63,667 nt of DNA from an uncultured Candidatus Saccharibacteria bacterium (lineage in GTDB: Bacteria; Patescibacteriota; WWE3; 9FT-COMBO-53-11): positions 26,095 through 89,761 of the forward strand of contig CAYGCK010000003.1 in the NCBI GenBank assembly GCA_964348395.1, given 5' to 3'. The notes below the pieces were generated by a model. The model was not told where the DNA came from, made no database searches, and saw only the letters and a list, made by a program, of their open reading frames with translations. The position numbers and the translations under genes are program-made. Below are positions 1-63,667 of this stretch, in pieces (positions within the stretch are counted from its first letter, which is position 1; each line of letters starts with the position of its first letter).

Positions 1-986
1 GCGGACTCCGACACGGATTCCGTGAGAGACTTTCTCTCCAAATTAGCGGCGCCCAAAACATGTGCCAACTCACGAGCTTTGATGAGATTATTAGTACACA
101 GAAGACGCAACGCTTCAAGATTTAATTCGAGACCGCCAGGAATTTCGCCTGCTCTACCCACCGCGTTGATGCGTGGACCTAAGACCCAACCGGCAGCGTA
201 GCTTCCAATCGTTCCCGGTTTAAGCCGGGAAACTTCCGCCAGAGCCGCCAAACCGGGGCGCTTTAGGCGGTTGAGAACCTCAAAACCCCAGCGTACGAGG
301 GAACGGTTGACGCCTGTTAGGGGTTGAAGATCGGCGACGGTCGCAATGGACACTAAATCCAAAGCCTCCCGCAACTTTCTGCGGCTCCCCCCGAGCTGAC
401 TCGCCACAATCCAGGAAACCCCCGCCCCGCAAACTTGAGTTGAGTGGACTATAGAGTGGGCTTTGGGAAGTTTTTTTGGTTTGAGGTGGTGGTCGGTAAT
501 TACGACATCGACGCCGAGAGAGTTGGCAAAATCCACTTCCTCCACAGCGGTGATACCGGAATCGACCGTAACTATTATGCTTACCCCCTCCCCTTTGAGC
601 TTTTCTATACCTTGTCTACTCAAGCCGTATCCCTCGCTAAAGCGGTTTGGGATGTAGGGCATCGCGTCGGCTCCCAGGTCAAAAAGCGTTTGCCAAAGGA
701 TAGCAGTGGAGGAGACCCCGTCGACGTCGTAATCTCCCCAAACTACAATCTTTTCGCCTTTGGCTACCGCCTTTTTTATCCTCTTGACGGCTTGGGCGAG
801 GTCTTTCTCGTTAAGGTCGGGTAGAAATTCTTGAAAGCTGGAGACTATACTCTGGGGTTTTGGGGGGTTAAAGAAACTGTCGGGGTCGTCGACTTTCCTG
901 TTTTCCAGCAATACCGCAACGACGGTCTCAGGGTCCAGACGGACTTTCTTTTCCTGCTGATTCAAAACGTGCCATCGTTTCTCCAT
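1..986 (-). CDS. recJ: single-stranded-DNA-specific exonuclease RecJ, N-terminal part (gene runs off the left edge)
   Basis: Not in the ORF track because there is no stop in the window. My reverse-strand translation from the ATG at 984-986 gives MEKRWHVLNQQEK...VVWGDYDVDGVSSTAIL...VTVDSGI...VVITDHH, which are DHH-family motifs in RecJ order. It lies adjacent to secDF. Confidence 0.8.
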   Translation of the reverse strand, partial: MEKRWHVLNQQEKKVRLDPETVVAVLLENRKVDDPDSFFNPPKPQSIVSSFQEFLPDLNEKDLAQAVKRIKKAVAKGEKIVVWGDYDVDGVSSTAILWQTLFDLGADAMPYIPNRFSEGYGLSRQGIEKLKGEGVSIIVTVDSGITAVEEVDFANSLGVDVVITDHHLKPKKLPKAHSIVHSTQVCGAGVSWIVASQLGGSRRKLREALDLVSIATVADLQPLTGVNRSLVRWGFEVLNRLKRPGLAALAEVSRLKPGTIGSYAAGWVLGPRINAVGRAGEIPGGLELNLEALRLLCTNNLIKARELAHVLGAANLERKSLTESVSES

Positions 987-1004
987 ATCAAACTCCAATA
1001 GATT

Positions 1005-1904
1005 TTAGCGAAGCCGGAGTATCCCCCCAAAGTTAAAGCGACGCGCGGCGCTCTCCCACACCACAAGAAGCGGCGCCGCGTTGAAGGTCGAGGAGTAGGT
1101 ACCGGAGATCGTTCCAACCAAAAGCGCGAGAACAAAAAACCGCAAAGTCTCGCCGCCTAAGGCGAAAAGCGCCGCAAGCATAAAGATAATGGTTAGAGAG
1201 TTGTTGATAGAGCGCACGAGGGTCTCCCCAACCGCCTGATTAACCGCCTCACCAAAGGCAAGATTGGTTTTGCGACGGATTTCCCTTATCCGGTCAAAAA
1301 CCACAATGGTATCGTGCACGGAAAAGGAGAGGGTTGTCAAAACGGCGGTGACAAAAAGGGTTCCAACTTCGACGTTAAAAAAGTAGCCCAACAAAGAGAA
1401 AACTCCCAGTAAAACCAAGGTGTCGTGAAACATTGCCAAAATGGCAACCGCGCCGTAGGCAAAGTTGCGAAATCTGTACGCAACATACAAGAGTATAGCT
1501 ACAATCGCTATCACAACCGCGGTCAACGCTTTCCTGAGAAGCTCCCCGCCCAATCTGGGACCCAGGGTTTCAAACCGAACCTCCTCAAACGGACCAACTT
1601 TGGAAGAAATTGCACTCGCCAACTCCTGCCGCTCACCAACGCCCAGCGGTTGAGTCTTTATGATAAAACCTCCCTCACCCGATTCCTGAACCTCCGCCGT
1701 TAGCCCTCGCTCCTCAAAAACCTCCCTAATCTCCTCACTGGTCTCTGATTTCTGGTCACTGGTTACTTCTATCTCCCACAGCGTCCCACCGGTAAAGTCG
1801 ATGGATGGTTTGAGACCGAAAAGCAAGAGCGATATAACCCCAGGCACCAATACCGCCGCGGAGAGCAGAAAGAAAAATGATTTATAACGCATAAAATTGA
1901 CCAT
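1005..1904 (-). CDS. secF: protein translocase subunit SecF
   Basis: 299-aa ORF with multiple TM segments and SecF-like C-terminal RND-type membrane domain. It lies immediately downstream of secD. Confidence 0.9.
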   Translation of the reverse strand: MVNFMRYKSFFFLLSAAVLVPGVISLLLFGLKPSIDFTGGTLWEIEVTSDQKSETSEEIREVFEERGLTAEVQESGEGGFIIKTQPLGVGERQELASAISSKVGPFEEVRFETLGPRLGGELLRKALTAVVIAIVAILLYVAYRFRNFAYGAVAILAMFHDTLVLLGVFSLLGYFFNVEVGTLFVTAVLTTLSFSVHDTIVVFDRIREIRRKTNLAFGEAVNQAVGETLVRSINNSLTIIFMLAALFALGGETLRFFVLALLVGTISGTYSSTFNAAPLLVVWESAARRFNFGGILRLR

Positions 1905-1905
1905 T

Positions 1906-3171
1906 TTAGCGATAGAACACTCTGACCAAAGTCCTGGTAACTACGACTCCGGTAAAAAGCGATATCAAAACCCCAATACCAAGCGTGAGCGCAAACCCGC
2001 GAACCACCCCGGATGTGACCAAAAAAGACCAGTTAAAGGGGTTAAATAGGATAAAGACGGTGGTTAAGGTCGCTAAATTAGCGTCGCGTATAGAATCCCA
2101 CGCGCGACCAAACCCTAGCTCCATAGCCGTTTTTAAATCCTGCCCCCAACGCCGCTCCTCTTTGATACGCTCAAAAATGAGAATATTGGCGTCGACCGCC
2201 ATCCCAACAGAGAGAATAAAACCGGCAATGCCCGAGAGGGTGAGGGTTACGGGAATCGTTTTGTAGACCGCAAGGGTCAAGAGCGCGTAGATAAAAAGAG
2301 CCCCCGCCGCCAAGACCCCAAGTCGCCCGTAGTTGCCAACCATAAAGGCTACAACGAGGGCGAGACCCAAGAGACCGGCGGCGACGCCTTTGGATAGTTC
2401 CTGACTGCCCAGAGTCGGTCCTATTTGACGCCTTTCTAAAACCGAAATTGGAGTTGGAAGTGCACCGGCGTTGAGCTGGGCAACAATGCGAGTCGCCTCT
2501 TCAACCGTAAAGGTCCCGGTGATTACTGCATTTCCGCCAACTATTTTCTGCTGAACGGTGGGCGCGGTCAAGAGAACCTTATCTAAGAATATAGCCAAAG
2601 GTTTGCCGACGTTTCGCCCCGTTATCTCCTCGAACTTTTTATCCCCTTCGGCGGTAAAGTCAAGCGCAATCTGCGGAGCGCCGGTTGAGGGGTCAAAGTC
2701 AACTCTCGCGCGTTCCAAATCGCGACCGGTGAGACCGGTTTCTTGAGCTAAGGTATCTCCTTCCCTAAAATCCAGCTGCGCCGTTTGCCCAACCAGAGCC
2801 AACGCTTCCTCGGGGTCGGTAACCCCCGGCAACTCCACAATAACCCGATAAGAATCCCCCAGGCGAGACGTTTGGACCACGGGTTCGGCGACGCCTAAAA
2901 AATCGACACGACGCTCAATTACGGCTCGCGCGCTTTGCAGGGCTTGCTCGCGATCCGCGGGATCGACGTCCGCCATATCCGCCTCCAAAACGAGCTGCAG
3001 ACCACCTTGCAGATCAAGTCCTCTCCTCAAGGAGAAATCAAGGTCAAAACGCTTTCCAAAGATTTCAAACCCGAAATTCGCGGGCCAAAAAAACCCGGCC
3101 GCGGCGATAAAAAACGATAACGCGGTCAAGGCAAAAATTACGAGGAGAATCCAACGCGGTTTTACTTCCAT
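1906..3171 (-). CDS. secD: protein translocase subunit SecD
   Basis: 421-aa ORF with an N-terminal TM, a periplasmic domain (GLDLQGG motif) and a C-terminal 5-TM SecD/F domain. Confidence 0.9.
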   Translation of the reverse strand: MEVKPRWILLVIFALTALSFFIAAAGFFWPANFGFEIFGKRFDLDFSLRRGLDLQGGLQLVLEADMADVDPADREQALQSARAVIERRVDFLGVAEPVVQTSRLGDSYRVIVELPGVTDPEEALALVGQTAQLDFREGDTLAQETGLTGRDLERARVDFDPSTGAPQIALDFTAEGDKKFEEITGRNVGKPLAIFLDKVLLTAPTVQQKIVGGNAVITGTFTVEEATRIVAQLNAGALPTPISVLERRQIGPTLGSQELSKGVAAGLLGLALVVAFMVGNYGRLGVLAAGALFIYALLTLAVYKTIPVTLTLSGIAGFILSVGMAVDANILIFERIKEERRWGQDLKTAMELGFGRAWDSIRDANLATLTTVFILFNPFNWSFLVTSGVVRGFALTLGIGVLISLFTGVVVTRTLVRVFYR

Positions 3172-3356
3172 TTCTTCTTGGTATCAAGAGGGAGTTGGCG
3201 GGCGACGGGAAATTTGAAGGTGACTTCCCCCTTAACGTAGTCCACACTTACCTCCACAGGATCCCCCGCCCGAAGGTTTAGAATCTTAACAAATTCGGCA
3301 GGCAGCGTTACAGCAACAGAATTACCAGTGCGAATTATCTTCTGCCCCATCCTCAT
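3162..3356 (-). CDS. AbrB/MazE/SpoVT-family DNA-binding protein (antitoxin-like), 64 aa
   Basis: MGQKIIRTGNSVAVTLPAEFVKILNLRAGDPVEV is a typical swapped-hairpin AbrB/SpoVT motif. Its stop overlaps the secD start by 10 nt. Confidence 0.6.
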   Translation of the reverse strand: MRMGQKIIRTGNSVAVTLPAEFVKILNLRAGDPVEVSVDYVKGEVTFKFPVARQLPLDTKKKWK

Positions 3357-3373
3357 GAAATATTAACAGACGC

Positions 3374-4030
3374 TCAAATAGTCAGGTACTGCTGCGCCTC
3401 GGTGGTCAAAATCACCTTGGGCTGAAGAAGTGCCTTAAGAATAAGAGGATCTCGACGCTTCTTGAGTTCCTCGAATTCCTTCTCCGTCAAAACCGCGTAG
3501 TTTATCTCCTGCTTCCGCCGCTTCTCTTCTTCCTGAACGAGGTTGGTAATCTTTCTGGTCAGCCCGCTTCCTCCGACCACAAGAAGGTCTATGTCGGTCG
3601 GTTCCGGAGTCCGACCGCGAAGAAACGGGATGGAGATGAAAGCAAATTTTATCTCCCCCAGCCCACGACCGCCGGACAAGGCTCGCCCGATACCCTCCTC
3701 CTTTACCAAAAGCCCCAAGAGCTCGTTTAGATGGGTAAAATCCTCGCGAAGCGAGTAAATCAATCGATTTTTGTGCGAGGTACGCGTCAAGAGACCCAGC
3801 GAGATAAGGTTTTCGAGCTCACGGCGGACCGCGTTTATTTCGGCCCCGACGCGGCGGGTTATGGCGCGAACGTGATAGCGTGCCTCGGGTTTTAGGAGGA
3901 AAAGCTTTAGAATATCAATTCTTACCTGGGAAACAAGAAGCTTCTTTAGAGTTCCTTTTGCCGAAGCGGAAGTCGAACTAGCTCTTCTTCGGATCCTCGT
4001 TTTTGTCGTTCCAGGTCTAACTAACGGCAT
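3374..4030 (-). CDS. winged-helix (ArsR-like) transcriptional regulator fused to a nucleotidyltransferase-like domain
   Basis: The ORF track gives 3374..4072. I prefer the ATG at 4030 (MPLVRPG...) because GAGGGGGTGA lies about 11 nt upstream and this start avoids overlap with the upstream gene. The central segment RIDILKLF...VRAITRRVGAEINAVRRELENLISLGLL looks like a wHTH. The C-terminal segment RGRTPEPTDIDLLVVG resembles a minimal NTase motif. Confidence 0.5.
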   Translation of the reverse strand: MPLVRPGTTKTRIRRRASSTSASAKGTLKKLLVSQVRIDILKLFLLKPEARYHVRAITRRVGAEINAVRRELENLISLGLLTRTSHKNRLIYSLREDFTHLNELLGLLVKEEGIGRALSGGRGLGEIKFAFISIPFLRGRTPEPTDIDLLVVGGSGLTRKITNLVQEEEKRRKQEINYAVLTEKEFEELKKRRDPLILKALLQPKVILTTEAQQYLTI

Positions 4031-4052
4031 ATTTTCTTTATCACCCCCTCTC

Positions 4053-5207
4053 TCACTTTGGCAACACCTCAATCCAAGTCAACCCCCGATTAAGTTCCAG
4101 TTCCTCGTTCGTCCCACGCTTGAAAAATTTCATCCTTGAGGAGAGGTTCGAGCGGCGCCAAGTGGAGGAAACCTCAACCCCGTCCTGGTACAAAACGGCG
4201 TCCCCTTCGCCGGTTGTAGTGTAGAGCCGATGAGAAGTCCCATCCCCCGCCGAACGCGCTCTCATATAAACCAGAGCAACATTTTTTGCGAAAAGCTGTT
4301 TCCCAGTTGCCTTGTCGGTTTGTACTTCTCCCCCCTGCCATCTCAAGTAAGAATTGGTTTTTGGTTCAAAACTCCACCCGACCTGGTAAGCAGGAAAATA
4401 CCAAAAGTTGAACGAAAACTTTTGCTCTTTAGGACGCGCCGCAAACGGTGCGTCGGATTTGAACTTCCACCGCTCAAAGGCGGGCATTTTATTAGTCCCG
4501 GGGTAAAGAAGTTCGCCGGCTTGGGAAAGCTTGTCGGTTGAACTGTAGTGAATGTGGGATAGAACCCCGCCCCCGGGAAAACGCACGTCCCCGCCGTAGG
4601 TGTAGGTCGCCGACCCCAGTCTAAATTGATTTAAGGAAAGAACGTCGTTTTTGGCTATATAGGTATGTATGTTTGCCGGTCCCGGCGTGGAAGCCCCTCC
4701 TACGTGGGCGTAGTACGCCGGAAATTCCAAGGCAAAATCCATATAGTAAACGCGGGCCGAGCGGACGGGACCAATTTTCCCGACATTTTGACTGTGGAAG
4801 AGGGCCAAAAAGCGAGTGATTCCTCCCTCTGCAACCGCCTCGTAAATAATATCGGCACCTTGAAGACCAAACTGGTAAGGACGCGCCAGATAGTGGTTGT
4901 CTACCATGACCCCCAATGGTCTCCTGCCAACCCAGGAGGACTCCTCCTCCGCGGTGTAAAAGACCCCGGTTATAGGATGGGAAACTTCTTTTTTCGTGGA
5001 TTCGGAAAGAACTATTGGGGATCCCTCATCTCCCGAACCAAGCGGATCTAGGAAAGGAAGTGAGTAGTATTTGGAGACAAGAGGATATGCGATCCCGAGA
5101 GCTACAAATAGGAAGAACCAGAGCGTCAGGAGAATTTTGCGTTTGTTGGTCCGCAACCAAGTGCCGAAACGAGCTACTAAATTGCGCAATTTTTCGTTCA
5201 CCTTCAT
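4053..5207 (-). CDS. DUF3048-domain (YerB-like) secreted/membrane-anchored protein
   Basis: 384 aa with an N-terminal TM. The segment GVMVDNHYLARPYQFGLQGADIIYEAVAEGGITRFLALFHS matches my recollection of the DUF3048 family signature. Confidence 0.65.
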   Translation of the reverse strand: MKVNEKLRNLVARFGTWLRTNKRKILLTLWFFLFVALGIAYPLVSKYYSLPFLDPLGSGDEGSPIVLSESTKKEVSHPITGVFYTAEEESSWVGRRPLGVMVDNHYLARPYQFGLQGADIIYEAVAEGGITRFLALFHSQNVGKIGPVRSARVYYMDFALEFPAYYAHVGGASTPGPANIHTYIAKNDVLSLNQFRLGSATYTYGGDVRFPGGGVLSHIHYSSTDKLSQAGELLYPGTNKMPAFERWKFKSDAPFAARPKEQKFSFNFWYFPAYQVGWSFEPKTNSYLRWQGGEVQTDKATGKQLFAKNVALVYMRARSAGDGTSHRLYTTTGEGDAVLYQDGVEVSSTWRRSNLSSRMKFFKRGTNEELELNRGLTWIEVLPK

Positions 5208-5260
5208 TACTCATTATACCGAAATCCGATCCCGAAGATGAGCGTGCTAAACTTTAATTT

Positions 5261-5524
5261 GTGGGTAAAAGAACCAAGAAAGAAAAGGAGCGCTCCAGGG
5301 AACGTCGCAAACTTGAGGTGCTTCGAGCTCAGACCACTGATAAAAACAGAAGGGTCGAAGACGTTGAAGAGCCCAAAAAGAAAACAAACCCCGAAACCGA
5401 AATCCAAAGAGTCGATCCCAAGTACATTAAAAAAGATCTCGTAAAAGCGGGGATACTTACAGCGTTATTTCTAGGTATAATAGTTATGCTTTACGCGTTG
5501 AAGGATAAAATCCCATTCTTTTGA
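5261..5524 (+). CDS. small Lys/Arg-rich protein with a C-terminal TM helix (hypothetical)
   Basis: 87-aa ORF, one of the few plus-strand ORFs. The C-terminal segment AGILTALFLGIIVMLYAL is hydrophobic. No recognisable family. Confidence 0.35.
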   Translation: MGKRTKKEKERSRERRKLEVLRAQTTDKNRRVEDVEEPKKKTNPETEIQRVDPKYIKKDLVKAGILTALFLGIIVMLYALKDKIPFF

Positions 5525-5835
5525 GTATGAAAATCAAACTGACCTTGCCAACAATCGGGCTTCTCGAGGCCTCCGGGCTCACCGCCTACGTGGTCTTGAT
5601 ATCCAAGATATTCCAATACGCCGATAAGTGGGCGGCGGGGATAAGCCCAACCTCGGTGTCCGTTTTCCTCCTCCTTCTTTTCGTCTTATCCGCCTTGATC
5701 TCAGCTCTTATAATGCTAGGGCGCCCCGCGCTCCTTTTCTTTGACGGAAAGAAAAAAGAAGCCGTAGAGCTCGTCCTTTGGAGCACCATCTGGCTCGCCG
5801 GTTTTATTACCATTTTTCTGTTTTTCATCTTATAA
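5521..5835 (+). CDS. small integral membrane protein (hypothetical, about 3 TM)
   Basis: 104-aa ORF overlapping the previous stop by 4 nt, with three hydrophobic stretches. Confidence 0.4.
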   Translation: MSMKIKLTLPTIGLLEASGLTAYVVLISKIFQYADKWAAGISPTSVSVFLLLLFVLSALISALIMLGRPALLFFDGKKKEAVELVLWSTIWLAGFITIFLFFIL

Positions 5836-5891
5836 ACCAAAAAAGAAAGAGCTCGCCGAATCACCTCAACGAGCCCTTGAACATGAAGCAA

Positions 5892-6188
5892 CTACGCCAC
5901 CGGTTCGGCTTCACGTTCCCACGAGTCAATCCACCAGCGCCCGTCGTCGTAAAACACGCCGCGCGTGGGCGCTAGCTCACAGTCTGGACAGTAGGGAACG
6001 GTGACATTTCTCACCCTTCCGTCCCCCGCAATTCTACTTTGGGGAATCCGGTGGGAGAGGTAAACGGTTGTCTTGAGAATCATCTCCCCACAACTATGGA
6101 CCCACCCGTCATTGTCCGACCTCGTGCTTTCGGTCAGGACTACCCATTGACGCTCTTCGGTCAGCCGACCGCCGTGCCTCTTCTCCAT
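5892..6188 (-). CDS. hypothetical protein, 98 aa, Trp/Arg-rich with a CPDC motif
   Basis: ORF with AAGGAAAGGAG about 7 nt upstream of the ATG and a TTGACG...TAATCT promoter-like sequence further upstream. No family recognised. Confidence 0.4.
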   Translation of the reverse strand: MEKRHGGRLTEERQWVVLTESTRSDNDGWVHSCGEMILKTTVYLSHRIPQSRIAGDGRVRNVTVPYCPDCELAPTRGVFYDDGRWWIDSWEREAEPVA

Positions 6189-6451
6189 CTCTCATCTCCT
6201 TTCCTTATCAAGATTGCTAAAAGATTAACACAATACCCACCCGCGTCAATCCGTTTTTAAAACTCCCCTTCTCAAGGTCGATATTGAGGCGTCTCTCAAC
6301 GTGCGCAAGCAGTATCCCTTCGATTCCCATAGGTACTTCACTGTATTTTATCCTCGAGTTGACAAGGAGGTTTTGGAAAGTTTCAAGCTTTATTGGAAAG
6401 AAGCGAAGGAAGTTCGTTAAGTTTGCTCTATTAAGTTCCGCTACCTATAAC

Positions 6452-6487
6452 AAAAAGAACCCGGCTTGAAGGGACGCCTCCGAGCCG
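6452..6487 (-). terminator. putative intrinsic terminator downstream of the 6576..6977 gene
   Basis: The minus strand reads CGGCT-CGGAGGCGTCCCTTCA-AGCCG followed by GGTTCTTTTTGTT. Confidence 0.4.
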
Positions 6488-6575
6488 AGTTGTGACCTCA
6501 AGCGGGTTGCTTGGCGCCGTCTGCTACCTCACGAAGAAGCTCAAGTGGAACCTCCGCGGCTTTGGTTCGGACCTG

Positions 6576-6977
6576 TCAACCGCCGGAAGACGGCCAGCGC
6601 TTCTGCGCTGCGACGAGCGCCTCTCCTCCCACCGTCGCAACCGGCTTGTCAATGGTGGCCTTGCTCACAAGACCGATCTCAAAGCTGTCCGGGCCGATGC
6701 GCAGTCCACAAAGCGCGACCGCGACGAGACCCTCCCCGCGCGAGGCGTGGTCGAGGGTGTAGATGATCATATGGCCCGCGATCTCGCCAATATCTACCCT
6801 GTAAATCTTGCTATCCCAATCCCAGGTCTCCCCCACCCAGAAAAACATCGCGTCCTCGGCCTTCGCAAGATTAGGCGCGACAAAAGCCCTGACCCGCAGA
6901 TCGAAGTTGAGGACGCCTGGGGTGAGACCCCAGTCTGAATCCAGAACCCACAGAGAAACCGCGTAGAGCTTCTTCAT
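6576..6977 (-). CDS. hypothetical protein, 133 aa (GC-rich orphan)
   Basis: ORF with GAAGGGAG about 8 nt upstream of the ATG. The antisense 148-aa plus-strand ORF is Arg-rich and looks less protein-like. Confidence 0.45.
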   Translation of the reverse strand: MKKLYAVSLWVLDSDWGLTPGVLNFDLRVRAFVAPNLAKAEDAMFFWVGETWDWDSKIYRVDIGEIAGHMIIYTLDHASRGEGLVAVALCGLRIGPDSFEIGLVSKATIDKPVATVGGEALVAAQKRWPSSGG

Positions 6978-7038
6978 CTCTAATCTCCCTTCTCGGAATT
7001 ATTTATTGTCCTATAACTATAGGACGGGCGGGAAAACC

Positions 7039-7047
7039 GTGGTAAAA
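7039..7047 (+). promoter_or_regulatory. extended -10 element (TGgTAAAAT) upstream of rnpB
   Basis: TG at 7039-7040 and TAAAAT at 7042-7047, about 6 nt before the predicted rnpB 5' end. No good -35 element. Confidence 0.35.
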
Positions 7048-7052
7048 TGGTG

Positions 7053-7405
7053 GTGCGCAGGAAGTCGGCGGCTACCCCACCTTTGGCGGGGAGGAAAGTC
7101 CTGACTCCAGAGAGCAGGGGACGGAGCGCAAGCTCCGACCGGTAACGGCTGGTGTCCAAGCCCTTTATACCGCTTTAACGGGGTTTGGAACGGACCCCGA
7201 ACCGACGGGGTTCGAGAGCAACAGAGACGAGCGGGTATGAAACGGGCAATCCCACCCGGAGCAATCCACGACCGCACCCTTTGAGGTGGCTCGCTGAAAA
7301 GGTCGGTGATGACAATTTGGCCAACACATGACCTTGGGGTGCAAAGATGGAGCACTAGATAGATTGCCGCTAAAACAGAATCAGGCTTACTTAACTTCCT
7401 GCGCG
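7053..7405 (+). ncRNA. rnpB: RNase P RNA, bacterial type A
   Basis: Conserved blocks are seen directly: GGAGGAAAGTCCTGACTCC (P4 5' strand), CAACAGAGA, CCCACCCGGAGCAA, and CTAGATAGATTGCCGCTAAAACAGAATCAGGCTTAC (P4 3' strand). A P1 pairing joins GCGCAGGAAGT (7054-7064) with AACTTCCTGCGC (7393-7404). The ends are approximate. Confidence 0.85.
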
Positions 7406-7406
7406 A

Positions 7407-8408
7407 CTACCTTCTCCTACTGACGTGGTTCCATTGCAATACATCCTTAGCAAGGATGGAAAGCATAATTGCGGCCGGAATAGCAAGTAGTAACCCCACA
7501 ATTCCAAAAAGCTGAGCTCCTATAAAAAGAATGATAAGCGCCCCAAGAGGCGAAAAGCCCGCGGTTCGCCCCATTACGTTGGGGACTAGTATGTTGTTTT
7601 CCAGCTGCTGGACGATGATGTAAAGGATAAGAATCCAAAGCCCCATAAGAGGAGAGGTTCCAAACCCCACAAGAAGTCCCGGTATGGCCGCGATTATCGG
7701 ACCGATGGTTGGAATTATTTCAAAGACCCCAGCGATAACCGCCAGAGGGAGTGCGTACTCGACTCCCAAGGCAAAAAGCCCAAGGTAGGTCAAAACCCCA
7801 ACCGCCAACATCAAAAGCACCTGTCCCCTAAGCCACCCACCCAGTTGCTGCTCCATAGAACCGATTATTTTCTCGGATCTACTCTGCGCCTTCTTATTCA
7901 TCATTCCGACAAAACGATTTCTGATGTTCTCCCAATCCAGGAGGAAATAAAAGGTAAAAACGAGGATGGTCACCAAAAGCACAGCGTTTGAAACGATGCT
8001 CCCAGCGACCGTCAAGATGTTTGCCGAAAGAATGGTCGCCTGAGAGACGAGCTGCTGCTGAAGACTTTCGGTGAAAGGTATGGAAGCGAAGCGCTCAAGA
8101 ACCGGCTCGAGAAACCTAGGAAGGTTTACCAAGAATCTTCCCGTTTGGTTAACCAAGGGCGTAAATCCGTAAGTAAGAAGCCCTACGATCGCGGCCAAGA
8201 AAACAAAAAACACCAAAAAGACACCGATGGGTCTGGGAATCTTTAGACCTTTTAGTTTCGCAACCAGTGGATCGAGCGCCAAAGAGAGTATGAGCGCGAT
8301 AAAAAGAGCAACCACGACCATTCTTACCTCAACAAGAATCCAGAGACCGGTCAGAACAGCTAGAGTAAAAAGAACGGTTTTTGGCGTAATCTCGTAGTGC
8401 TTCTCCAT
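7407..8408 (-). CDS. AI-2E family transporter (PerM/YhhT-like permease)
   Basis: 333 aa with about 8 TM. The overall pattern and the C-terminal GFSPLGALIILFIGAQLFGIVGLLLAIP are typical of the family. Confidence 0.75.
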   Translation of the reverse strand: MEKHYEITPKTVLFTLAVLTGLWILVEVRMVVVALFIALILSLALDPLVAKLKGLKIPRPIGVFLVFFVFLAAIVGLLTYGFTPLVNQTGRFLVNLPRFLEPVLERFASIPFTESLQQQLVSQATILSANILTVAGSIVSNAVLLVTILVFTFYFLLDWENIRNRFVGMMNKKAQSRSEKIIGSMEQQLGGWLRGQVLLMLAVGVLTYLGLFALGVEYALPLAVIAGVFEIIPTIGPIIAAIPGLLVGFGTSPLMGLWILILYIIVQQLENNILVPNVMGRTAGFSPLGALIILFIGAQLFGIVGLLLAIPAAIMLSILAKDVLQWNHVSRRR

Positions 8409-8436
8409 GCTCTTTAAAGTGTAGCAAGAAGCATAT

Positions 8437-9096
8437 TTAAACTTTCAAGCCCGAACATAGGTTATGGGCTAAGAGAGTAGGTCGGGGAAGTCTTTGCCCG
8501 CGCAAAGTACAAACCAAGGTCAAACGAACCGCCTCCTCAAGCGATATTTTGTGACCTATCGAGATAAAAATCGGAGCTGAGCCTGGTTTGGTTCTAACCA
8601 CCGTCCCCACGACCTCGCCGTTGTCGATAAGAGGAGATTTATCCCCTATCCGAGATCCCAAATCCTGATAACTGCCCACCAGACGGGACTTAGCTATTCC
8701 GATAGACGATTTGTTCAGCAAAACCCCGATGTGGGAGGCCAGACCCAAGCGGCGGGGATGCGCCAAACCCTGAGCGTCGAAGAGAAAAAGGTCGGGTTTA
8801 GTCTTTAACCTCTCGACGGCGGAGAGAACTGCCTCGCCTTCTCGAAAAGCCAAGAGTCCGGGTATATAGGGAAAAGAAACGGGAACCTCGGAAACCGCCT
8901 TCTCCACAACTCCCATATGCGGAAAGGATAAAACAACGGCCGCCGCGCGAGCCGTGGATTTTGAGGGAAAGGAGACGTCTACGCCGCAAACGTTCGAAAC
9001 CTTTTCCGGGCCTCCGGTTTTAACGACTCGCTTGCTTAAATCTTCCTGTATATTAATCGCTTGGGAAGAGGAGACGTCCCAAGGATGGAAACTCAT
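8437..9096 (-). CDS. nfi: endonuclease V
   Basis: 219 aa with CGVDVSF...YIPGLLAFREGEAVL...LFDAQGLAHPRRLGLASHIGVLL...IGIAKSRL, which are the canonical EndoV motifs. Confidence 0.85.
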   Translation of the reverse strand: MSFHPWDVSSSQAINIQEDLSKRVVKTGGPEKVSNVCGVDVSFPSKSTARAAAVVLSFPHMGVVEKAVSEVPVSFPYIPGLLAFREGEAVLSAVERLKTKPDLFLFDAQGLAHPRRLGLASHIGVLLNKSSIGIAKSRLVGSYQDLGSRIGDKSPLIDNGEVVGTVVRTKPGSAPIFISIGHKISLEEAVRLTLVCTLRGQRLPRPTLLAHNLCSGLKV

Positions 9097-9368
9097 TTCT
9101 GAACTGCCCTTTTCAAGCCCGTTCCTGCGATAAAAGCCGGAGTTAAGTGTTCAGGTATATGGACACGCTGTCCTGTCTGGGGAACCCGACCAACGCGAGC
9201 TTTTCTCTTTCTAACTTCAAACGTCCCAAAACCAGTTATGGTGACACGCTCGCCGTTGGCCAAACCTCCAGCGATGGTGTCCAAAAAAGCGTTTACCACG
9301 CGCTCGGCTTGTACAAACGGGAGATTGGTTTTGCGGGAAACGTCGTAAATGACTGCAGTTTTATTCAA
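9093..9368 (-). CDS. hup: HU family DNA-binding protein
   Basis: 91 aa with GFGTFEVRKRKARVGRVPQTGQRVHIPEHLTPAFIAG, the HU beta-arm signature. Confidence 0.9.
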   Translation of the reverse strand: MNKTAVIYDVSRKTNLPFVQAERVVNAFLDTIAGGLANGERVTITGFGTFEVRKRKARVGRVPQTGQRVHIPEHLTPAFIAGTGLKRAVQK

Positions 9369-9402
9369 ATCAAGCTCACCTCCTAACCAATCGTACGCCT
9401 AC

Positions 9403-10227
9403 TCAAGAAAGATCCAAATCGATTCTCTTAATGCTTTCGGCAAAGTAAGAACTTTCGGTATTTATTATAACCGAGCGAAAAAACGCCGGTCCTTTCTCGA
9501 CCCACTCGAAAGGTCTCGCCTCGTCTCCTTTTAGACGGTTGATGATAATCTCCGGTTCAACCCCCAAGACGGAGTTTCGCGCTCCCGTCATTCCGATATC
9601 TGTTACATAGCCGGTTCCTTTGGGTAAAACAGTTGAATCCGCCGTTGGAACATGGGTGTGGGTTCCCAAGACTGCGGTGACTTTTCCATCCAGGAAAAAT
9701 CCCATCGCTTGCTTCTCCGACGTCACCTCCGCGTGAAAGTCAACCAAAATTACCTCGGGCTTTTGAGCTTTAATCTCCGGGAGGAGGAGCTCCACCTCGT
9801 CGAACGGGTTTCCGATGGAACCCTTTAGCCAATCGTTTCGGTTGTCGTCCCCGATTTTTTCTCCTAGATAGGTAATACCCAAGAGGTTCAAAACCGCAAC
9901 CTTAGCCGACCCAACCTCAACCACCTTATAACCCATCCCCGGTGTACCCTCCGGGTAGTTGGCGGGGCGGATGATACTTATATCCGGTTCGGAAAACGGC
10001 TCCTCGGGGTCCAGATGAAAGATATGATCGCCGGATGTGAAAAAATCTACGCCCAGATCCATAAGTTCCTGAAGATGTTTAATCTTTGCCCCGCGCCCAT
10101 GGGTTACGTTCTCCGCATTGGCGATTACAAAATCAATCTTTTCTTTTTTCTTGAGGTCGGGTAGAACCTCTTTTACGGCTCGCCTCCCAACCTTACCTAC
10201 AATATCGCCTATGAATAGTATTTTCAT
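9403..10227 (-). CDS. ymdB: YmdB-like metallophosphoesterase (2',3'-cyclic-nucleotide phosphodiesterase family)
   Basis: 274 aa beginning MKILFIGDIVGKVGRRAV, with ANAENVTHGRG and GTHTHVPTAD. It lies immediately downstream of rny, as in Bacillus. Confidence 0.8.
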   Translation of the reverse strand: MKILFIGDIVGKVGRRAVKEVLPDLKKKEKIDFVIANAENVTHGRGAKIKHLQELMDLGVDFFTSGDHIFHLDPEEPFSEPDISIIRPANYPEGTPGMGYKVVEVGSAKVAVLNLLGITYLGEKIGDDNRNDWLKGSIGNPFDEVELLLPEIKAQKPEVILVDFHAEVTSEKQAMGFFLDGKVTAVLGTHTHVPTADSTVLPKGTGYVTDIGMTGARNSVLGVEPEIIINRLKGDEARPFEWVEKGPAFFRSVIINTESSYFAESIKRIDLDLS

Positions 10228-11444
10228 GCCTGGTCTTCAAACCGTGCTTCGCGGATGACAACTACCTTGACCCCACCCGGCGTAACGACCTCTCCCCGAA
10301 TGCGTTTTGTGATATCGTGCGCCATTTTTTTAGCCCCCTCGTCGGAGACCTGCTCTGCCTTGACAATGACCCTAAGCTCCCGACCCGCAGAGATAGCGTA
10401 TGCGTCTTCGACTCCCGAAAAAGACTTTGCAATATCCTCAAGCTCCGAAATCCGCTTAACGTATCCCTCGACGTCCTCATAGCGCGCGCCCGGCCGCGAA
10501 CCGGAGATGGCGTCGGCGATGTAAACCAGCTCCGCCTCAACCGACTTTTTCTCCTCGCGGTCGTGGTGGGAGGCGGCGGCGTTTATGAGCTTCTCCGGAA
10601 ATCCAAAGCGCTCAAGTATTTTACGAGTTAGAACATCATGCGGCTCGTCTGATTCGGTGGTTGCGACCTTGCCGATATCATGAAAAAGCGCGGCGGCGCG
10701 GGTTAACTCGACATCCGCCCCAACCTCGGAAGCCATAAAACCGGCGAGCCTGACCATCTCGAGCGAGTGTTTGGCTAAATTTTGACCGTAGGAAGTCCTA
10801 AATTTGTAGCGACCTAAGAGCTCTATAATACCTTTAGGTAACCCCCCAAGCCCGGCTTCAAGAGCGATACGCTCCCCTTCTTTTTTGATCTCCCCCGCAA
10901 CCTCCTCCTTGGAACGCTCAACCGCCCGCTCGATTGACTCCGGCTGAAACCTATCCTCTTTGATAAGACGCTCAAGTGCGATCTTAGCAGTGTAGCGGCG
11001 GACGGGGTCAAAGCTCGAGAGTCGTACCGCCTTGGGAGATTCTTCCAGGTCAAGCTCTACTCCGGTCACACGTTCAAAGGTCCTGATATTTCGGCCCTCC
11101 TTACCGATAATCTTCCCCTTCCAACTCTCGTCCGGCAGCTCCACCACGGAAACCGTATACTCGGCCACGTACGACGTCGCCGCGTGCTCCATCGCAGAAA
11201 TTAGGATGTCGCGAGCTCTGTCCTCGACGGCGGACTCAATCTGCTCCTCGGCCTCGCTGATGCGCTTGGCGCGCTCGGATTCCAAATCCTGTTCCAACTC
11301 GCGAACAAGCATGCGACGGGCGTCTTCTCGCGACAAAGAGGAGGATTTTTGCAAAACTTCTATATATTTTTCTCTGAGCTGCTCAACGGGTAAACTTCCC
11401 AAATCGGGTTGTTGAGAGGCTTTTTTGGTTTTTCGTTTTTCCAT
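10224..11444 (-). CDS. rny: ribonuclease Y (KH + HD domains; N-terminal membrane anchor not apparent)
   Basis: 406 aa with a KH motif (GKIIGKEGRNIRTFE) and an HD domain (LFHDIGK...HH). The recA-rny-ymdB order is the same as in Firmicutes. Confidence 0.85.
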   Translation of the reverse strand: MEKRKTKKASQQPDLGSLPVEQLREKYIEVLQKSSSLSREDARRMLVRELEQDLESERAKRISEAEEQIESAVEDRARDILISAMEHAATSYVAEYTVSVVELPDESWKGKIIGKEGRNIRTFERVTGVELDLEESPKAVRLSSFDPVRRYTAKIALERLIKEDRFQPESIERAVERSKEEVAGEIKKEGERIALEAGLGGLPKGIIELLGRYKFRTSYGQNLAKHSLEMVRLAGFMASEVGADVELTRAAALFHDIGKVATTESDEPHDVLTRKILERFGFPEKLINAAASHHDREEKKSVEAELVYIADAISGSRPGARYEDVEGYVKRISELEDIAKSFSGVEDAYAISAGRELRVIVKAEQVSDEGAKKMAHDITKRIRGEVVTPGGVKVVVIREARFEDQA

Positions 11445-11532
11445 TTTTTATCATTAGCCTGCTTCAAACTTTCTTGAGAGAGTGTATCATTTCTTTAAAT
11501 TAGCCGCAACTAAGGGGTTTTAGGGGAGTCCT

Positions 11533-12558
11533 CTATTTCTCTTTGGTTTCCAGGGATTTTCTAATCTTCTCTTCCGCTTCCTGCGCTATTTTAGGATGCT
11601 CCCGCAAAAACTCTCTAGCGGCCTCTTTGCCTTGTCCAAGTTTTTTATCCCCGTACTCGTACCAGGAGCCGGATTTTTTGACAACCCCGTGCGCTTCCCC
11701 TAAATCTATTATCTCCCCCATTCTGTCAACTCCTTGATTGAACATTATGTCAAACTCAGCTTTCCTAAAAGGAGGAGCAACTTTATTCTTGACCACTTTG
11801 GCTCGAACGCGCGACCCTAAAATCTCCTCACCCCGCTTGATGGTTCCAATACGTCTTATGTCTATTCGAACAGAGGAGTAGAATTTCAAGGCTAGACCGC
11901 CGGGGGTCGTTTCTGGGTTGCCAAACAAAACACCGATCTTTTGGCGAATCTGGTTTGTAAAGACAACGGTGGAGTTAGTTTTGGAGATTATTCCCGCAAG
12001 CTTGCGAAGAGCTTGCGACATCAGTCGGGCTTGACGACCTATGTGCTGGTCCCCCATCTCCCCCTCGATTTCAGCCCTTGGCGTTAAAGCTGCAACGGAG
12101 TCGATAGCAATAAGGTCTACCGCGCCCGAGCGAACCAGAGTTTCTGCAATCTGTAGCGCTTGCTCCCCTGTATCCGGTTGAGAAAGAAGGAGATCGTCGA
12201 CGTTAACCCCAATTCGGCGGGCGTAAGCGGGATCAAGCGCGTGCTCCGCATCTATAAAAGCGGCCGTTTCCCTATTCTTTTGGGCTTGGGCGATAACATG
12301 GAGAACCAAAGTTGTCTTACCAGAAGCCTCGGGACCGTAGATTTCTATCACCCGCCCTTTGGGTACCCCACCAACCCCCAACGCCGTGTCCAAGCCAAGC
12401 GAGCCGGTCGAGATAGTTGAGACGTCGCGGGCGCGAGAGGCGACTTGCTCCCCGAGCTTCATGATGGAGCCAGTTCCGAAGGATTTTTCTATCTGTTCCA
12501 TCGCACTCTCAAGCGCTTTTTTCTTTCCTGAAGTTTCGGAGGTTTTTTTGGGCGCCAT
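11533..12558 (-). CDS. recA: recombinase RecA
   Basis: Walker A motif GPEASGKTT, plus the L1/L2 loops and the conserved core. The ORF track extends to 12618, but I prefer the ATG at 12558 (MAPKKTSE...). Confidence 0.95.
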
Positions 12559-12692
12559 AGCCTTTGGGGGCAGGGGGAATTCGATTTTGATATTAACGTC
12601 TGTGGCAAAGAAATGCAAATCAATTACTGGAAATCTAGAGCGTTGGAGGATAAAATGATCTTGCCCGACGGGGACTGGTGAAAGATGCTTTT

Positions 12693-12768
12693 CGGAGTGT
12701 GGCGCAGCTGGAAGCGCACTCGCATGGGGTGCGAGAGGCCGTGGGTTCGAGTCCCACCACTCCGACCA
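12693..12768 (+). tRNA. tRNA-Pro (anticodon GGG), CCA encoded
   Basis: Manual cloverleaf. Acceptor CGGAGTG/CACTCCG, D stem GCGC/GCGC, anticodon stem CTCGC/GCGAG with loop AT-GGG-GT (U33, G37), T arm GTGGG-TTCGAGT-CCCAC, discriminator A, then CCA. Confidence 0.9.
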
Positions 12769-12866
12769 AGAAAATTGCAGGAGGTCCGGAATACGCCTGC
12801 GGCGTATAACCCGCCTAAGGCGGGTTGCTCGAGTCCCGGGTCCCTGACCACTCCCTTCCTCACGCT

Positions 12867-13274
12867 ATGGAAAAAATCACCGTTACAACCAAGAAACCGA
12901 AAGAAATTATAGATATCACCAACGAAATAAACAGGAAACTTAAATCTGAAAATGCGTCGAGCGGACTCTGCCATCTCTTCGCCTCTCACACAACTTGCGC
13001 TTTGACTACCGCGGACTTGGACCCCGGGACAGATCAGGATATGTTGGATGCTTTTGAGGAGATGGTCCCAAAACTCCCCTATCACCACCCCCACAACCCT
13101 TCCCATGTAGGGGATCATATTATGAGTTCCGTTCTCGGACCGTCGGTTACCATCCCTGTTGAAAACGGACAACTGGTTCTCGGAACTTGGCAACGGGTGG
13201 TCTTAATAGAGCTCTACGGTCCCAGAGAGAGGGAGGTTATAGTGTCTTTCCTCAAGGAAGAGGACCGAAATTAG
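12867..13274 (+). CDS. yjbQ: YjbQ/UPF0047 family protein (secondary thiamine-phosphate synthase-like)
   Basis: Starts at [10 protein letters not shown]... and carries [24 protein letters not shown]...HVGDHIMSS...[17 protein letters not shown], the family signature. Confidence 0.8.
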
Positions 13275-13876
13275 GAAGAAAGGCGGTTGGAGACCTCTCT
13301 CCAATTGACAACGTTCCACCACGCCTCTATATATTCACCGCGGAGGTTTTGGTATTTGAGGTAGTAGGCGTGCTCCCAAACGTCGAGCCCCAGAAGCGGG
13401 ACATGCCCTTGGGAGATGGGGCTGTCCTGGTTGGGAGTCGCCGCGACCGCTAACTTGCCACCCGCGTCCTTGACCAACCAAGCCCAACCGCTGCCAAAAA
13501 GGTTTGAGGCGGCCTGCGTGAACTGCTCTTTGAACCTGTCAAAACTTCCAAACTCTTTCTCTAGCTCTTTCCTCAACCCTTCTCCCGGTTCCCCTCCCCC
13601 GCTGGGACTCATCGAAAGCCAGAAAAGCGAGTGGTTCAAATGACCTCCACCGTGATTGCGAACGGCGATGCGGGTATCCTCCGGGATGGAGTTGAGATTA
13701 GAAAGTAATTCTTCGACGGTTTTGGTTTGCAAATCCGAATATTTCTCCAAGGCGACGTTGAGTTTGTCCACGTAAGCTTGGTGGTGTTTACCGTGGTGAA
13801 TCTCCATAGTCTTGGCGTCGATATGAGGCTCGAGGGTGCTGTACTCATAGGGGAGTTTTGGAAGTTCGAAAGCCAT
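13271..13876 (-). CDS. sodA: Fe/Mn superoxide dismutase
   Basis: [12 protein letters not shown]...MEIHHGKHH...NHSLFW...[16 protein letters not shown] prefer the start at 13876 rather than 13894. Confidence 0.92.
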
Positions 13877-13925
13877 AGATTTAAATCCTACCAAATTTAT
13901 AGTAATTGGTTAAACTGGAAAAGAT

Positions 13926-14456
13926 ATGATAAGAGCTTTTCTTGGCGTGCCTCTACCGCAGAGCGTAAAAAAGGAGCTCGGAAAGGAAATCAAAAAGCTG
14001 ACGACCGCCCTTTCCGATTGGAACGTAAACTGGGTAAAACCCGAAAATCTACACGTCACGTTGATATTTTTTGGATCTATCCCCGAGGAGGGGGTCGAGG
14101 CGCTTCAGGGGGAGATAGAACCCACTCTAACAGGCGTCGGGCCCTTCAAGGTTAAAACGGGGGCACTTTTCGCCAGCCAAAGGCCCGTTTGGCTTGAGAT
14201 CGACAAAGGAGGAGACAAACTCGCAGAACTTCAGAAGCGCCTCGCCGATAATTTATCCCTAAAAGGTGTGGAGGAGTCACGCCCCTTTCACCCCCACCTC
14301 ACCCTCGGTCGCGTCAAAAAGCGGGGCAGGGCGAAGCCGCCTAAAGCGAGTAAAAACTTCTCCTGGAAAGCAGATCGAGCGGTTCTTTACGAAAGTAAGC
14401 TTGACAGTTCGGGTTCGACGTATAAAGAACTGTTCTCTTTTACACTTTCGCAATAG
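13926..14456 (+). CDS. thpR: RNA 2',3'-cyclic phosphodiesterase / 2'-5' RNA ligase (2H phosphoesterase)
   Basis: Two HxT motifs (HVTLIFFG and HPHLTLGRV) at the expected spacing in 176 aa. Confidence 0.8.
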   Translation: MIRAFLGVPLPQSVKKELGKEIKKLTTALSDWNVNWVKPENLHVTLIFFGSIPEEGVEALQGEIEPTLTGVGPFKVKTGALFASQRPVWLEIDKGGDKLAELQKRLADNLSLKGVEESRPFHPHLTLGRVKKRGRAKPPKASKNFSWKADRAVLYESKLDSSGSTYKELFSFTLSQ

Positions 14457-14470
14457 TGCTATCACATTTT

Positions 14471-15151
14471 TCAGAGGTCATGAAGTAGTTTTAAAATTTC
14501 GACCGCACGAGCGGGGTTGCCTCTGCCTACTGGAAAGTAACATGGAATAACCCGCGGTTTTAGATTAGAACCCATCGATAAGTCAAAGGCTTTGAGACTC
14601 CCCTCCCCTACAACCTCCAAGTAGTAGTCTCCAAGTTTTATCTTTCTGCCGGTCAATCTTTCAAAAGGAATAAGCCCAAAGCTCACAATATAGGTGGGTT
14701 GAACGAGTTCTATTTCCCGCTGTATAACCGGTATAAAGAGTTTTGTCATCCCCGCGTCCGGTAAGGAGGCATCGCTACCGGTGCGCTTAACTAGATTGGT
14801 AATATATAAGCTTTCGCGCTTCATAAACTCCTCGAGTTCCTTTGCAAAAGAAACAGGCCAAGCGGCGGACTTCTCAATACTTCTCATAAGATTGTCCGCC
14901 AAAAAGCCCGCCTTATAAAACACCCTCCAAACCTCGCGAGTCCCGATAAAAGGATAACGAGGCCCTTCCCAATTCGGATCAGAGCTGATATTTCTGTGAG
15001 TGGGGTTAATAAAAACGAACATCAGCTTGGGTCTATCGGCTTGACCCCCGCCAACTATCGGTATTAACTTGTTTTCGGGAAAATATTTCTTGTTTATGGT
15101 ACGCACATGCCGCCATAGTTCGGACAAACTTTGCGCGCGCGACAGATCCAT
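14471..15151 (-). CDS. uracil-DNA glycosylase superfamily protein (family assignment uncertain)
   Basis: 226 aa. PKLMFVFINPT sits where UDG motif A occurs, and the spacing to a C-terminal loop is typical of the UDG fold. This is a weak by-eye assignment. Confidence 0.45.
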   Translation of the reverse strand: MDLSRAQSLSELWRHVRTINKKYFPENKLIPIVGGGQADRPKLMFVFINPTHRNISSDPNWEGPRYPFIGTREVWRVFYKAGFLADNLMRSIEKSAAWPVSFAKELEEFMKRESLYITNLVKRTGSDASLPDAGMTKLFIPVIQREIELVQPTYIVSFGLIPFERLTGRKIKLGDYYLEVVGEGSLKAFDLSMGSNLKPRVIPCYFPVGRGNPARAVEILKLLHDL

Positions 15152-15564
15152 TAACGTTTCGAGTACTGGGGACGTTTCCTAGCTTTTTTCAAAAAGTACT
15201 TTTTGCGCTCTTTTTTGCGAGGGTCGCGGGTCAAGAGACCGGCGTCACGAAGAGATTTGCGGTTTTTCTCGTCGACCTCGACCAAAGCACGGGCGAAACC
15301 CAGAACGACCGCTCCCAATTGTCCGCTTTTTCCGCCACCCGAGATCTTAACGGTCGCGTCGAACTTGCCCTCGGTTCCGGTCACCTTAAAAGGTTCGTTG
15401 TACGAGACTTTAGCGGCTTCTGAAGGGAAATACTCCCCTATTGGGCAGTCGTTCACGACAATTTGCCCTTTCCCGGGAAATAGTCGAACGGTAGCGGACG
15501 ATTCTTTCCTGCGCCCAACGGCCTGATAGAATTTTTGCTTGGTTTTAGACTTCGTTTCAACCAT
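15151..15564 (-). CDS. rpsI: 30S ribosomal protein S9
   Basis: GRRKESSATVRL...GGGKSGQLGAV...LTRDPRKKERKK..QYSKR. I prefer the start at 15564 (MVETKSK) rather than 15615. Confidence 0.9.
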   Translation of the reverse strand: MVETKSKTKQKFYQAVGRRKESSATVRLFPGKGQIVVNDCPIGEYFPSEAAKVSYNEPFKVTGTEGKFDATVKISGGGKSGQLGAVVLGFARALVEVDEKNRKSLRDAGLLTRDPRKKERKKYFLKKARKRPQYSKR

Positions 15565-15985
15565 TTTCCTTCTTTGCCCTTTCAACCATCTCGCCTTCCT
15601 CCCCGGGATAGACATAGAGCTTTGTTATCATTTTGCGACCGAGCTTTCCCTTTGGCAACATCCCCACGACCGCGTGGCGTATCACTTCCTCCGGACGCCG
15701 CTTCCTAAGCTCCTCCAACGTTTCCTCTTTGAGCCCACCGGGATAACCGGAGTGGCGATAGTAAACCTTCTGTTTCTCCTTTTTCCCCGTCACGGCAACC
15801 TCGCGAGCGTTTGTGATAACCACATAATCTCCCATATCCAGGTAAGGGGCCCAGTTACTCTTGTGCTTACCCATCAAAAGCTGTGCAACTTCAGTTGCCA
15901 AACGGCCCAAGATCTTACCCTTTGCGTCCAGAAGGTGCCACTCTCGTGTTACCTCACTTGCTTTTGTTGCTCTTGTTTTTTGCAT
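15557..15985 (-). CDS. rplM: 50S ribosomal protein L13
   Basis: REWHLLDAKGKILGRLATEVAQLLMGKHK... is the L13 signature, and the L13-S9 pair is present. Confidence 0.93.
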   Translation of the reverse strand: MQKTRATKASEVTREWHLLDAKGKILGRLATEVAQLLMGKHKSNWAPYLDMGDYVVITNAREVAVTGKKEKQKVYYRHSGYPGGLKEETLEELRKRRPEEVIRHAVVGMLPKGKLGRKMITKLYVYPGEEGEMVERAKKENG

Positions 15986-16400
15986 CTTTCTTTTTAGCGC
16001 GTACCGCGGTCTTTTTAACCACCGCCTTCTTGGTCCGAGCCTTTGGTTTCGCTTTTGGTTTTTCTTCCTCCGGAGGAGTTTTTATCTCCTCGACAAACTC
16101 GACTCTTGCCATCGGGGCATTGTCACCCAGGCGAGGGGGAAGCTTCACGATTCGAACGTAACCGCCAACCCTATCCTTGAACTGGGGAACTATCTGCTCA
16201 AAAAGTTTTACAGCCGCTGTTTTGTCAGGTAAAAGAGCAAGGATACGTCGACGGGCAACAAGGTCAAGTTTCTTCGAACGGGAAATCAACCGCTCCACCT
16301 CCTTTTTTAGATTTTTGGCTCTCGCCTCTGAGGTTTCTACCTTACCGTGAACGATAAGGGAGGTCAGAAGATTCCTAAGGCGTGGGGTAAGCTTCGCCAT
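15954..16400 (-). CDS. rplQ: 50S ribosomal protein L17 (Lys-rich C-terminal tail)
   Basis: LLTSLIVHGKVETSEARAKNLKKEVERLI...GGYVRIVKLPPRLGDNAPMA. It follows rpoA. Confidence 0.92.
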   Translation of the reverse strand: MAKLTPRLRNLLTSLIVHGKVETSEARAKNLKKEVERLISRSKKLDLVARRRILALLPDKTAAVKLFEQIVPQFKDRVGGYVRIVKLPPRLGDNAPMARVEFVEEIKTPPEEEKPKAKPKARTKKAVVKKTAVRAKKKDAKNKSNKSK

Positions 16401-16406
16401 CTCATC

Positions 16407-17363
16407 TTACTCCTTAAGGGAAGCGCTTAATTTTTTAAGCGCCTTTTTGACTTCGGATAACGCCGTCTCCCCAAATCCCTTTATATCGAGAAGGTCCTCT
16501 TCGGTTTTCTGTATCAACCCTCCCACCGTCTTAACGCTGGCACCCTCAAGCGTATTGAGTGTTCTTGGGGAAAGACCGAGCTCCGAAACCGGAGTTTTTC
16601 TAACCTCCTCGTCTACCTCTTCAACGGGCGATAGTTCTCCTTTGGGTTTTTCCTCCTTCTTGACTCTCCTACCCTCCACTTTCATCCCGGATATCTTCCC
16701 AAAATAATCTCGTAGTATTCCGGCCGCCGCCTCCACGGCTTCTGTCGGGTCTGTGGTTGCGTCGGTTGTAACATCCAGAATTAGTCTGTCCAAATCCGTT
16801 CTCCGCCCCACCCTTGTAGCTTCGACCGAAAAGGAAACGTTTACGACGGGGGTAAAAATGGAATCCATAGGTATAACCCCTACCTTTCCGCTCTCACGCT
16901 CCTCGGCCGGTCTGTAACCCACTCCGCGCTCGACAACAAGAGAAACCGAAAGCTTAGCTTTGGAATCCGTGAGAGTAGCTACCTTGAGATTCGGATTTGC
17001 GACCGCCGCCTCGGAAGAGATTTTAATATCCCTAGCTTTGACATCCTTAGTACCACGTTTCCCACCTCCAACCTCTATCGTTCCTTCAAATGGGCCGTCG
17101 GCGGTCACCTTGAAGCGCACGCGCTTCAGGTTAAGCATGAGCTCAACCACGTCCTCCTTTACACCCTTTATGGTAGTGAAAGGATGCGAAACCCCTTGAA
17201 TCTTTATCTCGGTAATGGCTCCGCCGGGGAGAGAGGAAAGGAGAACTCGTCTAAGAGCCGTCCCCAAGGTTACCCCAAAACCCGAGGGTAGCGGTTCGAT
17301 AATAAAACGCCCGCTTTCACCACTGACTTTTTCCTTTTTTATGGTTATGTCGTTAGTCTCCAT
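16407..17363 (-). CDS. rpoA: DNA-directed RNA polymerase subunit alpha
   Basis: 318 aa with an N-terminal dimerisation domain (FIIEPLPSGFGVTLGTALRRVLLSS) and a C-terminal HhH domain (LGLSPRTLNTLE). Confidence 0.95.
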   Translation of the reverse strand: METNDITIKKEKVSGESGRFIIEPLPSGFGVTLGTALRRVLLSSLPGGAITEIKIQGVSHPFTTIKGVKEDVVELMLNLKRVRFKVTADGPFEGTIEVGGGKRGTKDVKARDIKISSEAAVANPNLKVATLTDSKAKLSVSLVVERGVGYRPAEERESGKVGVIPMDSIFTPVVNVSFSVEATRVGRRTDLDRLILDVTTDATTDPTEAVEAAAGILRDYFGKISGMKVEGRRVKKEEKPKGELSPVEEVDEEVRKTPVSELGLSPRTLNTLEGASVKTVGGLIQKTEEDLLDIKGFGETALSEVKKALKKLSASLKE

Positions 17364-17411
17364 AGCTCGCTTACCGAGAGGACGCGGTCACCTCAGGCGC
17401 CCGCTAGTTCC

Positions 17412-17993
17412 CTACCGGGAATAAAACTCCAAGACTAGGCTTTCGTCAACCTCGGCACCGGCGTCTTCTCTAGCCGGCAGAGAGGTGATCTCTGCCTCTT
17501 TGGTTCTTTTGCTGACCTTAACCCAGGAAGGTTTGACTACCTCGTCATAAAGAGGAAGGTCTTTTTTGGCAAAGGTTATTTTATCACCAATATCAACCGA
17601 ATACGAAGGGGTTGTTACACGCCGGTCGTTTACTTTAACAAGACCGTGAGAAACAAATTGTCTTGCTTGAGGTCGGCTTTTAGCAAAACCGGCTCTGTAG
17701 ACCACATTATCGAGCCTCCTCTCAAGAATCTGCAAAAGAACCTCCCCAGTTTTTTCCTTACTTCCTAAAGCTTGTTCCAAATACCGCTTGAACTGACGTT
17801 CCCTAACGCCGTAGATCCTTTTGAGTTTCTGCTTCTCACGAAGTTGCTGCCCGTAGTCTGAAAGGCGACGGCGAAACCGTCCATGCTGACCCGGAGCTGA
17901 CATCCGCGTTTTAACCGGACAGTCGTCTCGCCCGCAAAGTGGTATGCCTTCTCGTCTGCAGAGTTTGTGTGTTGGTCCCGTGTATCTACCCAT
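17412..17993 (-). CDS. rpsD: 30S ribosomal protein S4
   Basis: MGRYTGPTHKLCRREG..., an S4 domain (RRLDNVVYRAGFAKSRPQARQFVSHGLVKVN), 193 aa. Confidence 0.95.
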   Translation of the reverse strand: MGRYTGPTHKLCRREGIPLCGRDDCPVKTRMSAPGQHGRFRRRLSDYGQQLREKQKLKRIYGVRERQFKRYLEQALGSKEKTGEVLLQILERRLDNVVYRAGFAKSRPQARQFVSHGLVKVNDRRVTTPSYSVDIGDKITFAKKDLPLYDEVVKPSWVKVSKRTKEAEITSLPAREDAGAEVDESLVLEFYSR

Positions 17994-18240
17994 TAAGGGT
18001 TCCTTTCAGTCGCAATTTGACAAGTATCATCTGCTCAATTGAAACCGCTTTGCGGTTAAACGCAGAATGCGTTTCCAAATATTTGTTAATTGGTAATTGA
18101 TATTTGATCATTTTCTTATACTCTCCTGCGCTTTTGGGGGCGTGGTCCATTGGACACGATCGCTGGCGCCAGATCGCTAGCAACGCTCCCCTGCTCTAGA
18201 TATCTAACGTTGTCTGAATCTTTAGCTAAGTAACCCACCA

Positions 18241-18615
18241 TTAAACCCTTCTCCTCTTCTTGGGACGAGGACCGTTGTGAGGTATTGGCGTCACGTCGGT
18301 AATTGAGGTCACGTCGAGTCCCCCAACCTTAAGGGATTTTATAGCAGAGTCACGACCCGGACCGGGGCCTTTGACCAAAACCGAAACCCTCTTAACCCCA
18401 AGATCCGCAGCCCTTCTGGCTATTGCTTCTGCAGCTTGAGAAGCGGCAAATGGGGTCGATTTTTTTGTTCCTTTAAACCCCGCGGTACCTGCAGAACCTC
18501 GGGTGACGACCCTACCTTCCTTATCTGTAACAACGATAAGGGTATTGTTGAAAGTCGAGGTGATGTGGACCACACCTTCTTCTGAAATTCTCTTGGTCTT
18601 CTTTCTTTTGGCCAT
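18241..18615 (-). CDS. rpsK: 30S ribosomal protein S11
   Basis: [21 protein letters not shown]...[13 protein letters not shown]...[18 protein letters not shown]. Confidence 0.95.
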
Positions 18616-18620
18616 TGTTT

Positions 18621-19025
18621 TTAGGTCTTCTGTGCCTTCTTGGCTTCGCGAGCAGATTTACTTGTTCCGCCAACCGTCATTTTTCGACCACGCCTTGTCC
18701 TTGCATTGGTACGAGTTCGCTGACCCCGAACCGGTAGTCCCTTCTCGTGCCTTATACCGCGGTAAGAACCTATTTCCTTGAGCCGCTTTATGTTTAAAGC
18801 GACCTCGGCCGAGAGCTCTCCCTCAACACGATGACCTCCTTTTTCTATGGCGTCGCGAATCCGCCCAATCTGCTCCTCATTTAGCTCCTTGACTCTCAGA
18901 TCCGCGGATATCCCGGCGTCACCTAAAATTTTCTTGGATAAACTGGGCCCGATCCCCCGAACGTACGTAAGGGCAACTCCGACCTTTTTATCCTGTGGTA
19001 TGTCGACTCCTGCAATTCTTGCCAT
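18621..19025 (-). CDS. rpsM: 30S ribosomal protein S13
   Basis: [26 protein letters not shown]...[26 protein letters not shown]. Confidence 0.95.
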
Positions 19026-19077
19026 CTTTATCCTTGTACCATTCTCGCTTCGCCCAAATGTTCAAGCCCTCCTCCCG

Positions 19078-19191
19078 TCATCCCTGCCTCTGCTTATGCT
19101 TAGGATTCTTGCACACCACGTACAAGCGTCCCTTGCGTCTGACGATTTTACAGTCTTTGCAGATCTTTTTTACAGACGCCCTAACTTTCAT
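19078..19191 (-). CDS. rpmJ: 50S ribosomal protein L36 (zinc-ribbon form)
   Basis: Not in the ORF track because it is under 60 aa. My translation is [37 protein letters not shown], with CxxC...CxxxxH ligands. Confidence 0.9.
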
Positions 19192-19286
19192 TGTTCAATT
19201 TCCTTTCTGCAAAGACTGCTAGGCGCATAGCACGAGCGCGCCGTCCAATCCTTACAAATTTTTTTAACACTAGCTCTTACCTTCAT
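19188..19286 (-). CDS. rpmJ-derived upstream mini-ORF 2 (32 aa, degenerate L36 paralogue)
   Basis: My translation is [32 protein letters not shown]. The first 13 residues equal L36 apart from the last one, with several synonymous differences. Its TGA overlaps the rpmJ ATG (ATGA). Confidence 0.4.
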
Positions 19287-19287
19287 C

Positions 19288-19371
19288 TTATTTAAAAACT
19301 TTGCTAGCGAGCTCCGCCGAGCGTCCAATTTTTTTCACCGAAGCTCTAACTTTCGAGGACAGCACTTTCAT
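19288..19371 (-). CDS. rpmJ-derived upstream mini-ORF 1 (27 aa, degenerate L36 paralogue)
   Basis: My translation is [27 protein letters not shown]. It contains the KVRASVKKI block. It starts 2 nt after the infA stop, and its TAA lies 1 nt before the ATG of mini-ORF 2. Confidence 0.35.
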   Translation of the reverse strand: MKVLSSKVRASVKKIGRSAELASKVFK

Positions 19372-19373
19372 AA

Positions 19374-19616
19374 CTATTTATACCTATAAACAATTCGACC
19401 TCTACCGGAATCATACGGCGACATTTCCAATCTCACTCGATCCCCCGGAAGAACTTTGATGCGGTAGATCCGCATCTTACCTGATATGTGGGCAAGTACC
19501 TCCTTGCCACCGTCAAGCTCTACACGAAAAAGAGCGTTGGGTAAGGTTTCACGAACGGTTCCTTCTTTCTCTTGTTTTGCCTTCTTACTTTGCTCCAAAC
19601 CCTCTGTTTTTATCAT
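19374..19616 (-). CDS. infA: translation initiation factor IF-1
   Basis: S1-like fold with [60 protein letters not shown]. Confidence 0.93.
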
Positions 19617-19617
19617 A

Positions 19618-20376
19618 TCATTCCTGTTTGGTCAAGATTATAGGACCCTCGTTAGCAACGACAATTGTGTGCTCAAAAAGTCCGCTTAAAGACCCGTCCG
19701 TACTCGAGACGGTCCAACCATCCTCCTCAACCTTAAGCTCCCTCCCCCCCTGGGTATAAATCACTTCAACCGCCAGCGTCATCCCTTCCTTAAGAATGGG
19801 TCCGGGGTCCTTGATTACCAAGCAAGGAATCTGCGGCTCCTCGTGAAGCTCGCGTCCTATACCGTGACCGACGAGAGAGTCCACAGGAGTATAACCGTTG
19901 CCTTCTAAAACCTCCTGCATAGCAGCGGAAATATCCCTTACCCGGTTTCCTGCCTTCGCCTCCCCCATGGCTTGCACTAACGCTTGCTCTCCTGTTTTTA
20001 AAAACTTTAGCTTATCCCCCGAGGCGTGACTTTCGTCCCCGACGTAGATGGTCCAGGAGGAATCCGTATTAAAGCCTTTGTAGTAAACCCCTAAGTCAAC
20101 GCTTAAGATATCTCCTTCCTTAAGTTTTCTCCCCGAAGGGAGTCCGTGAACAATGCCTTCGTTTACGTTTAAGCACGTTGCAGAGTTGTAACCTGGAACC
20201 CTTTTGAAGGCTGGTTCCCCGCCCAAACGTCTTATCTGTACTTGAGCCATTTCCTCAAGCTCAAGGAGACTCGAGCCCGGCCGGGCCGCCTGCAACACTT
20301 TTTTTAAGACGGCTGAGGTCTTCCGACCTCCCTCTTGCATAATCTCAATTTCCTCTTTTGTCTTAAGAGTTATCAT
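19618..20376 (-). CDS. map: type I methionine aminopeptidase
   Basis: 252 aa with metal ligands in the expected context (D..D in [29 protein letters not shown]-like region). Confidence 0.92.
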
Positions 20377-20386
20377 CTTAACCAGA

Positions 20387-20923
20387 TTACTGCAGTTTGG
20401 ACATGATTTCCCGGTTTATGTCTTGAATTGAAGAGGAGGAAGCGTCGATCTCGATCAAAGCGCCCAAGCTACGGTAGAAAGCGATAATAGGTTTTATATT
20501 TTGGTTATAAAGATCGAACCTGCGCTGCATAAGCTCGGGTTTATCGTCCTCTCTTCCGCGACGCAACAGGCGCTCGGTGGCAGCCTGAACTCCAACCTGG
20601 AGATGGAAAACTTTGTTTAAGGCAAAAATCTGTGACATCGCCCGCGCCTCTCCAATAGTCCTTGGCATCCCGTCAAGGATAAAGCCTCGAGATGTATCTT
20701 CCGACATAAGCCTCTCCCTCAAAACGTCTAGGGTCATCTCATCGGGAACTAAGCCACCCTCTTCCAGGATCTTTTTGATTTCACTCGCCTTGGGTCCACC
20801 TTCCTCAACTACCCGCCGAAGCTCCTTGCCAAGAGAAAAGACGGGAACGCCAAGCGGCTTTGCAAGTAGATTAGCCTGGGTAGTTTTTCCACTTCCTGGC
20901 GCACCGATTATGGAAATTCTCAT
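20387..20923 (-). CDS. adk: adenylate kinase (short-lid form)
   Basis: MRISIIGAPGSGKTTQA (P-loop), GFILDGMPRT, 178 aa. Confidence 0.9.
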   Translation of the reverse strand: MRISIIGAPGSGKTTQANLLAKPLGVPVFSLGKELRRVVEEGGPKASEIKKILEEGGLVPDEMTLDVLRERLMSEDTSRGFILDGMPRTIGEARAMSQIFALNKVFHLQVGVQAATERLLRRGREDDKPELMQRRFDLYNQNIKPIIAFYRSLGALIEIDASSSSIQDINREIMSKLQ

Positions 20924-21195
20924 CGAAGACCGGGTATTTTAATGCCAGAGAGAAACATCTTGCGAAGGCGTTTATTTACCTTCTTCTTAAAGTCGCGATC
21001 CGCTTTATTCAAAGCTTTCTTGATATCCTCCATCTCCTCACCTGAAACGGTGATACTTTCAATCTCCTCGCCGCGGCGCACAATTTTTACATCCCCCACC
21101 TTCGCCTCAACGATGATATTCTCAAACTCCTTTTGCAGGCGCTTGGGATCGCTCAAAAGTTCCTCCATCATTTTTTTCTGCTGTTTCTCAAACAT
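20920..21195 (-). CDS. YbaB/EbfC-like nucleoid-associated protein
   Basis: 91 aa. An N-terminal KKMMEEL...LQKE helix, a central beta region (VEAKVGDVKIVRRGEEIESITV) and a C-terminal ...GIKIPGLR resemble YbaB (...MNMPGLF). Confidence 0.55.
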   Translation of the reverse strand: MFEKQQKKMMEELLSDPKRLQKEFENIIVEAKVGDVKIVRRGEEIESITVSGEEMEDIKKALNKADRDFKKKVNKRLRKMFLSGIKIPGLR

Positions 21196-21295
21196 TCTTA
21201 TCTAATTTACTACATATCTACCGTCTACTGTCTACCGCCCTTGGAGGTGCTGCATCATAAGGACGCGATCTTTAAATCGCTAGTTTATGACCTCG

Positions 21296-22558
21296 TCATA
21301 AATAGCCATCGTACTCTCGAACAGAGAGTTCCCCCTCAATCTGTCTTAACGTTTCAAGGACAACGGAAACTACAATCAAAACCCCAGTCCCCCCCAAGGT
21401 AAAGGCGGTTATCCCGGTCACGGCAGCCGCAACCGACGGCAGTATAGCCATTAAACCAAGGAAAATACCTCCAAAGAGGGTTATCCTTGACATAATCCTG
21501 TTCAAAAACTCCACAGTCGCCATACCCGGTCTGATCCCGGGAATAAAACCACCGCGCCTTTTCAGGTTTTCGGCTATATCCTCGGTATTAAAGACGACCG
21601 CTGTGTAGAAGAAGGTGAAAAGAAAAACAAGGGTGAAATACAAGCCGTTGTATAAGAAACCTGTCGGGTCAAAAAGCGCTATGACCTGAGACGATAGACG
21701 CGCCACGGCAGGGTTGTCAACCCCCGAAAGGTACCTTGCCACCGTTGGAGGAATAAGAACCAAAGAAATGGCGAATATGATAGGTATCACTCCGGCTTGG
21801 TTGATACGAAGCGGCAAAAACGATTGGACCGCAGATCTGGGTCCCCGAACCGAGTAGTTTATGGGAACCCTGCGAATAGCCTGGTTTATCACAACCACCC
21901 CGGCAAAGACCGTAATGAAAAGGACAAGAAACAACACCAAGTTTCCTAGTTCTCTACCCGTTGTGGCGGAGAAGGTTTGCGCCAAGGAAAGAGGGTAACC
22001 CGCGGCTATACCAACAAAAATAAGAAGGGAGATTCCGTTTCCCACTCCGCGCTCGGAAACGAGCTCGCCAATCCACATCAAAAGAATAGAACCGGTGGCA
22101 AGCGCTACAACCAAGGAAAGGAGAGTAAAAGGGTCGAGATTGAACACTACGCCCTGTTGGCGAAGAAGAAAGTAAAACCCGTATCCCTGAAAAAGCGCTA
22201 GAGGAAAGGTCAAGAAGCGCGTGTACTGGTTGATTTTGGCCTGCCCCCGCTCCCCTTCCTGGGCGAGCTCTTTAAGCGAGGGAAACCCAAAGGTCAAAAG
22301 TTGGAAGATTATAGCCGCGTTAATGTAAGGGGCTAACCCGAGAGAGACGACAGAAAAGTTCTCCATCGCACCTCCGGAAAAAACGCTCAAAAGCCCAAGG
22401 AGAGTGTTAGTAGAGAAAAGCTGCCTCAGGGCCACCCTGTCAACTCCGGGCAGCGGAAGGTGCGCGAGGAAACGGAAAATCAAGATCGCAAATAAAGTAA
22501 AAAGTATTTTCGAACGAAGCTCTTTGTGCGCCCAAACTCGCTTTAGTGTTTCAATCAC
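21296..22558 (-). CDS. secY: preprotein translocase subunit SecY
   Basis: 420 aa with 10 TM in the canonical position after rplO. GTG start overlapping the rplO stop. Confidence 0.95.
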
Positions 22559-22773
22559 TTATCTTTCTTCTTCCTGGATTTAAATCCACCTTTTTTCGGC
22601 AGCCGTTTAACCAGGGGAAGCTGACCTCCCTCAAAAGTTGGCTTGACACTCCCCCGAGCCTTTTGTCCTTTAGACCCGCGGCCGACGGTGTGACCGCCGC
22701 GGCCCGAACCGTACCCGCGTCCTACGCGCTTCTTGGCTTTTTTTACAATTTTAGAAAGTTTATGAAGCTCCAT
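22555..22773 (-). CDS. rplO: 50S ribosomal protein L15, N-terminal half only (72 aa)
   Basis: [49 protein letters not shown] is the conserved L15 N-terminal extension. The ORF stops there, whereas typical L15 is about 145 aa. Confidence 0.85.
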
Positions 22774-23230
22774 TTTCCTCCCTTGCTAGCGTCTTTAGAG
22801 CTTTAACTACCGCCTTAGCGTTAGTCACCGGGTTGTCGGTTCCCAAAACCTTCGCCGATGCATCTTGATACCCAGCAAGTTCAAGTATACTTCTTATGAC
22901 TCCACCGGCTATGAGCCCAGCTCCTCGGGGGGCAGGCATCAAAAGAACCTTACCCGCCCCTTCCTTAATTCGGATTGTTCTCGGCAAGGTTGATTCTTTA
23001 ATAGGAATAGCAAAGACATTCTTTTTCGCCTTAACCTGCGCTTTGTCGATTGCGGAGCGAAGATTCGAAGCCTTACCGTATCCCAATCCCACGCGACCTG
23101 AACGGTTTCCGACGGCAACAAGAGCGGTAAAACCAATCTTGTCGCCCCCCTTAATCTTTTTGGCAACACGGTTAACCGCCAAAACCTGGTCCGTAAACTC
23201 TTCTTGAACCTTCTGTTTCTCCTCTGCCAT
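22760..23230 (-). CDS. rpsE: 30S ribosomal protein S5
   Basis: [39 protein letters not shown]...[11 protein letters not shown]. Confidence 0.95.
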
Positions 23231-23231
23231 A

Positions 23232-23585
23232 TTAAAACTCCAAACCTCCTTCCCGAGCCCCTTCGGCGACTCGCTTTACCCTTCCATGGTAGGCGTAGCC
23301 ACCACGATCGAATACGACCTTTTTGATCTTCTTCTTAAGCGCCCGCTTTGCAAGCTCCCGCCCTACCTCAAATGCGCTTTCCGCTTTTGTCGCCTCACCA
23401 ATCCCAAGGTCCGAGGCGGAAACCAAAGTTTTTCCACGCTCGTCGTCCACGAGCTGGGCAAACATATGCTTCGACGAGCGAAAAACCGAAAGGCGGGGTT
23501 TTTTGGCGGTCCCAACGACCCGTCCCCGAACTCTCGCTCTTCTCTTGGCTCTTTGGTTTTTGTATTTTCTAACCTTTGCCGTCAT
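23232..23585 (-). CDS. rplR: 50S ribosomal protein L18
   Basis: [28 protein letters not shown]...[28 protein letters not shown]. Confidence 0.95.
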
Positions 23586-24145
23586 TCTTGACCTCCTCCA
23601 ACCATGGCTTTTGCAGCTTTGCCAAGCTTGCGTCGGACAATCTCACCTTTGTACCTTATACCTTTTCCTTTGTAAGGTTCTGGCGGTTTAAGTGCCCTTA
23701 TATCGGCGGCGGCCTGTGAAACAAGCTGTTTATCAACTCCCAAAAGCCGGATTTTCGTCTCCCCCTCAACCTCGACCGTCACTCCCTCTGGAATCTTAAA
23801 CTCCACAGGATGAGAGTAACCGAGAGAAAATTTTAACCCGGAGGCGGTTTTTTGAACGCGATACCCCACCCCAATGAGCTCCAACTCCTTGGTGTACCCT
23901 TGGCTCACTCCCTCAATAGCGTTTCTAACCAAAGCATAGCCCAAGCCAAAAACGGCCTGAGGCGTACCTCTTTTCTTCTTGAAAGACGCCTCCTGGCCCG
24001 CAACAGACAGCTCTATACCCTTGGGGAGTGTGATCTCAAGTTTCCCTTTAGGCCCAGAAATACGAGCAACTTGGGGCTTGGAATCCCTCACCCCGACCTC
24101 GACAGTTACCTCATTTGGAATCGGTAATGGTTTCTTTCCAATCAT
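23582..24145 (-). CDS. rplF: 50S ribosomal protein L6
   Basis: 187 aa with the two-domain L6 pattern (GVGYRV...LGYSHPVEF...[14 protein letters not shown]). Confidence 0.95.
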
Positions 24146-24148
24146 CTC

Positions 24149-24520
24149 TTACCAGACTTCTCCTACAACCTCGCCACCTAGTTTTCGCCGCTTCGCTTCG
24201 CTGTGGGTCATAACACCCTGAGGGGTGGAAACGATTCGCACGCCGGCGTTTGGATTTTCTATCCTCTTCCAAGAGGAGTACCAACGTTGTCCAGGTTTTG
24301 ACAATCTCCTAATATGTGAAACGACAGGATTTTTAAGTGCAAGGAATTGACGAACCGACCCCTTTTCCTTAAACTTCCTAATCTCACTGATATAACCTTC
24401 CTTCTTGAGGATTTTCGCAATGTCCTGCTTAAAGCGAGAATAGGGAACCACAACCTCCTGAGCTCCTGCCAAAGAAGCGTTTCTAATCCTTGTAAACATG
24501 TCGGCTACCGGATCGCTCAT
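24149..24520 (-). CDS. rpsH: 30S ribosomal protein S8
   Basis: MSDPVADMFTRIRNA.... I prefer the start at 24520 rather than 24550. Confidence 0.93.
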   Translation of the reverse strand: MSDPVADMFTRIRNASLAGAQEVVVPYSRFKQDIAKILKKEGYISEIRKFKEKGSVRQFLALKNPVVSHIRRLSKPGQRWYSSWKRIENPNAGVRIVSTPQGVMTHSEAKRRKLGGEVVGEVW

Positions 24521-24575
24521 TATTTTTGCTTCTCCTTTCCACAAAAACAAGATTCTTGAGTGGCGCGAAAGATTC

Positions 24576-24761
24576 TTACCATGATGCTTTCTTTACCCCC
24601 GGGAGTTCGCCGCGGGAGGCAAGCTCCCGAAAACAAATTCGACACATCCCGAATCTGCGAAGATAACCCTTTGAACGCCCGCAGATTGAGCAGCGGTTAT
24701 ATTCTTGAACCTCGAATTTCTTTTCCTTTTTGTGTCTTTCAATCCAACTTTTCTTAGGCAT
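24576..24761 (-). CDS. rpsZ: 30S ribosomal protein S14, type Z (zinc-binding, 61 aa)
   Basis: [25 protein letters not shown], with two CxxC pairs. Confidence 0.93.
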
Positions 24762-25296
24762 GTTCCTCCTTAAACGGCACCCCCAATTCCTTTAAAACCT
24801 GATAAGCCTTTTCGTCGTCCCCGGCATTGGTGACAATCGTCACCTCGAGACCCCGAATTTTTTCTACCTTATGGGGGTCAATCTCGGGAAATGCGGTGTG
24901 CTCCTTGATTCCAATAGTCAGGTTCCCGCTACCGTCAAAACTGCGTCTTGAGATCCCTTTGAAATCACGCGTTCGCGGAAGAACGATTTTGATCAACTTC
25001 TCAAGAAAGTCCCACATTTTACGGCTCCGCAACGTCGCCGAGATCCCGACTATGTCGCCGCTTCTAATACCAAAAGATGCGACCGCCCGTCTCGCAGGAC
25101 GAAAGGCAGGGGTCTGACCCAGAATCCTGGCTAGTTCCTCACGAGCCTTTTCAAGATCCCCTTTGTTTTCCCGAGAAGCCCCAACGCCCATGTTTACAAT
25201 AATCTTGGTAACCCGCGGCACTCCATACGGATTTCCCTTACCGATCTTATCTTTCAATTTTGGAACGACTTTTTCTTGGAATTCTTCTTTTAGCAT
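24754..25296 (-). CDS. rplE: 50S ribosomal protein L5
   Basis: 180 aa with VPRVTKIVVNMGVG...[20 protein letters not shown]. Confidence 0.95.
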
Positions 25297-25302
25297 CTCT
25301 TC

Positions 25303-25584
25303 TTACAACTTTGCACCGCAGTTTTTACATACTCTACCCTTTCCAATCCGCGTCGGTTTCTTGCATTTTGGGCACACCACAGAGACTTTGGAAATGTGAA
25401 GAGGAGCCTCAACTTCCACAAACCCTCCCGCTCTCTCTTGAGTTTTAGGCGTTGTCCTTTTAACAATGTTTAGACCCGAAACAACAACCTTCGCCTCTTT
25501 TGGGATAACTCGCAAGACCTCCCCCTCGCGTCCTCGGTCTTTACCCGAAAGAATTTTGACCTTATCACCCTTTTTAATCTTCAT
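25303..25584 (-). CDS. rplX: 50S ribosomal protein L24 with a C-terminal CxxC...CxxC zinc-ribbon-like tail
   Basis: MKIKKGDKVKILSGKDRGREGEVLRV (KOW motif). The C-terminus is VVCPKCKKPTRIGKGRVCKNCGAKL. Confidence 0.92.
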   Translation of the reverse strand: MKIKKGDKVKILSGKDRGREGEVLRVIPKEAKVVVSGLNIVKRTTPKTQERAGGFVEVEAPLHISKVSVVCPKCKKPTRIGKGRVCKNCGAKL

Positions 25585-25615
25585 CTTTGACTTGTTACTT
25601 GCAACTTGTTACTCG

Positions 25616-25984
25616 TCAATAAATCTCCTTCGCTAAAGAAACAATTCTCCTAAACCCCCTATCCTTCAGCTCGCGGGCGATAGGCCCGAAAACTCGACTG
25701 CCCTTAGGGTTACCCTGTTTGTCTATAACGACCGCGGCGTTGTCATCAAAGCGGATGTAGGTTCCATCGGGTCGTCCTACCTCTTTTCTAGTCCTGACCA
25801 CAACGGCACGTTCGACCGCGTGATCCTTAACCACACCGTTTGGATCAGCCCCACGAATAGAAACTGTTACAACGTCACCTAATTTGGCGACCCGACTCTT
25901 ACCTCTATGAGGGATCCCTATAACTCTTAGTTTTTTAGCTCCCGAATTGTCGGCCGCGACTAAAATTGACTCCTTTTGTATCAT
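25616..25984 (-). CDS. rplN: 50S ribosomal protein L14
   Basis: MIQKESILVAADNSGAKKLRVIGI...122 aa. Confidence 0.96.
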   Translation of the reverse strand: MIQKESILVAADNSGAKKLRVIGIPHRGKSRVAKLGDVVTVSIRGADPNGVVKDHAVERAVVVRTRKEVGRPDGTYIRFDDNAAVVIDKQGNPKGSRVFGPIARELKDRGFRRIVSLAKEIY

Positions 25985-26331
25985 TTCTTCTTCCGCCTCA
26001 CTTTCTTCTTGGTCTTGCTCCTCGTCATCTTTTTCCCCCGCTTCTCCTGTTTCTCATGTTTCTCATGTCTCTCTTGTTCAACCTGTTTTCCAACCGGCTT
26101 GCCCTCGACCTCGACCACCTCAAAGCGCTTTCTCTTGGATAAGGGGCGGCGCTCCTCGATAACGACCGATTGTCCCACCTCGGGCTCACCTTCAAGATGG
26201 GCGAGGTAACGCTTGGACACTTTCACCCTTTTTCTGTAGCGGGGGTGGTGGAAAACACGCTCCACCACAACAGTTGCTGTCTTGCTACCAGAGATCGATT
26301 CAATTTTTCCTTTTAATTTCTTTCTTGGCAT
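25981..26331 (-). CDS. rpsQ: 30S ribosomal protein S17 with a Lys/His/Glu-rich C-terminal extension
   Basis: KTATVVVERVFHHPRYRKRVKVSKRYLAH. The tail is EQERHEKHEKQEKRGKKMTRSKTKKKVRRKKK. Confidence 0.9.
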   Translation of the reverse strand: MPRKKLKGKIESISGSKTATVVVERVFHHPRYRKRVKVSKRYLAHLEGEPEVGQSVVIEERRPLSKRKRFEVVEVEGKPVGKQVEQERHEKHEKQEKRGKKMTRSKTKKKVRRKKK

Positions 26332-26548
26332 TTTCTTCTGCAGCCTGCGCCTGCTCGAGTATCTCCTTCTCCTTCAGCACGGTTAAAACTCTTGCAATTT
26401 CCTTCTTTTTCTTTTCTAAAACCGATCCGTCGGGTAGGTTTTCCAGCGCGCGAGAGGAACGCAGACGCACGAGCTCCTCCCTCGCATCCTTAAGGGTTTT
26501 TATGAGTTCTTTTTTCTCTTTACCTCTTAACTCTTTCACTTCAACCAT
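26300..26548 (-). CDS. rpmC: 50S ribosomal protein L29
   Basis: VKELRGKEKKELIKTLKDAREELVRLR..., in the position between L16 and S17. Confidence 0.88.
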   Translation of the reverse strand: MVEVKELRGKEKKELIKTLKDAREELVRLRSSRALENLPDGSVLEKKKKEIARVLTVLKEKEILEQAQAAEENAKKEIKRKN

Positions 26549-26554
26549 CTCAAA

Positions 26555-26965
26555 CTACTCCTCCTTAATAATCTTCGTTTTCATAGGAAGTTTCGCTGCT
26601 GCAAGCTTAAGCGCCTCAACCGCCGTGGCCTCCGCAATCCCGGAGATTTCAAAAATTACTCGCCCCGGCTTAATGACCGCCGCGTAATGATCAACGGGAG
26701 ACTTGCCACCCCCCATCCTTGTCTCAGCAGGTTTTTTGGAAATCGGTTTATCTGGAAAGACCCTTATCCAAAGCTTCCCACCCCGTTCGCTATAGCGACG
26801 GATTGCCTTCCGCGCAGCCTCTATCTGACGCGAGGTTAAGTGTCCTGATTCAACCGCTTGAATACCGTACTCCCCGAAGGAGAGTTCGCTACCGCGCTGC
26901 GCCTTACCGCGGATTGTTCCCCTGAAACCTTTCCTAAATTTTGTTCTCTTTGGTAAAAGCATCAA
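26555..26965 (-). CDS. rplP: 50S ribosomal protein L16
   Basis: [15 protein letters not shown]...[25 protein letters not shown]. Confidence 0.96.
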
Positions 26966-27597
26966 TCCGTCCTTCCTATTTCCCCTCTAAAGATCCAGAC
27001 TTTTACTCCCACCGTACCGTACCTCGTGTGTGAGGTGCTTCGTGCAAAATCGATATCCGCCCGCAACGTGGAGTGCGGGACGGAACCTTTTACAAAATAT
27101 TCACGCCGCGCAATCTCCGCCCCTCCGATTCGCCCAGAAAGCTCTATTTTAATACCCCCGGCGCCTTTCGCAATTACTTCATCGACTATCTCATTAGCTA
27201 TTGCGCGGTAGCGGCGCCCGCGACCCCGTAAAACCTGCGCAACCCTATCAGCCACAACCGCGGCAGAAAGCGCAGGCTCCTTGACCTCCTGGATATCAAG
27301 CTCAACCTGTCCACCGATAATATTGCCCAGATCGTCGCGCAAAATCTCCGCCCCACCGCCACCTCGCCCTATGACCAAACCCGGTTTTGAGACGGTAATG
27401 ATAACTTTAACCTTCCCACCCCTGCGCTCCACCTCGACGCTTTCCAAACCAGCGTGTTGAAGCTTGTTCCGCACAAAACGTCGGATCTTGGCGTCCTCCG
27501 CGGCAGTTTTTGCGTAATCTCGACCTGCAAACCAGCGAGATTTCCAAGGTAGAAAGCTACCAGTTCTTAAGGATCTAGGGTTAACTTTTCTTGGCAT
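26962..27597 (-). CDS. rpsC: 30S ribosomal protein S3
   Basis: KH domain and C-terminal domain ([30 protein letters not shown]). Confidence 0.96.
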
Positions 27598-28039
27598 TTT
27601 TTACCTCCTTTTTCTTTCGCTTTTCGCCTCCGGCCCCCGCCTTCCCACCTTTGACTCCCTCCTCCCTCGGACCCACGCCAATTGTGAGGTGGGTTGAGGG
27701 GGTTCGGATAATTCCCGCCGCGCCGCGTGGTTTGGGATCCAATCTCCTTCTAAAGGTAGGTCCTTTATCGGCTCTGGCGTCGGTGACCACCCAACTGTCT
27801 TTGTCGACCGCCGCTTTAGCGTTGGCTTGGGCGGAGCTTAGAACCTTAAGCGCAAGACGCCCACCCCGTTTTCCGCTAAACTTTAAGACAGTCTCCGCCT
27901 CGCCGATAGATTTTCCGCGAATGAGGTTCATTAAGTCCCGCATCTTTGAAGGGGAAATTTTAAGGTAACGCCCCTGTGCCTTAGCGATCGTTTCCATTTT
28001 CGGTTTTTCACTTCTAACCTTTAATTTTGAATTTTGCAT
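27581..28039 (-). CDS. rplV: 50S ribosomal protein L22 with a basic/Gly-rich C-terminal tail
   Basis: AKAQGRYLKISPSKMRDLMNLIRGKSIGEAETVLKF. An alternative start at 27997 (METIAKA) is possible. Confidence 0.9.
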   Translation of the reverse strand: MQNSKLKVRSEKPKMETIAKAQGRYLKISPSKMRDLMNLIRGKSIGEAETVLKFSGKRGGRLALKVLSSAQANAKAAVDKDSWVVTDARADKGPTFRRRLDPKPRGAAGIIRTPSTHLTIGVGPREEGVKGGKAGAGGEKRKKKEVKNAKKS

Positions 28040-28044
28040 TTTTC

Positions 28045-28338
28045 TTACACTCTTCCTTCAGAGGCAGAGACCCTCACTCCCTTGGCTCCGTGTTTTCTAA
28101 AGACCCTAGTGGGTGCAAGCTCTCCCAACCTATGCCCTACCATTGCCTCGGTAATTTTTACCGGTACGTGGGTTTTGCCATTGTGAACAGCGATTGTTAG
28201 ACCCACCATCTCGGGAGATATCTGGGAAGCTCGAGACCAGGTTTTAATAGGAGAAGTGTCGCCCGATTCCTTGGCGCGGTGTATCTTCTTTAGAAGTTTT
28301 GGGTCAATAAATGGTCCTTTCTTGCTGCTTCTTGCCAT
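28045..28338 (-). CDS. rpsS: 30S ribosomal protein S19
   Basis: [19 protein letters not shown]...[30 protein letters not shown]. Confidence 0.96.
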
Positions 28339-29090
28339 TACTTTTTCCTCCTATCCTTAACAATATATCGGTCCGTATGTTTTCTTCTTCTGGTTTTTTT
28401 CCCGAGAGTCTTTTTACCCCACGGGGACTTTGGTGAGGGCATCCCAATACCGCTTTTTCCTTCTCCACCGCCGTGAGGGTGAGCACCCGGGTGTTGAGCG
28501 ACACCTCGAACGGTTGGTCTTACCCCCATGTGTCTTTTAACGCCTGCCTTGCCAAGTTTCCTAAGCTTGTGATCGGCTCCCGCCAATGCCCCCACGCTAG
28601 CCCAATTCTCCTCTCTAACTTTTCGCACCTCACCAGAGGGCATCTTGAGATGGGCGTATCCGCCCTCGTGCGCCGTAACCGTCGCAGAACTCCCGGCGGA
28701 GCGAACCATCTGTCCGCCACGCTCTGCCGTAAGCTCCACGTTGTGAACCTGCGTACCAACAGGAATATTTTTGAGAGGGGTAGCGTTACCCGGCTTGATA
28801 GGTACGGCCTCTCCGGCTATGACATCCTGCCCCGCTTTCAAACCCTCAGGTCGAAGAATAAAACGGCGCTCCCCGTCCTTGTAAAGGAGAAGTGCTAGAT
28901 CCGCCGAGCGGTTAGGATCATACTCAAAGGCTTCAACGCGCGCCGGGATGTTACGCTTATCGCGCTTAAAGTCCACATCCCTATAAATGCGTTTAGCACC
29001 GCCCCCTTTATGTCGAGTTGTGATACGGCCGCGGCTTCTGCCGACGTGCCGCTTTCTTCCCTTTTTGAGTCTTTTCGTTGCGTTTGTCAT
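28338..29090 (-). CDS. rplB: 50S ribosomal protein L2
   Basis: [18 protein letters not shown]...[11 protein letters not shown]...GGEGKSGIG. Confidence 0.96.
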
Positions 29091-29092
29091 CT

Positions 29093-29392
29093 TTACTTCT
29101 TCTCGAAAATATCAATCTTCCCTTTCGACAGGGTAACTATAGCGCGCTTGGTGTCCTGCCTCTTACCCTCAACCGCCCTTGCTCCGCGGCGTCTCAAACG
29201 CACGGTCTTACCCCTAAGTTTTGTGATTGCGACTTTGTCAACCTCTACATTTTTGTAAAGCGCTTCAATCGCCCGCGCCACATCCTGCTTTGTCGCCGCG
29301 GGGTCGACTTGGAAAACATATTTATCCGCTGAGGCCAACTCGTGGCTTTTTTCGGTTATCACCGGTTTTTTTATCACCTGGTAAATGTTCAT
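29093..29392 (-). CDS. rplW: 50S ribosomal protein L23
   Basis: [13 protein letters not shown]...[23 protein letters not shown]. Confidence 0.93.
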
Positions 29393-30087
29393 TTTTTACT
29401 CTTCTTCGAAACCTTCTTTTTAACTGTACTTTTGGTAGTCTTGGGTTTGGAAACCCCTAGTCGCTTTTTTAAAGCGTCGATCCCTTCCTTAAGAAAGACG
29501 ACGTTTCCGGCCTTGAGAACCGCGTAGGGGTTTACGGTTGAAGCAGGAGTTATCTCAACACCAGGGAGATTTCTAAAAGAGCGGAAAACCACCTCTTCAG
29601 GACGCGCGGTTACGATGAGGGGCTTTTCAAGCTTTAATTTCTCAATAAGCTTAGCGGCAGAGGAGGTCTTTGGCTCTTTGAAGGAAATCTTATCCACAAT
29701 GAAAATCTTGTCCTCTTTCGCCTTACTTGAGAAGGCGGAGCGGAGCGCCAAGTCCTTAATCTTTTTGGGAATTGAGGACTCAAATCCCCTTGGTTTAGGA
29801 CCGTGAGCCACTCCCCCACCAACCCAGATAGGTGAACGGATAGACCCGTGGCGCGCCCGGCCGGTCCCTTTCTGCCTCCAGGGTTTTCTCCCGCCGCCGG
29901 AAACCTCGCTTCGGGTTTTGGCCGCGGCGGTACCTTTTCGCTTATTTTTCTGATAAACGTGAACGTACTGGCGGAGGGCTTGCTCGTTTGGTTTAATTCC
30001 AAATATCTCCTTTGGCAACTCGACCGTACTCTGAAGTTTTGTTCCTTTGTCGCTATAGACGTTAACTCGCATATCAGTGACCAGCAA
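29389..30087 (-). CDS. rplD: 50S ribosomal protein L4
   Basis: SEVSGGGRKPWRQKGTGRARHGSIRSPIWVGGGVAHGPKP. Confidence 0.95.
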   Translation of the reverse strand: MLVTDMRVNVYSDKGTKLQSTVELPKEIFGIKPNEQALRQYVHVYQKNKRKGTAAAKTRSEVSGGGRKPWRQKGTGRARHGSIRSPIWVGGGVAHGPKPRGFESSIPKKIKDLALRSAFSSKAKEDKIFIVDKISFKEPKTSSAAKLIEKLKLEKPLIVTARPEEVVFRSFRNLPGVEITPASTVNPYAVLKAGNVVFLKEGIDALKKRLGVSKPKTTKSTVKKKVSKKSKK

Positions 30088-30101
30088 TCAGTAACCAGTG
30101 A

Positions 30102-30599
30102 TCAGTCATCGGATTTCTTCTCAGTCTGTTCCCCGCCGCCTGTTCCCCGCTCCCTGTTCTCTGTTCTCCCTTTTGGTTCATACCGAAGGACAATCTTGCT
30201 TTTACTGGGCCCTGGAATGGAGCCGGAGATTTTGACGATTTTCCGTTCGCCGTCCACCAACACAACCGAAAGTCCCTTTACTGTCACTCGAGCCCCACCC
30301 ATACGTCCCGCCATCTTTTTGCCCTTGTAAACCCGGCCAGGAGTGGTCGTCCCTCCAATTGACCCAGGGGCGCGCTGACGGTCGGACTGGCCGTGGGTTG
30401 CCGGACCCCCGGCGAAGCCGTGGCGCTTCATTACCCCCGCAAAACCCTTGCCCTTGGAGGTACCAACCACTTCGACCTCAGTCCCCACTACCAGGTCCTC
30501 GGGGAGATCCTTAAAAGAAACCTCGGTAACAGGGATAACTTTCCCGTCTTCGGAAAATATTTGACCCATTTGTAGTTTTTTGGCTTCGACCTCTACCAT
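30102..30599 (-). CDS. rplC: 50S ribosomal protein L3 (shortened, 165 aa)
   Basis: GTSKGKGFAGVMKRHGFAGGPATHGQSDRQRAPGSIGGTTTPGRVYKGKKMAGRMG. About 45 aa of the usual N-terminal barrel region is absent, and the C-terminal tail is acidic and Gly-rich. Confidence 0.9.
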   Translation of the reverse strand: MVEVEAKKLQMGQIFSEDGKVIPVTEVSFKDLPEDLVVGTEVEVVGTSKGKGFAGVMKRHGFAGGPATHGQSDRQRAPGSIGGTTTPGRVYKGKKMAGRMGGARVTVKGLSVVLVDGERKIVKISGSIPGPSKSKIVLRYEPKGRTENRERGTGGGEQTEKKSDD

Positions 30600-30606
30600 T
30601 TCAACT

Positions 30607-30628
30607 AAAAAACCGCTCGTTTAAGCGG
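30607..30628 (-). terminator. intrinsic terminator/attenuator hairpin 8-13 nt upstream of the rplC ATG
   Basis: The minus strand reads CCGCT-TAAACG-AGCGG followed by TTTTTT, and then AGTTGAA-ATG(rplC). Confidence 0.5.
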
Positions 30629-30723
30629 CCTCATAAACCCAAACATCAGGATTGGGTGCGACAAGTTATGGCTTGTCCTTCTTGAATCTTTTCAAGGTTG
30701 GACGCTTAAACATCACCGTTAAG

Positions 30724-30752
30724 ATGATAGCAGAGGGGATAAAAAAGTTCAA
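30724..30752 (-). promoter_or_regulatory. sigma70-type promoter for the rplC...operon (TTGAAC-N17-TATCAT)
   Basis: On the minus strand: -35 TTGAAC (30747-30752), a 17-nt spacer, and -10 TATCAT (30724-30729). It lies about 125 nt upstream of the rplC ATG. Confidence 0.5.
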
Positions 30753-30835
30753 TAACTCTGCGGCGAATATTCTCACAGCGTGAGTCAGCAGACTTGAGAC
30801 ACCGTTTCTGAGAAATTAGATTATCGAGCGCCTTA

Positions 30836-31444
30836 CTAATACTCGGCGTGCTCGAGCTGGTTCATAAAGAAGTTGACGGCGTAGGCCCAGCTCCCGCCGT
30901 TCTCCAGAGACACTGGAGCGTAGCGTGTCATAATGTCCTCGACGGTGGTCAACCCGTCATCCAGAAATTTCTCCTTGAGCCCTCTGGCAACCGTTCTAAT
31001 CCCTTCTTCATAAGAGGAGAAGTAGAGCGTCCCCCGCGAGTGTATCCCCCATCCCCAACAGTTGTGGGAATCGTCCGGAATGGTCCGACAAAAAGTAGAT
31101 TCCGCCCCGGCTATGGCGGCCAGAAGCCGCCAATCGAGGCCAAACTCTCCAGAAACCGAGAGAATCAGATTGGAATGGGCGGCCAAGGGCGACCGGTAGA
31201 CCTCCAGAAAATTTTTCAAGATAATGGGACGCGCTTCTTGGGAAACAGTGCTCTCCCCAAGGATAACCCCATCAGGAGGCAGGCTTCCAAAAAGGGCGGA
31301 CGCCACGGGTTCGAAAGTAATTTTCTCGTCGACGGTTGAAGTGATAAGAACTCCGGAGGCAGAAGCCAAAAGGGCAAAGGAGGTTGCCCCAAAAAAGATT
31401 AAAGGCAGTGCAAAGATTGTTGCGACCTTGGGCAGGCTCTTCAT
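30836..31444 (-). CDS. secreted/membrane-anchored lysozyme-like protein (possible peptidoglycan hydrolase)
   Basis: 202 aa with an N-terminal TM. WRLLAAIAGAESTFCRTIPDDSHNCWGWG resembles the catalytic-Glu region of transglycosylase/glucosaminidase-like folds. Weak by-eye assignment. Confidence 0.4.
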   Translation of the reverse strand: MKSLPKVATIFALPLIFFGATSFALLASASGVLITSTVDEKITFEPVASALFGSLPPDGVILGESTVSQEARPIILKNFLEVYRSPLAAHSNLILSVSGEFGLDWRLLAAIAGAESTFCRTIPDDSHNCWGWGIHSRGTLYFSSYEEGIRTVARGLKEKFLDDGLTTVEDIMTRYAPVSLENGGSWAYAVNFFMNQLEHAEY

Positions 31445-31517
31445 AGGCAGGCTGGGGCAGCTAAAATAAAGCTAGCAGAGTGGGAAGCCGGATTGCAAAC
31501 CTGTTAAGATTTATTTG

Positions 31518-31769
31518 ATGGGTAAAAGACGCAAAGTATACTTGCCCAAGTGGCAACGGTGGTTCATCTATCCCCTTTTCATAGGAATGTGGTTGCTTTT
31601 TACCTATCTTGAGTTCTTTAATCCCGACACCCAAGGGGAGTTAGGACTCGTTGGCTACGTCTTCTTCACGATTCTTTTTTTAGGGCTTGGAGTGATGTTT
31701 TGGCTGATGACCTCTGGGCGTCTACCCTCATACGAAATCGAAGATAAGGAAGAAAAGAAAAAGTCCTAA
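31518..31769 (+). CDS. small 2-TM membrane protein (hypothetical)
   Basis: About 83 aa with two hydrophobic helices and a Lys/Glu tail. It is a plus-strand gene inserted between rpsJ and rplC. Confidence 0.4.
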   Translation: MGKRRKVYLPKWQRWFIYPLFIGMWLLFTYLEFFNPDTQGELGLVGYVFFTILFLGLGVMFWLMTSGRLPSYEIEDKEEKKKS

Positions 31770-31823
31770 AGCTCATTTCCGAATGAAGTGAGGAAAGATG
31801 ACTCTTTTGCGAAGCAAAAGGTC

Positions 31824-32135
31824 CTACATCCTCACCTCAATTCCCACACCTGCAGGCAAATCGAGATTAGAGAGCTCGTCTAAAGTTTTGGAAGTGGGTT
31901 CCTCAATATCGATAAGGCGTTTGTGGGTTAGGATTTCAAACTGCTCGCGGGAGCGCTTGTCGATGTGGGGGGAGCGGATGACAGTAAAAAGCTCCCTGTC
32001 TGTGGGGAGCGGGATGGGACCTATGACTTTGGCACCGGTACGAATGGCCGCGTCAACAATTTTCTCGGCGCTTCGGTCTATGACCCGAGCGTCGTAAGCT
32101 TTTAAACGAACTCTAATCCTTCCCTTGGTTGCCAT
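31824..32135 (-). CDS. rpsJ: 30S ribosomal protein S10
   Basis: [39 protein letters not shown]...HKRLIDI. Confidence 0.96.
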
Positions 32136-32157
32136 GGTAACGTGCAGGAATTAGCAA

Positions 32158-32185
32158 ACAGAGAACAGAGAACAGAGAACAGAAA
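32158..32185. repeat. tandem heptamer (ACAGAGA)x3 + ACAGAAA in the tuf-rpsJ spacer
   Basis: Read directly: acagaga acagaga acagaga acagaaa. Confidence 0.8.
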
Positions 32186-32211
32186 CTTGCTCCCTACTCA
32201 CTATTCACTAC

Positions 32212-33399
32212 TCACTTAACTACTTTGGAAGCCACTCCCGCCCCGACGGTGTGACCGCCCTCCCGAATTGCAAATCGCAACCCCGCCTCAAGTGCGACAG
32301 GCTGAATCAGCTTAACGGTTATCTTAACGTTATCCCCCGGCATAACCATCTCGACATCCTTAGGCAGGGTAACCTCACCGGTAACGTCGGTGGTTCTAAT
32401 GTAAAACTGCGGGCGATATCCTGAGAAAAACGGCGTGTGCCGACCGCCCTCTTCCTTGGAGAGAACGTAGACTTCCGCCTCAAAGTCGGTGTGGGGGGTT
32501 ATGGAACCGGGTTTGGCGATGACCTGTCCACGCTCGATGTCATCTCGCTCTATACCCCTTAAAAGAAGGCCAACGTTATCGCCGGCCTGAGCCTCGTCAA
32601 GCGTCTTCTTGAACATCTCGACACCGGTAACAACCGTCTTTTTGGTATCGCGGAGCCCAACAATCTCGATCTCCTCACCAACCTTGATTTTGCCTCGTTC
32701 GACACGGCCGGTTGCGACCGTTCCGCGCCCTTTGATAGAAAAGACGTCCTCCACCGGCATTAGGAAAGGCTTGTCCATCTCACGGGTTGGAGTGGGGATG
32801 TACTCGTCGACTGCTTTTATCAACTCCTCAATACTCTTCATCGCCTCGGCATCTCCTTCAAGAGCCTTAAGCGCCGAGCCTTTGATAACGGGAACCTCAT
32901 CCCCCGGGTATTCATATTTGGTCAAAAGTTCGCGGACCTCTACCTCAACGAGGTCAACAAGTTCTGGGTCATCAACCATATCGACCTTGTTAATATAGAC
33001 AGCAATCGAAGGGACGTTAACTTGGCGAGCAAGAAGAATGTGCTCTCTAGTCTGAGGCATAGGTCCATCTGGAGCGGAAACGACCAAAATTGCCCCATCC
33101 ATCTGGGCGGCGCCGGTAATCATATTTTTGATGTAGTCGGCGTGACCCGGAGCGTCGATGTGGGCATAGTGTCGCGCCTCGGTTTCGTATTCTACGTGGG
33201 AGATGCTGATAGTAATACCGCGCTCCTTCTCCTCGGGAGCTTTGTCGATTTCTTCAAACGGTGTAAAGGTCGCCAATTTCTTGTCGGCGAGGTACTTCGT
33301 GATCGCCGCGGTTAAGGTGGTCTTTCCGTGATCGACGTGACCTATGGTTCCGACGTTAACGTGTGGCTTTGTTCTTTCGAATTTCTTTGCTTCTGCCAT
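32212..33399 (-). CDS. tuf: elongation factor Tu
   Basis: 395 aa with [18 protein letters not shown] and NKVD. Confidence 0.98.
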
Positions 33400-33416
33400 A
33401 ATGACTTGACTTAAAG

Positions 33417-33445
33417 ATTTTAGGGATTGGGCTTGCTGATGTCAA
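33417..33445 (-). promoter_or_regulatory. near-consensus sigma70 promoter upstream of tuf (TTGACA-N17-TAAAAT)
   Basis: On the minus strand: TTGACA (33440-33445), an exactly 17-nt spacer, and TAAAAT (33417-33422). The -10 element ends 17 nt before the tuf ATG. Confidence 0.55.
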
Positions 33446-33536
33446 GTAGGTACCCGAAGGCGCCTACTTGCTTGGCTTTTGGCAGAGCCAAAACCAAGAC
33501 AAGAGTGAACACCCAAACGATTAAACCACAAAAACC

Positions 33537-35633
33537 CTACTTCCCTCCAGAAATTATCTTCTCCGCAATATTTTCTGGAGTTTTCTCGTAATGCGACGGC
33601 TCCATGTTAAAGGTTCCCCGTCCAGATGTCAAGGAACGAAGAGTAGTCGCGTACCCGAACATTTCACCCAATGGAACGGCGGCCTTTATGGCCTGGGCGT
33701 TACCTCTAACCTCTGTCCCTGAGATCTGCGCTCTCCGGGAGGAGAGATCCCCCATCACCTCACCCAAGTACTGCTCGGGGGTGATAACCTCGATCTGCAT
33801 TATGGGCTCAAGAAGAACCGGTTTAGCGCGGCGGCACCCCTCCCGAGTAGCTTCAGATGCAGCAATCTGGAAGGCGATGTCCGAGGAATCGACCTCGTGA
33901 AACGAGCCGTCGTAAAGGGTTGCTCGAACGTCTATTAAGGGGTAGCCGGCCAAAACGCCTTTCCCCAAAGCTTCTTTTACTCCTTTTTGGGCTGCGGGGA
34001 TAAACTCCTTAGGAATCGCTCCGCCGACGATCCTATCTACAAACTCAAATCCGATTCCCCGGGGCAAGGGCTCAAGCTCCAAAAAGACGTGCCCATACTG
34101 CCCTCGCCCGCCCGATTGGCGTATGTATTTACCTTCCTGCTGAATCTTGGTCGTAATAGTTTCCTTATAGGCAACTTGGGGGGCTCCAACGTTCGCCTCG
34201 ACCTTAAACTCTCGCTTCATCCGATCGACTAGAATCTCCAGGTGAAACTCCCCCATCCCAGAGATGAGGGTTTCGCCGGTTTCGTGGTTTGTTGAGATTT
34301 TAAAGGTAGGATCTTCCTCAGAAAGTTTTCTCATAGCTCCCCCAAGTTTCTCCTGATCGGCTTTGGTTTTGGGCTCGATCATAACCGATATCACGGGTTC
34401 TGGGAAGGAGATACTCTCCAAAATTATGGGAGCTTTTTCGCTGCAGAGGGTATCTCCGGTAGTGGTATCCCCGAGTCCGATCAAAGCGGCGATCTCGCCC
34501 GCTTTGATATCCTTAATCTCCTCACGTGAGTTGGCGTGCATCAAAAGTATCCGACCCACCCTTTCTTTATCTCCTTTAGTGGAGTTGAGGACGTAAGAGC
34601 CGGAGGATAGCTTCCCGGAATAAACCCTCACATAGGTAAGTCGCCCTACAAAAGGGTCGGTTTGCACCTTGAACGCCAGAGCGGCGAAAGGTTCCTTGGT
34701 ATCGGTTTTTCTGGCGACCTCGGCACCGGAAAGATCGACACCTCTAACGGGCGGAGTGTCCAAAGGAGAGGGCAAGAAGTCAACCACCGCGTCAAGCACC
34801 AGTTGGACTCCTTTGTTCTTAAGAGAGGAGCCGCAAAGAATAGGAAAGATCTGGCCGGTGAGGGTCGCTTTTCGAAGCCCTTCTTTGAGCTCGTCTGCTG
34901 CAAACTCCCCCCCGCCTACAAAACGTTCCAAAAGCGACTCGTCTTCCTCGACTATCGCCTCGATAGTCTTTGCCCTGTACTTTTTGAGCTTGTCTTGAAG
35001 TTCGGCGGGGACCTCCTTTTCGACAACTTTCTCCCCCATCTCACCCTCGAAAAAGTACGCTTTTTGTGTCAAAACGTCAACCACGCCTGAAAAATCGGAC
35101 TCTCTGCCAATTGGAAAGTTGACTACAATGGTTTTGGCGTTGAGCTTATCTTTTATAGATTTAAGGTCAGCCTCAAAGTCTGCGCCAATTTTATCCATCT
35201 TGTTTATGAAGCAAATTCTTGGAACCTTGTATTTATCCGCCTGGCGCCAAACCTTTTCCGACTGCGGTTCGACTCCTTCCTTACCATCAAAAACTACAAT
35301 CGCCCCGTCCAAAACCCTTAAAGAACGCTCCACCTCGGCGGTGAAGTCGACGTGCCCCGGGGTGTCAATAATGTTCACCCGATGGTCTTTCCAAAAAGTA
35401 GTCGTCGCCGCTGCGGTTATGGTAACTCCACGCTCTCGCTCCTGCTCCATCCAATCCATAACGGCCGCCCCCTCATGAACCTCGCCAATCTTGTAGGTTC
35501 GTCCGGTGTAATACAAAACCCGCTCGGTAGTTGTGGTTTTACCGGCGTCGATATGGGCGATAATACCGATGTTTCTTACCCGATCCAGGGGAACTTGAAA
35601 CCCTGCTTTTGATGAAATCTTTTCCTCTACCAT
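33537..35633 (-). CDS. fusA: elongation factor G
   Basis: 698 aa with [20 protein letters not shown] and domains III-V. Confidence 0.98.
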
Positions 35634-35771
35634 ATACCTTTATCTTAAAACATGAAAAGGGTACCGCAACGGCACCCGCTTTAAGCTTTGGCCGAAATAT
35701 CTTAGCAGAGTGGTACCGTCTAGTCCACAATTTAAGGGAAAGTTCTATAATAAATTATAAATAAGGAGGTG

Positions 35772-35984
35772 ATGAAGAGCGTGATGTTTATCGGAGCTTT
35801 AATAGTTTTTACAGGGGCGTTTTGGCTTCTCTCCAACTTAGGCTACATATCGGCCGACTTTTGGGAAGTCTTTTGGCCTCTGGTCGTAATCTTAATCGGC
35901 CTCAAAATCCTTCTTGTCCCCTTGAAGTGGTATAGATTTTGGGACAACCTTCGAGGAGGGAAGAAAAGAGTAAAAATTGAGTAG
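35772..35984 (+). CDS. small 2-TM membrane protein (LiaF-N/DUF5668-like)
   Basis: About 70 aa with FIGALIVFTGAFWLLSNLGYIS...WPLVVILIGLKILL. Confidence 0.4.
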   Translation: MKSVMFIGALIVFTGAFWLLSNLGYISADFWEVFWPLVVILIGLKILLVPLKWYRFWDNLRGGKKRVKIE

Positions 35985-35993
35985 TTCGGTTTT

Positions 35994-36473
35994 TCAAGCT
36001 TGGGGAACTTTAAAGATCAAGCCAACAAGGTATCCCACAGTTGCCGCGGCTAATCCTATCGCCAGTATCTGCAAACCGTTTCTCCAGAGGCCAAGTCCCA
36101 TGACGCGCGCCTTGTAGACGCCTAGGATAAAAAGAGCCAGCCCGGAGGTTGCAACCGCCACCCATATCCCCACGGAAACAGAAAAAACAGCAAAAGGAAT
36201 AAGCGGGATAAACGAGCCCAAGATCGCCGAAACCCCAACGATCGCCGCATCCTCCACCGCGTGGGAACCAGTCACCGAGGAGGTATAAGCCACGGCGGCC
36301 ATAGAAAAACTCTCGGCGAACGTCGCCGCAAGCCCCGCGGCTAAAATTATCCTCGTGTCTCCAGAGGCGGCGGCTACACCTAGTGTAACTCCCAAAACAT
36401 TAACCAGCCCGTCCTGTCCACCAAGGATGATATCCCTAAGATCCAACTGACGGTGTGACGGTTGTTGAGTCAT
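35994..36473 (-). CDS. VIT1/CCC1-family membrane protein (iron/manganese transporter-like)
   Basis: ILGGQDGLVNVLGVTLGVAAA...FAESFSMAAVAYTS, 159 aa, about 5 TM. Confidence 0.6.
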   Translation of the reverse strand: MTQQPSHRQLDLRDIILGGQDGLVNVLGVTLGVAAASGDTRIILAAGLAATFAESFSMAAVAYTSSVTGSHAVEDAAIVGVSAILGSFIPLIPFAVFSVSVGIWVAVATSGLALFILGVYKARVMGLGLWRNGLQILAIGLAAATVGYLVGLIFKVPQA

Positions 36474-36997
36474 TCTTCCCTAAACTTTTTCTCCCCCGCG
36501 CGGATAGGGACCTTGAGCCAGTTTTCAATCGGTGGGAGGGGACAGGAGTAAACCTCGTTGTAGGCGCAGTAGGGATTGTAGGCGAAGTTAAAATCGAGCT
36601 CTATTTTACCGTCTTTGTCCCTCACCTCGAGATAACGCCCGGCCCCATGCGTTTCCTTCCCCGACGTCGCGTCGCGAAACGGCAAAAAGTAAGAGCCGCT
36701 TTCCGCCTGGTATAAGGTAAGCTGTGCGGGAGCTCCCTCGACCTCCTGCCTGCCGGCAGGCACGGCGAACTTGAGTTTGCCTACCTTCTTGTATGTCTTT
36801 CTCTCTCCAGTTGAGGTCTCAAACTCAAAGTCCTCTGGCGGGACTCCCTCCAGTGGGATCTCGAAACGCAGAGCTGGGTTTTCGGGAAAGTACTTTAGAC
36901 CTTCAAACACATCCAACTCCTCTGTTGGAATCGGCGATTCGTGACCGGTTTTAAAGAACTCATCTTTTCGCGCTCTAAACTCCTCAAGTTCACTCAT
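36470..36997 (-). CDS. DUF1684 domain-containing protein
   Basis: 175 aa with LKYFPENPALRF...NFAYNPYCAYNEVYSCPLPPIEN, which resembles the DUF1684 C-terminal signature. Confidence 0.55.
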   Translation of the reverse strand: MSELEEFRARKDEFFKTGHESPIPTEELDVFEGLKYFPENPALRFEIPLEGVPPEDFEFETSTGERKTYKKVGKLKFAVPAGRQEVEGAPAQLTLYQAESGSYFLPFRDATSGKETHGAGRYLEVRDKDGKIELDFNFAYNPYCAYNEVYSCPLPPIENWLKVPIRAGEKKFREE

Positions 36998-37047
36998 GGG
37001 CTTATTTAAAATTTACCAAAAGAAGCGAGGTTGAAGAGTGGGGTGGG

Positions 37048-37518
37048 TTACCACCTAAAATGAGCGAACGCGCGATTTGCTTCGGCCATTTTGTGGGTAT
37101 CATCTTTCTTCTTAACGGCGGTACCTTCACCGTTGTAAGCCGCCGCTAGTTCCTCGGCCATCCTCTCATCGAAAGGTTTTCCCTTTTTCGACCGAGCAGA
37201 ACTGACCAACCAACGAATAGCTAAAGTCTGCCCGCGCTCGGCGGCAACAGGCATAGGAATCTGGTACGTTGCACCCCCGACACGGCGGGAGCGGACCTCT
37301 TGTTTCGGGGTTATGTTGGTCAACGCTTGGGTCAAAACGAGAAGCGGTTCAGCTTCCAAACTCTTAGACGCCTTATCCATAGCTTTGTAGACCAAGCTCC
37401 GGGCGGTCTCTTTCTTGCCGTCTTCCATTACTTGGTTTATGAGTTTGGCAACAACCGTGGACCCGTACCTCAAATCTGGCTCGACTAGTTTTTTTCGAAC
37501 GGGGCCTCCTCTTGGCAT
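37048..37518 (-). CDS. rpsG: 30S ribosomal protein S7
   Basis: [20 protein letters not shown]...VRSRRVGGATYQIPMPV...ANRAFAHFRW. Confidence 0.96.
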   Translation of the reverse strand: MPRGGPVRKKLVEPDLRYGSTVVAKLINQVMEDGKKETARSLVYKAMDKASKSLEAEPLLVLTQALTNITPKQEVRSRRVGGATYQIPMPVAAERGQTLAIRWLVSSARSKKGKPFDERMAEELAAAYNGEGTAVKKKDDTHKMAEANRAFAHFRW

Positions 37519-37982
37519 TAAGCACTCCCTTCGGTCGACGCCTCCTGCACCTCCTCGGCAGCGGCAGAGCCGGCCGCCCCCTTCTTGGAACCGTATAGCG
37601 ATCGGCTTGTAACACGCTCTTCAACACCCGCCGTATCGTAAACTCCTCTTACAATGGTGTACTTTATCCCAGGAAGGTCTTTGACCTTTCCACCCCGAAC
37701 TAGGACGATGTTGTGTTCTGCCAAGTTGTGGCCCTCACCCGGGATATAGGCGGTAACCTCGCGTCCGTTGGACAATCTAACCCTAGCAACCTTGCGAAGG
37801 GCGGAGTTCGGTTTTTTAGGGGTCATTGTTCTAACCTGAAGCACAACGGCGCGTTTAAAAGGTGAGGGGGTCCTTTTTCTCCTTCTCTTCAAAGAAGAGT
37901 ACACCTCGGACAGCGCCGGGGTTTTATCCTTCTTCGACGCTTTCTTCCTCCCTTTTTTTATAAGCTGCTGTACCGTTGGCAT
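37518..37982 (-). CDS. rpsL: 30S ribosomal protein S12 (internal insertion and Ala/Glu-rich C-terminal tail)
   Basis: [12 protein letters not shown]...[52 protein letters not shown]. Confidence 0.95.
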
Positions 37983-38005
37983 ATTATTTACCCTCCATAA
38001 TCATT

Positions 38006-41000
38006 TTAACCTGCGATCCTAGCCCTCTCCCCCGTTGGGATCAGACGTCCTATTATGACGTTTTCCTTAAGTCCCAAAAGTTTGTCCACCCGACCGGCGA
38101 CCGCTGCTTCGGTCAAAACCCTGGTGGTCTCCATAAACGAGGCGGCGGAAAGCCAAGAATCTGTTTTTAGAGACGACTTGGTTATTCCGAGGAGAACGGG
38201 TTCTGCCGTTGCCGACTTTGTACCTTTTTTGAGCTTTTGATTTTCCTCATCAAGATGGACCTTCGTAACGATTTGACCCTGTATTAACCCCGTGCCGCCG
38301 GCGTCGATAACGCGTACTTTGCTAAACATCTGCCTCATTATTACCTCAAGGTGTATGTCGTCGAGATCGATTCCTTGACTCGAGTAAACTTTAAGCGCCT
38401 CGTTGGCCAGATATCTTTGCGTCTTCTTGACCCCCAAGACTTTTACCATCTTTTTGGGGTCGAGATACCCTTCGGTTAACTGCTGACCATCCTCAACCTT
38501 GCTTTTATCTTCGACCAAAATATCGCGACCGAAAGGAACGTCAAATTCCTCTACGTCGTCTCCTCCCGTAACAATTATCTTCTTAGTCTCACCCGCCTCA
38601 ACAATTGAAACCTTTCCGTCAAAGGAGGCCATAGCGGCTTCAAATTTAGGAGTTCGCGCTTCAAATATTTCCTCAACCCTAGGCAAACCCTGGGTTATGT
38701 CGGTCGAGACAACAATACCCCCGGCGTGTTTGGTTCTGAGCGTAAGCTGCGTTCCAGGCTCTCCAATCGACTGGGCGGCAACGAGACCGACGGGTGCCCC
38801 GATTTCAACCGGTCGGTTTCTCCCAAGATCGACGCCGTAACAGACGGCGCAGACTCCGTGTAAGCTCTCGCAAGTTAATGGAGAGTGAACCTTGACCTCT
38901 GCAACTTCCCCCTCATCAATCTGCTTCGCAGCTTGAGGGCTAATGATTTTACCTTTGGACACAATCTTCTTTCGTCCGACTTTTACAACCTCGGCTGCAG
39001 TTCGCCCGGTCAGGCGCTTGGCAAAGGAGGATATCACCACACCTTCCTCCCTTGTTAGGGTTATGGACTCCGACGTTTTACAATCTTCCTCCCGGATCAA
39101 GGCGTCTTGCGCTACGTCAACCAAACGACGCGTCAGATACCCAGCGTCAGCCGTTCTCAAGGCTGTATCAACCAACCCCTTTCTTGCACCACGCGCCCCG
39201 ACAAAGTACTCAAAGGAGGTCAAACCTTCAAGGTAATTTGAACGAATCGGAAGCTCGACACGACGCCCCGTTGGATCGAGCACGTGTCCGCGCATACCCA
39301 TAATCTGCTTAACCTGATCGCGGGTGGCACGAGCCGCACCCGAAGCAATTACTAACCTTATCGGGTTCTCCTCCGAAAGGGCACTCCAAGAAAGCTCGTC
39401 AAGGTTGCTTGTCGCCTCGCTCCAAACCACGCTGGTTAACTCCTTTCGCTCTTCGTCCGTTATCAACCCTCGGCGGAAGTTCTGTTCAATCTCCGTTACC
39501 TTCTGCTCGGCATCTGCTAAAACCTTGGTTTTCTCCTTAGGAACCACTCCATCCGAGTAAGCGAGCGAAACCCCAGAGTGGGTTGAAAAACGAAACCCCA
39601 AGCTTTTGATGTCGTCAATAAGTTTGACAACCACTTCCTCCTCACCGCTTTCAAGAACCTGGCCTATGAACCGTTTAACCTCCTTGGCTCCAACCGCTCC
39701 GTTGAAGAACCGCAAAGACGAAGGGAGCACTCGGTTGAAAATTATTCGACCAACGGAGGTAGTCAAAATCTTGCTGTCGATCCGAACCTTTATGGCTTCT
39801 CGCAACCCAATAAGTTCAAACTCGTGGGCTTGGATAGCCTCCTCCTCATCGCAAAATACCTTAAGCTTCTCATCTTTCCTTTCTTTTTCCTCCTCCAGCA
39901 TACTCGTCAAGTAGTAGGTCCCAAGGACCTGGGCTTTGTTTGGATAGGCAATAGGATCGCCCGTTGCTGGTCGCAGAAGGTTATGCGTCGAGAGCATGAG
40001 CTCACGAACCTCTTCTATAGCGCGCTTCGAAATAGGAAGGTGAACCGCCATGGTGTCCCCATCAAAATCCGCGTTGAAGCCGGCACAAACTGCGGGGTGG
40101 AGTTGGATAGCAGAACCGTCAACCAAAACCGGAAGAAATCCGAGAATTGAGAGTCTGTGAAGCGACGGAGCGCGGTTTAGAATAACCGGGTGATCGACGA
40201 CGAGCTCCTCCAAAATATTCCAAACCTCGTCGTCCCTCGCCTCAAGGTAATTTTTCGCCGACCGCAAGTTTGAAGCGAGCCCTCGAAGAAGAATCTCTCT
40301 AAGTACGTAGGGTTTGAACAGCTCAAGCGCCATCTCACGCGGGATACCGACCTGGTTGAGCTTTAGGTTAGGACCGACAACAATAACCGATCTGCCCGAG
40401 TAATCGACTCTCTTTCCCAAAAGGTTTTGCCTGAACCGTCCTTGCTTTCCAGAAAGAAGGTCGGCAAAGGAGCGAAGGACTCTCCGCCCCCGCTGGACTC
40501 TGCCGCGACGAGCTTTGGAGGAATCTACCAAAGCGTCTACCGCCTCCTGAAGCATTCTCTTTTCGTTTCGAACGATAATCTCGGGCGCTCCAAGCTCCAA
40601 AAGCTGCTTTAAACGGTTGTTTCGGTTTATGACCGTTCGGTAAAGGTCGTTAAGGTCCGATGTTGCAAACCGCCCCCCTTCAAGCTGAACCATTGGTCTC
40701 AAGTCTGGAGGGATAACAGGGATAGCGGTCAAAACAAGCCAGGTTGGGTCGACCTCGGCTTTAAGAAGATCCTCGATAAATCTCAATCGTCGCCGAGCCC
40801 AAACGCGGCGTTCTCCCTTACTTTTCTCAAGACGTTCCCTAAGACGTTTTGAAAGATCCTCCAGATCAATCGAGGAAAGAGCGCGACGCACCGCCTCGGC
40901 CCCCATCATCGCCTCGGCAAATTCCTTGAGGTAGGGGTTTATGAGGTAAAACTCCCGTTCCGAAATAACGGAGAATAGCTTTATAGATTTGAGCGTTTCT

Positions 41001-41548
41001 AGTCCTTCCTTTTTCTCAGCCTTGAGTTTGGCGCGAACTCCCTTGTCCTCAACCTCAGCAATCCTACGGTCGTAATTTTTCTCAAAAGCTTCGATCGCGG
41101 AGGTTCTCTTTTTGCGGTCAAACTCGGTTATCATATAGCGGGAAAAATAAATTACTCCTTCAACATCCCGCGGTGAAAGGCCCAAAACGACGCTTATTAT
41201 GGATGGAACGCCGCGGAAAAACCAGACGTGGGCTACGGGCGAGGCAAGGGTGATATGTCCCATACGTTCGCGGCGGACTCTCTTTGAAGTGACCTCGACA
41301 CCGCACTTGTCACAAATTATTCCCTTAAATCGAGCTTTTTTATACTTTCCGCAGTAACACTCGTAGTCTTTAGTGGGACCAAAAATACGCTCGTCAAAAA
41401 GCCCGTCTTTTTCGGCCCGAAAAGTTCTGTAGTTAATAGTCTCCGGTTTGGTCACCTCACCGTACGACCATTCCTTTACCTTCTCCGGCGAGGAGACTAC
41501 TATTTTTAGAGAATCAAATTCTTTGAACGGTTCGAAACTACTTGGCAT
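38006..41548 (-). CDS. rpoC: DNA-directed RNA polymerase subunit beta'
   Basis: 1180 aa with a zinc finger ([10 protein letters not shown]...CDKCG) and the NADFDGD catalytic motif. Confidence 0.98.
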
Positions 41549-41551
41549 AGT

Positions 41552-44500
41552 TTAACCTCTTCCCTTACCGCCCTTCGCTTTCGGATTTTCGGCTGAGGAT
41601 CCCTCACCCGACCCCGCCGCTTCGGCCCAACTTTTAGCTAACTTCTCGATCTCACGTTCCGCCTCCTGCGGTGTTTTAGCAACCTCCGCTTCCTCAGCCT
41701 CTTCCTCCGCTTCCCTCTTGAGAGGCTCAACATCCAAAACCACTCCGTTAAGCTCGCGAACTAGAAGTTTAAAGGACTCGGGTAGCGTGGGTTCTGGAAT
41801 CTCCTCCCCTTGGATAATGGCGCGATAAGCCGCGGAGCGGCCTACCAGGTCGTCGGACTTTATGGTCAGCATCTCCTGAAGCGTGTGGGCGGCGCCGTAG
41901 GCCTCCAGCGCCCAAACCTCCATCTCACCAAATCTCTGTCCGCCAAATTGAGCTTTGCCACCCAAAGGCTGCTGGGTGATGAGCGCATAAGGACCTGTCG
42001 AGCGCGCGTGCATCTTATCCTCGGCTAAATGCTCGAGCTTGAGAATATAAGCTTTCCCAATCGCCACCTGCTGGTCATAAAGCCTGCCGTTTCTCCCGTC
42101 GTAAAGCTTAGCTTTACCCGATACAGGAAGCCCCGCTTCCTCGAGCTCGCGCTCCAAAACCTCCTCCTCAAACTTTTCAAAAACCGGAACGGCGTAGCGA
42201 CGGTCTAGCTTCTCCCCCGCCCAGCCCAGGTGAGCTTCCAAAATCTGTCCAAGGTTCATCCTGTTTATAACCGAGTGGGGCTCCAGAATTATGTCAACAG
42301 GCGTTCCATCCTCAAGATACGGCAGGTCCTCTTGAGGGACAATTTTTGAGATCACACCTTTGTTTCCGTGAAGCCCCGCGAGCTTGTCGCCGACCGTAAT
42401 TTTTCTAACCTGGGCCACTCGTACGGAAATCTCCTGAAGGACACCCTCCGGCAGGTCTGCCTCCCCTTTGTTTAGGATCTTAACTCCTACAACTGTTCCC
42501 CACTCCCCATGCGGTACGCGAAGCGAAACATCCCTAACCTCACGCGCCTTCTCACCAAAAATAGCCCGAAGAAGTCTTTCCTCCGCCGAGAGCTCTGTCT
42601 CCCCCTTGGGAGCAATCTTTCCAACCAGGATATCGCCGCCTTTTACCTTGGAGCCTATTACCGCAATCCCCTCCTCATCCAAATTGCGAAGTGCCTCCTC
42701 AGATACATTTGGGATATCGTGGGTCACCTCTTCGGCCCCAAGCTTGGTTTCTAGGACTTGTATGGGGTGCTCGGAGATATGAATAGAGGATAGTAAGTCC
42801 TCGCGGCGAAGGCGTTCCGAGATGACGATTGCATCCTCGTACCCCAACCCGCCCCAGTACATGTAGGCAATAGTTAGATTCCTCCCTAACGCAATCTCCC
42901 CATCCTGGGTTGACGGACCGTCGATAAGAACGTCACCTTTCTTGAAAGCTTGGCCGGGCTCGACCTTAATCTTCTGGTTATAACAGGTTTCGTCGTTTGA
43001 TTTGACAAATTTGAGGAGTTCATACTTTCTCTTTTTGCGTCCGCCTTTGTAGGTGACCTCCAGCGTATCTGAGTCGGCATAAGTAGCTTTCCCATCGCGC
43101 TCGGCCAAAACGGTCAAACCGGAATTGACCGCCAGATCACGCTCAACCCCGGTACCGACGATGGGGGCTTCCGGCGCAATAAGAGGAACCGCCTGACCAA
43201 CCATGTTGGAGGCCATAAGTGCCCTGTTGACATCGTCGTGTGCCAAAAACGGAATGAGGGCGGCCGAGGCGGAAACTATTTGGCGTGGGGTGACATCCAC
43301 GAGCTGAGCGCGCCCAGCGTCACCAAAAAAGAACTCGCCCTTGTGCCTCAAGGGAATTCTCTCCTCCAGAATTTCCCCTCGCTTCCCTAACCTAACCGAA
43401 GCGTCTGCAATAACGTAGTTGTCCTCCTGGGAAGCGGTGATATAGTCGATGTCGTTGGTTACAACCGGGCGACCTCTTCCTTTTTTAATCTTTCGATAGG
43501 GCGATTCCAAAAACCCAAGTTCGTTAACTTTTGCGTAAAGCGCCATATGGGTTGTCAGACCAATCGATGTACCCTCCGGAGTTTTGACCGGACAAACCCG
43601 CCCGTAATGAGTATAGTGGGCGTCGCGGACCGAAAAGCTCGCCCGCTCGGCCGTTAGACCTCCCGGCCCTTTGACCGATAAACGGCGTAGATGCTCCAAA
43701 CCAGCCAACGGGTTAACCTGCTCGTGGTACTGAGAAAGTTGGGAGGAGGCGAAGAAAGAGTGCAACCGCGCTTCGATCGGCCGGGTTGAGATAAGCTGTA
43801 TTGGCTTAGGCAACTGATCGCGAGCCTGCAAACTCATACGTTCCTTGGTAACCCTCTCCATTTGAATGAAGCCTATCCTAACCTGCGCCTGAACAAGCTC
43901 CCCGACAGTCCGTACCCTTCGGTTGCCCAAATGGTCGATGTCTGTTATCTCACCGATCCCGTGGTTTAGTTCTATAACCTTCTTCAGCGCGGCTACCAAA
44001 TCTTCTTTATTTAGAAGACGGTTTTTGCGCTCGTCGAGGGAAAGTTCAAGCCCCAATTGCTCGTTGAGCTTGAATCGCCCCGCGCGGCCCAAATCGTAAC
44101 GGCGGTGGTCAAAGAATATTCGCTCAAAAGTAATCTTTGCAGTCTCAAAAAGAGGAGGCTCTCCCGGACGGACCTTCCCGAATATCTCGACCACGGCTTC
44201 CTCGTAGGATTTAGTCTGATCTCTTTTGAGGGTCTCTTCGATAAACGGACGGTTGGGGTCGGTGTCGACGTCGGAAAAAGTTTCTTTGATATCGCTGTCC
44301 CGAGTTAACCCAAAAGCACGAAGGAGAACGGTCGCAGGCATTTTTCGGTAGTTACTAATTTTTACGGTTAGGTGGTTTCCACGGTTCGTACCAAATTCAA
44401 GCCACGCACCGTTTTTAGGAAGAAGCCGAGCGGAAGAGAGGGGGACACCGGTCGTGGGGTCCGACTCGCGGGAGAAGTAGACACCTTCCGAGCGCAAAAG

Positions 44501-44881
44501 CTGGTTAACCACGGCGCGCTCGATACCGGAAACTATAAAGGTCCCACCTTCGGTCATCTGCGGAATCTCGCCCATATAGATTTCCTGGCTTGCCGTTTTT
44601 CCGCTTTTAATCTCCTTAAGCTCTGCAGTTAAGTACCAGGGAATAGAGTAGGTCAACCCCTTCTTTATCGCTTCCTCCTTGGTAATCTTGGGCTTGCCGA
44701 AGCGAGGCTTCCCAAAGCGGAGTTCCCACCCGCGCCCTGTGTAGTCTTGAATAGGATTAATCTCCTCCAATACCTCAGCGATGCCCTCGGTAAGGAGTGC
44801 ATCAAAAGATTGCTTTTGAACCGTCGAAAGTTCAGACAGCGGGAGGAGTTCAGATGTTTTGCCCAGCCAGACCCTTGACAT
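41552..44881 (-). CDS. rpoB: DNA-directed RNA polymerase subunit beta
   Basis: About 1109 aa with conserved rpoB blocks (e.g. GEMEVWALEAYGAAHTLQE). The ORF track starts at a GTG at 44899, but I prefer the ATG at 44881. Confidence 0.97.
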   Translation of the reverse strand: MSRVWLGKTSELLPLSELSTVQKQSFDALLTEGIAEVLEEINPIQDYTGRGWELRFGKPRFGKPKITKEEAIKKGLTYSIPWYLTAELKEIKSGKTASQEIYMGEIPQMTEGGTFIVSGIERAVVNQLLRSEGVYFSRESDPTTGVPLSSARLLPKNGAWLEFGTNRGNHLTVKISNYRKMPATVLLRAFGLTRDSDIKETFSDVDTDPNRPFIEETLKRDQTKSYEEAVVEIFGKVRPGEPPLFETAKITFERIFFDHRRYDLGRAGRFKLNEQLGLELSLDERKNRLLNKEDLVAALKKVIELNHGIGEITDIDHLGNRRVRTVGELVQAQVRIGFIQMERVTKERMSLQARDQLPKPIQLISTRPIEARLHSFFASSQLSQYHEQVNPLAGLEHLRRLSVKGPGGLTAERASFSVRDAHYTHYGRVCPVKTPEGTSIGLTTHMALYAKVNELGFLESPYRKIKKGRGRPVVTNDIDYITASQEDNYVIADASVRLGKRGEILEERIPLRHKGEFFFGDAGRAQLVDVTPRQIVSASAALIPFLAHDDVNRALMASNMVGQAVPLIAPEAPIVGTGVERDLAVNSGLTVLAERDGKATYADSDTLEVTYKGGRKKRKYELLKFVKSNDETCYNQKIKVEPGQAFKKGDVLIDGPSTQDGEIALGRNLTIAYMYWGGLGYEDAIVISERLRREDLLSSIHISEHPIQVLETKLGAEEVTHDIPNVSEEALRNLDEEGIAVIGSKVKGGDILVGKIAPKGETELSAEERLLRAIFGEKAREVRDVSLRVPHGEWGTVVGVKILNKGEADLPEGVLQEISVRVAQVRKITVGDKLAGLHGNKGVISKIVPQEDLPYLEDGTPVDIILEPHSVINRMNLGQILEAHLGWAGEKLDRRYAVPVFEKFEEEVLERELEEAGLPVSGKAKLYDGRNGRLYDQQVAIGKAYILKLEHLAEDKMHARSTGPYALITQQPLGGKAQFGGQRFGEMEVWALEAYGAAHTLQEMLTIKSDDLVGRSAAYRAIIQGEEIPEPTLPESFKLLVRELNGVVLDVEPLKREAEEEAEEAEVAKTPQEAEREIEKLAKSWAEAAGSGEGSSAENPKAKGGKGRG

Positions 44882-45002
44882 AGAGTAAATCACAAACACC
44901 CACAGGGCGCCTGCCCCATGCGCTCACAGGAGTGCTATTCAGTTAACACGGGTAAGTTAACACGTTGACGAAAGAGAGTCAAGAGCTTGGCCAGGACCGC
45001 CC

Positions 45003-46016
45003 TCAATCCTCACTAAGGTAAAGCTCACGATTTCTGCTGTGCTCCTTAAGAGTGGTCGCGTAGTAGACCTTCCCGTCTTTACCGTGAAGGTAATACCAGT
45101 AAGGCGACTCCTTATAGCCGGCCGCCGCCTTGAGCGCCTTGACCCCGGGATTTGCGATAGGCCCGGGCGGGAGTCCTTTGATTTTGTAAGTGTTGTAAGG
45201 AGAGTCAACGGCCAGGTCGGCCGACGTGAGCGTATCTTTCCACCACTCCCCATTATCCTCTTGATAACCCAGAGCGTATTGGACGGTCGCGTCAACCTGT
45301 AGAAGATGGGTAGGCCACCCCGGAGATCTCCAACGCTTGACCAAAATTCCAGCTATGGTTTGCATCTCCTCCTCGGTTTCGCGTTCCAAAGTCTCCCGCT
45401 CCAAGAGCGACGCCAAAATCACTATCTGCTCTTGCGTCAGGCCGCTTGAGGCCGCGGGCTGCAAAACGTTATCCTGATACCTCTCTTCGAAGTTACTGCG
45501 AAGTATCTCAACCAATTCATCAGCGCTGATATCTATGGAAACAAGATATGTGTCGGGGAAAAGATAGCCTTCCAGATCTTCGGTTAAGGTTAGAAATTCC
45601 TCGGAGAATGTCTCGTCATCAACCGGAAGCTTAGACAGAACATACTCGAGGTACTGCTCTTTCCTCCAACCCTCCAAAAAGGTCACCGTTATATCAAAGG
45701 TACCGTGGCCCAAAAGCTCGGCGATTTGAACGATAGAGAGGGTTGGGGGTATCTCGTAGCGGCCGGCTTGAATTTTTGAGGTTAGACCCTTCCACTGGAC
45801 GTAGAGGACAAAAGCAGACGCCGAACGGATTAAACCTGCCTCGTGAAGACGGGAGGCAACCTGCGTTACTGACTCCCCAGGTTCAACCACAATCTCGCGC
45901 TTCTCCCCCTCCCCTACCGGCTTGTTTATCTGGTAGCTGAAAAAAACCCAGGCGCCGGCGGCCAAAAGACCGAGGAAGAGGAGGGCAAGGAGAACTCTTC
46001 TTGCACGTAGCATCAC
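45003..46016 (-). CDS. mltG: endolytic murein transglycosylase MltG (YceG-like)
   Basis: N-terminal TM, then LASLLERE...SPYNTYKIKGLPPGPIANPG, the YceG signature. Confidence 0.88.
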   Translation of the reverse strand: MMLRARRVLLALLFLGLLAAGAWVFFSYQINKPVGEGEKREIVVEPGESVTQVASRLHEAGLIRSASAFVLYVQWKGLTSKIQAGRYEIPPTLSIVQIAELLGHGTFDITVTFLEGWRKEQYLEYVLSKLPVDDETFSEEFLTLTEDLEGYLFPDTYLVSIDISADELVEILRSNFEERYQDNVLQPAASSGLTQEQIVILASLLERETLERETEEEMQTIAGILVKRWRSPGWPTHLLQVDATVQYALGYQEDNGEWWKDTLTSADLAVDSPYNTYKIKGLPPGPIANPGVKALKAAAGYKESPYWYYLHGKDGKVYYATTLKEHSRNRELYLSED

Positions 46017-46039
46017 TTAACAATTATACGCGAGGCGCA

Positions 46040-46489
46040 TCACTTACGGGGAGAGATGGGCTTTTCCAAGAGCCAAAAGCCCCAAAGCACCACGAGCGCG
46101 GCGACGGTGGTAAAAACGGCCAGGGCGTACTCGCCTAAACCGGCGGCCATACCGATAGCGGCGGTAATCCATAAAGAAGCGGCGGTCGTAACGCCCCTAA
46201 CCTCCCCACGGGTCGAGATGATGACCCCGGCTCCCACAAAACCCATACCGGCCAAAACCTGCGAAGCGATACGGGTGGGGTCGGCGGCGCCGTCTCCGAA
46301 AGCGGAGCTCATCGACAAAACTGTGAAAAGGGCCGAGGCTATGGCTATAAGGGTGTGTGTCCTTAAACCCGCGGGCTTGTCGTGAAACTCCCGCTCGGCA
46401 CCGATAACGGCGCCCAGAACGAGCGCTACTAAAATACTCCAAAACGCAGGGCCTAGGGACAAAAACTCCATCAAATTCAAAGATATCAA
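46040..46489 (-). CDS. MgtC/SapB family membrane protein
   Basis: GAVIGAEREFHDKPAGLRTHTLI..., 149 aa, 4-5 TM. Confidence 0.8.
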   Translation of the reverse strand: MISLNLMEFLSLGPAFWSILVALVLGAVIGAEREFHDKPAGLRTHTLIAIASALFTVLSMSSAFGDGAADPTRIASQVLAGMGFVGAGVIISTRGEVRGVTTAASLWITAAIGMAAGLGEYALAVFTTVAALVVLWGFWLLEKPISPRK

Positions 46490-46509
46490 ATTATCTCGCC
46501 CTCGTTCAC

Positions 46510-46878
46510 CTACTTACTCTTCTCGTCGAGATATTCTTGCAGAATTAGAGCGGCGGAGGCGGAGTCAAGCTCCCGCCGACGCTTCTTGGATTTTCCCGCC
46601 TCGATCAACTTCCGCTGTGCCTCACGGGTGGTCAAAATCTCCGATCGCAAAACCACCGGCACTCCAAACTCTTTCTCAATTTTCTTGCCCAAACCCCTTA
46701 CTTTCCCCTCATGTTCTCCTTCAGGCACCCCCAGGACCACCTGCTCTATGCCCTCCTGCCCAATGACGTCCGTCAATTCCTCAAACGTCGAGACCACTCC
46801 GTAAGGTTCGGCGAGATAATCCCGAGAGATAGCCAAGCCTATTCTCTTCTCACCCCAATCCACACCAAGGATACTCAC
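46510..46878 (-). CDS. ruvX: Holliday-junction-resolvase-like putative pre-16S rRNA nuclease (YqgF/RuvX)
   Basis: ILGVDWGEKRIGLAIS......LDSASAALILQEYLD. Confidence 0.85.
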   Translation of the reverse strand: MSILGVDWGEKRIGLAISRDYLAEPYGVVSTFEELTDVIGQEGIEQVVLGVPEGEHEGKVRGLGKKIEKEFGVPVVLRSEILTTREAQRKLIEAGKSKKRRRELDSASAALILQEYLDEKSK

Positions 46879-46922
46879 AATTAAGATGATAACCCAAAAT
46901 AAAGAAACCCCCGTTCTTGGGA

Positions 46923-47441
46923 TCAGAACGGGGGGTCCGGAACCTCCATGGCAAATTCGTGTGCCTCGGTTTCACGATCGTCAGCGAGAACGCGGTTGAT
47001 GCGCCAGCTGAAATCAAGCAACCTCGGAGCAAGTTCGCACTTGTTGCCGTGCTCCGGGCAAGCTTGTTCAAGAGATGATGGTTTCCCATCCCTGAGCTGA
47101 CCGAACGCGCCGCCGAAACAAGGGTGGATAAACACGTCCCAAGCGTCTTGCCACTCCACCTTGAGGATATACACCCAGTGACCACCGTTCCCGGCGTATT
47201 CCACCGTTCTTGCGATCTTCTTTCCCATCGATCTCTTGCTGGTAGTTACGTCCACCAAAAGCCGACGGTTCCCTTTGTGTATAACGAGATCAAACCCGCG
47301 GTGGAGATCCGAATACTCTCCTGCTGGCTCGACCGCGAACTTGTTGCCGTTGGCTTTGTTGGCTAACCCAGCTCGGAACGCCAAGGCGAGTATCGCCGCC
47401 GGCTCAGCAGCCGAATCTCGGGTATGAGTTCGGGAAGCCAC
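46923..47441 (-). CDS. hypothetical protein, 172 aa (GC-rich orphan; possible PD-(D/E)xK-like core)
   Basis: GTG start with AAGGAGG 6 nt upstream. GFDLVIHKGNRRLLVDVTTSK weakly resembles restriction-endonuclease-fold motifs II/III. No confident family. Confidence 0.4.
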   Translation of the reverse strand: MASRTHTRDSAAEPAAILALAFRAGLANKANGNKFAVEPAGEYSDLHRGFDLVIHKGNRRLLVDVTTSKRSMGKKIARTVEYAGNGGHWVYILKVEWQDAWDVFIHPCFGGAFGQLRDGKPSSLEQACPEHGNKCELAPRLLDFSWRINRVLADDRETEAHEFAMEVPDPPF

Positions 47442-47560
47442 ATCTTTCCTCCTTTCCTCAAGAGTAGGTTTCCTACCCAGATTTTATCTCAATTATCTGA
47501 AGTTTAACACCCTTTCAACTATAGGTCAAGGAACTGGGTGGTGCTAAACTTAGATTACAG

Positions 47561-48613
47561 ATGAATCAGCGAACGGGAGTTGCCACCTTCGGGTTGGATT
47601 ACGGCACCTGTCCTCCTTGGCTTTTCGCCAAAATGAAGCGCTTGGCGCGACTTCTTGCGGAGGCGATTGTTTGGGAGTTTTCCCCTACCGAGTTTATTAA
47701 ACGAATGTCCAACCCCTTCTTCTTCCAATCCTTCGGGACAATCCTCGCCTTTGACTGGGACGCTTCTGGCTTGACCACCACAACTACCGCCGCTATAAAG
47801 GAAGCGCTTCGCGGAACGGAACGGAGCTTAGGAGTGTTTGTCGCTGGTGGAAAGGGAAGAACATCTCTCAAAACCCCCGAGGATATAAGAAATCATTTTT
47901 CCAAGTATCAATTATCAATTAACAACTGCGACAAGCTTATCTATGCCTCAAAGATGTCGGCCAAGGTCGACAACACCGCCGTCCAAGACGGTTTCCAGCT
48001 ATATCATCACGCTTTCTTTTTTGACCGGAAAGGCAACTGGTCGGTCGTACAGCAAGGAATGAATGAAAAGATAAAACGTGCGCGACGCTACCACTGGTTC
48101 TCCAAAGGGTTCTCCGATTTTGTGGAGGAGCCGCACGCCGGTATAACTCAGCCACAGAGAGGAAAGGTTCTCAACTTGGTTAGCAAGAAAAGTAGAGACA
48201 ACAAGGATGTAAGTGTCGAGCTGGTGAAGGATATTAAAACCCTAAGGGGAGATCTTAAGGTTTTGGATTATGTCGGTGTGCCGTTTGACAAGAGAAGGTT
48301 GGAGAGTACACTCAACAACGCCTACGAGCGCTCACCCGAAAACTTCGAAAATCTTTTGGCGGTAAGGGGAGTCGGTCCCAAGACCATCCGCGCGCTTTCT
48401 TTAATATCCGAACTAATCTATGGCGCCGCTCCATCCTACCAAGATCCAGCTCGCTACTCCTTCGCCCACGGAGGTAAAGACGGCATTCCCTACCCCGTAG
48501 ACCGGAAAGTATACGACCAAAGTATCTCGGTCTTGGAACGAGCCGTAAGGCGCGCAAAGCTCCAGCATGCAGAAAAGGAGAAAGTCTTCCGAAAGTTGGA
48601 AACCTTTCTCTAG
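47561..48613 (+). CDS. DUF763 domain-containing protein
   Basis: 350 aa. The N-terminal GLDYGTCPPWLFAKMKRLARLLAEAI and FDWDASGLTTT, plus a C-terminal HhH-like LLAVRGVGPKTIRALSL, match my recollection of DUF763. Confidence 0.6.
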   Translation: MNQRTGVATFGLDYGTCPPWLFAKMKRLARLLAEAIVWEFSPTEFIKRMSNPFFFQSFGTILAFDWDASGLTTTTTAAIKEALRGTERSLGVFVAGGKGRTSLKTPEDIRNHFSKYQLSINNCDKLIYASKMSAKVDNTAVQDGFQLYHHAFFFDRKGNWSVVQQGMNEKIKRARRYHWFSKGFSDFVEEPHAGITQPQRGKVLNLVSKKSRDNKDVSVELVKDIKTLRGDLKVLDYVGVPFDKRRLESTLNNAYERSPENFENLLAVRGVGPKTIRALSLISELIYGAAPSYQDPARYSFAHGGKDGIPYPVDRKVYDQSISVLERAVRRAKLQHAEKEKVFRKLETFL

Positions 48614-48666
48614 CTATCGTGATATCATAAACCGATAATTGCCTGTCCGTCCTCCTGCCTTAAAAG

Positions 48667-49638
48667 ATGGATTCTCCAAAGACCATCCTCAAAACCTTGA
48701 AAGCGGCAAAGATCATACTTATACCGTTCCATCGAAGACCCGACGGGGACATGGTAGGTTCCGCTCTGGCCGTCTATCACTTTCTGAAAAGCCTGGGTAA
48801 GAAATCCATACTTATAAGCGCCGACCCAATACCGGAGAATTTTCTTTTCTTACCCGGAGCAAAAAGAATAAAGATGGAGGATCCCGCCGAGCTAGATCTC
48901 TCGGACATTGATGTGATTCTTCTCCTGGATAACGGCGACCCGTTCCGATTCACCAAGAATGGGCGCGTAGATTTGCCCCCAAAACTCCTTATGGTCAATA
49001 TCGACCACCATGACAGCAACCGTGGATTCGGGGACTTGAATTACGTTGTTCCCAAAGCCGCTTCGACCACTGAGATACTTTTTGACCTCTTCAAAGCGTG
49101 GAGGATCCCCATAGGAGATAAAATAGCAACCTGTTTACTCACGGGTATATACACCGACACAGCGGGTTTTCTCCTGCCCAAGACGTCGCACGGTACCATT
49201 TCCAAAGCGGGCGAGCTTGTTAAAAAAGGCGGCGACCGAAAGGCCGTGGTAGACAAGGCTTTCCAAAGCTGGCCCGTAAAGGCTTTCCGGGTTTGGACCA
49301 CACTTCTGGACAACGCAAAACTAAAAGGGTCCGTAGCATACTCGACCTTGTCATACCAAGAGGTAAAAGCTCTGGGATGCACGCCTGCGGACTTGGCGGC
49401 GGCTCGGGGTTTTGCCGCGGGGGCTCTGCTTTTGGCCGTCGATAAGGTGAAAAGAGCCTTGGTTTTCTCGGAGGAAACTCCCAAAACAGTGAGGGTCTCA
49501 ATGCGCGCCAAACCAGGATTTTCCGTCGACCGTGTAGCCAAGCAATTCGGAGGAGGAGGTCATACCACATCTTCCGCTTTTGACTTCGAGGGACCCCTTA
49601 AAAAGGCGGTCTCTAAGACCTTGCACCTCATAAGGTAA
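48667..49638 (+). CDS. nrnA: DHH/DHHA1 phosphoesterase (NrnA-like oligoribonuclease/pAp phosphatase)
   Basis: HRRPDGDMVGSALA (DxD), LLLDNGD, NIDHHDSN (DHH), and C-terminal GGGHTTSSAF (DHHA1 GGGH). Confidence 0.8.
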   Translation: MDSPKTILKTLKAAKIILIPFHRRPDGDMVGSALAVYHFLKSLGKKSILISADPIPENFLFLPGAKRIKMEDPAELDLSDIDVILLLDNGDPFRFTKNGRVDLPPKLLMVNIDHHDSNRGFGDLNYVVPKAASTTEILFDLFKAWRIPIGDKIATCLLTGIYTDTAGFLLPKTSHGTISKAGELVKKGGDRKAVVDKAFQSWPVKAFRVWTTLLDNAKLKGSVAYSTLSYQEVKALGCTPADLAAARGFAAGALLLAVDKVKRALVFSEETPKTVRVSMRAKPGFSVDRVAKQFGGGGHTTSSAFDFEGPLKKAVSKTLHLIR

Positions 49639-49650
49639 ACTTGAAACGCA

Positions 49651-50514
49651 GTGCTAAAACGAAACGATTACTCCTACTCGGCCCTAAACATCTACGACTC
49701 TATCTGTCACAAACAGTACTACTTCGAGTACCTCGACCCTTACGCGTCGCACTGGGAAAACAAGAAGAGAATAAAACAGGTTCAAATAGAAGCGGGTAGG
49801 AGAAAGGAACTCATTTTTGGCGGAATTATCCACGACGTTTTAACCTCTTTTTTCCACCTCCCCCCGGATAGACGAGGTATCGGATCTGTGAAAGAGATTT
49901 TAGAATCCCGTTGGAGCGGTCCCCGCGGAGCCAAACGCGGGTTCCCGGACATCAAAGAGGAGCGTGAGGCGTATGAGCGTGCGCTAAAGATGCTCAAAGG
50001 GTTCGTCGCCAAAGCCAACCTTGACCCTAAAATCGCCTATCTCCCAAAACCCAAAAAGAAGGATGACGAATTCGTCAAGGAGAACTACTTCAAAGTGGAT
50101 ATCGGAGATGGCTTGCAGCTAACCGGGGTTATCGACCGCATTGACAAAGAGGAAGACGGTTACCACCTCATGGACTATAAAACCGGAAAAGAAAAAAAGA
50201 AGGAGAGCGATTTTCAATTGATGGTTTATGCGCTCCTTGCCGAAGGTGCCTTAGGTATGCCCCTTGCCAAGGCGAGTTATCTTTATCCCGAGAGTGCCAA
50301 ACTTACTACTTTTACCCCCGATAGCAAATCCAAGAATAAGGCACTCGCCAAAATCAAAGAGATAATCGGTGCTATACAAGCGGACGAGGAGTTTGAACCC
50401 CAACCCTCCAAGATGTGTTACTACTGCGATTTTGTCGAGCTTTGCCCCGCCAAGGAGGAGGCCAAACGCTTTATTGCTGAATTTAAAGGTGAGGAAAGTG
50501 ATCTACCCTTCTGA
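49651..50514 (+). CDS. PD-(D/E)XK nuclease, RecB/Cas4-like with a C-terminal Cys cluster
   Basis: YSYSALNIYDSICHKQYYFEY, GVIDRIDKEEDGYHLMDYKTGK (D...D/ExK core) and CYYCDFVELCP (the Cys cluster typical of Cas4/AddB-type FeS nucleases). Confidence 0.7.
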   Translation: MLKRNDYSYSALNIYDSICHKQYYFEYLDPYASHWENKKRIKQVQIEAGRRKELIFGGIIHDVLTSFFHLPPDRRGIGSVKEILESRWSGPRGAKRGFPDIKEEREAYERALKMLKGFVAKANLDPKIAYLPKPKKKDDEFVKENYFKVDIGDGLQLTGVIDRIDKEEDGYHLMDYKTGKEKKKESDFQLMVYALLAEGALGMPLAKASYLYPESAKLTTFTPDSKSKNKALAKIKEIIGAIQADEEFEPQPSKMCYYCDFVELCPAKEEAKRFIAEFKGEESDLPF

Positions 50515-50557
50515 TAAAATTAATTGTTAGAAGTAAGGCGGAAGGGGGTGAACAGGC

Positions 50558-50806
50558 TTGGAAAAGAAAATAGGCGAGGTAACTCATTACTTCGGTCACA
50601 TCCCGGCGGGGATAATTAAGCTTGCAGGCAAGGTCAAAAAGGGCGACAAGCTCCACTTTAAAGGGGCTACAACAGACTTTACCCAAGAGATTACCTCAAT
50701 GCAAATAGATCACAAGGACATCGAGTCGGCCAAAAAAGGCGACGAGATTGGGGTCAAGGTCAACGAGCGGGTTCGAGAGGGAGACGATGTGTTTATCGCC
50801 GAGTAG
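50558..50806 (+). CDS. small EF-Tu-domain-2-like beta-barrel protein
   Basis: 82 aa, TTG start. IGEVTHYFGHIPAGIIKLAGKVKKGDKLHFKG...GDEIGVKV resembles the translation-factor domain II fold. Confidence 0.45.
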   Translation: MEKKIGEVTHYFGHIPAGIIKLAGKVKKGDKLHFKGATTDFTQEITSMQIDHKDIESAKKGDEIGVKVNERVREGDDVFIAE

Positions 50807-50809
50807 CTC

Positions 50810-52261
50810 TCATTCGGTTCGGAAGGTAACGGTAATCCTTTTTGTACCTCTTGGAACCCGCTGAATTGCCGACGGTAGGTTTGGCCAAAGCTTGAGTTCA
50901 AATCCCGCTATATCTCCCAAGGAAGATAGATATTCTTGAGCAGAGTCCGGATTTCTTCCAGCCAGATCACTTTTTATCTTTTCAGCGTCAATCTTAGGAA
51001 CAACCAAAGCGGAGACTTTAGCCTGAAACTCAAGTTTATCCGCAGAAAGTGTTGGATCGAGCGGGTTGACGGTGGTTTCCCCGGGGAAAAGTTCGAATCC
51101 CTCGGGCACCAACTCCGCCAGAGCCTGTTCTAGAAACTCCTGCATAGCGGAGCCTTCGTAGGTAATGAGGGTGAATTTCATTTTCAGATTGAGGGTTAGT
51201 TTGTCGGTTTGTCCCCCGACCGCGTGGGAGAAATTCTTCTCGACCACCTCGCTTTTTATCGCCTCCTCAACCACCACCTCGTCCACTCCCCCCGCGGAGG
51301 CCATACTCTCCTTCCCACGCTCGGTGAGCTCCCGGGTAAGCTCGTCCAAAAGGGTGGTCTGATCGGCTGAGGAGACGACTTTCACCTGTTGGGAAGAGCC
51401 TCCTGTGATGGCTTGACCAGAAGCTGTATAGGCGTCGTAATCGGTGTTTGAATACCCACTGACAAAATCAAAATAAATGTTCTCACCTTGGTTATAGTCA
51501 GGTCCGAAACTCGAAGCCGTCACACTCCCCGGTTTGGATCCGCAATCCGGCCCAACTCTGGCAGGAACATCTGAAACCGTGGAATCTAGAGAATAAACAA
51601 GATTCTTACCCGCTACTTTTAGCTGCGCTCCAGCAGAAAAAGAAGCAAGGGTGTCACTGCAGTTAATCAGAGTTACTGGACCCTTCGCCTTCTCCCCAAT
51701 CGTCGTGGAGCCGGTCGTATCGGCCGTCTTCTGCCCGCTCTCCTCGCTGGTACGGGACGTTCCGGGTATTACCCCTTCCTCCACGTTAACCTCCTGCGCC
51801 GCGGTCGAAGCGGTAATTGAGATCTCCTTTACAAGCGGGAGGGGCTTAAGAGTCAGGATAACTTCGGCTTTGGGTAAGTAATAGATAGCAAGGTAGGCTC
51901 CGCCTCCCAGCGCGAGGAGGACCAAAAAAGTAATAAGCGGAACAAGAGCGTGCCGCTTCAAAAATCTAAGATTAATTTTTCTTTTCTTTTTAACACCCTT
52001 CACCTGAACCGTTTCCGGCTCGCCGTTTTCGGTGAGCGCGGTGATGAGATTTCTGCTCTTCTCCCCTGTTGGTTTAAGAATCATTTTTTTCTTCTCCTTC
52101 TTGGCTTTCTCCCGCAGCGTGCGAAGCATAAGAAAGTTAAAGTTCTCCTCAGGAATCTCGACCTCAACCGTATCCCCTTCGGCGGCTAGGATTTTTTCCA
52201 AAAGATCGAAAAGATGGCTGTTTGGTTGTTTGGTTGTTTGGTTATTCGGCTCCTCGTTCAT
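50810..52261 (-). CDS. membrane-anchored hypothetical protein, 483 aa (possibly baseplate-J/gp47-like ectodomain)
   Basis: A charged N-terminal region, a single TM (LVPLITFLVLLALGGGAYLAIYY) and a large Ser/Thr/Gly-rich ectodomain with a GEKAKGPVTLINCS motif. It overlaps the ftsA-like gene by 20 nt. Confidence 0.4.
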   Translation of the reverse strand: MNEEPNNQTTKQPNSHLFDLLEKILAAEGDTVEVEIPEENFNFLMLRTLREKAKKEKKKMILKPTGEKSRNLITALTENGEPETVQVKGVKKKRKINLRFLKRHALVPLITFLVLLALGGGAYLAIYYLPKAEVILTLKPLPLVKEISITASTAAQEVNVEEGVIPGTSRTSEESGQKTADTTGSTTIGEKAKGPVTLINCSDTLASFSAGAQLKVAGKNLVYSLDSTVSDVPARVGPDCGSKPGSVTASSFGPDYNQGENIYFDFVSGYSNTDYDAYTASGQAITGGSSQQVKVVSSADQTTLLDELTRELTERGKESMASAGGVDEVVVEEAIKSEVVEKNFSHAVGGQTDKLTLNLKMKFTLITYEGSAMQEFLEQALAELVPEGFELFPGETTVNPLDPTLSADKLEFQAKVSALVVPKIDAEKIKSDLAGRNPDSAQEYLSSLGDIAGFELKLWPNLPSAIQRVPRGTKRITVTFRTE

Positions 52262-53225
52262 CGGTTTCCTCTTTCACCCTAAGGGCAACCTGTCCCAAGG
52301 ATAAAGGCAAACGGTCTGCGTCAAGCGAGACAATCTCCGGCGCGACGTCAAACGGATGGTCACGAGACCAGGGATAAGAGGAGACGACCTCCAAAAGCCC
52401 CGGGAAGGCACTCGCCCCACCGGTAAGAAAAATCTTAGACGGAAATACATCGACCCCGTCAAACGCGGAAAGTGAGGTGGATACCGCCTCAAGCCACAAA
52501 TCCAGGAAAGCTGCCGGGTTACCATTCTCGACAAAATCCCAATAAAAACTCTGCGTTTCCATAAGCTGGCTTCCAAACACCAAGCTTGTCTCTGTTTTGG
52601 AACCCCCTAGATCAAATACGAGAGCGTTGAGCTCCCCCGTCTCGAGCTTCGAAAGTTCGGTAACTAGATTAAAAGGAAGGGAGCTATAGCCCCAAAGTGT
52701 GAGTCCAGCGCGCTTTGCCAGATTGGCTTGTCGGGACAGAAAATCGTCTGTAGCAAAGGAGGTGAAAAGATAGACCTCCAGCTTATCCGCCTCCTTAACC
52801 TCCAAGATCTCCGCCTCAATCTCCACAGCGGAAAGCTTGGTATCGCCAAAACTCCGGCGAAGCTCCCGCTGCGCAGCGGAAAGTGCCTGTTCCCGCGCAA
52901 CCTTAGTCAACTCCTCGATGTCCTTGGTGGTTGCGCTTCGAACAACCGTCGTAAAGGCGAGGGACTCCGGACCTGATATCCCAACCACCGCCTGCGGCTC
53001 CGCTTCTGGAAAATCCTCACGAAGCTCCTCGATCGCTTCCTTAAAAGAAGTGATTGCTTCCTCCGGCTCATCGCCGCGAGTTATTTTTCGAGATCCAAGT
53101 GAGGAAACCGTACCTTTATCGCAGTTTAAGACGAAAGCCTTAAGAACGCGACCACCTAAATCGAGTGCGAAAAATTGATCGGGAAATTCTTCTCTTTTTC
53201 CGAAGGGCAGTTTAAGTTTTATCAT
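52242..53225 (-). CDS. actin-fold ATPase, FtsA/PilM-like
   Basis: FFALDLGGRVLKAFVL (phosphate 1), LVFDLGGSKTETSLV (phosphate 2) and IFLTGGASAFPGL (adenosine motif). Confidence 0.65.
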   Translation of the reverse strand: MIKLKLPFGKREEFPDQFFALDLGGRVLKAFVLNCDKGTVSSLGSRKITRGDEPEEAITSFKEAIEELREDFPEAEPQAVVGISGPESLAFTTVVRSATTKDIEELTKVAREQALSAAQRELRRSFGDTKLSAVEIEAEILEVKEADKLEVYLFTSFATDDFLSRQANLAKRAGLTLWGYSSLPFNLVTELSKLETGELNALVFDLGGSKTETSLVFGSQLMETQSFYWDFVENGNPAAFLDLWLEAVSTSLSAFDGVDVFPSKIFLTGGASAFPGLLEVVSSYPWSRDHPFDVAPEIVSLDADRLPLSLGQVALRVKEETDERGAE

Positions 53226-53237
53226 TTAGAGACTTTT

Positions 53238-54959
53238 TCAAGCAGGTAGTGCCCGTCCATAAATTCTCCTGACACCAGCACCCGCCGACTCCTCCTTTAT
53301 TATTTCAAATTTACCTACTCGCCCAGTTTCTTTGACGTGAGGTCCACCGCAGAGCTCTTTGGAAAAAGAACTATCCGGCTTGTCCCCGATGTGATACAAA
53401 GTAATTTCCTTAGCCTGTTCATATTTTTGGGTGAAAAGCGCTTCCGCGCCGAGTTCCTTTGCACCCTTGTAGGTCGTGACCACACGTTTAACAGGGATGT
53501 TCTCTTTTATCTTTTGGTTAACCAGCCTTTCAACCTCTTTTATTTCCTTTCCGGTGAGTTTGCGATTAAAGGTAAAGTCGTGGCGAAAACGCTCGGTTTC
53601 CAAGTGCTGTCCGGCCTGCCGCACCCGAGGGCCAAGAACCTGCTTTAGCGCGGCGTTCAAGAGGTGGGCGGCCGTGTGCTGTGGGGCTATCAGCTCGTCC
53701 TCCCCCTCTCTCTTCTTTATCGCCGCCCGCGCGCGTTTCCTTTGCTCCTCAAGCTTTTTTTCAAACTCGGAGACGTCGACCGTAAGGTTGCGTTTCCTGG
53801 CCAGCTCCTGCGTAAGCTCCAACGGAAACCCGTAGGTGTCGTAGAGCGTGAAGGCATCCACCTTCTTGTCCATCTTTTCAAGCTCCTTAAGTCCGCGATT
53901 GAGAGCACGATAGAACTTCTGCTCCTCGTCCTCGATAACCTGCTGGATCTCACGTTCGCGTAGCTCGAGTTCCGGATAGAAGTCCTTATACATCTCTAAA
54001 ACTCGGCGCGTGGGCTCCAAAAGGAAATATCCGTTTATCCCCAAGAGCCGCCCGTGTAGAATTGCACGCCGCAAGATTCGGCGAAGAACATAACCTCGCC
54101 CCACGTTAAGCGGGGTCACACCGTCCCCTACAAGAAACACTGCAGCTCGCAGATGATCCGCGATTATCCGCAGCGATCTGACATCCGATTTCTGACCACT
54201 GACCTCTGCCAATTTCTTTATCTCATCCATAAGAGGAGCGAAAAGGTCGGTTTCAAAGACGTTATCCTTCTCCTGAACGATAAGAGCCAACCGCTCCATA
54301 CCCATGCCGGTGTCGATATTCTGCGCTTTGAGCTTGGTATATTTACCTTTTTCGTCTTTGTAGTATTCCATAAAAACCAGATTCCAAAGTTCGATTTCTT
54401 GGCCTGAGGGTAAGACGTAATTTATTTCGGAGGAGGGGCCGCAGGGACCCGTCTTGCCCGGGGGACCCCAAAAGTTGTCCTCCTTGCCTTGCTCGCGGAT
54501 TTCTATTCCGGGGACCTCTTTTTTCCAAAGCTTTTTGGCTTCGGTATCCAAGGGTATATCCCCCTCGCCGCGAAAGATGGTTGCAAACATTCGCTTTGGA
54601 TCGAGTCCCAACTCCCGGGTCAGGAAATTCCATGCCAAAGGAATAGCCAGTTCCTTAAAATAGTCACCTACCGAGAAGTTACCTAGCATCTCGAAAAAGG
54701 TGTGGTGGCTCTCGTCCCCTACCTCCTCTATGTCCGAGGTACGAAAGCACTTCTGGATAGAAACCAGACGAAGATTTCCAAAATCGGCCGTGGGGTCCGC
54801 CTCCCCCATCATGTGGGGCTTGAACTGCTGCATTCCGGCGGTAGTCAAGAGTACCGACTCGTCGGTTGGAGGCGGGACAAGGGAGGACGAGGGTACCACC
54901 TTATGGTCATGAGAGGTGAAATAATCGAAAAATTTTTTACGTATTTCCTGATGAGTCAT
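53238..54959 (-). CDS. alaS: alanine--tRNA ligase, short form (573 aa: catalytic + editing domains, no C-Ala domain)
   Basis: FFDYFTSHDHKVVPSSSLVP, SIQKCFRTSDIEEVG, an editing HxxxH (HTAAHLLNAAL) and CGGPHV. Confidence 0.9.
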   Translation of the reverse strand: MTHQEIRKKFFDYFTSHDHKVVPSSSLVPPPTDESVLLTTAGMQQFKPHMMGEADPTADFGNLRLVSIQKCFRTSDIEEVGDESHHTFFEMLGNFSVGDYFKELAIPLAWNFLTRELGLDPKRMFATIFRGEGDIPLDTEAKKLWKKEVPGIEIREQGKEDNFWGPPGKTGPCGPSSEINYVLPSGQEIELWNLVFMEYYKDEKGKYTKLKAQNIDTGMGMERLALIVQEKDNVFETDLFAPLMDEIKKLAEVSGQKSDVRSLRIIADHLRAAVFLVGDGVTPLNVGRGYVLRRILRRAILHGRLLGINGYFLLEPTRRVLEMYKDFYPELELREREIQQVIEDEEQKFYRALNRGLKELEKMDKKVDAFTLYDTYGFPLELTQELARKRNLTVDVSEFEKKLEEQRKRARAAIKKREGEDELIAPQHTAAHLLNAALKQVLGPRVRQAGQHLETERFRHDFTFNRKLTGKEIKEVERLVNQKIKENIPVKRVVTTYKGAKELGAEALFTQKYEQAKEITLYHIGDKPDSSFSKELCGGPHVKETGRVGKFEIIKEESAGAGVRRIYGRALPA

Positions 54960-55000
54960 ACTTCAAGATACAAGATACCAGACATAAGTGGAAAGGGGGA

Positions 55001-55037
55001 AATAAGAAAAGGCAGGTCGAGCGTGGCAAGACCTGCC
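55001..55037 (-). terminator. intrinsic terminator between the orphan-gene island and alaS
   Basis: The minus strand reads GGCAGGTC-TTGCCACGCTC-GACCTGCC followed by TTTTCTTATTT. Confidence 0.6.
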
Positions 55038-55048
55038 TTCTTGAAAGA

Positions 55049-55276
55049 TCATCCCTGAACCTGGATGACGCTTCCGCGCTCCGCCCTCATCCACTCGAGA
55101 AAACCGAACTTGTTGATGAGGTCGGAACATGTGGGACAGTATCCGTCCTTATCCAACTTCCCAACCCCAACGGACCAGCTGCAGAGTTCGCAGGATTTGT
55201 AGTTTGGGGACAGGAGAAGAAGGACGTTAACGGTTCCCAAGATGGTTAACCAAAAGTCTCGGATACGGTCAAACAT
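55049..55276 (-). CDS. hypothetical small protein, 75 aa (TM helix + CxxC...CxxC)
   Basis: AAGGAGG 13 nt upstream of the ATG. The Cys pattern is CELC...CPTC. Confidence 0.45.
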   Translation of the reverse strand: MFDRIRDFWLTILGTVNVLLLLSPNYKSCELCSWSVGVGKLDKDGYCPTCSDLINKFGFLEWMRAERGSVIQVQG

Positions 55277-55502
55277 CGGACTCTCGATCCTCCTTTCTTA
55301 TAGGATTGTTCCTACAATTGTAGACCCAGTTTGGTTTCTTGTAAAGCGAAAGCACCAAGCTGCCCTGGTCCCTACCAACCAAGGCAGCTTGCTGCCTCCA
55401 ACCCAAAAGATTGGCAAACTCTCCCAAATCTTCTTCAAGCTTGCTCCGAGCTTGCCGAAGAGAACTTAGGAGAGGAGAGCGCCAACCCGGTTTCTAGTTG
55501 GA

Positions 55503-55937
55503 TTAGCACTCTCTTGCTTTGCGGGCTTGTTCGACCTTGGCCAAGAGCTCCCGCCGTTGCCCCGTTTTCTGGACCGCGTACCGGAAAGCCCTGTACTGGC
55601 AGTCCTTCACGTAGTGAGCTACGGCGTCGGCTCCTTCCGGCGAGAGATGCTCGAGCTTAACCGGCTGACCGGTCAAGACGTCCCAAAAATGCACAAGCTC
55701 CTCGAACATCAGAACGCCAAAGGCGCTGAACATGCGCTCGTCTGGAGTCGTTCCGTCGGTCTCGTGGTCGGCGACCGCGACGACCAACTTCCAACCCATT
55801 GCAATGAAAACAGGCCGTTCCCTTACCACCTTGACGCCCGTGGGACGACCGGGGTGCAGGACCACCTTTACTTCCTGGGGAGGAACCTCGCCAAAATCAC
55901 GGCGCACCTCTTCCCACAAAAATTGGTGGTTCGGCAA
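55503..55937 (-). CDS. hypothetical protein, up to 144 aa; start uncertain (possible frameshifted gene)
   Basis: The long ORF has only a TTG start and no RBS. A strong RBS plus ATG at 56008 opens a different frame that stops at 55868. Confidence 0.35.
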   Translation of the reverse strand: MPNHQFLWEEVRRDFGEVPPQEVKVVLHPGRPTGVKVVRERPVFIAMGWKLVVAVADHETDGTTPDERMFSAFGVLMFEELVHFWDVLTGQPVKLEHLSPEGADAVAHYVKDCQYRAFRYAVQKTGQRRELLAKVEQARKAREC

Positions 55938-56039
55938 AGAAACTTGACCCGCCGTTTAGGGAGCGTGAGCTGGGAGACCAGTCTTACCGCTCCGCTTCGA
56001 ACGGCCATCCCTTACCTCCTTTCCTTAAATTTTTTGAAT

Positions 56040-56168
56040 GCAATCCGGTTGGGATTCGAACCCAACTTGGGTTACAGGCCCACGCCGAGCGTTTGGAATC
56101 CTGTTCCCTCCCTTACTGCGGTATATGAGTGTTACCCAAGACCCGCAGGTCACATACACCCGGATTGC
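56040..56168 (-). ncRNA. tRNA-like structured RNA: 9-bp acceptor-like stem + canonical T arm, non-tRNA body
   Basis: Manual fold. GCAATCCGG/CCGGATTGC closes the molecule and TTGGG-TTCGAAT-CCCAA is stacked directly on it. A 10-bp internal helix CTTGGGTAAC/GTAACCCAAG is present, along with a possible pseudoknot (GTGTATG/CATATAC and CTGCG/CGCAG). I could find no D arm or anticodon arm. Confidence 0.5.
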
Positions 56169-56171
56169 TAG

Positions 56172-56304
56172 TGGAGTAGGCGGGATTCGAACCCGCGTCC
56201 GAACCAAGAGTTGAGGTTTTTAAACCCACGGTCTTTAAGGGGAGTTTGCTCAAGTTGGTTGTCCCCCGGGACCGCCTCTCGACTCGTCGAAACCTTTCTA
56301 CCCC
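56172..56304 (-). ncRNA. ssrA-like: tmRNA-like RNA (complete tRNA-Ala-like domain, drastically shortened body)
   Basis: GGGGTAG/CTACTCC acceptor with G3:U70, GGTTTCGAC after the acceptor strand, GGAC + GCGGG-TTCGAAT-CCCGC T arm, discriminator A, and a P2-like helix GAGTCGAG/CTCAACTC. The total is about 133 nt, against 250-400 nt for known tmRNAs. Confidence 0.6.
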
Positions 56305-56414
56305 ACGTACTCGATCAACAGCATAGCCGCTGATGCAAAGAGAATTATGGCCCAGGCCAAAGCGAGTTTGCGGCGGGCGAGCTTCTCCTTGCTGCGTAGA
56401 TCGAAGTTAGACAT
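56298..56414 (-). CDS. 38-aa single-TM peptide ORF whose stop codon lies inside the tmRNA-like acceptor stem
   Basis: My translation is MSNFDLRSKEKLARRKLALAWAIILFASAAMLLIEYVG*, with AAGGAGG 6 nt upstream of the ATG. Confidence 0.4.
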   Translation of the reverse strand: MSNFDLRSKEKLARRKLALAWAIILFASAAMLLIEYVG

Positions 56415-56500
56415 AGTTGTCCTCCTTGTCTCCTCTTTCTCAACCTTCAAGTTTCCTTGAGGGCTGGGGTGAAGAGCGCTTTTTAGTAACCCAGAAGCGC

Positions 56501-56743
56501 TTAACTGGGCGGTTCGACCTTGCGTACGCGGTTCGTCCGAATACTCTTGGTACCTTCGTCGGTTGTGTAGTGCATCACAAACGGCCTTCCCTCCTGCGGC
56601 AGGCCCGAAACACCCCGCAGAACCGTGATACCGCCTTTCAGCTGAATGAGAACGACTTTGTAGAAGTCACCAAAGTCCTCTTTGATGTTCAGCTGATACT
56701 GCGAACCTGAGTCGGTCTCGAAAACGAAGATGTTGGGTTTCAT
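56501..56743 (-). CDS. hypothetical protein, 80 aa
   Basis: MKPNIFVFETDSGSQYQL..., with GGAAAGGAGG 5 nt upstream of the ATG at 56743. The ORF track's longer start at 56779 lies inside a conserved hairpin. Confidence 0.45.
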   Translation of the reverse strand: MKPNIFVFETDSGSQYQLNIKEDFGDFYKVVLIQLKGGITVLRGVSGLPQEGRPFVMHYTTDEGTKSIRTNRVRKVEPPS

Positions 56744-56837
56744 CTTAACCTCCTTTCCTTCGAATTTCGAACCCTGCAATCCACCTGGGGCGGACTCTAG
56801 GGTTCGCCCAAGCTGATAATGATAATCACCTTGGGCG

Positions 56838-57065
56838 CTACTGGGAGAGCATCTTCCGCAAAGCGAAAAACGCCATCCGCGTATCTTTTGCTTCTCCGAG
56901 CGAGGATAGTTCGACTCGTCCCTCTCGAAGAAGCTGCTCGCAAAGGGTCCTCTCGGGATCCGTCGAGCCGTCGGAAATCTTCGAAAGCTTACTGATATGG
57001 CGTCGAAGAAGTCGGCGAGCTTTCCAACCGGCGAGCCCGGTCGGAAGAACGATTCTCTCGTTCAT
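56838..57065 (-). CDS. hypothetical protein, 75 aa (helical)
   Basis: MNERIVLPTGLAGWKARRLLRRHISKLS..., with GAAGGGAGAG upstream. It is the 3' third of the 190-aa ORF in the track. Confidence 0.4.
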   Translation of the reverse strand: MNERIVLPTGLAGWKARRLLRRHISKLSKISDGSTDPERTLCEQLLREGRVELSSLGEAKDTRMAFFALRKMLSQ

Positions 57066-57181
57066 GGGTTCTCTCCCTTCTTTTTTGAGATTGGGAACCC
57101 AGCGGCTTCCCAAACCTGGTTGAGAAGCCCTTGGGTTCTCCCGACTTACGCGTATAGCGTGTCGGGAGAGGGGCGGTGACC

Positions 57182-57385
57182 CTATTGGATCAAACCGAGC
57201 TTCCGGGCGTGGTCGGGATTCAGGGTCAAGTCGCGGCCGCTCACGGTGGAGGCGATCACGTAGGTCTTTCCCTGATCGACGATTCGTCCAGTGAACTCGG
57301 ACCGGTCGAGAGGTTGTTTCCGGAGAGCTTGGACCTCTGCCGAGAACCATCCGCGACCGTCTTTCCCGTAGAATCCGGTCTTCAT
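57182..57385 (-). CDS. hypothetical protein, 67 aa
   Basis: MKTGFYGKDGRGWFSAEVQ..., with GGAAAGGA upstream of the ATG at 57385. Confidence 0.4.
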   Translation of the reverse strand: MKTGFYGKDGRGWFSAEVQALRKQPLDRSEFTGRIVDQGKTYVIASTVSGRDLTLNPDHARKLGLIQ

Positions 57386-57539
57386 GACATATCCTTTCCC
57401 CACACCACATTCCGTGGCCGGCGGGAATTATTTGTCAGGAGAGTTTCCCGTGACGGTAAACCTCTCCTGAACCCTTGAGATGCTCGAGAGCTCGAGAAAG
57501 GAGCTTGGATCTGGGCTAGTACCGGACCCAAGCTTGGTG

Positions 57540-57713
57540 TTACTGGGTGATCCGAGAAGCGTAGTATGCCTGTTCCAGCTTCCCACGCCCCATCTGGATC
57601 TTGATTGCCTCGGTGGTCCAACCCCCCTTGAGGAGAGACGCGACCATCGAAGCTATTTGGGGACCCTTCTCCTTGAGGAGACGGTCCACGAAACGATCCT
57701 CACTGCGGTTCAT
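57540..57713 (-). CDS. hypothetical protein, 57 aa
   Basis: MNRSEDRFVDRLLKEKGPQIASMV..., with CAGGAG upstream of the ATG at 57713. Confidence 0.4.
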   Translation of the reverse strand: MNRSEDRFVDRLLKEKGPQIASMVASLLKGGWTTEAIKIQMGRGKLEQAYYASRITQ

Positions 57714-58063
57714 CTTTAACACTCCTGATAAGGTCTTACCTACCAACCGGATTGTTGGTGGGCTCTCCAGAACCCACCTGAGGCGGACTCTGGAGAGAAT
57801 TATTCGGTTTTCAAGGTACTAAACAGAAAAGCCGAGCCCTAGTCTTGAGGTCAAGATCTAGGTAGGGGTAGATCCGCTCGAAACCAGAGCTCGGCTTTTT
57901 GCCTTGCCAGTTGCCTTAGCAACTTAATATTATAATAACATATTATAGGATAGAGTCAAGTGTTTTTGCACGGTTAGGAACTCCGCCCCACGATTAGTTA
58001 TTCGCCAGAGGCGAACATGGCTCCTTGAGTTATTCAACGAAAGGGCCTTATAATCAAACAGGA

Positions 58064-60181
58064 ATGGCTAGACGGTACAGACGGCGAAAACTAAAGTTCA
58101 ACATCAAAGACGACAGCTTCCAATCCACCGTAGGAGTAGTTCTGTTGGTTTTTGCGGCGCTTGCTATCCTCTCATTTTTTGGCCAAGCGGCCGGGTTTGG
58201 CTCTTTTCTGCAAGATCTTTTAAATAAGCTATTTGGTTGGGGTGTCATTCTTGTCCCAATAGTCTGCGCGGTTTTGGGTTTAGTTCTTCTTCGGCTTGGA
58301 ATTAAAATTCCTTTTATTGAGTTAAGAACCGTTTATGGGTTGGCGATTTTTTCGCTCGCGCTTCTCGGACTTTTTCACTTTTTTACTCCAAAAGAACGCG
58401 CTTATTTTGAGGCCGCTACCTTGGGCCAAGGAGGAGGGCTTGTTGGATACTATCTTCAGCTTGTATTAAAGAGGATTTTCTCCTCAATCGGCGCCTTCTT
58501 AATCCTCTCATCTTCACTTGTGATAGGGACCCTAATAACCCTAAATACCTCTCTTGACGAAGCGCTCTACTACATCTCGCAAGTGGCAAAGAAAGCGAGC
58601 GAATTCCTAAAAGCGAATCTTTGGAAGGGCTCTGTTGCAAAGGAGGAAACGGTTGAGGGGCGATTCCAAAAGGATGTATCTAAAGAGGAGGGGCCGAAAG
58701 ATAAAGAAAACGCCGAGGAGATTGAAATCTCTGTCCCCTATACCTCCCCAACCACAAAGGTCATTGCACCAAAGCGAAGGGTTAAGTGGGAATACCCCTC
58801 ACTTGATATCCTCCACGACCCTCCAGACGGCGGGGCCGACCGGGGTGATATCGAAAAAAACGCCGAGCTTATCGAGCAAACTCTTGAATCCTTTGGAGTA
58901 AGGGCGCGGGTCGCCGACGTTAATCTCGGACCCACGGTCACCCAATACGCGCTTGAAGCGGGGCGGGGAACCAAACTCGCCGCCATAACCAACCTCTCCT
59001 CGGACTTGGCTCTGGCTTTAGCGTCCAAGACAGGAACGGTTAGAATCGAGGCACCTATCCCAGGAAAATCGCAGGTTGGAGTCGAGGTTCCGAATCCCAA
59101 ACCGGCCCTCGTAACACTCAAGGAAATTCTCACCTCCAATAAAATGACCGAGGACTTGAGCAAAATCGCCATCGCTTTAGGGAAGGATGTTTCCGGGGAG
59201 TCGATTGTGGACGATATTGCCAACATGCCCCACGTCTTGATAGCCGGGGCGACTGGTTCCGGAAAATCCATTATGCTTCGGGCGATGCTCGCGAGCATTC
59301 TATTTCGCTCCTCGCCTGATGAGGTTCGATTAATCCTGGTTGACCCCAAACGGGTGGAGTTTTCGAACTTTAGCGGTATCCCCCACCTTCTTATGCCGGT
59401 CATCGTGGACCCGGAGAAAACCTTACCCGCGCTAAAGTGGACGCTGGGCGAGATGAACAAGCGTTACAAAACCCTGCAGGAAGCCGGAGCCCGGGATATC
59501 GCAGACTATAATGCCAAGGCGGAGGAAAAAATCCCTTATGTTTTGGTCGTAGTTGACGAGCTAGCCGACATAATGGTCATCGCCCCCGCCGAGGTAGAGA
59601 AAGCCGTCACCCGCATTGCGCAGATGGCTCGAGCCACGGGAATCCACCTGGTCCTGGCAACTCAGCGCCCCTCAACCGACGTTTTGACTGGGCTTATTAA
59701 GGCGAACATACCCTGCCGAATCGCCTTCAACGTAACCTCGCAGGTCGATTCCCGCGTGATTATAGATATGCCGGGCGCCGAAAAACTTTTGGGGAAGGGG
59801 GACATGCTCTACCTTCCACCCGACCGCTCAAAACCGATAAGAATCCAGTCGCCATTTGTATCCAACGAGGAGATGAAACGCCTTATAGAATTTATGAAAA
59901 ATTCGGGTTGGGCGCCGGATTATATCGAGGAGGAGGTTGAGACTATCGAACGGGAAGTCGAAAGACTAGGAGAACCGTCGGATCCCCTCTTTAAAGATGC
60001 TGTAGATGTCGTTACCCAGTACGAGCGCGCCTCGGCGTCGCTTCTGCAGCGCAGACTCTCCATAGGATACGCCCGAGCCGCGCGAATTCTGGATGAGCTT
60101 GAGGAGAGGGGTATCGTAGGCCCGCAGGAGGGAAGCAAGCCTAGAGAGGTCCTGATCCGCGACCCCGGAGACGTTCTCTAA
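58064..60181 (+). CDS. ftsK: DNA translocase FtsK/SpoIIIE
   Basis: N-terminal 4-TM region, Walker A (AGATGSGKS), VVVDELADIM, and a C-terminal gamma wHTH (LLQRRLSIGYARAARILDELEERGIVGP). The ORF track's TTG is at 58025, but I prefer the ATG at 58064. Confidence 0.93.
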   Translation: MARRYRRRKLKFNIKDDSFQSTVGVVLLVFAALAILSFFGQAAGFGSFLQDLLNKLFGWGVILVPIVCAVLGLVLLRLGIKIPFIELRTVYGLAIFSLALLGLFHFFTPKERAYFEAATLGQGGGLVGYYLQLVLKRIFSSIGAFLILSSSLVIGTLITLNTSLDEALYYISQVAKKASEFLKANLWKGSVAKEETVEGRFQKDVSKEEGPKDKENAEEIEISVPYTSPTTKVIAPKRRVKWEYPSLDILHDPPDGGADRGDIEKNAELIEQTLESFGVRARVADVNLGPTVTQYALEAGRGTKLAAITNLSSDLALALASKTGTVRIEAPIPGKSQVGVEVPNPKPALVTLKEILTSNKMTEDLSKIAIALGKDVSGESIVDDIANMPHVLIAGATGSGKSIMLRAMLASILFRSSPDEVRLILVDPKRVEFSNFSGIPHLLMPVIVDPEKTLPALKWTLGEMNKRYKTLQEAGARDIADYNAKAEEKIPYVLVVVDELADIMVIAPAEVEKAVTRIAQMARATGIHLVLATQRPSTDVLTGLIKANIPCRIAFNVTSQVDSRVIIDMPGAEKLLGKGDMLYLPPDRSKPIRIQSPFVSNEEMKRLIEFMKNSGWAPDYIEEEVETIEREVERLGEPSDPLFKDAVDVVTQYERASASLLQRRLSIGYARAARILDELEERGIVGPQEGSKPREVLIRDPGDVL

Positions 60182-60212
60182 CAGCTAGTATATTTGTTAT
60201 CCTGAAATAGGT

Positions 60213-60509
60213 ATGAATAACACACTCCTTCTTGTTATCATCGCGCTTCTGACGGTAAACATTCTTTTTGTCGGACTCTACATCGTTCTCGTGCTTAAAG
60301 AAATACGTCAATCGGTCATGAAAGTTAACCGCATCTTGGATAGCTTATCCTCCATCTCCTCCGCCATAGCCAGCCCCGTCTCCCAAGCACCGGGGGTAAT
60401 ATCCGCGGTCGTCGAGGGCATAAAAGCGGTCAAATCAATCCAAGACTCACTTACGAAAAAGAAGAAGGTAGAGGTTTTAAGCGAAGCGGAAGATGAGGGA
60501 ACAACATAG
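60213..60509 (+). CDS. DUF948-like membrane protein
   Basis: 98 aa with an N-terminal TM followed by a helical region (LKEIRQSVMKVNRILDSLSS). It is paired with a YtxH-like gene, as in Firmicutes. Confidence 0.5.
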   Translation: MNNTLLLVIIALLTVNILFVGLYIVLVLKEIRQSVMKVNRILDSLSSISSAIASPVSQAPGVISAVVEGIKAVKSIQDSLTKKKKVEVLSEAEDEGTT

Positions 60510-60900
60510 CAGTAATTCTGCCAACTCATTCGTCATAGGGTTTATCGCGGGGGTGATATTCGGGCTTCTCTACGCACCCAAAAAAGGCGAGGAGACCAGG
60601 GCCCAGCTTAAGGAGATTTTGGAAGCTTTGGGGGAACAGGTGGAAGGGGTAAAGGAAAAGGCCGCACCGGTGGTTGAGCAGGCCAAACAGGAGATCACCC
60701 CTATTATCGAGGAGATGAAGCCAATAGTTCAGGAGGAGAAAGAGCGAATAGAGAGCGAGGTGCGAGAGAAGGTTGAAAAAGAGGTTGAGCCCAAGGTAGA
60801 AAAAGCAAAAGAGGAACTGGATCACGCCGTCCAAGCCGCAAGAGAGCAAGTCCGCGAAAACCTATCCAAACGCCGTCCCCAATACTTTCGCGGTGTTTAG
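60493..60900 (+). CDS. YtxH domain-containing protein
   Basis: FVIGFIAGVIFGLLYAPKKGEETRAQLKE is the YtxH signature, followed by a Glu/Lys-rich coiled region. Confidence 0.7.
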   Translation: MREQHSSNSANSFVIGFIAGVIFGLLYAPKKGEETRAQLKEILEALGEQVEGVKEKAAPVVEQAKQEITPIIEEMKPIVQEEKERIESEVREKVEKEVEPKVEKAKEELDHAVQAAREQVRENLSKRRPQYFRGV

Positions 60901-61016
60901 CCGCGAAAGCACCGTCGGCGCGCTGCCTTTATCACGCACCAGAGCAAGCTCGGTGCGGGAGTAGTGATTTTTGCAAAAATCGCGTCCGACCAAGTTCGGA
61001 ATATCAAGAAACAAAA

Positions 61017-61139
61017 CTGTCTCGGCAACGATCTACTCTCCCGCCGCACAAGGCGACAGTACCATCAACGCTGGTGACTTTTACGACCCTGTTCGGAATG
61101 GTAAGGGGTAGAACATCACCGCCCCAGTCACCGAGACAG
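61017..61139 (-). rRNA. rrf: 5S ribosomal RNA
   Basis: The reverse complement contains ...GGCGGTGATGTTCTACCCCTTACCATTCCGAACAGGGTCGTAAAAGTCACC...GCGGCGGGAGAGTAGATCG..., with the terminal helix CTGTCTCGG/CCGAGACAG. The ends are approximate. Confidence 0.85.
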
Positions 61140-61194
61140 TTTTGTCGGTGATTGTTTCAAATCACCAAGGCAAGAGAAACTAATAGCGGAAAAG

Positions 61195-63667
<2,473 letters not shown>

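What the first reader, a model, noticed from the sequence alone, without database searches (positions are those of the whole stretch)
56040..56168. Second tRNA-like RNA 3 nt downstream of the tmRNA-like gene: 9-bp acceptor, perfect T arm, pseudoknot-capable body
Immediately after the tmRNA-like element (spacer C-TA), the minus strand encodes GCAATCCGG...(111 nt)...CCGGATTGC-A. Seen directly:
- A 9-bp terminal helix.
- A canonical T arm (TTGGG-TTCGAAT-CCCAA) stacked on that helix without a gap.
- A 10-bp helix CTTGGGTAAC/GTAACCCAAG (one A.A mismatch) abutting the T arm.
- Two further helices (GTGTATG/CATATAC with one G.U, and CTGCG/CGCAG) arranged so that they can only form as a pseudoknot.

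I could not build a D arm or an anticodon arm, and no intron removal gives a normal tRNA. It has the acceptor/T minihelix recognised by RNase P, CCA-adding enzyme and EF-Tu, attached to a non-tRNA body. Two such elements in tandem inside an orphan-gene cluster is not an arrangement I recognise.
Basis: seen in the sequence. Interest (0 to 1): 0.7.

Follow-up and report, generated by a model that had tools for sequence, protein, structure and literature searches.

The report
tRNA-shaped RNA next to mini-tmRNA
Right after a tag-less mini-tmRNA, this candidate-phylum (WWE3) bacterium encodes a conserved 130-nt RNA that is shaped like a tRNA but has no anticodon; it matches no described RNA family, its function is unknown, and close relatives have lost it.

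Summary
The element is real. On the minus strand, 56168-56039 folds into a 9-bp terminal helix stacked on a canonical T arm, 3 nt after a 136-nt mini-tmRNA. I found five further distinct copies in related WWE3 (Patescibacteria) contigs, always in the same position. Together they support a nested, cloverleaf-like four-way junction: 96.6% of cells paired, nine pairs changed on both sides, and 0 of 500 shuffles as good.

Their GTGTATG/CATATAC helix is correct and covaries.

The two inner arms are not a D arm and an anticodon arm. One is a 7-bp stem enclosing a variable hairpin. The other is a ~40-nt hairpin with a nearly invariant tip and a 3-4-nt loop, so the RNA cannot decode. ARAGORN and Rfam 15 recognise nothing.

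The element is as conserved as the tmRNA and more conserved than its flanks, yet it is cleanly absent from close relatives, so it is accessory.

Best reading: a new lineage-specific tRNA-mimic RNA, cut from a polycistronic transcript by tRNA-processing enzymes. Its partner and function are unknown.

The parts
56160..56168 (-). Acceptor-like helix, 5' strand (GCAAUCCGG). G56168 is the presumed mature 5' end.
   Evidence: Sequence. All 9 pairs are kept in 6 of 6 copies. Pair 3 is A-U or G.U and pair 5 is U-A or U.G.
56153..56159 (-). P2 5' strand (GUGUAUG). It follows the acceptor strand with no linker and sits in the D-arm position.
   Evidence: Pairs with 56121-56127. Four of 7 pairs change on both sides across homologues; 97.6% of cells paired.
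56140..56151 (-). P2.1 hairpin inside P2 (GACC-UGCG-GGUC). It is a variable spacer hairpin.
   Evidence: Homologues have GACUC-UACG-GAGUC, GAUCC-CUUG-GGAUC and GUUGC-CUUAG-GCGAC. Three pairs change on both sides. In the W/L028 clade an alternative ACCUNNG/CUUGGGU hairpin is also possible.
56128..56139 (-). Conserved internal loop of the P2 domain (UUGGGUAACACU). It contains an invariant GG, a candidate D-loop-like partner of the T loop.
   Evidence: Columns G35, G36, U38, A39 and A40 are invariant in A3. Any contact with the T loop is inference only.
56121..56127 (-). P2 3' strand (CAUAUAC).
   Evidence: See P2 5' strand.
56109..56120 (-). Purine-rich single-stranded linker (CGCAGUAAGGGA). It is Shine-Dalgarno-like and replaces the single nucleotide 26 of a tRNA.
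   Evidence: Alignment A3. No conserved pairing partner was found.
56069..56108 (-). P3, a long irregular hairpin (GGGAACAGG-AUU-CC-AA-ACGC-UCG-GCGU-GG-G-CCUGU-AA-CCC). Its distal half is nearly invariant. It has a 3-4-nt apical loop and no 7-nt anticodon loop.
   Evidence: In the lower stem 2 pairs change on both sides and 3 on one side. The 5 modelled pairs of the distal half never vary in 6 copies, and 3 unpaired positions there vary.
56049..56065 (-). T arm (UUGGG-UUCGAAU-CCCAA).
   Evidence: Sequence. The loop varies only at the position equivalent to tRNA nucleotide 59 (A, C or G). The first stem pair is non-canonical in 2 of 6 copies.
56039..56048 (-). Acceptor-like helix, 3' strand (CCGGAUUGC), plus discriminator A at 56039. 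No CCA is encoded; the trailer starts UU.
   Evidence: Sequence. All six copies have A followed by U.
56169..56304 (-). Neighbouring mini-tmRNA (G3:U70, T arm, one pseudoknot-like core, no conserved tag reading frame). The last 3 nt (CUA) form the spacer to the element.
   Evidence: Rfam RF00023 at 64.2 bits with 298 model positions replaced by 53 nt. Homologues. The literature notes that this lineage may lack a tag CDS (PMC11915505).
57932..57959 (-). Promoter-like site (TTGACT-16-TATTAT with TG). It is the only one upstream on this strand and is the candidate start of the transcript carrying both RNAs.
   Evidence: Consensus scan. No terminator-like site lies between it and the RNAs. A consensus match only.

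Best explanation
56168-56039 (minus strand) encodes a lineage-specific, accessory, tRNA-shaped non-coding RNA of about 130 nt.

**Shown.**
- It folds into a four-way junction with tRNA topology.
- A 9-bp acceptor-like helix stacks on a canonical T arm, giving 14 stacked pairs against 12 in tRNA and tmRNA.
- A 7-bp stem (P2) carrying a variable hairpin sits where the D arm would be.
- A ~40-nt hairpin (P3) with an almost invariant tip sits where the anticodon or variable arm would be.
- There is no anticodon loop, so it cannot decode.

**Inferred.**
- It is transcribed with the upstream small ORFs, the mini-tmRNA and the downstream genes as one unit.
- RNase P cuts before G56168. This also leaves the tmRNA with only a 3-4-nt trailer.
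- An RNase Z-type cut follows A56039, where the trailer begins UU and no CCA is encoded. CCA is then added.
- The released RNA acts in trans as a tRNA mimic. The minihelix and elbow engage tRNA-recognising machinery, and the invariant P3 tip binds a specific, still unknown partner.
- It is dispensable, because close relatives lack it.
For: **Structure.** Six distinct copies give 96.6% paired cells. Nine pairs change on both sides (0/500 shuffles reach this). Versions with the 3' partner slid by 1-3 columns give only 27-46% paired (five copies). RNAalifold finds the same fold on its own, and it is the minimum-free-energy or near-minimum fold in L003, L028 and L013.

**Selection.**
- Element identity between copies is 72-95%, like the mini-tmRNA (77-96%). 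The 3' flanks are 37-75%, and the adjacent gene is 67-73% in the W/L028 pair.
- The T loop varies only at the position that is free in tRNAs.
- The 5 modelled pairs of the distal half of P3 never vary and only 3 of its unpaired positions change, while P2 and P2.1 change with compensation. That points to sequence-specific recognition beyond what a processing signal needs.

**Fixed position.** The element always lies 3-4 nt after the tmRNA discriminator, once per genome, and nowhere else in 213 kb.

**Transcription context.** One promoter-like site lies upstream and there is no terminator-like site around the RNAs. No CCA is encoded and the trailer is U-rich.

**Not a known family.** ARAGORN, Rfam gathering thresholds and Rfam E-value searches (E up to 5 or 10) give nothing.

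**Not coding.** The embedded SD-like plus AUG/AUU frame differs in frame and length between clades.
Against: - There is no expression, end-mapping or processing data. Every step after 'it folds like this and is conserved' is inference.
- Only six distinct sequences from about three sub-clades of one WWE3 group are available, so covariation counts are small and partly inherited.
- A 14-bp acceptor/T stack is longer than any substrate known to me for RNase P, CCA-adding enzyme or EF-Tu measurement (12-13 bp), so efficient processing is not guaranteed.
- For this window the conserved fold is about 5 kcal/mol above the minimum free energy.
- Repeated loss (L008, L011, L016, L021) shows that any function is non-essential.
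- No binding partner can be named.
Confidence: 0.5

Rival explanations
1. Cis-acting processing ('punctuation') module. The tRNA-like fold exists only to recruit RNase P and RNase Z, which separates the mini-tmRNA from the downstream mRNA. This would work as mascRNA does for MALAT1, or as tRNAs do in mitochondrial transcripts. The excised piece would have no function of its own.
For: - The spacing is tight and conserved at 3-4 nt behind the tmRNA discriminator.
- The RNAs sit inside a polycistronic unit with no terminators.
- A strong ribosome-binding site and an ORF follow within 25-110 nt in every copy.
- The element is dispensable, as expected if other routes can mature the tmRNA 3' end.
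- There is a weak mascRNA-model resemblance (17.7-18 bits).
Against: - A processing signal needs only the acceptor/T minihelix. Here about 90 further nucleotides are kept, including a nearly invariant distal half of P3 and compensated P2 and P2.1 helices.
- Relatives without the element have the same mini-tmRNA, 98% identical in L008.
Confidence: 0.2
2. Aminoacylatable, anticodon-less adaptor. The RNA gets a CCA end and is charged. It then either works with the tag-less mini-tmRNA in ribosome rescue or donates an amino acid to a non-ribosomal acceptor.
For: - It has a canonical T loop, G1-C72, discriminator A73 and cloverleaf topology.
- It lies next to a G3:U70 tmRNA and 1.1 kb upstream of AlaRS.
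- One copy (L003) has G3:U70.
- Synthetases that ignore the anticodon exist (AlaRS, SerRS, bacterial LeuRS; general knowledge).
Against: - G3:U70 is absent in 5 of 6 copies.
- No identity set can be assigned.
- A 14-bp acceptor/T stack exceeds the tRNA-Sec maximum of 13.
- No conserved complementarity to the mini-tmRNA was found.
- Relatives lack it although they keep the mini-tmRNA.
Confidence: 0.1
3. 5'-leader or operator of the downstream gene. The structure would be a protein-binding or ribosome-binding regulatory element for the ORF that follows, usually the 167-aa zincin-like orphan.
For: - The 167-aa family lies immediately downstream of a tRNA-like element in all five loci that hold it: window, L028, L005/L019 and L010 with the long element, and L002 with a different short one.
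- The linker is Shine-Dalgarno-like, with AUG or AUU 7 nt downstream.
Against: - In L003/L027 the element precedes an unrelated membrane-protein gene. That same gene follows the tmRNA directly in L008, which has no element.
- In L005 two further hairpins (~110 nt) separate the element from the ORF.
- In this window the ORF is frameshifted but the element is intact.
- Nothing in the predicted protein fold points to RNA binding.
Confidence: 0.1
4. Functionless remnant. The element would be a decaying duplicate of a tRNA or tmRNA, or a small selfish insertion at the tmRNA 3' end, which is a classic integration hot spot.
For: - Closely related genomes differ by presence or absence.
- The interval is mosaic: other genomes hold a different 86-nt tRNA-like element (L002) or a tRNA-Trp (L017) in the same interval.
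- An internal stretch weakly resembles a tmRNA 5' end (permuted-tmRNA model, 24.9 bits, E 0.005).
Against: - Compensatory changes keep four helices intact.
- Conservation equals that of the tmRNA and exceeds the flanks.
- There is one copy per genome, no target-site duplication, no integrase, and no hits in phage, plasmid or viral collections.
Confidence: 0.07
5. One reading: an acceptor/T minihelix attached to a pseudoknotted body built from the 10-bp CTTGGGTAAC/GTAACCCAAG helix, GTGTATG/CATATAC and CTGCG/CGCAG.
For: - All three helices can be drawn in the window sequence.
- The single-sequence minimum-free-energy fold of the window uses CUGCGG/CCGCAG.
Against: - Across six homologues the 10-bp and CTGCG/CGCAG helices are 62% paired, no better than shuffles.
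- L028, 91% identical to the window, has lost CTGCG/CGCAG complementarity.
- The nested model explains all conserved pairing.
Confidence: 0.03

Closest known systems
tRNA-like domain of tmRNA, especially CDS-less tmRNAs (jakobid mitochondria, some plastids, mycobacteriophage DS6A; PMC11915505)
   Same: - It has an acceptor helix stacked on a canonical T arm, with no anticodon.
- A long helix leaves the junction just 5' of the T arm.
- It is a small RNA without a reading frame.
- It sits in tandem with such a tmRNA.
   Different: - Rfam tmRNA models do not match it.
- The acceptor is 9 bp rather than 7 bp.
- G3:U70 is present in only 1 of 6 copies.
- A structured 7-bp stem with a hairpin replaces the unpaired D-loop analogue.
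- There is no pseudoknot.
tRNA-Sec and allo-tRNAs (long-acceptor tRNAs: 8/5, 9/4, 8/4, 9/3; PMC5389517)
   Same: - The acceptor stem is longer than 7 bp, and 9 bp as in 9/4 and 9/3 species.
- It has a long stem in the D-arm position (6 bp in tRNA-Sec, 7 bp here).
- A long extra arm lies next to the T arm.
- The different 86-nt element at the same site in L002 scores 23.7 bits against the tRNA-Sec model.
   Different: - Those are decoding tRNAs with a 7-nt anticodon loop and 12-13 stacked pairs.
- This RNA has no anticodon loop, has 14 stacked pairs, has no linker after the acceptor, and has a 12-nt single strand between the arms.
- There is no tRNA or tRNA-Sec model hit on the long element.
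mascRNA / MALAT1-type tRNA-like processing elements
   Same: It is a tRNA-like fold embedded in a longer transcript, where RNase P cleavage at its 5' end would create the 3' end of the upstream RNA.
   Different: - Those elements are eukaryotic, about 60 nt, and have no large conserved extra arms.
- The model score here is 17.7-18 bits against a threshold of 42.5.
Bacterial Y RNA YrlA (tRNA-like module; my own knowledge)
   Same: It is a bacterial non-coding RNA of similar size that mimics the T arm, D arm and acceptor of tRNA without decoding.
   Different: - In YrlA the RNA termini lie in the Ro-binding stem at the anticodon-side end, and the acceptor-like stem is closed.
- Here the termini are at the acceptor end.
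- There is no Rfam hit.
- No Ro/Rsr gene was looked for.

Membership tests
tRNA (RF00005 / ARAGORN) | Detected by tRNA covariance model or ARAGORN | tested here: not met
   ARAGORN finds only tRNA-Pro at 12693-12768 in the window and nothing in L002 or L003. There is no RF00005 hit on the element at E up to 10.
tRNA (RF00005 / ARAGORN) | Anticodon arm with a 5-bp stem and a 7-nt loop | tested here: not met
   The only arm in that position (P3) is ~40 nt long with a 3-4-nt apical loop, UCG or CUUG.
tRNA (RF00005 / ARAGORN) | 7-bp acceptor plus 5-bp T stem (12 stacked pairs), 2-nt linker and 3-4-bp D stem | tested here: not met
   The element has 9 + 5 pairs, no linker, and a 7-bp P2 enclosing an extra hairpin.
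tRNA (RF00005 / ARAGORN) | Canonical T loop (UUCRANY) closed by G53-C61 | tested here: met
   The loop is UUCGAAU, UUCGACU or UUCGAGU closed by G-C in all six copies.
tmRNA (RF00023, RF04321) | Match to the tmRNA covariance models | tested here: not met
   RF00023 matches only the upstream mini-tmRNA. The permuted model spans both RNAs at 18.9-24.9 bits against a threshold of 47, with mismatched acceptor pairs.
tmRNA (RF00023, RF04321) | G3:U70 alanine identity pair | tested here: not met
   The pair is A3-U70 in 5 of 6 copies and G3.U70 only in L003.
tmRNA (RF00023, RF04321) | Tag reading frame ending in a stop codon | tested here: not met
   No frame is conserved. The embedded AUG/AUU frame differs in frame and length between clades.
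tRNA-Sec / allo-tRNA | 13-bp (8/5, 9/4) or 12-bp (8/4, 9/3) acceptor/T branch with an anticodon and a long variable arm | tested here: not met
   The branch is 9/5 (9/4 plus a mismatch in 2 copies) and there is no anticodon loop. There is no RF01852 hit on the long element. Only the different L002 element scores, at 23.7 bits against a threshold of 47.
mascRNA-type processing element | Match to RF01684 | tested here: not met
   17.7-18 bits against a threshold of 42.5.
mascRNA-type processing element | RNase P and RNase Z cleavage in vivo | not testable with these tools
   Cleavage cannot be tested here.
Substrate of tRNA maturation enzymes (RNase P, RNase Z, CCA-adding enzyme) | Cleavage at the helix ends and CCA addition | not testable with these tools
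   Only the prerequisites are seen: an acceptor/T minihelix, a U-rich trailer and no encoded CCA.
Mobile or phage-borne element | Multiple copies, target-site duplication, an integrase or transposase nearby, or phage or plasmid homologues | tested here: not met
   There is one copy per genome and no duplication at the L003/L008 junction. The viral, phage and plasmid collections give no hits.

The most novel reading that the evidence does not exclude
The element is a chargeable, anticodon-less tRNA mimic that works together with the tag-less mini-tmRNA. This could be a second RNA subunit of a reduced ribosome-rescue system in these ultra-small bacteria, or a dedicated amino-acid donor for a non-ribosomal reaction. 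Either would be a new functional class of acceptor RNA with a 14-bp acceptor/T branch.
Probability: 0.1. Interest if true: 0.85.

Novelty: new variant of a known kind. Interest (0 to 1): 0.6.

Why it matters
- tRNA mimicry is a recurring way for RNAs to use the translation and tRNA-processing machinery. Examples are tmRNA, viral tRNA-like structures, mascRNA and Y RNAs.
- This would be a new bacterial example, with an acceptor/T branch longer than in any known tRNA and two well-conserved non-decoding arms.
- It sits next to one of the few bacterial tmRNAs suspected to lack a tag reading frame.
- It gives a concrete, testable handle on how ribosome rescue and RNA processing are organised in Patescibacteria, whose translation apparatus is known to be reduced and unusual.
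- It also shows that the site just 3' of ssrA in these genomes is a slot where tRNA-like genes are swapped.
- Practically, the RNA is mis-annotated. One public annotation extends a protein gene into it, so a covariance model would improve annotation of these genomes.

Tried and rejected
Rejected by comparison: 62% paired, equal to shuffles. A scan for any other conserved antiparallel pairing found nothing with covariation.
- **Known RNA family.** Rfam at gathering and E-value thresholds on the window, L028, L013 and L002 gave nothing on the long element, and ARAGORN gave nothing. A 'GGAAGGAAGCAG' stretch in L003 recalls SRP RNA domain IV (my own recollection), but it is not conserved in the other copies and no SRP model hits.
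- **Two-piece (permuted) tmRNA using the upstream T arm.** The model score is below threshold and the would-be acceptor does not pair. The mini-tmRNA already has its own closed acceptor.
- **Small protein gene.** There is an SD-like motif with AUG or AUU, but frame and length are not conserved.
- **Conserved base pairing between element and mini-tmRNA.** RNAduplex output was uninformative and no conserved complementary segment was seen.
- **Phage, plasmid or mobile origin.** Viral contigs gave 0 hits for either RNA. Phage and plasmid blastn gave no match.
- **Functional clue from the downstream 167-aa protein.**
  - No Pfam, NCBIfam or PDB sequence match.
  - A tiny family, 12 hits among 1.8 billion representatives.
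  - A confident model, pLDDT 90, with only weak zincin/M1-peptidase and YbeY-like fold matches (E >= 0.046, TM about 0.4). No link to the RNA could be made.
- **More homologues.** The family stands at six distinct sequences.
Full report
**1. What is at the coordinates**

The minus strand of 56168-56039 reads GCAAUCCGG-(111 nt)-CCGGAUUGC-A.
- Directly upstream, 56304-56169 is a 136-nt RNA that Rfam calls tmRNA. It scores 64.2 bits against RF00023, with 298 model positions replaced by 53 nt, and has a G3:U70 pair.
- The element starts 3 nt (CUA) after that RNA's discriminator.
- ARAGORN calls neither RNA. Rfam gives nothing on the element at gathering thresholds or at E up to 10. The only matches are a sub-threshold permuted-tmRNA alignment that borrows the upstream T arm (24.9 bits against 47) and a mascRNA match (17.7 bits against 42.5).

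**2. Where the window comes from**

The window is a chromosome segment of a candidate-phylum (Patescibacteria, WWE3-type) bacterium.
- It carries 23S and 5S rRNA and ORFs of the sizes expected for rpoB, rpoC and EF-G, which I did not annotate.
- It also carries FtsK (58025-60181, + strand) and a 573-aa AlaRS (53238-54959, - strand) whose best relatives are named WWE3 or Patescibacteria.
- The FtsK-AlaRS interval is syntenic in relatives. The 'orphan-gene cluster' is therefore a variable stretch inside a conserved chromosomal neighbourhood.
- One promoter-like site (TTGACT-16-TATTAT, 57959-57932, - strand) lies upstream, and there is no terminator-like site near the RNAs.
- Both RNAs therefore appear to sit inside a polycistronic unit. 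The order is three small ORFs, mini-tmRNA, element, a 167-aa ORF (frameshifted here), two small ORFs, then AlaRS.

**3. Homologues**

Pattern scans anchored on the mini-tmRNA, plus contig look-ups through AlaRS relatives and the downstream ORF, gave five further distinct copies of the element:

| Locus | Coordinates | Note |
|---|---|---|
| L003 | 3816-3946 | Identical in L004, L007, L009, L012 and L027; genome GCA_001772805.1 |
| L005 | 7030-7161 (-) | Same as L019 and L020 |
| L010 | 2176-2305 (-) | |
| L013 | 25-154 (-) | |
| L028 | 380-509 | Closest to the window, 91% identical |

- In every case the element begins 3-4 nt after the tmRNA discriminator (spacer CUA, CCUA or CUUA).
- A covariance model built from the six copies finds exactly these copies (135-152 bits) and nothing else in the window or 20 other loci. 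That is 213 kb, with the next best score at 14.5 bits.
- Viral contigs, phage genomes and plasmids hold no match.

**4. Structure**

RNAalifold on the copies returns a fully nested fold. Counted on the six-sequence alignment A3, that fold gives:
- 96.6% of cells paired
- nine pairs with changes on both sides
- a covariation score of 0.225 against 0.136 in shuffles
- 0 of 500 shuffles as good for four of the five measures
- only 27-46% paired when the 3' partners are slid by 1-3 columns (five sequences)

The helices, with positions counted from G56168:

| Feature | Positions | Behaviour across copies |
|---|---|---|
| Acceptor-like helix | 1-9 with 121-129 | 9 bp, always paired; only A-U/G.U and U-A/U.G changes |
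| P2 | 10-16 with 42-48 | 7 bp, starts with no linker; four pairs compensated.
| P2.1 hairpin | Inside P2 | Stem and tetraloop differ freely: UGCG, UAAG, UACG, CUUG, CUUAG |
| Loop in P2 | After P2.1 | Invariant GG.UAA |
| Linker | 49-60 | 12 nt, purine-rich |
| P3 | 61-100 | Lower 9-bp stem with two compensated pairs; distal half GGAU(U/G)CC(A/G)AACGCU..GCGUGGGCC nearly invariant (its 5 modelled pairs never vary); 3-4-nt loop |
| Linker | 101-103 | 3 nt |
| T arm | 104-120 | Canonical |

- The T loop varies only at the position equivalent to tRNA nucleotide 59, which is also free in tRNAs.
- The first T-stem pair is non-canonical in two copies. G106-C124 (alignment columns) could pair instead, so the branch can be read as 9/5 or 8/6. 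Either way 14 pairs are stacked.
- The topology is a tRNA cloverleaf, four helices around one junction, but the linkers differ. A tRNA has 2, 1 and 4-5 nt at the three linker positions. This RNA has 0, 12 and 3 nt.
- Neither inner arm is a D arm or an anticodon arm.

**5.

On the same alignment the 10-bp CTTGGGTAAC/GTAACCCAAG helix and the CTGCG/CGCAG helix are 62% paired. That is indistinguishable from shuffles, 393 of 500 of which are as good.
- L028, which is 91% identical to the window, has UAAG where the window has UGCG. That removes the CTGCG/CGCAG complementarity.
- These two helices are accidents of this sequence, and no pseudoknot is needed.
- For the window itself the conserved fold is about 5 kcal/mol above the minimum free energy, which uses the accidental CUGCGG/CCGCAG pairing. 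In L003, L028 and L013 the conserved fold is the minimum-free-energy fold or close to it.

**6. Evidence of selection, and of dispensability**

- Pairwise identity of the element is 72-95%, comparable with the mini-tmRNA (77-96%). It is higher than the 3' flanks (37-75%) and, for the W/L028 pair, higher than the adjacent protein gene (67-73% at the nucleotide level).
- Yet the element is missing behind otherwise similar mini-tmRNAs in L008, L011, L016 and L021.
- L008 against L003 is the clearest case. The tmRNAs are 98% identical and the downstream gene about 90% identical. The element plus 11 nt is replaced by 10 unrelated nucleotides, with no target-site duplication.
- L002 carries a different 86-nt tRNA-like element at the same spot. 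It has a 9/4-like branch and a 5-bp extra arm, and scores 23.7 bits against tRNA-Sec, below the threshold of 47.
- L017 and L018 have what reads by eye as a tRNA-Trp (anticodon CCA; not run through ARAGORN) in the same interval.
- All three sub-clades that carry the long element share the position. The simplest history is therefore ancestral presence with repeated loss or replacement, which makes it an accessory gene in a recombination-prone slot.

**7. Not coding, and no clue from neighbours**

- The linker looks like a Shine-Dalgarno site (AAGGGAGG or AAGGAAGG), and AUG or AUU lies 7 nt downstream in the internal loop of P3.
- The frame from there differs between clades because of a 1-nt indel. 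It runs 22 to more than 133 codons, so conservation is at the RNA level. One public annotation nevertheless starts a 223-aa protein there.
- The 167-aa ORF downstream is next to a tRNA-like element in all five loci that have it. However, L003 has the element without it.
- That ORF has no Pfam, NCBIfam or PDB sequence match and belongs to a very small family. Its confident model (pLDDT 90) shows only weak zincin-like and YbeY-like similarity.
- I could not connect the ORF to the RNA.

**8. Most likely mechanism**

- **Shown:** a conserved, compensated, tRNA-topology fold with a canonical T arm, no anticodon, no encoded CCA, a U-rich trailer, tight tandem placement after a tmRNA, and no terminators nearby.
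- **Inferred:** RNase P cuts before G56168, leaving the tmRNA a 3-4-nt trailer. An RNase Z-type enzyme cuts after A56039, and CCA is added. The released RNA acts as a tRNA mimic whose invariant P3 tip binds a specific partner.
- I put about 0.9 on 'real, selected, structured RNA of this fold' and about 0.5 on the full statement.
- The main rival (0.2) is a pure processing module. The ~90 extra conserved nucleotides argue against it.
- A chargeable adaptor working with the tag-less tmRNA (0.1) is the most interesting reading not excluded. Against it, G3:U70 is absent in five of six copies and no pairing with the tmRNA is conserved.
- The other rivals are a leader or operator of the downstream gene (0.1), a functionless remnant (0.07) and the pseudoknot model (0.03).

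**9. Comparison with what is known**

- The mini-tmRNA is not new. The 2025 tmRNA database paper lists '9FT-COMBO-53-11 sp001772805', which by its number corresponds to GCA_001772805.1, the genome of L003. It is named as one of two bacterial groups that may lack a tag reading frame. The paper also cites CDS-less tmRNAs in mitochondria, plastids and phage DS6A (PMC11915505). 'Downstream' and 'tandem' do not occur in its main text.
- The element works most like a tmRNA tRNA-like domain or a long-acceptor tRNA (tRNA-Sec, allo-tRNAs; PMC5389517, listed). It fails the defining tests of each: model match, anticodon loop, 12-13-bp branch and G3:U70.
- It is best described as a new variant of the tRNA-mimic kind of RNA.

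**10. Limits**

- Only six distinct sequences are available, from one WWE3 subgroup.
- There are no expression data.
- Whether these genomes have SmpB or another ssrA gene was not checked.

Noticed in passing
window 56169-56304 (-): A 136-nt mini-tmRNA with G3:U70, a canonical T arm and one pseudoknot-like core. No tag reading frame is conserved across 10 relatives: short frames such as GCA-AAC-UCC-CCU-UAA exist in some and are lost in others. The tmRNA database paper lists the L003 lineage as possibly lacking a tag CDS (PMC11915505).
   Followed up: partly
window 56298-56450 (-): The 50-aa upstream ORF (predicted membrane peptide) ends with the UAG that lies inside the tmRNA 5' acceptor strand (GGGG-UAG-A). 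L003, L011 and L028 have the same overlap.
   Followed up: no
window 55503-56008 (-), T5 run at 55918-55922: The gene after the element belongs to a tiny WWE3-only 167-aa family with an EELxH motif and a weakly zincin-like predicted fold. In this window it is split into 46-aa and 144-aa frames by a 1-nt shift at a run of five T. This is either a pseudogene or an assembly error. It is intact in L028, L002, L019 and L010.
   Followed up: partly
L002 4520-4605 (+): A different, 86-nt tRNA-like element occupies the same slot after the mini-tmRNA. It has a 9-bp acceptor with one mismatch, a 4-bp T stem, a 5-bp extra arm and a 6-nt 'anticodon' loop. It scores 23.7 bits against tRNA-Sec (threshold 47) and is not called by ARAGORN.
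   Followed up: partly
window ~55345-55400 (-); also L006 ~2820-2880, L015 ~3600-3660, L016 ~3575-3630, L027 ~1385-1440: A conserved long hairpin, GGAGGCAGC...(G)GUAGGG...GGUGCUU, recurs in the FtsK-AlaRS interval of many WWE3 contigs. Rfam gives only spurious microRNA-precursor-like matches.
   Followed up: partly
window ~55410-55485 (-); L016 3200-3250; L027 1335-1385; L002 4345-4383: A repeated inverted-repeat module, CUCUCCUCUCC(C/U)AAG ... UU(U/A)GG(G/A)AGAG, flanks the RNA genes. Its 3' arm often ends right at the 5' end of the tmRNA or tRNA. It could be a processing stem or a recombination module.
   Followed up: no
L003 4249-4385 / L027 1219-1350 (+); related in L016 ~3395-3535: A third structured candidate RNA of about 135 nt is closed by GAGAGAGUAG/CUACUCUCUC. 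It contains a T-arm-like hairpin GAAGG-UUCGAUU-CCUUC and the conserved stretches CCGAGACC..AAAAC.UUCCAAGG and GGUCGGGUUAACUCGGUACC. The start of this motif also follows the element in L013. It is not present in this window.
   Followed up: no
L017 ~2510-2590 and L018 ~5-85 (+): A sequence that reads by eye as an ordinary tRNA-Trp (anticodon CCA; not run through ARAGORN) sits in the FtsK-AlaRS interval in these more distant relatives, where others have the mini-tmRNA.
   Followed up: no
window 53238-54959 (-): The AlaRS is only 573 aa. It has the catalytic domain plus tRNA_SAD and is far shorter than the ~870 aa typical of bacterial AlaRS (my own knowledge), so it presumably lacks the C-terminal C-Ala domain; I did not align it to test this. 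The listed full-length relatives are of similar length (about 550-680 aa).
   Followed up: no
L020 1093-1764 (+) (GCA_036986255.1): The gene call on record for this contig starts a 223-aa protein at the AUG inside the element's P3 arm. The call on the near-identical contig L019 starts at the proper AUG (167 aa). This is an annotation artefact caused by the unrecognised RNA.
   Followed up: yes
L020 3214-3480 (+): A small GIY-YIG (homing-endonuclease-like) ORF lies just upstream of AlaRS in this relative only. This is further evidence that the interval is mosaic.
   Followed up: no

Follow-up and report, generated by a model that had tools for sequence, protein, structure and literature searches.

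What is to be made of a bacterial gene that holds the complete tRNA-like domain (TLD) of a tmRNA within a span of only 133 nt? The question is raised by a locus on the minus strand of a 63.7-kb stretch of DNA, analysed as a whole and called here the window. The initial annotation, made from the letters, had described the locus as a tmRNA-like gene with a complete alanine-type TLD and essentially no mRNA-like domain, and had offered three explanations: an extremely reduced ssrA, a deletion remnant or a TLD-only RNA with another job. Judged from its sequence, the gene, which we call mini-tmRNA, is real and functional-looking, unusual in form, of tmRNA type and with a predicted alanine-accepting end. 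Its parts, read 5′ to 3′ after the line for the whole gene, are as follows.

56172-56304, minus strand: mini-tmRNA (reduced ssrA), 133 nt from G1 to discriminator A; 64.2 bits with RF00023.
56298-56304, minus strand: 5′ strand of the acceptor stem, GGGGUAG, pairing with 56173-56179 and holding the UAG stop of the upstream small ORF.
56287-56297, minus strand: D-loop analogue AAAGGUUUCGA (GGUUUCGAC with C19), aligned to the RF00023 consensus GGaUUCGAC.
56276-56286, minus strand: 5′ strand of P2, CGAGUCGAGAG, pairing with 56200-56210.
56228-56275, minus strand: helix 3 (GCGGUC/GACCGU) around hairpin 4 (GGGGGA, an 18-nt loop, UCCCCU).
56235-56249, minus strand: candidate four-codon frame GCA AAC UCC CCU UAA (ANSP-stop).
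56214-56227, minus strand: hairpin 5, GGGUU-UAAA-AACCU, branching off the 3′ strand in the minimum-free-energy fold.
56200-56210, minus strand: 3′ strand of P2, CUCUUGGUUCG, pairing with 56276-56286.
56180-56196, minus strand: T arm GCGGG-UUCGAAU-CCCGC, preceded by GGAC and matching the RF00023 consensus; stem invariant (n = 5 sequences).
56173-56179, minus strand: 3′ strand of the acceptor stem, CUACUCC, with discriminator A at 56172; 7/7 pairs invariant (n = 5 sequences).
56169-56171, minus strand: 3′ trailer CUA (CCUA in relatives); CCA is not fully encoded.

The Infernal search that the annotation had proposed supports its description. The Rfam tmRNA model RF00023 matches 56169-56304 on the minus strand with E = 9e-23 and a score of 64.2 bits, above the curated gathering score of 47, and four relatives of the locus (L038, L040, L041/L042 and L045) score 57.7-68.4 bits. 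The alignment runs end to end, from model position 1 to 374, matching both halves of the TLD and the first helix, and lets 53 nt stand in for 298 internal positions. The minus-strand sequence that had been quoted for 56172-56304 is exact, and the remark that CCA is not encoded holds here and in the relatives. ARAGORN made no call at the locus, nor did it find any tmRNA in the window or in the WWE3 loci that we fetched; Rfam gave no second tmRNA match in the 63.7-kb window, where the only other RNA genes seen by the two programs are a tRNA-Pro, a 5S rRNA and a partial 23S rRNA. Since ARAGORN misses these genes, tmRNA may be wrongly scored as absent in genomes that carry them. A permuted tmRNA was considered and rejected: the Rfam permuted model gives 20.9 bits across mini-tmRNA and the RNA that follows it in tandem (RNA2, below), and GGGAGGG is unpaired with the 3′ acceptor strand. 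Mini-tmRNA is not an assembly artefact, since a second sequencing run, assembled independently in Logan, holds the identical sequence (L002) and homologues were recovered from four other samples. The GC content of the interval between ftsK and alaS is no different from that of the flanks, on which ground a foreign island was rejected.

How complete is the TLD? The 7-bp acceptor GGGGUAG/CUACUCC seen in the sequence by the annotation is invariant in the five homologues, as are G3:U70 and discriminator A, the identity elements for AlaRS (5/5 sequences). The D-loop analogue corresponds to the tmRNA-type elbow and SmpB-contact region. It reads GGUUUCGAC in the window, with the single-base variants GGUGUCGAC in L041 and GGUUUUCGAC in L045, and UCGAC together with one G before it is invariant in all five. 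The GGAC neck and the T arm GCGGG-UUCGAAU-CCCGC are likewise where they had been placed, the neck changing to GGAU in L038. D-loop analogue and neck thus each differ at a base or two, while P2 varies freely. As in the TLD of a tmRNA, there is a T arm with a GUUCGAAUC-type loop, a D-loop analogue of the form GGNUUCGAC and no anticodon arm, and the long P2 helix that joins this domain to the rest of the molecule (four covarying pairs) is a tmRNA feature as well.

The helix that abuts the TLD is CGAGUCGAGAG/CUCUUGGUUCG, a pairing on which the Rfam alignment and the minimum-free-energy fold agree and which substitutions in relatives support. Four of its 11 bp have changed on both sides and four on one side, with 94.5% of cells paired. 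The P2 first proposed, GAGTCGAG/CTCAACTC, is in the wrong register, being contradicted by substitutions in L038, L041 and L045, and with the supported P2 the enclosed segment is 65 nt, not 62 nt. Inside it lies a core that forms a three-way junction of helix 3, hairpin 4 and hairpin 5. Helix 3, of which the annotation had seen CGGUC/GACCG, is confirmed by two compensatory pairs, with 100% of cells paired and one position that reads UA, CG, GC or UG. Helix 4, reported as GGGGA/TCCCC, is present as GGGGGA/UCCCCU and is invariant in sequence except for a C at column 45 in L040; the loop that it closes has 18-19 nt across relatives and is conserved in part. Hairpin 5 (GGGUU/AACCU), absent from the earlier account, shows one compensatory pair and 92% of cells paired.

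When the fold was projected on the five-sequence alignment, 97% of pair cells held standard pairs, and sliding the 3′ partners by 1-3 columns, as a control, reduced pairing to 41-58%. The compensatory changes that the annotation had suggested looking for in related loci amount to seven pairs in which both partners have changed: P2 contributes four, helix 3 two and hairpin 5 one. This count is drawn from five sequences only and from a structure that is the minimum-free-energy fold of one of them, that of the window. There is no PK1 upstream of a resume codon, the core folding as nested helices, and there are no PK2-PK4 or replacements for them; as had been argued from the letters, the segment within P2, 65 nt long, leaves no room, and the RF00023 alignment has 53 nt in place of 298 positions. 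A pseudoknot between AACC in the helix-4 loop and GGUU of hairpin 5, noticed by eye, was rejected because it is lost in L041.

Does so small a core still encode a tag? The ANSP-stop frame reported by the annotation exists in the window, but it is not conserved as an Ala-initiated frame. In L038, L040 and L045 it reads GGA AAC UCC CCU UAA (GNSP-stop), and in L041 a U-to-A change abolishes the stop, after which the frame continues past the 3′ end. A frame of the form G[C/G]A AAC UCC CCU UAA, with a peptide ending in Pro, is therefore present in four of the five sequences, and neither a conserved Ala-initiated frame nor a hydrophobic tag is found across the five. Since the frame overlies the invariant 3′ strand of helix 4, coding and structural constraint are inseparable. 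The frame is a weak one, perhaps vestigial with its four codons in four of five species; as read in these five sequences, mini-tmRNA is without a conserved proteolysis tag.

To which lineage does the gene belong, and how is it inherited? An alaS gene (53238-54959), whose product occurs in the NCBI MAG GCA_011772635.1, lies 1.2 kb downstream of mini-tmRNA, and because the closest homologues of its AlaRS (74-79% identical) are named 'candidate division WWE3' or 'Patescibacteria group', we assign the window to a CPR bacterium. We compared the alaS neighbourhoods of seven relatives (L039, L040, L041/L042, L043, L044, L045 and L046), of which L041/L042 is GCA_001772805.1, WWE3 bacterium RBG_19FT_COMBO_53_11. 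Four divergent relatives (L038, L040, L041/L042 and L045) carry the same gene, 130-134 nt long. Three of the five sequences, L040 and L041/L042 among them, place it in the ftsK-alaS locus; in L045 it lies upstream of alaS on a contig that ends before ftsK, and L038 is a 1.1-kb contig with the order small ORF, mini-tmRNA, second RNA and ORF found in the window. AlaRS is 75-77% identical to that of the window in the three alaS-bearing loci that have the gene (L040, L041/L042 and L045). Mini-tmRNA is absent from this locus in three relatives at a comparable or larger distance: L043 (AlaRS 74%), L044 (70%), where a tRNA-Trp takes its place, and L046 (60%). Such gaps would be surprising in an essential housekeeping gene, unless these relatives have it at another site or have lost it. 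The L039 contig begins at alaS and is uninformative. Between the window and its relatives, DNA identity is 83-90% for mini-tmRNA, compared with 69-70% for alaS, 56-71% for the small ORF and 78-84% for 5S rRNA. In a tblastn search, neither the window nor the WWE3 loci that we fetched, a small part of each genome, gave an smpB match; as a positive control, the same search found SmpB beside a canonical tmRNA in L009.

The novelty implied by the annotation was overstated, since an orthologue is already catalogued. In the sections of the 2025 tmRNA database paper on which we draw (PMC11915505), '9FT-COMBO-53-11 sp001772805' is said to be among tmRNAs that "may lack tag reading frames". This GTDB name presumably denotes the genome of L041, as the assembly number, GCA_001772805.1, is identical. 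The L041 gene (7682-7811) is 82.7% identical to that of the window and has the same ftsK-alaS locus and architecture, an orthology judged from the L041 gene. It comes from a different species, with an AlaRS 75% identical to the window's. In those sections, the remark is a single sentence that gives no size, structure, conservation, (A/G)NSP-stop frame or RNA2. In the second phase of the search behind the database, the best Rfam match was accepted for genomes that had yielded no tmRNA with ARAGORN and BLASTN (PMC11915505). The 9FT-COMBO-53-11 entry probably came in by this phase, which would fit a genome without a canonical ssrA.

The surroundings of mini-tmRNA form a small module, the other features of which are these.

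56475-56501, minus strand: hairpin AGCGCUU...AAGCGCU after an upstream 92-aa ORF, the approximate left boundary of the module.
56298-56414, minus strand: ORF of 38 aa for a small membrane peptide, its UAG stop inside the acceptor stem (GGGG-UAG).
56039-56168, minus strand: RNA2, tRNA-shaped, 130 nt, directly downstream of mini-tmRNA and in tandem with it.
55503-56008, minus strand: downstream ORF, frameshifted in the window into 46-aa and 144-aa pieces.

The boundary hairpin is found in the window, L038, L040, L043 and L045. Homologues of the 38-aa ORF stop at the same UAG in L038 and L041, and the same kind of stop-codon overlap has been described for smpB-ssrA of Carsonella (Hudson et al., 2014; PMC4131195). 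RNase P maturation of mini-tmRNA would cut the mRNA of the 38-aa ORF before its stop codon; what such a cut might signify is a matter of speculation. The downstream ORF, whose frameshift in the window lies at a T run, is intact at 167-168 aa in L038, L040 and L045. It has one homologue among 5.8 billion proteins, on the 1.1-kb contig L038, and the AlphaFold model of the 168-aa protein is unusable (pLDDT 45). Neither Pfam nor PHROG gave a match for the small ORFs between ftsK and alaS or for the 167-168-aa homologues, PHROG found no phage families among the neighbouring ORFs, and a simple scan found no promoter-like or terminator-like sites.

RNA2 has an 8-bp acceptor-like stem, the T arm GUUGGG-UUCGAAU-CCCAAC, two enlarged arms and a purine-rich junction, GUAAGGGAGG. 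Its fold has z = -2.9, RNAalifold on three sequences gives 45 pairs, 7 of them with compensatory changes, and the RNA is present in L045 too. It belongs to no Rfam family even at weak thresholds and has no phage match. This segment was rejected as a coding region, the reading frames of the window and L041 being put out of step by an indel, and a pairing by eye of GUAAGGGAGG with CUCCCCUUA of mini-tmRNA was dropped because it is without covariation in L041. RNA2 is thus a separate candidate for a new RNA family. The module itself varies: the RNA2 of L040 is a different one and no ORF overlaps there, L041 is without the 168-aa ORF, and the copy in the window is frameshifted. Since the rest varies, mini-tmRNA is the constant part.

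Small tmRNA-like genes also occur in other sequence collections. We searched with a gapped DNA pattern, TCGAACCCNCGTCCN{70,100}GTCGAANCCN{5,8}CCCC, which cannot match GGUGUCGAC of L041 and therefore undercounts the family. In a genome collection it gave three chance hits only (tRNA arrays, and a normal tmRNA lying on the opposite strand), and in metagenomes and viral contigs it gave about 17 mini-tmRNAs, none of the WWE3 type. These are 118-145 nt long, have G3:U70, are heterogeneous and often lie beside tRNA genes; several appear by eye to have a PK1-like pseudoknot and no ORF, and ARAGORN does not call them either. One of them, the 136-nt copy in L022, is a recent deletion: it reproduces a full-length tmRNA 670 nt upstream exactly, except for the internal part lost between GGCUGU repeats. 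When the WWE3 mini-tmRNA was compared with phage records by blastn, the matches were confined to the T-arm regions of tmRNAs of normal or permuted form.

If mini-tmRNA is conserved, what does it do? With modest confidence, and by reasoning from sequence, we favour the reading that it is the resident ssrA of a WWE3 subclade, vertically inherited and drastically reduced, and that it would support rescue with no tag or nearly none. Since the elements for RNase P, AlaRS, EF-Tu and SmpB are conserved and P2 is free to vary, a working alanine-accepting TLD that enters stalled ribosomes is favoured; we infer that the RNA is charged, partners with SmpB, enters ribosomes and is the only ssrA of its genome. 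It is predicted to present RNase P with the shape of a substrate, AlaRS with G3:U70 and discriminator A, EF-Tu with acceptor and T arms, and SmpB with the GGNUUCGAC/GGAC elbow and neck; P2 and the 65-nt core with its three-way junction are kept as well. The four pseudoknots and the proteolysis tag are lost.

How might such an RNA free a ribosome? A single transcript would run from the 38-aa ORF upstream through mini-tmRNA to RNA2 downstream. RNase P, by cutting at the 5′ ends of both RNAs, would free mini-tmRNA, which would then be trimmed and receive its CCA. Charged with alanine, it would be brought by SmpB and EF-Tu to stalled ribosomes with an empty A site, where it would accept the nascent chain. 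Release could then follow one of two routes: translation of the vestigial (A/G)-N-S-P-stop frame in four of the five species or, where the frame is broken, drop-off or hydrolysis of the peptidyl-RNA. By either route, the ribosome would be rescued without addition of a degradation tag. The ring of a canonical tmRNA passes through the mRNA channel, for which a loop of 65 nt is perhaps too short. Against the favoured reading stand also the absence of the gene from its locus in L043, L044 and L046, the lack of an smpB match in the loci covered, the loss of the stop in L041 and the Gly resume codon in three species.

The main rival is that mini-tmRNA is an accessory decoy or regulator: a normal ssrA would lie elsewhere in the genome, and the TLD-only RNA would compete for SmpB, AlaRS or EF-Tu, tuning trans-translation. 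There is a precedent in mycobacteriophage DS6A, which has a 'TLD only' gene of 83 nt; tmRNA is strongly inhibited by a molecule of the same sort, which may titrate SmpB (Hudson et al., 2014; PMC4131195), an effect restated in PMC11915505. The 118-145-nt mini-tmRNAs of viral and metagenomic contigs, with their frequent tRNA neighbours, point the same way, as does the position of the WWE3 gene in a variable stretch of small ORFs, from which it is missing in L043, L044 and L046. However, the locus is free of phage and mobile-element genes and is not anomalous in composition, and the gene has been inherited vertically at one place in the chromosome while AlaRS diverged by about 25%. ARAGORN found no tmRNA in any fetched WWE3 locus, and the tmRNA database, in the sections cited, treats the RNA of 9FT-COMBO-53-11 as that species' tmRNA (PMC11915505). 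The conserved 65-nt core, compared with 20 nt inside P2 in DS6A, suggests more than a bare decoy. We consider a decoy beside a canonical ssrA unlikely.

Of similar weight, and thus equally improbable in our judgement, is a repurposed tRNA-like RNA that acts off the ribosome, for instance as processing punctuation for RNase P and RNase Z in the transcript of the small ORF or, jointly with RNA2 and the 168-aa protein, as a scaffold or a donor of alanine. Such a role would suit the conserved module of small ORF, mini-tmRNA, RNA2 and 167-168-aa ORF, the more so as RNA2 is also conserved, tRNA-shaped and in no known family; the stop of the small ORF inside the acceptor stem in three species would couple processing and translation. 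Yet G3:U70, discriminator A and the tmRNA-specific GGNUUCGAC/GGAC neck, none of which punctuation would need, are conserved, with no more than single-base variants in L038, L041 and L045, and it is the composition of the module that varies and mini-tmRNA that stays constant. A decaying remnant, that is, an internally deleted ssrA pseudogene still awaiting erosion, has in its favour that deletion derivatives exist (the 136-nt copy in L022) and that a neighbouring ORF in the window is frameshifted, but a constraint comparable to that on rRNA excludes it: the gene is kept in five lineages and is 83-90% identical, against 56-71% in flanking coding DNA, seven of its pairs are compensatory, and its identity elements hardly vary, so that we rate a remnant very improbable. 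With the remnant refuted in this way, the data do not divide the other two explanations of the initial annotation, the extremely reduced ssrA and the TLD-only RNA with another job.

What would follow if mini-tmRNA is the resident ssrA? Were it the only one of its clade, it would be a natural minimal tmRNA, consisting of a TLD, P2 and a 65-nt core, and would define the bacterial minimum for ribosome rescue. It would also test, in nature, whether a bacterium can do without proteolytic tagging and the ring of pseudoknots, and would agree with the pared-down translation machinery of CPR bacteria. A bolder proposal, which we put forward tentatively and hold to be possible but doubtful, is that the sole ssrA of this WWE3 subclade still supports rescue and is thus the smallest working bacterial tmRNA, free of pseudoknots and ending either on the (A/G)NSP frame or without resumed translation. 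RNA2 might be its partner, and the 38-aa ORF, its stop removed by RNase P, could be a built-in non-stop substrate.

How does the WWE3 RNA compare with known systems? With the standard one-piece bacterial tmRNA (RF00023) it shares the TLD, a P2 that abuts it and the alanine identity elements. The standard model, however, has 374 positions compared with 133 nt here, and the WWE3 RNA is without PK1-PK4, helix 5 and a conserved tag ORF with a hydrophobic C terminus. Tag frames that are missing or extremely short are described, in the sections of the database paper cited here, for the tmRNA of Nasuia and for the 2-aa (Ala-Ala) tags of Fermentibacterota (PMC11915505). The Fermentibacterota tags end in Ala-Ala, whereas the WWE3 candidate frame ends in Pro, a comparison made on the published descriptions.

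The closest company is that of the CDS-less and TLD-only RNAs, to which the WWE3 gene belongs by its intact alanine-type TLD, the absence of a conserved tag CDS and its conservation among relatives. According to the same sections, CDS-less tmRNAs occur in the mitochondria of jakobids and oomycetes, with forms of about 65 bp in Mallomonadaceae plastids, and the mitochondrial ones have been argued to be functional, still of help with incomplete mRNAs, since they co-occur with SmpB (PMC11915505; Jacob et al., 2004, cited there). These organellar RNAs, like the WWE3 RNA, keep the TLD and have lost the tag frame, but they are usually permuted or in two pieces, and smaller, whereas the WWE3 RNA is bacterial, in one piece and has a 65-nt core. 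The DS6A gene, which simple regular expressions missed and Rfam found at an E-value threshold, has 83 nt with 20 nt inside P2 and scores 43.2 bits, below the Rfam threshold. It too is a one-piece TLD with a short P2 and no tag, but it is phage-borne and a proposed inhibitor of host tmRNA, whereas the larger WWE3 RNA is encoded on the chromosome and has been inherited vertically. Mini-tmRNA is thus a further member of a described kind, in a clade that had already been flagged.

Directly downstream of the mini-tmRNA, the 133-nt, probably reduced ssrA of the window, we found a second conserved RNA, which we call RNA2 and which is also present in three WWE3 relatives that carry the mini-tmRNA.
Window 56039-56168, minus strand: RNA2, ~130 nt, conserved, tRNA-shaped
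L038 (1.1-kb contig) 380-509: RNA2 copy
L041 7816-7947: RNA2 copy
L045 ~1567-1699: RNA2 copy

RNA2 is separated from the mini-tmRNA by only 3-4 nt. Its acceptor-like stem has 8 bp, its T arm is canonical and two further arms are enlarged; the junction (GUAAGGGAGG / AUAAGGAAGG) is purine-rich and Shine-Dalgarno-like. Seven compensatory pairs are found among three sequences. No Rfam family matched RNA2, ARAGORN did not call it and searches of phage sequences gave no match. In a further relative with the mini-tmRNA, L040, the place of RNA2 is taken by a different element, which resembles a class II tRNA.

Three protein-coding features of the window lie around the two RNAs.
Window 56298-56414, minus strand: conserved ORF for a 38-aa membrane peptide
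Window 55503-56008, minus strand: ORF downstream of RNA2, frameshifted at 55930-55945
Window 53238-54959, minus strand: AlaRS gene, only 573 aa

In the window, L038 and L041, the UAG stop codon of the 38-aa ORF falls within the tmRNA acceptor stem, and processing by RNase P would leave a non-stop mRNA from this ORF. The ORF downstream of RNA2 lacks one nucleotide of a T run compared with L038, a deletion that breaks a 168-aa protein into pieces of 46 and 144 aa; this could mark a pseudogene, arise from a sequencing error or form a slippery site. The 168-aa family has very few homologues and matches no known domain. The gene for AlaRS, alaS, is on the same strand as the mini-tmRNA, itself a predicted alanine acceptor, and 1.2 kb downstream of it, and this holds for every mini-tmRNA genome whose locus carries alaS. 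The only family matches of the short AlaRS are tRNA-synt_2c and tRNA_SAD, and the homologues at the top of the matches listed are mostly of similar length.

The mini-tmRNA site and the rRNA genes contain additional elements in relatives.
L045 1351-1436: ~70-nt insertion, exactly at the mini-tmRNA 5′ end
L044 8536-8607: tRNA-Trp(CCA), at the equivalent place in a relative without the mini-tmRNA
L040 2139-2397: group I intron inside the 23S rRNA gene
L043 367-774: LAGLIDADG ORF near the contig start, upstream of the 5S rRNA gene

The L045 insertion ends in imperfect terminal inverted repeats (GTAGTAGAATTTCGAT / ATCGAAATTTCACTAC), and a copy of GGGGTAGA flanks it on each side. It thus resembles a MITE that duplicated an 8-bp target on insertion without disrupting the mini-tmRNA. 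A TTAGGAGA motif precedes the tRNA in L044 and the mini-tmRNA in L040; in L045, it stands before the duplicated GGGGTAGA on the upstream side of the insertion. The L043 LAGLIDADG ORF presumably sits within the 23S region. By coordinate arithmetic, window positions 1-21464 extend ~21 kb past the end of the NCBI contig that shares the locus (WVZC01000098.1, 263,761 bp), so the window must derive from a different, longer assembly version.

Rfam models also identified standard or permuted tmRNA genes where the annotations of five phage records are blank (L028, L029, L031, L032 and L033; PQ569993, MF663786, OQ749652, KU682439 and OK149171). Among the tRNA genes of Mycobacterium phage Nanosmite is a match to GOLLD RNA, which adjoins an unannotated 353-nt tmRNA. 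One contig from our gapped DNA pattern search, L022, carries two tmRNA forms.
L030 (Nanosmite) 2418-2795: GOLLD RNA, 192 bits
L022 2528-2834: full-length tmRNA, tag ANNDVENFGDYAIAA*
L022 3505-3640: 136-nt tmRNA copy, 670 nt after the full-length gene

The 136-nt copy equals the full-length tmRNA except that an internal stretch is deleted, exactly between two GGCTGT repeats. Its downstream flank is likewise repeated. Either the deletion is genuine and recent, or the copy is a contig-end assembly repeat.

Other metagenomic and IMG/VR viral contigs (L006/L019/L025, L007, L008, L010, L013, L014, L016, L017, L018, L020, L021, L023, L024 and L027) encode heterogeneous 122-144-nt RNAs that score 58-73 bits against RF00023, none of which was called by ARAGORN. 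They often adjoin tRNA genes or stand within tRNA arrays, and the L023 contig also encodes a helicase and a primase of phage type. On inspection by eye, several of the RNAs contain P2 and a PK1-like pseudoknot, with no ORF. All have G3:U70. Their cores are unrelated to that of the WWE3 mini-tmRNA.
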